DNA from: a virus | Taxonomy: Duplodnaviria > Caudoviricetes | DNA: 25,672 bases | Direction: 5' to 3' (one strand) | Virus record (IMG/VR): IMGVR_UViG_3300018080_000546 | Coordinates: 1 to 25,672 of that record | Shown here: piece after piece, positions 1-25,672 of the stretch | Layout: each line of letters starts with the position of its first letter | How positions within the stretch are numbered: the first letter of the stretch is position 1 | The notes under the pieces: generated by a model | What the model saw: only the letters and a program-made list of their open reading frames with translations | Databases searched by the model: none | Told to the model about the DNA's origin: nothing | Translations under genes and position numbers: made by a program

Positions 1-84
1 TCATCCTCCTGTTTTTGCTTGCCTTAGGCCCGGTCGATCCGGGAGCCCCAGCGCCGCGTCAAGGCGGCAAGCGTGCGGGGGTGA

Positions 85-100
85 GCCCGCCGAAGCGGGC
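85..100 (-). terminator. GC-rich hairpin with C(UUCG)G tetraloop downstream of the pentapeptide-repeat gene (terminator-like or stabilising)
   Basis: Minus strand reads GCCCGC-TTCG-GCGGGC, about 10 nt after the stop at 110; no clear U-tract. Confidence 0.45.
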
Positions 101-109
101 CCGGCGGGG

Positions 110-628
110 TCAGTCGTCAATGATCGCGTCGCCCTTGTACGCGTTGCTCAGGTCCGCGTCGCGCATGTCCGCGCCTCGCAGGTCGGCGCCTCGCAGGTCC
201 GCGTCGCGCATGTCCGCGCCTCGCAGGTCGGCGCCTCGCAGGTTGGCGTAGCGCAGGTCAGCGCCTCGCAGGTCGGCGCCTCGCAGGTTGGCGTAGCGCA
301 GGTCCGCGCCTCGCAGGTTAGCGCCTCGCAGGTTGGCGTAGCGCAGGTCAGCGCCTCGCAGGTCCGCGCCTCGCAGGTTAGCGTCGTTCAGGTCCGCGTC
401 GCGCAGGCACACGTCGCGCAGGCACACGCCGCGCAGGTCAGCGCCTCGCAGGTTAGCGTCGCGCAGGTTAGCGTCGCGCAGGTCGGTATCGCGCAGGTCG
501 GTATCGCGCAGGTCGGCCCGAGCACCAGCCTTGCCGCGCCTGGCCTGCCAGAGCTCGTGGTCTGCGATGATCTTCGCGAGGTCGTTGTCGTTGATCTGGC
601 GCCGTGCGGTAGTCGGATGCGTAGTCAT
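110..628 (-). CDS. Pentapeptide repeat protein (A[D/N]LRG repeats), 172 aa
   Basis: About 25 tandem ADLRG/ANLRG/ADLRY/ADMRD pentapeptides after the typical N-terminal 'LAKIIADHELW...GARADL'. Start moved from 958 to ATG 628 (GGAGGA RBS and promoter upstream). Confidence 0.9.
   Translation of the reverse strand: MTTHPTTARRQINDNDLAKIIADHELWQARRGKAGARADLRDTDLRDTDLRDANLRDANLRGADLRGVCLRDVCLRDADLNDANLRGADLRGADLRYANLRGANLRGADLRYANLRGADLRGADLRYANLRGADLRGADMRDADLRGADLRGADMRDADLSNAYKGDAIIDD
143..515. repeat. 15-nt coding tandem repeat (gcgcctcgcaggtcg-like) underlying the pentapeptide repeats
   Basis: Visible 15-nt periodicity, including a 45-nt duplication at 149-193/194-238. Confidence 0.9.
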
Positions 629-674
629 TGTCCTGTCCTCCGTTGTGCTGTGTCCGTCATCGCTTACACAATAT

Positions 675-703
675 AGTATAACTACGTCGCTGGTGATTGT
701 CAA
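675..703 (-). promoter_or_regulatory. Sigma70-type promoter, leftward
   Basis: Minus strand TTGACA (703-698), 17-nt spacer, TATACT (680-675). Confidence 0.8.
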
Positions 704-714
704 GAAGCGCCAGT

Positions 715-738
715 GAGAAATCTTCGCGATCTTTTCTC
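715..738. promoter_or_regulatory. Operator-like palindrome centred between the divergent promoters
   Basis: GAGAAA-tct-TCGCGA-tct-TTTCTC; dyad axis 726/727 is the exact midpoint between the two -35 boxes. Confidence 0.5.
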
Positions 739-749
739 GACAGCGCCAC

Positions 750-778
750 TTGACGGACAACGGTGACGGCGTTATCCT
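750..778 (+). promoter_or_regulatory. Sigma70-type promoter, rightward (drives the RecT / RAMP / array operon)
   Basis: TTGACG (750-755), 17-nt spacer, TATCCT (773-778). Confidence 0.7.
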
Positions 779-818
779 CATAATGTCAACGCGACACACA
801 CACGCACAGGAGGACAAC

Positions 819-1229
819 ATGAGCACGGACGCAACGTGGCACGATGAGACCGAGGCACTGTGGGAGCTGCAGGAGTGCATAACGCTGCTGGCATGTGGTG
901 CGAGGGCGCCGGTTAGGCACCTCGATAGCTGCCGCCCCATCGATGTCTTCATCGCCATGGTTGTTGACGGCGCTGCGCCAATCGGGCAGATGCATCACAC
1001 GCACACGTATCACACCGACGACGGCCAATATGTCGGCACGTACATGACGGTATACGGCAACTACGTGGTGGCAGCAATCCGGCGCACCGCCGACGGCAGC
1101 TATGAGTGGTTGCATCGTCCCGAGTATACCGACTACGGCATCAACGCCTATCGGCGGTACTCCGCCATCGAGAGCGAGCTGGTGGGCGACGTCTATCCCT
1201 ATGATTCGGCAGTAGGCACCGACGCCTGA
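819..1229 (+). CDS. Hypothetical phage protein, 136 aa
   Basis: ATG 819 preceded by AGGAGG RBS, downstream of the rightward promoter; no family recognised. Confidence 0.75.
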   Translation: MSTDATWHDETEALWELQECITLLACGARAPVRHLDSCRPIDVFIAMVVDGAAPIGQMHHTHTYHTDDGQYVGTYMTVYGNYVVAAIRRTADGSYEWLHRPEYTDYGINAYRRYSAIESELVGDVYPYDSAVGTDA

Positions 1230-1239
1230 CCACCACATC

Positions 1240-1262
1240 GGCCCCGTCGCACTGGCGGGGCC
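1240..1262 (+). other. Intergenic GC-rich RNA hairpin
   Basis: GGCCCCGTCG-cac-TGGCGGGGCC with two G-U pairs; no U-tract. Confidence 0.5.
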
Positions 1263-1282
1263 AACACACAAGGAGAACAGAC

Positions 1283-2164
1283 GTGACACGCGACAAACGA
1301 ACGATCAACGAAGTCGTGCAGGAAAAGATCATTCGCGATGGCGATCTTTCCGGTTTGACGAATGACGAGCAGGTTGAATACTACAACTCTGTTTGCGACT
1401 TGCTTGGTATCGATCCGCTCACTCAGCCGTTCCAGTATTTGCGACTGAACGGGAAGTTGCAGCTCTACGCCATGCGTGCAGCGGCGGAACAGTTGCGACG
1501 GGTAAACAAGATCAGCCTCACGATAACAAGCCGTGAGATGATGTCCGAGGACCTGTATGTAGTAACAGCCCGTGCAACGGACGCAACCGGCAGAACAGAC
1601 GAGTCAACAGGGGCCGTGCCTCTCGATGGACTCAGAGGAGAGAAACTTGCCAACGCGTTGATGAAGGCGGAAACCAAGGCGAAACGTCGGGTTACGTTGT
1701 CAATCGCTGGTCTTGGCATGCTTGACGAGAACGAGGTCTCGTCCATTCCCGACGCACAAACAATCAGCGCAGAAGACCGAGAGACGGAAAACCTGCGCTC
1801 GAACATCAAGTATGAGATGAAGCGCATCGGGTGGAACGCGAAGGACATAACAAACTACATACGCGAGACGTATGATTTGCCGGAGGGCGAAGAGCTGGAC
1901 GCGGAGCACCTGGAAGACCTGCTCGACAGGGTTCGCGGCATGAGCCCGCCGGACAATGACGACCAGGAAGAAACGCCGCCGGAGAACATACCAACAGACA
2001 AGAAAGGGCTCGTCGCATGGTGCAAGGCCAAGGCGGAGGCCCTCGGGATGGACGACGACACACTTGACAGCGTCGCGACGCAGGAGTGCGGAGGATCGGT
2101 GGACGAACTTTCCGCAGAGGACCTGCTGTCGCTCGTTGACGTTTTGCAGCTTTACGAAGCGTAA
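1283..2164 (+). CDS. RecT/Red-beta-like single-strand DNA annealing protein with acidic C-terminal extension
   Basis: N-terminal 'GDLSGLT..EQVEYYNSVC..LGIDPL.QPFQY..LNGKLQLY' and 'NALMKAETKAKRRVTLSIAGLG' resemble phage RecT/Bet annealases; AAGGAG RBS, GTG start. Confidence 0.7.
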   Translation: MTRDKRTINEVVQEKIIRDGDLSGLTNDEQVEYYNSVCDLLGIDPLTQPFQYLRLNGKLQLYAMRAAAEQLRRVNKISLTITSREMMSEDLYVVTARATDATGRTDESTGAVPLDGLRGEKLANALMKAETKAKRRVTLSIAGLGMLDENEVSSIPDAQTISAEDRETENLRSNIKYEMKRIGWNAKDITNYIRETYDLPEGEELDAEHLEDLLDRVRGMSPPDNDDQEETPPENIPTDKKGLVAWCKAKAEALGMDDDTLDSVATQECGGSVDELSAEDLLSLVDVLQLYEA

Positions 2165-2170
2165 ACAGTC

Positions 2171-2190
2171 ATGGGGCCGCAAGGCCCCAT
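2171..2190 (+). other. Perfect hairpin with GNRA tetraloop upstream of the RAMP gene
   Basis: ATGGGGCC-GCAA-GGCCCCAT, followed by a short TT and the AAGGAG RBS. Confidence 0.6.
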
Positions 2191-2211
2191 TTCACCACAA
2201 GGAGAACGAAA

Positions 2212-2955
2212 ATGCCTGAGTTTACACTCCACCAACAGTGGGCGTACGCCCGCATTCGATTCATCGCGCCCATCCTCGGCACGGCACAGGCGAACGAAGA
2301 CGTCTACCGCAAGTATATTGGCGCAAAAGCACCTGACCCAGACGTTGCCGAGGCACAAGCGCAGGACCTCCCCGAGGGGGAAAGCCCGGAAGAACGCGGC
2401 TGGACAACGTTTCTGTGCGAAGGCGGACAGGGCGAAAACGAACAGTTTTTGCATCCGTATCTTCCGTCGTATCAGATCAAGGGCTATCTCAAGGGCAAAG
2501 GCAACGAAACGAAAAATCAGGCGAAGGTGCGGGCACTATCGTCGAAGATAGAGAAAAACGTCTACATTCACCCCGACAAGATTCATTTTCTGGACGACGA
2601 GCTGGACTCCGTGGAGTTTCCGGATGGTATAACCTCGCGCTCGCTGAATGCCAACACGCCGCAGGGCAAGCGCACCAGCATAGCCACCAGTCACCACATA
2701 GACAGGGGCCGCCACCTCGCGTTCTGGGTCTGTGTCAACATGGAGTTGCCCAAGGAGCTTGATTTACTGACAGTCAAAAGCCTGCTCAAGTTCGGTATAT
2801 TTTCTGGGCTGGGGCAATGGCGAAGCAGCGGTAAGGGCAGGTTCAAGCTGGAAAAGTTTCAGGAGGTTGACATGCCGGAAGACTGGCAGTCAATTATGGA
2901 ACTTGCTCGAATGGACGAACAGGTCCCCATGCTTGACGAAGGGAGCAAAGCATGA
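2212..2955 (+). CDS. Stand-alone Cas7/Csm3-like RAMP superfamily protein, 247 aa
   Basis: RAMP motifs: N-terminal strand 'ARIRFIAPILGT', 'PYLPSYQIKGYLK' (compare Csm3/Cmr4 PxIPGSSxKGxxR), thumb-like 'RSLNANTPQGKRTSIATS', and C-terminal glycine-rich loop 'GIFSGLGQWRSSGKGRF'. Confidence 0.8.
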   Translation: MPEFTLHQQWAYARIRFIAPILGTAQANEDVYRKYIGAKAPDPDVAEAQAQDLPEGESPEERGWTTFLCEGGQGENEQFLHPYLPSYQIKGYLKGKGNETKNQAKVRALSSKIEKNVYIHPDKIHFLDDELDSVEFPDGITSRSLNANTPQGKRTSIATSHHIDRGRHLAFWVCVNMELPKELDLLTVKSLLKFGIFSGLGQWRSSGKGRFKLEKFQEVDMPEDWQSIMELARMDEQVPMLDEGSKA

Positions 2956-3047
2956 ATGACAACATACCAACCGCACGGTGTGACGAACTGTCCGTCACCA
3001 CACGCAAGGTAACGGGATGATTGACGCGTTGTTGCCAAGAGAAGAAA

Positions 3048-3488
3048 CGCGACGGCGTGGCAGGGAGGCGCTGTGCTAAGCGTCGATTGAGCAAAGGCAA
3101 TGCGTCGTAACGCAAAGCAACGGCATCGAGGCGTGCGGCTCTATGAAGCGACGGCGGTGCGTCGTAAAGCGGAGCAACGGCGTGGCTCATCGGGGCATTG
3201 TCGGCAACGAGACGCAAAGCAACGGCACAGTATTGACACGATGCGAACTGACACGCGAGGCAACGGACTAGCAAGGTGGTGCCCAGAGCGGCAACGGCAA
3301 GGCATCGCGCCCGCTATGATCTGCAACGGCAAGGCATCGCAACGCAACGCAACGGCCAGGTAAGGCGGCGCATAGATCGGCAACGGCCAGGTAAAGCGTC
3401 CGCGATGATCTGCAACGGCATAGTATAGTATCGCAGTGCGACACGATGCAACGGCATCGCAATGCGGCACTCCGATTAGCAAAGGCAA
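3048..3488 (+). ncRNA. Non-CRISPR repeat array with 5-nt periodicity; candidate guide-RNA array for the adjacent RAMP protein
   Basis: Anchor GC(A/G)A(C/A)GG(C) at 3049, 3091, 3117, 3148, 3174, 3219, 3260, 3291, 3323, 3349, 3380, 3412, 3448, 3479; intervening sequence parses into N-G-H-N-N pentamers. The repeat is seen directly; RNA function is inferred. Confidence 0.75.
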
Positions 3489-3490
3489 GA

Positions 3491-3525
3491 GAAGTGCCCC
3501 GGGCTACATTGGCGCGGGGCACTTC
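3491..3525. terminator. Probable bidirectional terminator between the array transcript and the convergent lysis operon
   Basis: 11-bp perfect stem GAAGTGCCCCG / CGGGGCACTTC right after the last array anchor and just beyond the holin stop (3528). Confidence 0.7.
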
Positions 3526-3527
3526 AT

Positions 3528-4049
3528 TTATCGGTTGTCACCACCGAGCACGCTTCGGGCAGTGCCGGTTACCTGCTCCACCATGCCGCCAACGCCCGCG
3601 AGCCCTCTGATCTTCTCCGCTGTCCTCGCGCCGGTATAAATACCATACAGGCCGCCAACAAGCCAGTGCACGGCATCGGGCACGCCAACTGGTTCAATAG
3701 CGATAAGCCCGAACGAATGAAGTATCGGTATTATACCGTAGTTTGTTGCATAAATAACAGCGCATACATACAACATCGTAGGGCGCGCACGACCGGTATA
3801 CTTGTCGCCGGACCCCTGAGCCAACTTCTCGTATTCCAGCGCTCTGTCATTTACCGAGTCGGCGAACTCCATGGCGCGAGATTCAGCATCGGAAAACATC
3901 TTGTACGTTTCGTTCGCGAGGCGCATTTTTACCGCGTCAAGCTGACCTCGCTCTTCGTCAGACGTGTGCAGGTCGTCCACGATGCCAGTTATTTGACCGA
4001 CGAATCCAGTTACTCCACCGTCGCCGAACAAGTCACTAAACCAACTCAT
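3528..4049 (-). CDS. Holin of 3TM (GTA_holin_3TM-like) family
   Basis: 'IVDDLHTSDEER', 'DKYTGRARPTMLY', two C-terminal hydrophobic helices ending 'GLYGIYTGARTAEK'; adjacent to the endolysin. Confidence 0.75.
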   Translation of the reverse strand: MSWFSDLFGDGGVTGFVGQITGIVDDLHTSDEERGQLDAVKMRLANETYKMFSDAESRAMEFADSVNDRALEYEKLAQGSGDKYTGRARPTMLYVCAVIYATNYGIIPILHSFGLIAIEPVGVPDAVHWLVGGLYGIYTGARTAEKIRGLAGVGGMVEQVTGTARSVLGGDNR

Positions 4050-4668
4050 CGTGCTCTCCAGAGCTTAGTATCCTGAGGAAATCCAACAAACCGTCGGCTA
4101 TGCCGAACACAACGTGTGCGCCATAGTCTGCTCCATCAACAGTCTTACAACTAATGTATTGTTTTACCAAGTTTGCAGTCCAAGGATGCGTGAAAAATCC
4201 GAGCTCCAGCACGCACGCCCACGGTCTCGTTTTGGCCAGAAACGCCAGCCTGCTGTGCTGTGAATATCTCCCCACATCGTCAGTGACGATAGGAGGCCTC
4301 ATGGGCACCAGCGGCCTGACAGCCTCATACACGCTGTTCCCGAGGCACGCCGCGAGTATGCTTCCGCCTTTGCTGTTTGACGAGTAGAACGATATTACAC
4401 TCGACACGTCTTCATCTGTTATTGAATTATAGTGCAGGTCAACAACGCCGTCGTAATGCTTCGAGTTGGCAAGGCCTATCCGCCAATCGAGATATTCACT
4501 TGGAGTTATCAAGCCCCGTGGCGTTGGCATATAACTGACGAACGGATGACACAACCTGTCAACTGTGTATGCGATACGGCTCGTAACGATATGCTCGCTG
4601 ATCTTCGTGCCGTCAATCTGTTTACCGCCGTTCATCATCGAATGTCCGGCGAATAGCAACACTTTCAT
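4036..4668 (-). CDS. Endolysin, N-acetylmuramoyl-L-alanine amidase (Amidase_3)
   Basis: Zn/catalytic motifs 'LFAGHS', 'SEH', 'DLHYNS', 'ACVLELGFFTH'. Confidence 0.85.
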   Translation of the reverse strand: MKVLLFAGHSMMNGGKQIDGTKISEHIVTSRIAYTVDRLCHPFVSYMPTPRGLITPSEYLDWRIGLANSKHYDGVVDLHYNSITDEDVSSVISFYSSNSKGGSILAACLGNSVYEAVRPLVPMRPPIVTDDVGRYSQHSRLAFLAKTRPWACVLELGFFTHPWTANLVKQYISCKTVDGADYGAHVVFGIADGLLDFLRILSSGEHDELV

Positions 4669-4997
4669 TATTCGGGCCTTGCGCGTAACTCATCGACTGA
4701 ATCGTTCAGCCGTGCGACAGACGTTTGCAGCTGGTCAACACGTATCGACAGCATGGCTATGCTCGACACCATACCTGGTGATCCGCCGTTTCCGTTCAGC
4801 CGTCGGTCAAGGCGATCAACGGCCTCGGTAAGGCTTTCTATCTGATTGCACAATGACTCATACTTCTGCGCGCTTACAGCGACGTCAGTCTCTGTTTGAC
4901 CGATTCTTGTGTGGTCAGAGATCAACCACGTCCCAAGCGCCGAAAGGATAACAGAAGCAACTGCTATAATAGCGCGTATCTTCCACTCACTGTTCAA
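4668..4997 (-). CDS. Membrane-anchored coiled-coil protein in the lysis cassette
   Basis: N-terminal TM segment (IIAVASVILSALGTWLI) followed by heptad-rich helices; GGAGG RBS, TTG start. Confidence 0.65.
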   Translation of the reverse strand: MNSEWKIRAIIAVASVILSALGTWLISDHTRIGQTETDVAVSAQKYESLCNQIESLTEAVDRLDRRLNGNGGSPGMVSSIAMLSIRVDQLQTSVARLNDSVDELRARPE

Positions 4998-5009
4998 CGT
5001 TATCCTCCA

Positions 5010-5531
5010 TCAGTCGCCAATATCCATCAAGTGGACTCTCGCGGCTTCGTCTGTCGTGTAAACTGATCGCGGACTAGCTCTTACGGAATACCGCATGCTG
5101 TCAGAACTGCCATTGTGGGCGTTTATAATCAACGTTTCAGCAATCGTTGAAATGAGCATAGTGCCAGACGCCCAACCATCACATGCATTCTCATACGGGA
5201 CGATGTTAGCGCTATCATTGTCCATGTGGAACTGGTAACCGTCAATCATGGAATAGACAGTTACCCAAACCTGCTCATTTGGCTTCACGTCGGCAAATGT
5301 CGAGCACCTGAACGCGATCACTACTTGTTCCGGGCCACCTCGTATGTTGCTAGGTCTTGCCTGTCGAGCGCCCGTCCGCACTGCGAGCGTATCGTTTGAG
5401 CAACCATCAGCTGCGAGCGTTGCGCAGTCCTGCACAACCGTCGAAGCAACGCTAAGATATGCGTTGTTAGCGATAGCTATTGCGGCGAACAACAGAACGA
5501 TAGGAACAGTAAGTTTGAGAACAGTTTTCAT
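5010..5531 (-). CDS. Hypothetical protein with signal-peptide-like N-terminus
   Basis: 'MKTVLKLTVPIVLLFAAIAIA-N': basic n-region, hydrophobic core, AxA site; GAGG RBS. Confidence 0.7.
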   Translation of the reverse strand: MKTVLKLTVPIVLLFAAIAIANNAYLSVASTVVQDCATLAADGCSNDTLAVRTGARQARPSNIRGGPEQVVIAFRCSTFADVKPNEQVWVTVYSMIDGYQFHMDNDSANIVPYENACDGWASGTMLISTIAETLIINAHNGSSDSMRYSVRASPRSVYTTDEAARVHLMDIGD

Positions 5532-5786
5532 CTATTCCTCCGGTTCGTCAAATGAGAAGTTTGGTATATCTGATATGCTATCATAGACCGTGACCCACTC
5601 AGAAGTTTCCGCCTCTCCAGCAGCATGCGCGGCGGCGCTCTGCCGAGGTGAAAACAGGTAGCTCGCCACGCCATCAACGTAGCAGGAGACGTGCGGGCCT
5701 ATGGCGCAATCCTGCGACCACGCGGCACGAACAGCGTCATCGTCAGACTGTTCGTAAATGTAGTATCGAGTATACTGTTCGCTCAT
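5532..5786 (-). CDS. Hypothetical phage protein, 84 aa
   Basis: Abuts both neighbouring genes; GAGGAG RBS. Confidence 0.65.
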   Translation of the reverse strand: MSEQYTRYYIYEQSDDDAVRAAWSQDCAIGPHVSCYVDGVASYLFSPRQSAAAHAAGEAETSEWVTVYDSISDIPNFSFDEPEE

Positions 5787-6872
5787 TTAGTTCTCCTCGC
5801 TTGGCGGTATTGCAGCCGTGCCAAACGCCGGTTGTGCGGCATCGTATGCCGACGTAGCGTCATAGGTGGTTCCGTCTACACCATCAGGTATTGTATAGTC
5901 AAAGCCTTCGCCATCCACTGCTCTTGCAAGGTTCTCTGTTGTAAGCCACTGCGCAATAAGCCCCGTTGGAGAGTCGAGCAAGGCAGTGTCTTTGTTGTCT
6001 GATATTTCAGAAAGCGTCCGAACGTCTGACCAAAGGCGAACCATTGTGATCCGCGAAGTAACTGGACTACTGCCAATCGTTATGTCGTCACCAGCAAACC
6101 CGAACGTTTCGCCAGCGCCATTGTCGGATGATCCGGCAAGCGCACCGTCAACATAAAACTTTAATTGTCCAGTGCTATTTGCTCCAGCGTCTGGGTCTAC
6201 GGTAACCGCATAGTGGTGCCACTCGTCGTCATCTACACCGCTATCAACATTTGCAATGAGACCGTTATTGTCGTAGAACTCGACTTGTCCTGTTACAGCG
6301 CCAATAATACTTATAGTTGTTGGCGAAGTTTTTGTCCCACCGATATACAAAGCACCGGCGAATGCTAGGCCAGTTCTTGTTCCCCAATATGCCCACATTT
6401 CAACGGTAAATGTTGTGCTGCTGTCGAAAAGCGTTCCTGTCGGCAATGTAAGTTCATCACCGCTCACAATTTCAGCGTAATTTGTCGAATAAGTGCGCCA
6501 CAAACCAGTTCCCTGTATCTCAACTGACATGGAAGTAATTCCTTTGATCGGAGCCTCCATGCTTAGTGACGTGACATATCCGGTCCCCTGCCATGCGGCG
6601 TCTGATATGTTGGCAGCGATAATTACCGATACGCTGTTGCGTTCACGCGCAGCGGTCTCAAGCGCAGCTTGCCCGGTGTCGTCTGCCACCAACAGGTGAT
6701 CGGCAGTAACCGTCCACGTGCGATACTCTGGCAGATATGTTTCCCACCTGGTAGAACTTTTGACTGTCGAGTCTGCGGTTGCTTCGTCCATTGAAATTTC
6801 GCAGCCTGTTTGGCTGCCTACAACCGTGCCCCCGACGCTTACAAGCACGTCAGCGCCGAAAATAACACTCAT
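5787..6872 (-). CDS. Tail-tube-domain protein fused to a LamG/concanavalin A-like lectin domain
   Basis: N-terminal ~125 aa is paralogous to the tail tube gene at 13060-13515. C-terminal part has LamG motifs 'FTVEMW', 'DDEWHHYAVTVD', 'LKFYVDG', 'VRLWSDVRTLSEI'. Start ATG 6872 by ATGA overlap and GGAGG RBS. Confidence 0.8.
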   Translation of the reverse strand: MSVIFGADVLVSVGGTVVGSQTGCEISMDEATADSTVKSSTRWETYLPEYRTWTVTADHLLVADDTGQAALETAARERNSVSVIIAANISDAAWQGTGYVTSLSMEAPIKGITSMSVEIQGTGLWRTYSTNYAEIVSGDELTLPTGTLFDSSTTFTVEMWAYWGTRTGLAFAGALYIGGTKTSPTTISIIGAVTGQVEFYDNNGLIANVDSGVDDDEWHHYAVTVDPDAGANSTGQLKFYVDGALAGSSDNGAGETFGFAGDDITIGSSPVTSRITMVRLWSDVRTLSEISDNKDTALLDSPTGLIAQWLTTENLARAVDGEGFDYTIPDGVDGTTYDATSAYDAAQPAFGTAAIPPSEEN

Positions 6873-9385
6873 GATGACCTCCACGTATTGAGCCACTCGC
6901 CAACAGCTGGTCCAGTGGCGCAAGTGACGCTATATTGCAGTTCCCCGTTTGCCGGATTTATCATGTCCACAAACTCAACACTCGTTATGAGATAGTTGTC
7001 TGCGGACAACCCTAGTGCAGCGTCGGTAATTGCTATCTGTTGACCGGGGACAAGACCAGCGCGCCAGCAACGGAACGTTATCTCGTCAGTAAACACACCG
7101 TAACGGTTCGCTATAGGCGTTGCTTTTGCCAGCGCTTCAGTTGCCGTCAGCGACTCGTCAAACGTGATGCGTGACTCATACCTCCCACTGGCTATACCGT
7201 CGCTGTCAGGGTCTTCCAGCGCCTGCATATCGGCAATGGTTTCGTATGCCGCTCCACTCACATCTCTATATGATGTAGTTTCATCAAGCCACGTATACTG
7301 TATCCTGTAGCCCTGCTGATAAGTAGACGCTGTCGGATCGAGGTTGTCAGTATATTCACCAAGCCATATTCGATTATCACCCGTGCGATACACCAGCTCG
7401 TGCGGGGCTATTACGTTCACTTTTTGGTTCGTCGCCAGCGCGCCTTGATAGACATTGGTGATGGTTCTGTATGGACTGTCTGTATACGCTGATTGACCAT
7501 TTGTAAGAACAACAACTTCTGATTGAGCGGCGTCTGTGTCTATGTCTGTTCCAACGATAGTTACCGCCTCATCCTTCCAGCGCATTGACGAAAGGGTGAT
7601 GTCTTGAGATGATGAATAACCGCCAACGTATAGCTCGGTAACAGTTGGCCATGAACCGTCTACGTAGACCGTGCTATCGTCGGTTAGTTTGATAAAGTCA
7701 TACTGCACGTTCGAGTCATCATCGAGGCCCTTGACGCCAACGTATACCTCGCCATAGTCAGCCGCTGGTGTGATAGATAGATACTTCGATGTTGCATCTG
7801 TGTCGCTTACATCATATATGCCAATGTTTCCAGCATCTGCGAACGTCGCGATTGTTGTCGCGCCCCATGTTACTGTAACTGTCCCAGCCGGAGCAGAATC
7901 AATTACGACGGCAAATATCACGTCCCATGTAGCAACACTAAGCGTTGTATAGGTTGTCCCATCAAGCGTTTCGCTAGCAGTGTCAACGCCACTCGTTGTT
8001 CCATCCTTGACGCCGTATATAGTTACGCTTTGCGTAGTATCGCCAGCGTCGTCGCTCACAATGCCGACCTCGCCGGTAGACTGTGTAATATTCGCCCCGG
8101 CAACATCCGCTTCGCGCTCTGTTACGTCCGTATCCTGTGGCTCGACCAACAGGCGCGTATACATGTTTCCAGACGCTCTTACGCTGACGCCAGCTGTCAA
8201 ATCAGACGTGCTAGCGGCGAACGTGCATACGGTAGTTCCGCCTCCACCATCTGGCGCGGTAACCGTTACGTTGCCAGTTGGAGATTCCGATATTTCAACC
8301 GCCGTGATGTAGTACCACGTAGGATCCACCAGAACATCTGTTACCTCACTGTCATTATTGAGAGCGAGCGTTCTTGTGAAGTAATCTGTGCCGCCACTGA
8401 CTGCATATCCATAAAAAGTTACTGTCTTGCTTGTGCCTTCTGCGGCGCTGTCGCTCTGAATGCTCACATTGCCGCTGGCGCTCGGCTGCCCGAGGCCTTC
8501 GCCAGTCACGTTGAGCGCAATAGTTCTGCCGTCGGTGGCGCTTGCTTCGCGAGCGTACCGCTCCTCATATGGAAGCGTTGTGTCGTAAACCGCAGTCACG
8601 CCCAACAGTGTGTTGATGGGGTATGTCAGGTCCCATGAGCGCGGAGTTTCGCCAGTATACTCTAGCTCAATAAGTTCATATGTAAATGTTTGTATTCTGT
8701 CGTATGTGTAGTAGACCCTGTTCGCGAAGTTCTTGCGTCCCTGACGCCGCGCTACGTCCTGCACTGGATACGTGCCGTCAACGTCCCAAGGCGAAGACGT
8801 CCCAGAAGTGCTTTGGATCAAAAGTTGGCGGTCTGGCGTGATCCTCCAGTAACACCCGATCTCATCAGCTATGGCGTCCAAAACTGATCGCATAGTGACA
8901 TAGTCGAGTTCGAGGTCTTCCAGCGTTGTTGATCCGCTCGCCAGCGGATACGTCGGCGTGATCTGTATAGCGCCAATCTGAGACGATGGCAGGATGGGGT
9001 CATATGTGGAGGGGGTATACCAGATGCCCTCGTCATCAAGATATGTCGTAACGAGGTCTGCGATAACTTGATCTACCGTCTGGCCTGTATACGTTTCATT
9101 TACCAGTCTTCGGTCTGTTATCTGGTGCAGATCAGCGCATTCAACAACCTGTTCCAGCCGCGTAAGGCCCTGCACGACTGCTTTTGACCGTATAGATTCA
9201 ACAAAGCCTATGAAGATATTGCCCCTGTCAACAAACAGGCGGACAGGGTCTCCTATATCTATTGAGACGCTGGCCGCACGAGTCGCAAACGACAGACGCA
9301 TGCGCCCCTGTAGCGATATACCGCCACGCAACGATCCGGGACGTATCTTCGATGCTATGTCAGTTCCGCCGACATAAAGATTCAC
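6869..9385 (-). CDS. Large minor tail / tail-tip (hub-like) protein, 838 aa
   Basis: Downstream of the tape measure; hub-like N-terminus ('IFIGFVESI', 'VLDAIADEIGCYWRITPDRQL') and C-terminus ('GLVPGQQIAI...YLITSV'); beta-rich repeated insert. Confidence 0.75.
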   Translation of the reverse strand: MNLYVGGTDIASKIRPGSLRGGISLQGRMRLSFATRAASVSIDIGDPVRLFVDRGNIFIGFVESIRSKAVVQGLTRLEQVVECADLHQITDRRLVNETYTGQTVDQVIADLVTTYLDDEGIWYTPSTYDPILPSSQIGAIQITPTYPLASGSTTLEDLELDYVTMRSVLDAIADEIGCYWRITPDRQLLIQSTSGTSSPWDVDGTYPVQDVARRQGRKNFANRVYYTYDRIQTFTYELIELEYTGETPRSWDLTYPINTLLGVTAVYDTTLPYEERYAREASATDGRTIALNVTGEGLGQPSASGNVSIQSDSAAEGTSKTVTFYGYAVSGGTDYFTRTLALNNDSEVTDVLVDPTWYYITAVEISESPTGNVTVTAPDGGGGTTVCTFAASTSDLTAGVSVRASGNMYTRLLVEPQDTDVTEREADVAGANITQSTGEVGIVSDDAGDTTQSVTIYGVKDGTTSGVDTASETLDGTTYTTLSVATWDVIFAVVIDSAPAGTVTVTWGATTIATFADAGNIGIYDVSDTDATSKYLSITPAADYGEVYVGVKGLDDDSNVQYDFIKLTDDSTVYVDGSWPTVTELYVGGYSSSQDITLSSMRWKDEAVTIVGTDIDTDAAQSEVVVLTNGQSAYTDSPYRTITNVYQGALATNQKVNVIAPHELVYRTGDNRIWLGEYTDNLDPTASTYQQGYRIQYTWLDETTSYRDVSGAAYETIADMQALEDPDSDGIASGRYESRITFDESLTATEALAKATPIANRYGVFTDEITFRCWRAGLVPGQQIAITDAALGLSADNYLITSVEFVDMINPANGELQYSVTCATGPAVGEWLNTWRSS

Positions 9386-9543
9386 TCTTCAGGGTCCAGT
9401 TTATGAGATACTGATCGTATCAACCCATCGGAACTTACTTGCGTTACGACGCATCTATTCCCGTCTTTGTCGATAAAGTGATCGTCAAACCACAGATTGT
9501 CTAACGCCTTCGGGTTCGTTCTCAAATCAGGTGTTTCAGGCAC
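9382..9543 (-). CDS. Small hypothetical protein, 53 aa (absent from the ORF track)
   Basis: GTG 9543 gives MPETPDLRTNPKALDNLWFDDHFIDKDGNRCVVTQVSSDGLIRSVSHKLDPEE*; fills the gap exactly, overlaps both neighbours (GTGA coupling), GGAG upstream. Confidence 0.65.
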   Translation of the reverse strand: MPETPDLRTNPKALDNLWFDDHFIDKDGNRCVVTQVSSDGLIRSVSHKLDPEE

Positions 9544-10129
9544 GTCGGAGAACTCCGCTTATGTAGTAGTATCTATTAGTCGTCAGTGAGGCGTCTGTGT
9601 CGTTCGTATAGCGCAGAACAAGGTGCGAAGAGTCATTAGCTACCAGTTTCGGCGCAACGGCAGCAAGAGTAGGTACGTCTGTCTCAGCTGCTCCGGCGAC
9701 AAGCGCAGATGTATCAGAGTTTACAGGTATCCCGTTCATGACATAACACTCTTTGTTATATGCAGCACTCCACACAATCGGCCATACCGCTCCGTTTATC
9801 TCCCATTGCCAATAGTGCGTCCCGCTTGAGTTTGACGGGTTCGGCGCTTGTGCAAACCAGGTATCTATATACAGCGCGTAACCAGATGCAACGGTTATCG
9901 AAGTATCCTCTTGGTTAGGGTCGGTCCCTACGGCAGCACTGAGCAACACGCGAGTTGCTGACCCTTCTCCGAGCTTCGGCGCAACTATTAGGTTCCCATC
10001 GTCGCATTCAATCGCTTGCCATTCAGTCTCTCCGCTATCGTATGCACAAGGCGGTATGCCGGTGCTCCCACCGGCTGGAGGCGTCCCTTCGCGTGGAAGT
10101 TCCGTGCTGCTAAAGTCTGTCAATGCCAT
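9536..10129 (-). CDS. Hypothetical virion-associated (tail region) protein
   Basis: Immediately after the tape measure; beta-rich composition; no family recognised. Confidence 0.6.
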   Translation of the reverse strand: MALTDFSSTELPREGTPPAGGSTGIPPCAYDSGETEWQAIECDDGNLIVAPKLGEGSATRVLLSAAVGTDPNQEDTSITVASGYALYIDTWFAQAPNPSNSSGTHYWQWEINGAVWPIVWSAAYNKECYVMNGIPVNSDTSALVAGAAETDVPTLAAVAPKLVANDSSHLVLRYTNDTDASLTTNRYYYISGVLRRA

Positions 10130-10130
10130 G

Positions 10131-12386
10131 CTATACTCCGTAAACTGCCAGCTTGTCGCCAGCGCCGCGAATCACTGTGTCAATAATCGTATCGCGGTCG
10201 AGATAAACCTGCACTTGAGTGTTGCGCCCGCTCTTCAGGTCTTTGAGGGGTATGATCGCTTCAGGACCAGCCTCACCGGCGACACCGAGCGTTGGTTTGG
10301 TGACGATGCCACCGTCTGCCCAAAACTTGAGCTTCTTGATACCGCCCCACAGCTTTTTAGCGCCGCCCCATATCTTGTCTGCATTCATTATTCCTGATAG
10401 TATCGCGCTTGGCAACTGAAGCCCTGGTATAGCTAAACCAAATGAACTCAAGCCACCGGCAATGTCTTTGAACGCGCCAAGACCGCCGGTAGCTTTCCCG
10501 ATGAGCCCCGATACTCCTGTTGCGGCTTTCATGCCACCACCACCTCCGCCCCCTATCCCTCCAGCCAGCTTCCCGCTTTTGGCAATGAGATTACCAACAG
10601 ACGAAGAAGACTTCTTTTCCATATCTTCAAATGCTTGTTTCACTTTGCCGGTAGCTTCTTGCGTCGGAACAACCATCTCATCATTCAGACGAGAGAAGTT
10701 TTGAGATATACCGTCCATCATATCGGGAACATATGACCCACCAACTACTGCTTCATACATGTCCGCGAAAAATCCCACAACAGCATCTATCTTACCTTCG
10801 ATCCAGTCAACAAGCGGCCCGAATACTGAACGGACTGTGGAGCTTATCGTTTCCCATGCGCCAGCCCAGTCGCCTGTGATGAACTGTATACCAGCTGTAA
10901 CAATGCCCTTGAGGAGTTCAAACTCAGCACGTAAAAAACCTACGATATACTCCCATGCTGTCATGAAAACGTTCGTGATAGAATCCCATAGTTCGACAAA
11001 CCAATTGGCAACAGCGTCCCATATTGCACGTGCACGGGATGTTATAGCCTCCCATATTGCGACAACCTTCGGGCGTATCTCGTCCCAGTTATTATAGAGA
11101 TAGACGCCTACTGCTACAAGCGCTGCAATAGCTGTTATTGCAAGACCTATCGGGTTTGCGGCGAGAAACTTGAGCGCTATTCCGAGACCTTTGATAACGG
11201 GCACAAGGTTTGTCACAGCTGAAACAACAGAGCCTATTGCCACAAGAAGTGGTCCAGCAGCAGCCGCTGCTCCAAGAATTGCTATGATAACACCTTGTGT
11301 GGTGGGGCTCAATCTTGCAAACCAACCGACCATTTCAGCGATACGAGCTATTGCTCGCTCAATATATGGCTGAAGGTTTTCGAATGCTGTGAGCAATGCT
11401 TGCCCAAGAGGTTCAGCAGCAACCATAACCTTCGCGCCAAGTTCTGCCATTCTGTCGCCGAAAGTTTTCGTGCTATCTGCTGCGGTGCCGATAGTTTCAT
11501 CAGAGCCGTCCAACATTTCCATCAGTTCAGCAATCTCGAACCGACCCTCGCGGATAGCAGCGGCCATATCGGGGCCTGCACGCGCCCCAAATGTCTCTAT
11601 GGCGATACGGTTAGCCTCAGCGTCGTCTCCAGCGGCCTTGATAGCGTCAGACAACTCGCGGAACGTTGCCGGTATGTCTTCAACTCCAGCAGCGGCCATT
11701 CGCGCAATGCCCTGACGCAAACCTCCCATAACCAATTCGGTGTTTACGCCCTCCTTGCCGAACTTACCCATAAGCGCAGCAGACTGCTCGAATGATAGCC
11801 CAAGTTGGCGCAGTGGTGCACCATATCGTGTTACCATGTCGAGCAACTGAGAAACAGGCGGGCCTGTAGCCTGCGACGTGACGAACATCCTGTTCAGTGC
11901 GGCCTGTGCGTTATCTGACGATATTGCCCAGTCGCCAAACGCGCGGGTTCCGCGCTCAATCAGTGCGCCGGTATCTTCTCCTGTTATACGCCCAAGCTCT
12001 AGCATGTCTGTTGCTAGAGACTGTAATGCTGGCCCGGTAAGACCGGTCCGAGTGTTGAGGTCGGCGATTGCTTGCGCGGTGGCGTTGACGCCAGCCGGGG
12101 TAGCCTGAAATACGGCCCTGAAGTCATCGCCAAGAGCCTCAAGAGCCGCACCAGTGGCACCGGTCCCGGCACGAATAGTTGCCATGCCCTGGTTCATCTT
12201 GTCGGCTGATGCGAGCAGTGCTCCGCCAGCAGCAACTATTGGTAGCGTGACATTCTGCGTCATCGACCTACCAATAGACGTCATTCGCTGTCCTACAGCT
12301 GACACCTTGCGCGCCGCAGCGTCGAGCTTAGCCCCTACTTGGCTGGCATCTACGCCTAAGACGATTTCGAGTGTTTCACGACGCAT
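10131..12386 (-). CDS. Tail tape measure protein
   Basis: Ala/Gly-rich helical protein, 'MTQNVTLPIVAAG', Trp-spaced repeats, C-terminal 'ADGGIVTKPTLGVAGEAGPEAIIPL'; start ATG 12386 preferred over TTG 12401. Confidence 0.92.
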   Translation of the reverse strand: MRRETLEIVLGVDASQVGAKLDAAARKVSAVGQRMTSIGRSMTQNVTLPIVAAGGALLASADKMNQGMATIRAGTGATGAALEALGDDFRAVFQATPAGVNATAQAIADLNTRTGLTGPALQSLATDMLELGRITGEDTGALIERGTRAFGDWAISSDNAQAALNRMFVTSQATGPPVSQLLDMVTRYGAPLRQLGLSFEQSAALMGKFGKEGVNTELVMGGLRQGIARMAAAGVEDIPATFRELSDAIKAAGDDAEANRIAIETFGARAGPDMAAAIREGRFEIAELMEMLDGSDETIGTAADSTKTFGDRMAELGAKVMVAAEPLGQALLTAFENLQPYIERAIARIAEMVGWFARLSPTTQGVIIAILGAAAAAGPLLVAIGSVVSAVTNLVPVIKGLGIALKFLAANPIGLAITAIAALVAVGVYLYNNWDEIRPKVVAIWEAITSRARAIWDAVANWFVELWDSITNVFMTAWEYIVGFLRAEFELLKGIVTAGIQFITGDWAGAWETISSTVRSVFGPLVDWIEGKIDAVVGFFADMYEAVVGGSYVPDMMDGISQNFSRLNDEMVVPTQEATGKVKQAFEDMEKKSSSSVGNLIAKSGKLAGGIGGGGGGGMKAATGVSGLIGKATGGLGAFKDIAGGLSSFGLAIPGLQLPSAILSGIMNADKIWGGAKKLWGGIKKLKFWADGGIVTKPTLGVAGEAGPEAIIPLKDLKSGRNTQVQVYLDRDTIIDTVIRGAGDKLAVYGV

Positions 12387-12639
12387 TATAAGACGCCCCA
12401 AATCGTTTGACTAACTCTTCATGCTCACGCTTGCGCTCTTCTGGCGACTTTTCTTCCTGCCTAGCTCCCCGCAGTAGCTGTTCAGGCGTCACGCGATGCT
12501 TTTCCTCTAACTGTATGTTCAATAGATACGAAACAGCCCATGCAGTCCGGCGGTATGCTGCCTCCGATCTATCGCGCTCCCCATCTGCGGCCCATAGAGC
12601 CTCACGCATGGTCAAGCTCCATAGCTCCTCAGGGCTCAT
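12376..12639 (-). CDS. Tail assembly chaperone, gpT-like part (reached by -1 frameshift)
   Basis: 'LGMSPEELWSLTMRE' motif; frame is open back to the slippery site at 12723. Confidence 0.8.
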   Translation of the reverse strand: MSPEELWSLTMREALWAADGERDRSEAAYRRTAWAVSYLLNIQLEEKHRVTPEQLLRGARQEEKSPEERKREHEELVKRFGASYNAS

Positions 12640-12662
12640 ACCGAGGCGGAAACCGAGCTTTG

Positions 12663-13043
12663 CTATTGCTTCCCAGATGTCTTCTTGGTCGCCTTGCTCT
12701 GCTTCCGCCCCTGTGCGTTTCCCGCGTCGTTATCCACCGGGAAGCTCTTGATAAGTGCGTTGATGATCGTATCAGCACCTGTTACGATATCGCCGAACTC
12801 GACCTCTGACTCAAGCTGCTCAATTGTCAGTTCAGGGCGTTCGTGCAACAGTCCTGCGTGGAGAATAGCCAGTAGATCATCCTCCGTCATGCTATTCAAG
12901 CGCTGCTCATTTCTGAACAAATCGAACAACGGACAGTCGAAGTGATCTCTGAGCACCCGCGCCGAACTCATGGGGAACCGTAGATTCACCGTCTTCCCAC
13001 CAACAGTAAACGGGAACTTCTGCTGTGCTTCATGTGGTGTCAT
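12663..13043 (-). CDS. Tail assembly chaperone, gpG-like
   Basis: Between tail tube and tape measure; contains G GGA AAC slippery heptamer near its 3' end. Confidence 0.8.
   Translation of the reverse strand: MTPHEAQQKFPFTVGGKTVNLRFPMSSARVLRDHFDCPLFDLFRNEQRLNSMTEDDLLAILHAGLLHERPELTIEQLESEVEFGDIVTGADTIINALIKSFPVDNDAGNAQGRKQSKATKKTSGKQ
12717..12723 (-). other. Programmed -1 ribosomal frameshift site GGGAAAC
   Basis: X XXY YYZ heptamer in the gpG frame; the -1 frame continues GKRTGAEAEQGDQEDIWEAIAKLGFRLG into MSPEELW without a stop. Confidence 0.85.
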
Positions 13044-13059
13044 TCATTGTCCCTTATTA

Positions 13060-13515
13060 TCAAGGAGTATCTACAGCGAGCGCTCCGGTGCCCTGAATAG
13101 AAATACTAACTGTTGAGGCTTCCTTCGTCGGCGCGGTAATTGAAACGCTCGTTACCACGCCGATACCATAGTAAGTCTGCGTTCCCGTTGAATACGGAAC
13201 CGCGAGCTGCACCTCCACAACCGTTGGTGTCGTTGCGCTCAATATCTGATCCTCGAAGTAACCATATGCAGTATCGTCTGGTACATGCAGAGCGTTACAC
13301 TCTACCTCCCAAGAGCGATACCCAGGAAGATACTCTTCCCACAGATAGTCATCGTCTGTTGATTCAAGCTTTGCCGTAATGTCTACGGACGCGCCGTTGA
13401 TCGTAAGTGTCGCGTCTGTCTGGCTCCCAAGAACAGTGCCAGCTGAAAACGAATCAATGTCAGTGTCCGATGTGGCCTTGACAAGCGCCTGAACGCCAAG
13501 TGTCGGTGAGCTCAT
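13060..13515 (-). CDS. Major tail tube protein (TP901-1-like family)
   Basis: 'LGSQTDATLTING..VDITAK...WEEYLPGYRSWEVEC', 'VTSVSITAP...STVSISIQGTGAL'; GGAGG RBS before ATG 13515. Confidence 0.88.
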   Translation of the reverse strand: MSSPTLGVQALVKATSDTDIDSFSAGTVLGSQTDATLTINGASVDITAKLESTDDDYLWEEYLPGYRSWEVECNALHVPDDTAYGYFEDQILSATTPTVVEVQLAVPYSTGTQTYYGIGVVTSVSITAPTKEASTVSISIQGTGALAVDTP

Positions 13516-13517
13516 TG

Positions 13518-13910
13518 TCAAACCTCCGTCGCTGTAACGTCAAATATAACAGTGCCCCGTCTGAGATTATAATCTGGCACGGGGGCCGCCGTGTAACACT
13601 CAACAGCGAGTTCTACACCTGCCAGATGCCAGCCGGTCACGGATAACGTCGCGCTATCTATGGCGTCTATCACGTCCTCAGCGAGGTCGTGTATCTGCAA
13701 CGTTCCGTTATATTGTGCCCAGCAGTCTATGTTCACGCGCACTGACTGCACGTTGTTTGTTTTTGTGCCGAGGTGCGTCACGGACACCTCACCAAATGTT
13801 GCGTATGGGAAGGACTGCCCGCTAGATGTTACCTCGTCCTTTATCGTCACTCCTGCCGTCGTCAACGCGTTCTTTAGCGCCACCTGCACGGGCCATGCTG
13901 CGAGCTTCAT
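13518..13910 (-). CDS. Tail completion/terminator protein (DUF3168-like)
   Basis: 'QSFPYATFGE', 'VRVNIDCW'; synteny just upstream of the tail tube. Confidence 0.75.
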   Translation of the reverse strand: MKLAAWPVQVALKNALTTAGVTIKDEVTSSGQSFPYATFGEVSVTHLGTKTNNVQSVRVNIDCWAQYNGTLQIHDLAEDVIDAIDSATLSVTGWHLAGVELAVECYTAAPVPDYNLRRGTVIFDVTATEV

Positions 13911-14407
13911 CCGAGTATCCTCTTCAGTCCAGACATAAACCGCTTCTGGACAGAATCAAATGCTGGTTTCATGAACGGCACCGGTCGTGTCCCCGGATGG
14001 TCAACACGAGTCGTGTATATTGTATAACCGCCACGTCTGCTCGGTCGAATGAACGTAACCCTATCACCACTTCCGCCACGCGTAGACGTTCCCTTTAGTT
14101 GCGGCACGTTGAACTTGAGCATCTTCTTGCGCACAGGTCGAATAATGTGCGGGCGCGTGCCATACTCTCGAAACGCCGAGGCCGGGTGCCCTGACTCAAC
14201 TATGCCAGTGAACCCATCATCCGCATAGCTGGCAGATATTTGACTAGCCACCGAAGCATTGTTTGCCCTACCCTTCGCCTGAGCGACCATTTCGTGAGTC
14301 GTTGACGCTATGTGCGACCGCAGCTTCTTCCGCGTTGGCGGCCAGAACCTGCGCAACTTACGAGCAATAGTATCTGCTCCACTTACCCTTACCGTAAGTC
14401 CGCTCAT
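13907..14407 (-). CDS. HK97 gp10-like tail/neck protein
   Basis: 'AFREYGTRPHII', 'HPGTRPVPFMKPAF'. Confidence 0.8.
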   Translation of the reverse strand: MSGLTVRVSGADTIARKLRRFWPPTRKKLRSHIASTTHEMVAQAKGRANNASVASQISASYADDGFTGIVESGHPASAFREYGTRPHIIRPVRKKMLKFNVPQLKGTSTRGGSGDRVTFIRPSRRGGYTIYTTRVDHPGTRPVPFMKPAFDSVQKRFMSGLKRILG

Positions 14408-14742
14408 GAGTCAACTATCTCCCTCTCCCATGCGTCAAACGATATACTGCGCTTTTGATCGTCAACTGTTGGCAAACCATCCATCACGAGCCAGCGCGAG
14501 CCCCACACGAACGCCAGCCGATGCGTTTCCAGCCTACTATCATACGCCATTTCGATCTTGTAGCGCCTCCCTGCGTCGTCCTGAAGCGCTACAATCTCCT
14601 CCCACCTGTTATCTACCTTGATCTTTGCGTAACCAGAAAATAGCGTAGTCCACGATCTGGCAAACCCTCCACCAGCGTCTTGAGTATCACTTGGCGTCTT
14701 GACGGTAACCGCATCGCGGTATCTGTTAGACATCTTCAGCAT
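14404..14742 (-). CDS. Head-tail adaptor / head closure protein (SPP1 gp16-like)
   Basis: 'RDAVTVKTPSDTQDAGGGFARSWTTLFSGYAKI'; synteny. Confidence 0.8.
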   Translation of the reverse strand: MLKMSNRYRDAVTVKTPSDTQDAGGGFARSWTTLFSGYAKIKVDNRWEEIVALQDDAGRRYKIEMAYDSRLETHRLAFVWGSRWLVMDGLPTVDDQKRSISFDAWEREIVDS

Positions 14743-15347
14743 ATGCGGATATCTCTATCTGCACTTATAAGCGCCACAACATCAGGCGGCAGGTCGTATA
14801 CGTCTACGCCAGCACCCGCACTGTTCGATGGCACGCTCCCCGCCGACTGCTCGAACCAATGAGCAACCAATCGCCGCATTGCTGTGATATAACGTTCAGG
14901 CACGCCGGAGACGACACCCTCCGATACCGTCCCATATCCAACGCTTACCGTGAACCTGATGATGCCATAGGGCCATGAAGCACCAGTAACAGGAATAACG
15001 GGTGCGGCCATATCGCCTTCCATGAGGCGGTAGTTGTCAGTTGATGAAGACGTCCACGTTACTTCATCGTCTTCTGAGTAGTCTATCGCGTCAATACTCG
15101 TTATCGGTCGAATGCGAAGGTTGATCTTATCATTGACTGGCAACCTATCCTTTTCGACATAGATATACCATTGCTGGTCAACCATATACTCGTTGGCCCA
15201 CGACTCGATTCTCTCTCTTGCAGCGTCCAACAAGCTGTCAATCAGATCGTCATGCGCTGTATTATCGGCAGCAATACCAAGCGCTGGCTTCACCGCTGCT
15301 TTCAAAAGCGGCTCTGCGGTCGGTGCTGTCTTGAGAACGTATCGCAT
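14736..15347 (-). CDS. Head-tail connector protein (HK97 gp6 / phiE125 gp8-like)
   Basis: 'APTAEPL...VKPALGI..DNTAHDDLIDSLLDAARERIE', 'VPERYITAMRRLVAHWFE'. Confidence 0.85.
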   Translation of the reverse strand: MRYVLKTAPTAEPLLKAAVKPALGIAADNTAHDDLIDSLLDAARERIESWANEYMVDQQWYIYVEKDRLPVNDKINLRIRPITSIDAIDYSEDDEVTWTSSSTDNYRLMEGDMAAPVIPVTGASWPYGIIRFTVSVGYGTVSEGVVSGVPERYITAMRRLVAHWFEQSAGSVPSNSAGAGVDVYDLPPDVVALISADRDIRIC

Positions 15348-15362
15348 AACATCTCCAAGCTG

Positions 15363-15386
15363 TGGGGGCGCCCTGGAGCACCCCCA
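15363..15386 (-). terminator. Hairpin after the capsid gene block (terminator-like or mRNA-stabilising)
   Basis: Minus strand TGGGGGTGCTC-CA-GGGCGCCCCCA; G-U pairs favour the minus strand; no U-tract. Confidence 0.5.
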
Positions 15387-15401
15387 TCAACTTACATGTT
15401 G

Positions 15402-15893
15402 TCAGCTTACCGTAGTGCCAGTCCTGATATGGTCACTATCAGACGACGGGCGCGTAGTCGGCTTTTTGATTGCCGTAATGCCAACAACCATGTCGACGCC
15501 GGTTCCGTCTGTGGTTTCGGCGAGTTCAATCCACCAATATCGGGTTTTCGATGGGTCGCTCTGTCCGTCGTTGGTATCCTTTATGGATACGATCTGGACC
15601 TGATCGCCCTCGGTTGTGGCATCGATCTTGGTGAGCGTGCCGTTGTAGTCGGTCTCTTCCGTCCCATTGCTTCCAGTGGGCGTGCTACCAGCCGCCACAT
15701 CCTCATACATCAGCTTGGGCGTCAAGTAGTCGTTGGAATCAGCAGTGGTTACCGTTCCGACGTTGATGATGAACATTGCTCCTTCAGCTTTGTTCAAGTC
15801 AATCGCGTCGGAATACGTAGTTGCTGTGATGTCGTCGGGGTCGAGCAACTGATAGACCTCAACGTCATCATACAGGTCCAGCAATGCAGCCAT
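15402..15893 (-). CDS. Putative capsid decoration / minor head protein
   Basis: Acidic, beta-rich 163-aa protein in the head module; AAGGAG RBS. Confidence 0.6.
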   Translation of the reverse strand: MAALLDLYDDVEVYQLLDPDDITATTYSDAIDLNKAEGAMFIINVGTVTTADSNDYLTPKLMYEDVAAGSTPTGSNGTEETDYNGTLTKIDATTEGDQVQIVSIKDTNDGQSDPSKTRYWWIELAETTDGTGVDMVVGITAIKKPTTRPSSDSDHIRTGTTVS

Positions 15894-15903
15894 TTGTATC
15901 TCC

Positions 15904-16311
15904 TTAGTTCGGGTTCGTTATCAAATAGTTCAGCGTGTCAACGCCTGCCACCGATTTTGTGAACGCAACGCCGCCGTCATACGCCTTCGCGGACGCGTTG
16001 GCGGTGCTATCGCGACAGTTAGCAAGCCCGACCCAAGTCGCATCGCACCCCGTCACAGCAACTGACTCGGGACCAGCGTCGGTAAACGCAAGCAGCCCTG
16101 AGTATGCATACTGCATCGGAGTATTGATGTCGAGCGTGGCTCCTGAATTAATGTCCAGTTCGCCGCCGCTTTCCACGTCGATCTTAGCGCCGTTGCCGAC
16201 GCCGAGAAGAGCGCCTCCGGCAGCGCGGTAGACAACCCCAGCTCGGTCTGCCAGCACGACAGACGCCACAAGGGCAAGAATCGCGCTGGCGATGATGACC
16301 GTTCGTTTCAT
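15904..16311 (-). CDS. Head-module protein with signal-peptide-like N-terminus, possibly head-fibre related
   Basis: ATG 16311 with GGAGG RBS: MKRTVIIASAILALVASVVLA-D, then 'GAKIDVESGGELDINSGATLDI'. Confidence 0.65.
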   Translation of the reverse strand: MKRTVIIASAILALVASVVLADRAGVVYRAAGGALLGVGNGAKIDVESGGELDINSGATLDINTPMQYAYSGLLAFTDAGPESVAVTGCDATWVGLANCRDSTANASAKAYDGGVAFTKSVAGVDTLNYLITNPN

Positions 16312-16323
16312 ACTATCCTCCAA

Positions 16324-17583
16324 TTAGCTGGTCGCGCACTTGAGAACCTGGAACGCACGCGAATCGACAACGCCACCACCAACACGGTAGTAACCAACGA
16401 TTCGCGTCTGTGCGCTCATGTTCTGCGTATACTGGTCAACCTGCGTAAACACGTCGGGATCGTGCAAAAGTTTATAGCCGCGCCTGAAGTCAGCCAGCAC
16501 GATGGGGTATTCGTTTGCACCCTCATCGGGCATGTCAGACCAAATGCGCACGGGCAGGCCCTTGAGCGTGAACGGGTTACCGTCACGAGTGCCCGCCACA
16601 TGGTAATACTGCGAGTCGCCCGTCTTGAGGTTGACGACGCTGGACCACGTGGTAGCGTTCATCCCCCACGAAGCGTTACGCAAGTAAGCGTTGGACCGCT
16701 CGGCAAGCGCTGCAATCATCTCCGCGAGAAAATCGGGGCTCGTGCCGATAGTCGAAGCCGCCCCACTAGCGGTATAGTTCGACTGGACGTTCGTGTCGTT
16801 GATGAAACCAGACGGCGAATAAGAACCGCTGCCTTCAACAACAGCCCGCCCCTCTTTCGCCGGGTAATCCATGCCCCACTTATTGAGGATGTAGCTCTCA
16901 AGGTCGATACGAGCGGTCTTGAGCAGCGCCCACGTAACGTCAGCGGCGAACAAGCCAGCATGCATCTTGATCGACTCGACTCCGAAGGACAGATCGTTAG
17001 TCGATGACTTGGTGCCAGACTCGCCCAGCCACGAGAACGTAGCAGCTGCGGTATCCTTGGCCATGTCCATCACATCACCATCGAACGGTTCGACCGTTAC
17101 TGCCTGACGCACGTCCGACCATGCATACAGATACTCCATCACCCGCTGCGACCACACACGGTTGACGAGCAAACCGCCGGAGGATCCGTCTCCGACCTCC
17201 ATAGCCTTCGATACTTCTTCACCGGCGCTTTTCTTCACCATGTCGAAGTATTCAGGGACAGCAGACTTCAGCTCGCCAACGGAAGCACGCGGGTTCCGCA
17301 CCCATTCGCGGACGGCCTTCATGAAGAGCCCGATTTCTCTTTCGTCTCTGTCCTTCTTACTGCCGCCCTCACGCGCCCTATCCACCTCGGCCTTCAGATG
17401 AGACGCTTCCTTCGCCAGCGCTTCAAGGTCTTTCTGAGACTTCTCGTACTGTTCCTTCAAAAGCGCAACGTCACCCTGCGTCTGCTTCTGCGCCTCGTCC
17501 AGCCGGTCTTTCTGCTCGCGAGACGCGAGGATAGCCTTGTTGATTTCTTCGAGCTTCGTTGCAAGCTCAGTGTGCTCACTCAT
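16324..17583 (-). CDS. Major capsid protein, HK97 fold, with N-terminal coiled-coil delta domain
   Basis: 'GDGSSGGLLV', 'EGRAVVEGSGSYSPSGF', 'TLKGLPVRIWSDMP', 'IVLADFRRGY', 'RVGGGVVDSRAF'; start ATG 17583 with AGGAG RBS. Confidence 0.95.
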   Translation of the reverse strand: MSEHTELATKLEEINKAILASREQKDRLDEAQKQTQGDVALLKEQYEKSQKDLEALAKEASHLKAEVDRAREGGSKKDRDEREIGLFMKAVREWVRNPRASVGELKSAVPEYFDMVKKSAGEEVSKAMEVGDGSSGGLLVNRVWSQRVMEYLYAWSDVRQAVTVEPFDGDVMDMAKDTAAATFSWLGESGTKSSTNDLSFGVESIKMHAGLFAADVTWALLKTARIDLESYILNKWGMDYPAKEGRAVVEGSGSYSPSGFINDTNVQSNYTASGAASTIGTSPDFLAEMIAALAERSNAYLRNASWGMNATTWSSVVNLKTGDSQYYHVAGTRDGNPFTLKGLPVRIWSDMPDEGANEYPIVLADFRRGYKLLHDPDVFTQVDQYTQNMSAQTRIVGYYRVGGGVVDSRAFQVLKCATS

Positions 17584-17587
17584 TGTG

Positions 17588-18211
17588 TCAAAACTCCTGT
17601 TTGATTGTATCCAAGATTGTTCCGGCTGCGTGCAATAGCGGCGCATAGTCCGGTTTTGGCGGCTCCGAGTTCTGGAGTGCCGTATGCCGTATCATGTTTT
17701 CACGTTCAATAACTGCATGTTTTAGTTCTGTTATCCACGTCTGTTCATTTGCAGGGAATGGAGTCAAGGACAACTCCGAAAGCTTCAGTTCTCTGAGGTG
17801 GCGGACCCATTCATTTTCGTTGATCTGTTCTTCGTCGCTCTTGATAACATAGCCGCCGATAGACAGCCCACGAACTGCACCAACCTCGATCTGCGAGTAT
17901 GCGTATCGACACAAATCACTTTCCAGCGGAATTTTCCCGCGCACGAGCAACCCGCGCCCATCTTCCTCTGCGTCAACCTGCACGCCAACGCTCTGCTGCT
18001 TGTTATGTCCCCACAGTATGGGGATCGGACGTGACTCAGACAAGCTCTTTTTGAACGCACCAGGCTCTACAATGTCACCGTATTCATCAACATTCCCGAA
18101 TACGGATGCGTAGCCAGTGAAATATCCGTAACGCCTATTTTCGTTTTCCGGAACATCAGCCTTTTCGACTTTGAACTTATAGTTCCCGATATATGCCTTG
18201 TTTTCGCTCAT
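17588..18211 (-). CDS. HK97-family prohead protease
   Basis: 'FTGYASVFGNVDEYGDIVEPGAF', 'LWGHN', 'GLSIGG', 'LSELSLTPFPANEQT'. Confidence 0.93.
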   Translation of the reverse strand: MSENKAYIGNYKFKVEKADVPENENRRYGYFTGYASVFGNVDEYGDIVEPGAFKKSLSESRPIPILWGHNKQQSVGVQVDAEEDGRGLLVRGKIPLESDLCRYAYSQIEVGAVRGLSIGGYVIKSDEEQINENEWVRHLRELKLSELSLTPFPANEQTWITELKHAVIERENMIRHTALQNSEPPKPDYAPLLHAAGTILDTIKQEF

Positions 18212-18220
18212 GTTTTGCCC

Positions 18221-18949
18221 CTATTCTACGGTGCACCTACAGTTGATGACTTCAGATAGCGGAGCACCTCGCGAGGTGTCGCCGGGAAACATCAGTTCAA
18301 AGCCGCCGACAATAAACGGCTCGCTAGTTCTTACCGTCTGGTTGTGCGCATCTCTATGTGTATCGCGGGTAACATCGTCCATTACCGCCATCCACGTTTT
18401 GTTTGTTATGCCCAGCACATGCCGCGCTGCCAGTATTCCGAGGTTCGACGCTGCTGCAACTATTGTCGCTATTTGCGGGGCGCGTGACTCCATATCCCGT
18501 TCATACGAATCATTCACACCTGTAACCGCTTGCGCAATATCGTCAGCGTCTTCAACTAGCTGAACAATTTTCTTCCGCGTTGTATCGATTATACCACTTG
18601 CACGTCGGTATATCTCACCGGCAGAATAACCTCGAATGAAGTTTGCCCAGCGTGAAACTGTTCGCCGTTTATCATCGTCTGCCTGTTTTCGAAACGCTGT
18701 GGTGTCAATTTCGACGCCTGTCATCACCGCATGGTCATAACTGGCGAACTGTATACCAACGTTGTAATATATCGCATCAAGCGCAGCTGCCCATCTGTCA
18801 TACCGTATCTCTAGCGCTGGCGTATCCCCGTTTCGAATAGCGCTCACGACAACAGAGCGCTCTATCTCCATGACAGCGCGTATTCGGCGCGTTGCCGAGC
18901 CATACCACGGTCTACGCTGGCGCTCTCTAAGTGACGCTGGATTCCTCAT
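18221..18949 (-). CDS. Minor head morphogenesis protein (Mu gpF / SPP1 gp7-like)
   Basis: 'KTWMAVMDDVTRDTH...PFIVGG..LMFPGD...EVINCRCT'. Confidence 0.85.
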   Translation of the reverse strand: MRNPASLRERQRRPWYGSATRRIRAVMEIERSVVVSAIRNGDTPALEIRYDRWAAALDAIYYNVGIQFASYDHAVMTGVEIDTTAFRKQADDDKRRTVSRWANFIRGYSAGEIYRRASGIIDTTRKKIVQLVEDADDIAQAVTGVNDSYERDMESRAPQIATIVAAASNLGILAARHVLGITNKTWMAVMDDVTRDTHRDAHNQTVRTSEPFIVGGFELMFPGDTSRGAPLSEVINCRCTVE

Positions 18950-20172
18950 CCTTTCATCCCATCACCAGAGTATTCCGACGTAGGTATTTGACTCGCGCTT
19001 GGCAAGAATACGTCGCCTCCATCAACCGGCGGCAGCGCCATCAATTCTCGCGCTTCATTTACCGTCATCACACCAGCCGCAACAGCGTCGGTATATCTTG
19101 ACCAACGCATCGCCTCGGCTTCCTGAACAACTTCGAGCTGCGACTTGTCGTATTCAAGCCTGAGCCCGTCTTCGCCATATCTCTTCACAAACTGACGCTG
19201 AAATACGGCTACGATATGATCCAACCACCCAAATACGCATTCTGAGTAAAACGATCTGCGTGCTTCCTGATAGTTGCTATACGTCGCGTTTTCATGGTCG
19301 CCAATAATTTCAGGCGGCACGTTGAGCACGCTGCATATATCGCGGCGTGAACCGGTGCGCGCATCGTCCCATTCGGCGTCGCGAGGCCTGTCAGGCGTCT
19401 CAGTGACAGTCATCCCGTTAGATAGTATCCACGGGTTGTTCAGGCCAGCCCTTCCGTTCGACTTGCGCATCTGTTCAAGCAGGTCTTCCATCTGAGCGCG
19501 TGACAGATGCTGGTCCGTGTGTAGTATGCTTGAAGCTGTTGGCAAGTGTCGTATGCGGTCTACATTCCAGCGCTTTGACTCGTTGTTCAGGTCAATGTCG
19601 AGCGCTGCTGCTCGAATGTCTGGACTACTCGACAAACTATCAGTCATGCCCGGCATGCGTGCCCATACAACACGGTCGGCGCTGAATCTCTGACGGTCAC
19701 TATCTCCCTTGTCGCCGTACCAAAATGCAGTCACTTGACCGCGACTGTTGGTAACTGGCTCCATCTTGTCAGGTCGAAGCCGCTGTATCTCAGACGGCGG
19801 CCTGTTGGCGAACGCCCCGTTCAGCAGGAAGAACGCATCGCCATGAGCAATGATGTCAACGACGAACCATCGCACAATGTCCCGATACATCACGTATTCG
19901 GACGGCCACCTAATCAACTCTAGCAACTGGTGATTTTCTAGTGTCTCATCACGAGAATTACGCATTATTAGCGGCACAGCGGACGCGCTCAGCACTATTT
20001 CGTTTATGCAGGCTCTAACCGCAGCGTTGCTTTCGTATCCCTGCTCGATCGAGTCGGCGTATGAAACACGCGCTCCTCTGGACAAGTCGCCAGTTTTCCA
20101 TGCGGCGATAATTGCCGAAATGTCAACGGCATCCTTCTGCACAAAGTCTTGATGCCATGCGTCTATAATCAT
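18946..20172 (-). CDS. Portal protein, HK97 family
   Basis: 'AVRACINEIVLSASAVPL', 'GDAFF', 'LRPDKM', 'ICSVLNVPPEIIG..NATYSN', 'GVMTVNEARELMALPP'. Confidence 0.93.
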   Translation of the reverse strand: MIIDAWHQDFVQKDAVDISAIIAAWKTGDLSRGARVSYADSIEQGYESNAAVRACINEIVLSASAVPLIMRNSRDETLENHQLLELIRWPSEYVMYRDIVRWFVVDIIAHGDAFFLLNGAFANRPPSEIQRLRPDKMEPVTNSRGQVTAFWYGDKGDSDRQRFSADRVVWARMPGMTDSLSSSPDIRAAALDIDLNNESKRWNVDRIRHLPTASSILHTDQHLSRAQMEDLLEQMRKSNGRAGLNNPWILSNGMTVTETPDRPRDAEWDDARTGSRRDICSVLNVPPEIIGDHENATYSNYQEARRSFYSECVFGWLDHIVAVFQRQFVKRYGEDGLRLEYDKSQLEVVQEAEAMRWSRYTDAVAAGVMTVNEARELMALPPVDGGDVFLPSASQIPTSEYSGDGMKG

Positions 20173-21587
20173 CAGCTCATAGCCCTGTTGATTGCGCCTG
20201 TTATCCAGTCGTCATCCGGCGCACGAACCACCACGTCGCCGTGCCCGTAGTGTAGTGCATGCGTCGCCCATACGAAAGCGTCCATCCTGTTCGGCGACCA
20301 TTTGCTGCGGCGAGGTATCCATTGCGTCATTTCTTCCTCTAGCTCTTTGTGGACGCCGACGAACTTGATCTTACCAAGCCTCATCAGTGACGCTATGGGT
20401 TGCGCTCTTGCCTCTTTGTTGTCGCTTGCCCTGAAGTTTTCGACGCGAAGGCTCGGCGCTTCCTCCGCGAGAACTGACCGCCACACATCGCCACCGAAGT
20501 TATCCTCAACGGCAACAAACGCATCGCGAGCTTCAAACTGTCTCGTGGTGTCAACAGTTGCTATAGCCCAACCGTTTTCTGTGTATGATCCGCTGTTATC
20601 TAGCAGAACGTAGAGAATACCATCGACGCCTTGGCCAACAGCCACTATACCCTGCTCGTCTGCCCCTGTTTGTCCGCCGGACGGGTCCAGCCCTACGCAT
20701 ACGACTCGTAGCTTGCACGGTAGTTTGTCCACCCTTGCGCCATTTATCATATTCTCAGTGAACACAGCGCCTGCAACGTCAAGGCGCGGTCGCTGTTGAC
20801 ATAGCGCGCTGAACCAGAACCTTCCTAGCTCGCGCTCCATGCGCTCAAGGCGGTCGCCATCGAACCGCTCCGGCCACAACGGCTCTCCGACAGCGCGCCC
20901 CAGCGGGTCGTTTTCTTCTGCAAACGCTGGCAAATTGACCGTTGTCCATTTATCGGCATCCGGATTATGATCCGGGTCATCTATGCGCCCGGCGAGGTCG
21001 TCAGGATGCCAGCGCGTCATGATAACAATCACTGTAGCGTCTGGTTCGAGTCGAGATAGTGCGGTAGCCTGAAACCAGCGCCACACCTTGTCACGATACG
21101 TCTTCGACAGTGCCTCTTGGTCATTCTTTATCGGATCATCGATAATCAACAAATGAGCGCCGCGCCCGGTAATTGATCCACCGACGCCAGTGCTGCGCAT
21201 CTTGCCGCCACGAGACGTGCGCCACATCCCTTGCGCCATCTTCATGCGCTCTGGCTGGACGCCGAACACCTCCATCCCGTGCTCGGTGAGCATGTCCCGA
21301 ACTTCACCGCCGAACTCCTCGGAGAAAGACGCGCCGTGCGTGGTAAGTATCACTTCGTTCTTCGGGCGTCTGCCAAGATACCAAGCGGGAAGGGCCTTGC
21401 TGCATAGCATCGACTTGCCGTGCCGAACTGGGCAATGTATCTTGATGCGCTTGGCATTGGAGGCTGGGTGACATGCCTTGACGAGCAGTTCGTCAATCAT
21501 GGCAATGTGGCGCGGAATGAGAAACTGCCCACCTGTTGCGTGAGCAGCGAATGAAGCGGGCGAGAATGTCCCCACGTGTGTTATCAA
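20172..21587 (-). CDS. terL: Terminase large subunit
   Basis: Walker A 'CPVRHGKS', 'GVGGSITGRGAHLLIIDDP' (Walker B), 'IMTRWHPDDLAG', nuclease acidic motifs 'GLDPS' and 'PNRMDA'. Confidence 0.93.
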   Translation of the reverse strand: MITHVGTFSPASFAAHATGGQFLIPRHIAMIDELLVKACHPASNAKRIKIHCPVRHGKSMLCSKALPAWYLGRRPKNEVILTTHGASFSEEFGGEVRDMLTEHGMEVFGVQPERMKMAQGMWRTSRGGKMRSTGVGGSITGRGAHLLIIDDPIKNDQEALSKTYRDKVWRWFQATALSRLEPDATVIVIMTRWHPDDLAGRIDDPDHNPDADKWTTVNLPAFAEENDPLGRAVGEPLWPERFDGDRLERMERELGRFWFSALCQQRPRLDVAGAVFTENMINGARVDKLPCKLRVVCVGLDPSGGQTGADEQGIVAVGQGVDGILYVLLDNSGSYTENGWAIATVDTTRQFEARDAFVAVEDNFGGDVWRSVLAEEAPSLRVENFRASDNKEARAQPIASLMRLGKIKFVGVHKELEEEMTQWIPRRSKWSPNRMDAFVWATHALHYGHGDVVVRAPDDDWITGAINRAMS

Positions 21588-21588
21588 G

Positions 21589-21783
21589 TTATTCTTCCTG
21601 CCGATTTAGCCACCAACAGCATTCCTCGTCATCGGTAGTGATAAACTGCTCCGTTATCTTCCACGAAGAGTCTACGCTAGCGCCTGCTATCGCCTCGGTC
21701 AGGTCACGTATGCAACAGTTCATTTCCTCGACAGCAGACGTAAGCCGCTCAATCGCCTTCAGCTGTTCGGCGTTATCATCCAT
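21589..21783 (-). CDS. Small hypothetical protein, 64 aa
   Basis: ATG 21783 (MDDNAEQLKAIERL...) overlaps the terS stop and fills the gap to terL. Confidence 0.55.
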   Translation of the reverse strand: MDDNAEQLKAIERLTSAVEEMNCCIRDLTEAIAGASVDSSWKITEQFITTDDEECCWWLNRQEE

Positions 21784-22201
21784 TGCCGCCCCTTTTCGCA
21801 GCCTTCTGGCCAAGCCTGGCAAGCGTCGCTTGTTCTTCTGTTGACAGGTTGTCGAGTGCTTCCACCTCTTCGGCTTTTCCCGCGTCCCCTTCGTCAATCC
21901 GAGGCTCGCGTTTCCCCCACCGGTCGGGCCTGCGGCGCTCAAGCCACCATGCCGAAGCCGTCCACGTGCCATCTAGCGCGATAGTCCTGATGTTCGCAAC
22001 CTGTTCCGCCTCTGCCGCAGCCTTTGCCTCTTTTACGTCGTTCTGAAACTCCACATAAACAGGCCGTTCATCATTCATCCACCGGTGAAACGCTGTCGTG
22101 CTTATTCCAGATGCTTCAGCGGCAGTTTGCTGCGTGTTCCCCTCTCGCAACAGTTGGATAATCTTGTCGCGCTTTTCTTTTATCTTGGGCTTTCTGCCCA
22201 T
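21776..22201 (-). CDS. terS: Terminase small subunit (HTH)
   Basis: 'MGRKPKI...IIQLLREGNTQQTAAEASGISTTAFHRW', 'WTASAWWLERRRPDRWGK'; upstream of terL. Confidence 0.8.
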   Translation of the reverse strand: MGRKPKIKEKRDKIIQLLREGNTQQTAAEASGISTTAFHRWMNDERPVYVEFQNDVKEAKAAAEAEQVANIRTIALDGTWTASAWWLERRRPDRWGKREPRIDEGDAGKAEEVEALDNLSTEEQATLARLGQKAAKRGGNG

Positions 22202-22446
22202 CAGTTGAGTACCTTCTCGGCTATAACCGCCAGCACTACCAGATACGACGCGAGCAGGTAGATTCCGGCGCTGGTCGCCGCCCTCGAAGCCGCCTTCTCA
22301 ATACGCGCAACGGCTTCTTCGCTCTGGACCTTGCGGAAGCGATTAAACAGCGACGGAGACAGCCAGTCAACAACGGTCGCCGTAGCCACGCACCCGATTA
22401 TTACAGCGGCGAATATAGCCGTTATGTAAACAAACAACCCGATCAT
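22201..22446 (-). CDS. Small membrane protein (2 TM)
   Basis: Two hydrophobic segments; overlaps both neighbours. Confidence 0.65.
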   Translation of the reverse strand: MIGLFVYITAIFAAVIIGCVATATVVDWLSPSLFNRFRKVQSEEAVARIEKAASRAATSAGIYLLASYLVVLAVIAEKVLN

Positions 22447-22814
22447 TCTTTCTCCTTGAACAACGCATAAAGACCGTTCAGCGTGTCGAGCAGGTTCTCG
22501 CGTTCCGCTTCGTTCAGCATGTCAACTCTGTTGCAATTTCTGTTGATTTCGCACCACCACTCAGCTTCGTCGCTACGCCGCCCGAGCTGCGCCAAATAGC
22601 CCAACATAGCCAACCGATGCGTGTCGTTGCCCAACCACCATGCGCACAGACGCCTCAATCTGGCGTCTCGTCCCATCTCATTCAGAGTCGTTTTGCTGAA
22701 CGTTATGCCATCTGCTGGGTCGTTGTCGTTGATTATTGAATCAACTATCGGCACAGAAGCCTCGTCTTTGTTTAGTGCTGGTAATCCTGTTTCGCAGTAT
22801 ACGGAAATAACCAA
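22443..22814 (-). CDS. Hypothetical protein
   Basis: Fits operon packing; start uncertain. Confidence 0.55.
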   Translation of the reverse strand: MVISVYCETGLPALNKDEASVPIVDSIINDNDPADGITFSKTTLNEMGRDARLRRLCAWWLGNDTHRLAMLGYLAQLGRRSDEAEWWCEINRNCNRVDMLNEAERENLLDTLNGLYALFKEKE

Positions 22815-22820
22815 CCAGCG

Positions 22821-23027
22821 TCAAGGGCTACCAGTTATCATCACACGGATAACGTCTGCCGCGTCGAACGCGCTACCTACAGCTATAACAGCGAGCGCTA
22901 TTCCGATCACGAACAATAACGCATAATCTCCTGTTTCTTTTCCTTTTGCCGCTTCGGTTATGTACATGCCTGCCAGTATGCCAGTCGTAAGCATCGTAAA
23001 CAGTATGAACACAGTTTCTTTGACCAT
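22821..23027 (-). CDS. Small membrane protein (2 TM)
   Basis: Two hydrophobic helices; GAGG RBS. Confidence 0.6.
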   Translation of the reverse strand: MVKETVFILFTMLTTGILAGMYITEAAKGKETGDYALLFVIGIALAVIAVGSAFDAADVIRVMITGSP

Positions 23028-23030
23028 GTG

Positions 23031-23546
23031 TCAGTGTCCCCTCTTTGTCATCTCTACGCAGTAGTCTTTGCCGCTTGCCGTTATCGCAACTGCCAGCGCA
23101 TCGCTCGCGTTCAGGTCGATGTGGTCGATGTGGTCGGCGTTTTCGATATCTACCCAGAGCGTCAGCGCCGTGCGCACGCTTTCCTTGGTTGCGTTTCCGC
23201 GCCCACACACAGCGAGCTTTGCTTCTTTCGGCGCTATTTCGACAAGTGCCGCATCGAACTCCGCTGCCAGTATTTCAGCTATTGCTTTCGCCTCTCCAAT
23301 GGCAATACTTGTCTTTTTGTTTGCCTTGCCAACGTATCCAGACTCAACGGCTACTATGTCCGGCTGTTCGGCCTTTATGATTCTTCGCAGCTTCACGAAC
23401 AGACCGTAAAGTCGCTCGTGTCTATGACGCCCCTGCGGCTCCGACAAGACCCCGACATTCGGAACGTCGAGGCCCTTGTCGATTGACGATATGAGCACAG
23501 CGTAGCCCATATGTATGGTCCCGGGATCGATGCCGATTATTTTCAC
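23031..23546 (-). CDS. ruvC: Holliday junction resolvase RuvC
   Basis: 'IIGIDPG..HMGYAV', 'PDIVAVES', 'KLAVCGRGNATKESV', 'ASDALAVAI'. Confidence 0.93.
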   Translation of the reverse strand: MKIIGIDPGTIHMGYAVLISSIDKGLDVPNVGVLSEPQGRHRHERLYGLFVKLRRIIKAEQPDIVAVESGYVGKANKKTSIAIGEAKAIAEILAAEFDAALVEIAPKEAKLAVCGRGNATKESVRTALTLWVDIENADHIDHIDLNASDALAVAITASGKDYCVEMTKRGH

Positions 23547-24007
23547 GCGTCCTCCCTAGTCAGGCCCTTAGCGCGCAGTAAACACGATGTCATAACTATT
23601 GACTCATCGTATATTTTCGCGCCTGACAAAGCGCACATCACGTGGTCATCGCCGTGATAACGTATTGCTATGCACTCTTCACATGACTTGGGCAGCTTGA
23701 CAAACTGCGAGGCGTTGCCTTGCGAGCATTTGCGAGACGCCTCGACCATGTCGTCATCGAGCTCGTCCAGGTCGTCGCACTTACGCTCTATTGTGGCCGA
23801 CAATCTGAGCGTAAGTTCATTTTCATCGTCGCACAACTCCATCGAGTAAACCCACGCTTCGTCGAAGACGGTTCCTGTGGTAACGCCATCGCAACACAGT
23901 ATGTCGTCAAGAAACTGCTGGGTATACCGATGGACATGCTCTCTTTGTGAGTCATCTTTCATTTGTGTTGCCCTGTCCTTGTAATTCGCGACAAACAGCT
24001 TAGTCAT
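23543..24007 (-). CDS. Hypothetical protein with C-terminal Cys cluster
   Basis: ATG 24007 with GGAGG RBS; 'LPKSCEEC...CAL...CLL'. Confidence 0.6.
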   Translation of the reverse strand: MTKLFVANYKDRATQMKDDSQREHVHRYTQQFLDDILCCDGVTTGTVFDEAWVYSMELCDDENELTLRLSATIERKCDDLDELDDDMVEASRKCSQGNASQFVKLPKSCEECIAIRYHGDDHVMCALSGAKIYDESIVMTSCLLRAKGLTREDA

Positions 24008-24134
24008 CGTCTTTCCTCCGCATTTCCAGCCACGCGAACACCAACCACAGCGCTTCGAGGGCACCAATCACAAAAACCATTCCGACCGCTACCGCTCCAG
24101 CTGCATAAAGCAGCGTGTAAATCCATTCGCTCAT
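24000..24134 (-). CDS. Small membrane protein, 44 aa (absent from the ORF track)
   Basis: MSEWIYTLLYAAGAVAVGMVFVIGALEALWLVFAWLEMRRKDDD*; ATGA overlap with the upstream gene, AAGGA RBS. Confidence 0.6.
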   Translation of the reverse strand: MSEWIYTLLYAAGAVAVGMVFVIGALEALWLVFAWLEMRRKDDD

Positions 24135-24412
24135 GTTGTTTCCTTTATCCATGAAATCGGTAGCCAGGTTTTACCGCCTGTCGAGTTTATTACAACGAGA
24201 AACATTTCCGTCCATGTCTTATCTACTGACCACACCTCGATTGCCGACAAGTGTCCTTCGCGTGGCGAAGTGAAACCGACGACGTATTTGCCCATGCGGC
24301 GCTCGTTGCTAACCAAAGACGCGATAACACTTCGCAACTCTGCTACACTGTGTGCAACTGCAACTAATCCATTTTGGGGATTGTCCGAAACATCCACAAC
24401 ATCAAACGTCAT
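24131..24412 (-). CDS. Hypothetical protein, 93 aa
   Basis: 3' part of ORF 24131-24646 that does not overlap ssb; ATG 24412. Confidence 0.5.
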   Translation of the reverse strand: MTFDVVDVSDNPQNGLVAVAHSVAELRSVIASLVSNERRMGKYVVGFTSPREGHLSAIEVWSVDKTWTEMFLVVINSTGGKTWLPISWIKETT

Positions 24413-24422
24413 GTTATCATGC

Positions 24423-24872
24423 TCAGAACGGCAGATCGCTTGCGTCGTCGTCATCTTCGTTCCTGTTTGTGTGCGGTTGTTCTTTGCTCTTCGAGGGCGG
24501 CCTTTCGCGCCGGTTGTCACGGTCTTCACTTCCTGTTGATCTACCGTCCCCGAGAAATTGCACAGTCTCACACGTAATCTCTGTGGCTTTGCGCTGGTTA
24601 CCGTCTCTGTCGTCATACGTGCGCGTGCCAAGCCTGCCCTCGACATAAACGGGGCTGCCCTTGTAGAGATACTTGTGCGCCACCTCTGCGGTCTTGCCCC
24701 AGCACACTACATTGTGCCATTCTGTTTCTGTCTGCTGGTTGTTGTCGCGGTCTCTGTATTTACGAGACGTTGCAAGGCTGAACCTGCATAGCGACGTGCC
24801 GGACTGTAGCGTGTGAAGCTCGGGGTCTTTGCCAAGGTTGCCGATAAGCATCACTTTGTTCAGGTGCGCCAT
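24423..24872 (-). CDS. ssb: Single-stranded DNA-binding protein
   Basis: 'LNKVMLIGNLGKDPE', 'TEWHNVVCWGKTAE', 'KGSPVYVEGRL', acidic tail ending 'DLPF'. Confidence 0.97.
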   Translation of the reverse strand: MAHLNKVMLIGNLGKDPELHTLQSGTSLCRFSLATSRKYRDRDNNQQTETEWHNVVCWGKTAEVAHKYLYKGSPVYVEGRLGTRTYDDRDGNQRKATEITCETVQFLGDGRSTGSEDRDNRRERPPSKSKEQPHTNRNEDDDDASDLPF

Positions 24873-24905
24873 TTCGCTTCCCTCCATGTTTTCGCTGTAA
24901 CGTCG

Positions 24906-25394
24906 TCAGTCCAAAAACAACGGGACACCGTTGCCATGTATCTGGATGTGCACGCACCCTCCGGGATTATGCATAGCGGTAAATAGCGCGAATCTGCATG
25001 AAACACCTCGAAGAAAACACCACTCATGCATGGTGCTCACTAAGTGCAGCAGACTCGGCGAGTTGCTCACATATGGCTCGGTAACTAGCATGTATGACTT
25101 GTCCGCCTTGCGGTAGTATAGCTTCCAATGGTCAAACAGTTCGTGTCTCATGGACGGATGAGACGACAAACAGTAATCTTCGTCCAAGACCTCCATGTCG
25201 CCGTCTATCTGTCCGTGCGCTTTTACCACAGCAAACGGTCCGAGTCTATCGTAGCTACTCGGTATTCCCGTGTCGCGATACCCGGCGGCGTGTATCAACT
25301 CCTTCGTCGCATCGCCAGCGTTTTGCGCGTAGTGGTCCGCCCTGGATACCTTTTCGCCAGGCGCGTAGACCTTTCTTCCAATAAGCCTTTCCAT
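24906..25394 (-). CDS. Hypothetical phage protein
   Basis: ATG 25394 with AGGAGG RBS (alternative start 25451); 'LFDHWKLY', 'LVTEPY'. Confidence 0.6.
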   Translation of the reverse strand: MERLIGRKVYAPGEKVSRADHYAQNAGDATKELIHAAGYRDTGIPSSYDRLGPFAVVKAHGQIDGDMEVLDEDYCLSSHPSMRHELFDHWKLYYRKADKSYMLVTEPYVSNSPSLLHLVSTMHEWCFLRGVSCRFALFTAMHNPGGCVHIQIHGNGVPLFLD

Positions 25395-25447
25395 GTGGTC
25401 CCTCCTGTGATTTGTAACAGTATGGTCAAACAGTTGGTGCAATGGTG

Positions 25448-25672
25448 TCATATACGGCCAAGAATAGGTGAATCGCAGCCCGGCAATAGCCCCAGCTGTA
25501 TGCCCCGCCTCTCGGCGCCGTAGCGCTTTGCCAGGTAAGCCCTGACGTGATTTCGGCCCCGTTCGTTCCGCACGAAGCCCGTGCCGTCAACCGACGTAGC
25601 CCCCGCCAGATCACACTGCCATAGTTCGCGCTCGTGGTTGACGCGCCCAACGTGGATCGGCGTGCCGCGCAA
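25448..25672 (-). CDS. C-terminal fragment of a gene entering from outside the window; possibly TGT/DpdA-like fold
   Basis: Frame open to the window edge; 'IHVGRVN...GATSVDGTG'. Confidence 0.45.
   Translation of the reverse strand: MRGTPIHVGRVNHERELWQCDLAGATSVDGTGFVRNERGRNHVRAYLAKRYGAERRGIQLGLLPGCDSPILGRI

What the first reader, a model, noticed from the sequence alone, without database searches (positions are those of the whole stretch)
3048..3488. Array grammar: N-G-H-N-N pentamers punctuated by an NGCAAC hexamer, giving 5n+1 spacing
The 14 anchors are spaced 42, 26, 31, 26, 45, 41, 31, 32, 26, 31, 32, 36, 31 nt. Nine of the 13 spacings are exactly 5n+1 and the other four are one base off. 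Each unit is 4-7 pentamers plus one hexamer. Examples: 3354 ggcca ggtaa ggcgg cgcat agatc ggcaac; 3417 ggcat agtat agtat cgcag tgcga cacga tgcaac; 3224 ggcac agtat tgaca cgatg cgaac tgaca cgcga ggcaac. By my hand parse (allowing four 1-nt indels), 65 of 69 pentamers have G at position 2, and position 3 is C, T or A but never G, while positions 1, 4 and 5 vary. A period of 5 does not fit codon structure, and variation confined to fixed phases is unlike a decaying microsatellite. Inference: an interleaved scaffold/information code, with the hexamer acting as a processing site or register reset that yields about 13 guides of 26-45 nt.
Basis: seen in the sequence. Interest (0 to 1): 0.9.

Follow-up and report, generated by a model that had tools for sequence, protein, structure and literature searches.

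The report
Staggered phage VIPR guide array
This gene-free stretch of a phage genome has a real five-base rhythm that slips by one base every 26-45 bases and sits next to a gene for a CRISPR-related protein, so it is likely a stacked set of short guide RNAs of the VIPR DNA-silencing system described in 2026, although no target could be found.

Summary
The grammar is real: lag-5 autocorrelation z 6.3, 9 of 13 anchor spacings 5n+1, G at pentamer position 2 in 66 of 70. The array lies 92 nt downstream of a stand-alone RAMP-fold gene (2212-2955) that aligns over 175 columns with SUSP1 Vipr. The same grammar flanks 237 of 255 homologue loci (123 of 135 gene clusters) and 0 of 144 control windows. 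Close strains gain or swap whole units while the gene changes almost only at third codon positions. This fits the published 'staggered' VIPR arrays with non-GGY repeats (bioRxiv 10.64898/2026.04.26.720920, fig. S18), and this scan found that layout before on other DNA. It is a new member of a known kind. One inference is new: the read pair may be positions 5+1 rather than 4+5. Position 4 is more constrained than position 1 in 75 of 98 loci, and SUSP1's G2-binding R138 aligns with Glu/Asp in this clade. No target was found in either register; one lead failed an independent test. Processing at the hexamer is untested.

The parts
2212..2955 (+). Vipr-like gene: stand-alone 247-aa RAMP-fold protein with thumb hairpin and G-loop (GLGQWR), the predicted guide-binding subunit
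   Evidence: AlphaFold model pLDDT 89; best solved fold Csm3 Z 13.8, rmsd 3.8, 167 aligned; profile-profile match to SUSP1 Vipr, probability 86.8, E 4.3e-6, 175 columns; no Pfam or PHROG family
3048..3488 (+). Staggered pentamer array: 14 anchors, 13 units of 26-45 nt (5-8 modules in the nine exact units), G fixed every fifth base, one extra base per junction; predicted vrRNA precursor
   Evidence: same grammar beside 237 of 255 homologue loci; unit gain and replacement in close strains
3003..3047 (+). Ragged 5' edge: partly in-phase pentamers and one hexamer-like site at 3008; possibly a decayed first unit (inferred)
   Evidence: sequence; the automatic parse starts at 3033
3491..3525 (+). 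Strong hairpin closing the array, just before the stop of the convergent holin gene; likely terminator or 3' cap of the precursor
   Evidence: -30.4 kcal/mol, z -6.3, 0 of 200 shuffles; not called by the T-tail terminator scan
2171..2190 (+). Hairpin with GCAA loop upstream of the Vipr-like gene; role unknown
   Evidence: z -3.3, 1 of 200 shuffles
1283..2164 (+). Context, probably not part of the system: weakly RecT-like gene upstream
   Evidence: phrog_2780 E 0.024; among the 255 loci, homologues only in this phage's own records
3528..4049 (-). Context: holin at the end of the convergent virion and lysis operon of a tailed phage
   Evidence: PF11351 E 1.3e-13; terminase, portal, major head and tape measure genes further along

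Best explanation
The array sits beside a stand-alone RAMP-fold gene of a tailed phage and is likely the guide-RNA array of a VIPR system of the staggered kind, predicted to be transcribed with that gene and coated by one protein copy per five bases, so that two bases per module would pair with double-stranded DNA and silence it. Shown: the grammar, the protein fold and its homology to SUSP1 Vipr, the family-wide coupling of gene and array, and whole-unit turnover between strains. Inferred from the published mechanism: transcription, filament assembly, the one-base-skip pairing rule and repression of competing phages. Each one-base slip breaks the five-base register and so likely marks where one guide unit ends and the next begins; a unit of GG plus n pentamers that shares one G with its neighbour gives exactly 5n+1. 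Whether the RNA is cut there is unknown. I put about 55% on the hidden trimer being G-(C/A/T)-N with positions 5+1 read, and 45% on N-G-H with positions 4+5 read.
For: Grammar. Fold: all top solved matches are CRISPR RAMPs; best viral model is a phage RAMP-superfamily protein, E 1e-17. Match to SUSP1 Vipr over 175 columns, with G-loop D177/W178/R179 aligning to Q202/W203/R204. No other cas gene was seen among the 35 ORFs scanned against PHROGs, and no CRISPR-like repeat-spacer array in the window. Coupling: array beside 237 of 255 loci and 123 of 135 gene clusters, against 0 of 144 control windows; 913 of 1242 anchor spacings are 5n+1, with peaks at 26, 31, 36 and 41. Strains: one contig carries a 30-letter unit-like insertion behind 3290, and another has 21 other letters and 9 gaps within 3173-3449; 11 of the 12 listed differences in the gene fall on third codon positions (my arithmetic; 4 rows not shown). 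Of 11 ungapped changes at 3337-3368 none hits the fixed G. Published match: staggered arrays with 1-nt overlap and YNNNG/NNNNG repeats.
Against: No target was found. Unit and two-unit searches in 3.05 Mb of related phage DNA gave counts like shuffled guides for every code. Five exact 16-base seeds in viral contigs gave 16, 1, 15, 13 and 28 stretches with no confirmed support (107/108). A 24-base guide of a gut relative matched 0 of 401 genomes in either register. The units carry no clear imprint of coding-sequence targets, although simulated coding targets give z 12-20. Units hold only 10-16 variable bases, against 9-16 repeats (18-32 bases) in characterised vrRNAs. There is no vap gene and no per-unit 3' tail. 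The homology to SUSP1 Vipr is distant (21% identity).
Confidence: 0.88

Rival explanations
1. Same system, but junctions are register resets in one long uncut RNA, and neighbouring units act together, either read through as one long guide or cooperatively. This would solve the problem that single units are too short to be unique.
For: Units carry only 10-16 variable bases; no per-unit tail or ribozyme (no Rfam match; three single units fold no better than shuffles); the staggered layout was not among those the paper confirmed by RNA sequencing.
Against: Two-unit read-through with 0-3 bases at the junction gave no excess of matches in 3.05 Mb (tested in the 4+5 register only). Strains swap units singly, which fits independent modules.
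Confidence: 0.25
2. The array is a non-guiding RNA or DNA scaffold, such as a decoy or storage site for the RAMP protein or a sponge for host Cas subunits, and its variable bases drift neutrally.
For: No target; no coding-target imprint; substitution rates among homologous units are similar at positions 1, 3, 4 and 5 (0.09-0.13); some units are internally repetitive.
Against: 506 different internal pentamers among 7544, and near-uniform bases at the free positions, are more diversity than a decoy needs; the homologous SUSP1 system is a proven guide system; targets may simply be unsampled.
Confidence: 0.08
3. The tract is a protein-coding repeat or a decaying microsatellite.
For: Three ORFs of 87-126 aa overlap it. 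The pentapeptide-repeat gene at 110-958 gives equally high lag-5 autocorrelation, so lag 5 alone does not exclude coding DNA.
Against: Period-3 power is below shuffles; the ORFs hit no family; 64 of 168 family arrays have a fully open frame against 54 expected from block shuffles; one strain contig has a net 2-base loss at 3307-3322 (a single contig, depth 7.6); the grammar stays beside homologues only 30-40% identical.
Confidence: 0.03

Closest known systems
VIPR systems with staggered vrRNA arrays and non-canonical YNNNG/NNNNG repeats (bioRxiv 10.64898/2026.04.26.720920, Results, Methods, legends of figs S17 and S18)
   Same: Phage-encoded stand-alone RAMP next to a non-coding pentamer array; one conserved G per pentamer; units abutting with a one-base shift, which a 1-nt overlap reproduces as 5n+1.
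   Different: The figures could not be seen, so which of the seven types this is, and whether its unit length and junction motif are shown there, is open. The text gives no target or register for staggered arrays.
Type II VIPR (SUSP1, P. fulva prophage; same paper and bioRxiv 10.64898/2026.04.26.720927)
   Same: Homologous protein; G-loop W and R kept; K33 aligns with K34; five-base period.
   Different: GGY only at unit starts; 5-8 modules per exact unit instead of 9-16; no spacers and no pseudoknot tail per guide; no vap gene; G1 contact D177 aligns with invariant Q202, and G2 contact R138 aligns with Glu/Asp in 109 of 110 clade proteins (His in this one).
Divergent VIPR arrays with alternative trimers such as GAC/NN, CAC/NN, WGT/NN, TGH/NN (bioRxiv 10.64898/2026.10.21.760802, passages)
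   Same: Non-GGY fixed trimers beside Vipr-like folds are reported.
   Different: In the passages seen, motifs repeat in unbroken runs; one-base slips and a G-H-N trimer are not mentioned.
Class 1 CRISPR backbone subunits (Csm3, type VII Cas7)
   Same: Same RAMP fold.
   Different: No cas operon or repeat-spacer array seen in the window; five-base modules rather than contiguous spacers.

Membership tests
VIPR (broad sense, staggered arrays) | Small RAMP-fold protein with thumb and G-loop outside a CRISPR locus, homologous to Vipr | tested here: met
   no other cas gene among 35 ORFs scanned
VIPR (broad sense, staggered arrays) | Encoded by a phage or provirus | tested here: met
   terminase, portal, major head, tape measure, holin and endolysin in the window
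VIPR (broad sense, staggered arrays) | Adjacent non-coding tandem pentamer tract with GGY/NN or a related consensus (NNNGG, YNNNG, NNNNG) | tested here: met
   one fixed G per pentamer, next base C/A/T; coupled to the gene in 237 of 255 loci
VIPR (broad sense, staggered arrays) | Staggered layout: units abut with a 1-nt overlap | tested here: met
   9 of 13 spacings here and 913 of 1242 in relatives are 5n+1; matched to the fig. S18 legend only
VIPR (broad sense, staggered arrays) | Variable dinucleotides spell a DNA target by the one-base-skip rule | tested here: inconclusive
   no excess over shuffled guides; seeds unconfirmed; 0 of 401 genomes; units short, hosts unknown, targets may be unsampled
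VIPR (broad sense, staggered arrays) | Array is transcribed and its RNA binds the protein | not testable with these tools
   needs RNA data or a pull-down
Type II VIPR (SUSP1-like) | 9-16 strict GGY/NN repeats per guide | tested here: not met
   5-8 modules in the exact units; position 1 is G in 14 of 45
Type II VIPR (SUSP1-like) | Conserved structured 3' tail on each guide | tested here: not met
   units abut with no tail; one terminal hairpin here, and 3' flanks fold strongly in only 22 of 187 family arrays
Type II VIPR (SUSP1-like) | vap accessory gene in the operon | tested here: not met
   array and convergent holin follow directly; the two upstream genes have no homologue beside other clade members; other strains carry an uncharacterised insert upstream
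CRISPR-Cas class 1 | Repeat-spacer array and multi-gene cas operon | tested here: not met
   Csm4 profile score 20.7 against a cut-off of 55; window is a 25.7-kb fragment

The most novel reading that the evidence does not exclude
This large clade (thousands of homologues) is a minimal one-gene VIPR with a shifted code. A phage would then pack about 13 tail-less guides of 10-16 bases into 440 nt and swap them unit by unit.
Probability: 0.4. Interest if true: 0.65.

Novelty: new member of a known kind. Interest (0 to 1): 0.38.

Why it matters
It confirms and extends the least-characterised VIPR layout, giving unit lengths, junction motif and strain-level unit turnover for a very large clade in gut, sediment and seawater phages. 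It poses two testable questions that the published text does not answer: which two bases of a non-GGY pentamer are read, and how such short tail-less units are released and made specific. If the shifted register is right, target searches that assume the GGY register would miss this clade's targets, and the system would be a compact, naturally multiplexed RNA-guided DNA binder.

Tried and rejected
Target searches. (1) Single units against 233 related loci (3.05 Mb, arrays masked). Positions 4+5 with skip 1 gave 18 exact hits of 690 guides against 17 and 20 shuffled; triplets 4-5-1 with skip 0 gave 8 of 1364 against 5 and 5; other skips were alike. Positions 5+1 with skip 1, seven-module units, gave 10 exact against 7, 5 and 7. 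(2) Read-through over 1882 unit pairs, 4+5 register: no excess. (3) Five exact 16-base seeds in viral contigs. Unit 3224 in the 4+5 register gave 16 stretches with no support from other units. In the 5+1 register it gave 13 stretches; three of them (L290, L296, L299, one phage) also fitted other units (summed mismatches 11 against 16.7 +/- 1.7 in 100 loci, one unrelated locus tying; 1 of 400 shuffles). On 38 kb of new sequence from that phage p was 0.42 (one half 0.05, the other 0.98), so the lead was rejected. Gut units gave 1 stretch (not examined further), 15 with no extension, and 28. Six of the 28 are related 17-kb gut phages, but the ninth pair mismatched, the skip fell on codon position 2 and other units gave no support. 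(4) 0 of 401 genomes of one candidate host family, both registers, 3 mismatches; the true host is unknown. (5) No convincing self-target in the window.

Coding-target imprint: z 0.0 for 4+5 and z 4.3 for 5+1 with skip 1 (the script stopped before its last two codes). The 5+1 value was 3.3-3.5 with stratified shuffles and fell to 0.8 after dropping units with repeated pentamers (1338 of 1703 kept), so it is not used as support.

Other: no RNA holder listed. No Rfam match. The whole array folds no better than shuffles (z -1.4). No promoter excess. Two of eight runs laid gave no contig. The first structure model was weak (pLDDT 67) and was replaced. The solved-structure fold libraries listed no Vipr entry, so no direct structural superposition on Vipr was made.

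Full report
Observation. The 14 anchors and their spacings are as given, and 9 of 13 are 5n+1 (p 1.7e-4). In the nine exact units 42 of 45 pentamers have G at position 2 and none has G at position 3; with one indel in each irregular unit the count is 66 of 70. Against 1000 dinucleotide shuffles the lag-5 autocorrelation has z 6.3, spectral power peaks at period 5.17-5.25 (z 16-19), and period 3 is below background. Lag 5 alone would not have been enough, since the pentapeptide-repeat gene at 110-958 scores as high. The regular one-base slip is what sets the array apart.

Setting. The window is part of a tailed-phage genome, with terminase, portal, head, tape measure and lysis genes on the minus strand. 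The array lies on the plus strand between a 247-aa ORF (2212-2955) and a strong hairpin (3491-3525, z -6.3) that precedes the convergent holin.

The partner protein. The ORF has no Pfam or PHROG family and only sub-threshold Csm4 scores. A profile of three sequences found 7964 relatives among 7999 scored candidates, and 1012 cluster representatives pass E 0.001. A model from a 67-sequence alignment (pLDDT 89) matches Csm3 at Z 13.8, and the top 27 rows are all CRISPR effector chains or complexes. The profile reaches the solved SUSP1 Vipr weakly in a whole-PDB search (E 0.015). In a direct profile comparison it matches over 175 columns (probability 86.8, E 4.3e-6, 21% identity).

Coupling of gene and array. 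I fetched homologue loci from viral, metagenome and genome collections (each call returns at most its best 80, and the set is redundant and includes four records of this phage). A parser for this grammar found an array beside 237 of 255 loci and in 0 of 144 control windows; after clustering, 123 of 135 gene clusters carry one, several of the misses being short contigs. Arrays lie downstream only in 190 loci, upstream only in 35 and on both sides in 12; the median is 407 nt with 13 junctions. With a strict anchor pattern on the first 175 loci, 913 of 1242 spacings are 5n+1, peaking at 26, 31, 36 and 41. In internal pentamers of 680 units the information content is 0.02, 1.49, 0.38, 0.08 and 0.02 bits at positions 1-5.

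Variation between strains. A second assembly of this phage differs at 15 of 6656 positions, 4 of them in the array. Contigs from sediment and seawater runs show a 30-letter unit-like insertion behind 3290 and replaced units between 3296 and 3384, while 11 of 12 listed differences in the gene are at third codon positions (contigs only, depth 4-8). Of 11 ungapped changes at 3337-3368, five are at position 5, three at position 1, two at position 4, one at position 3 and none at the fixed G.

What is known. I read the whole text of bioRxiv 10.64898/2026.04.26.720920 with its supplementary legends and searched its supplement PDF; figures and data files were not visible and bear on type assignment. 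It describes staggered arrays in which vrRNAs overlap by one base, and alternative NNNGG, YNNNG and NNNNG repeats. A unit of GG plus n pentamers that shares one G with the next gives exactly 5n+1. Of the structure paper (10.64898/2026.04.26.720927) I read parts 1-2 of 6 and passages; of 10.64898/2026.10.15.759431 and 10.64898/2026.10.21.760802 passages only. In two literature searches the only listed VIPR paper with 'staggered' was the first one, and its text gives no targets or reading register for such arrays. Earlier notes of this scan report the same layout in other genomes; I had reached the reading before seeing them.

How it likely works. By homology, one protein copy would bind each five-base module, hide three bases and present two for gapped pairing with double-stranded DNA, repressing transcription. 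The one-base slip breaks the filament register and so delimits units. Transcription, processing and binding are all inferred.

Which two bases are read is open. Three lines point to positions 5+1. First, position 4 is more constrained than position 1 in 75 of 98 loci and than position 5 in 74 of 98 (loci are related, so the p values overstate). Second, SUSP1's two G1 contacts align with conserved polar residues (D177 with invariant Q202; H17 with T/S24 in the profile alignment but with a gap in the MAFFT alignment). Its G2 contact R138 aligns with Glu or Asp in 109 of 110 proteins, which would suit the C or A that follows the fixed G. Third, the 11 proteins with Arg at residue 159 have arrays with less A at that base (0.10 against about 0.34; possibly one clade). 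Against this, the window's own protein has His at 161, the alignment is distant, substitution rates among homologous units do not separate the positions, and the coding-frame signal for 5+1 (z 4.3) fell to 0.8 once repetitive units were dropped.

Targets. None was found; the searches are listed under Tried and rejected. The one lead, a phage matching several units in the 5+1 register, did not replicate on 38 kb of further sequence (p 0.42). The absence of a coding-sequence imprint, where simulated coding targets give z 12-20, counts against simple wobble-aligned gene targeting by most units. It leaves non-coding targets, diverged guides or another code open. With 10-16 variable bases per unit and unknown hosts these tests have limited reach, so the targeting criterion is inconclusive rather than failed.

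Verdict. A real, non-coding, protein-coupled array; very likely a VIPR system of the published staggered kind and not a type II system. It is a new member of a known kind, interest 0.38. The shifted-register, tail-less short-guide reading has probability about 0.4 and would merit 0.65.

Noticed in passing
window 6287-6487: Ten of the 15 differences between the window and L001 cluster in 200 bases of the tail-tube/ConA-like gene (5787-6923, minus), suggesting a hypervariable receptor-binding patch; no template repeat was seen among the repeats listed.
   Followed up: partly
window 2195-2196: Runs X2, X3 and X4 carry extra DNA just upstream of the Vipr-like gene (about 370 letters in one X4 contig); it could hold a small accessory gene absent from the window.
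   Followed up: no
window 110-958 (minus): Pentapeptide-repeat protein gene with a 15-base period; it gives lag-5 autocorrelation as high as the array and is a ready false positive for VIPR screens.
   Followed up: yes
window 1283-2164: Weakly RecT-like gene directly upstream of the system; it could aid unit exchange between junction repeats, but it is not conserved beside other clade members.
   Followed up: partly
L029:6427 and related gut-phage loci: A 12-module unit without a slip is shared by eight loci; it is the best candidate in this set for decoding the register.
   Followed up: partly
clade arrays, triplet of positions 4-5-1: TAG, TAA and TGA are under-used (0.63, 0.79, 0.81 of expectation) and TAT and TAC over-used; unexplained, and the frame-consistency test for triplets was negative.
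   Followed up: partly
window 3328-3353: One unit is nearly a pure tandem of a five-base motif matching the junction, suggesting new units can arise by slippage of the junction.
   Followed up: no
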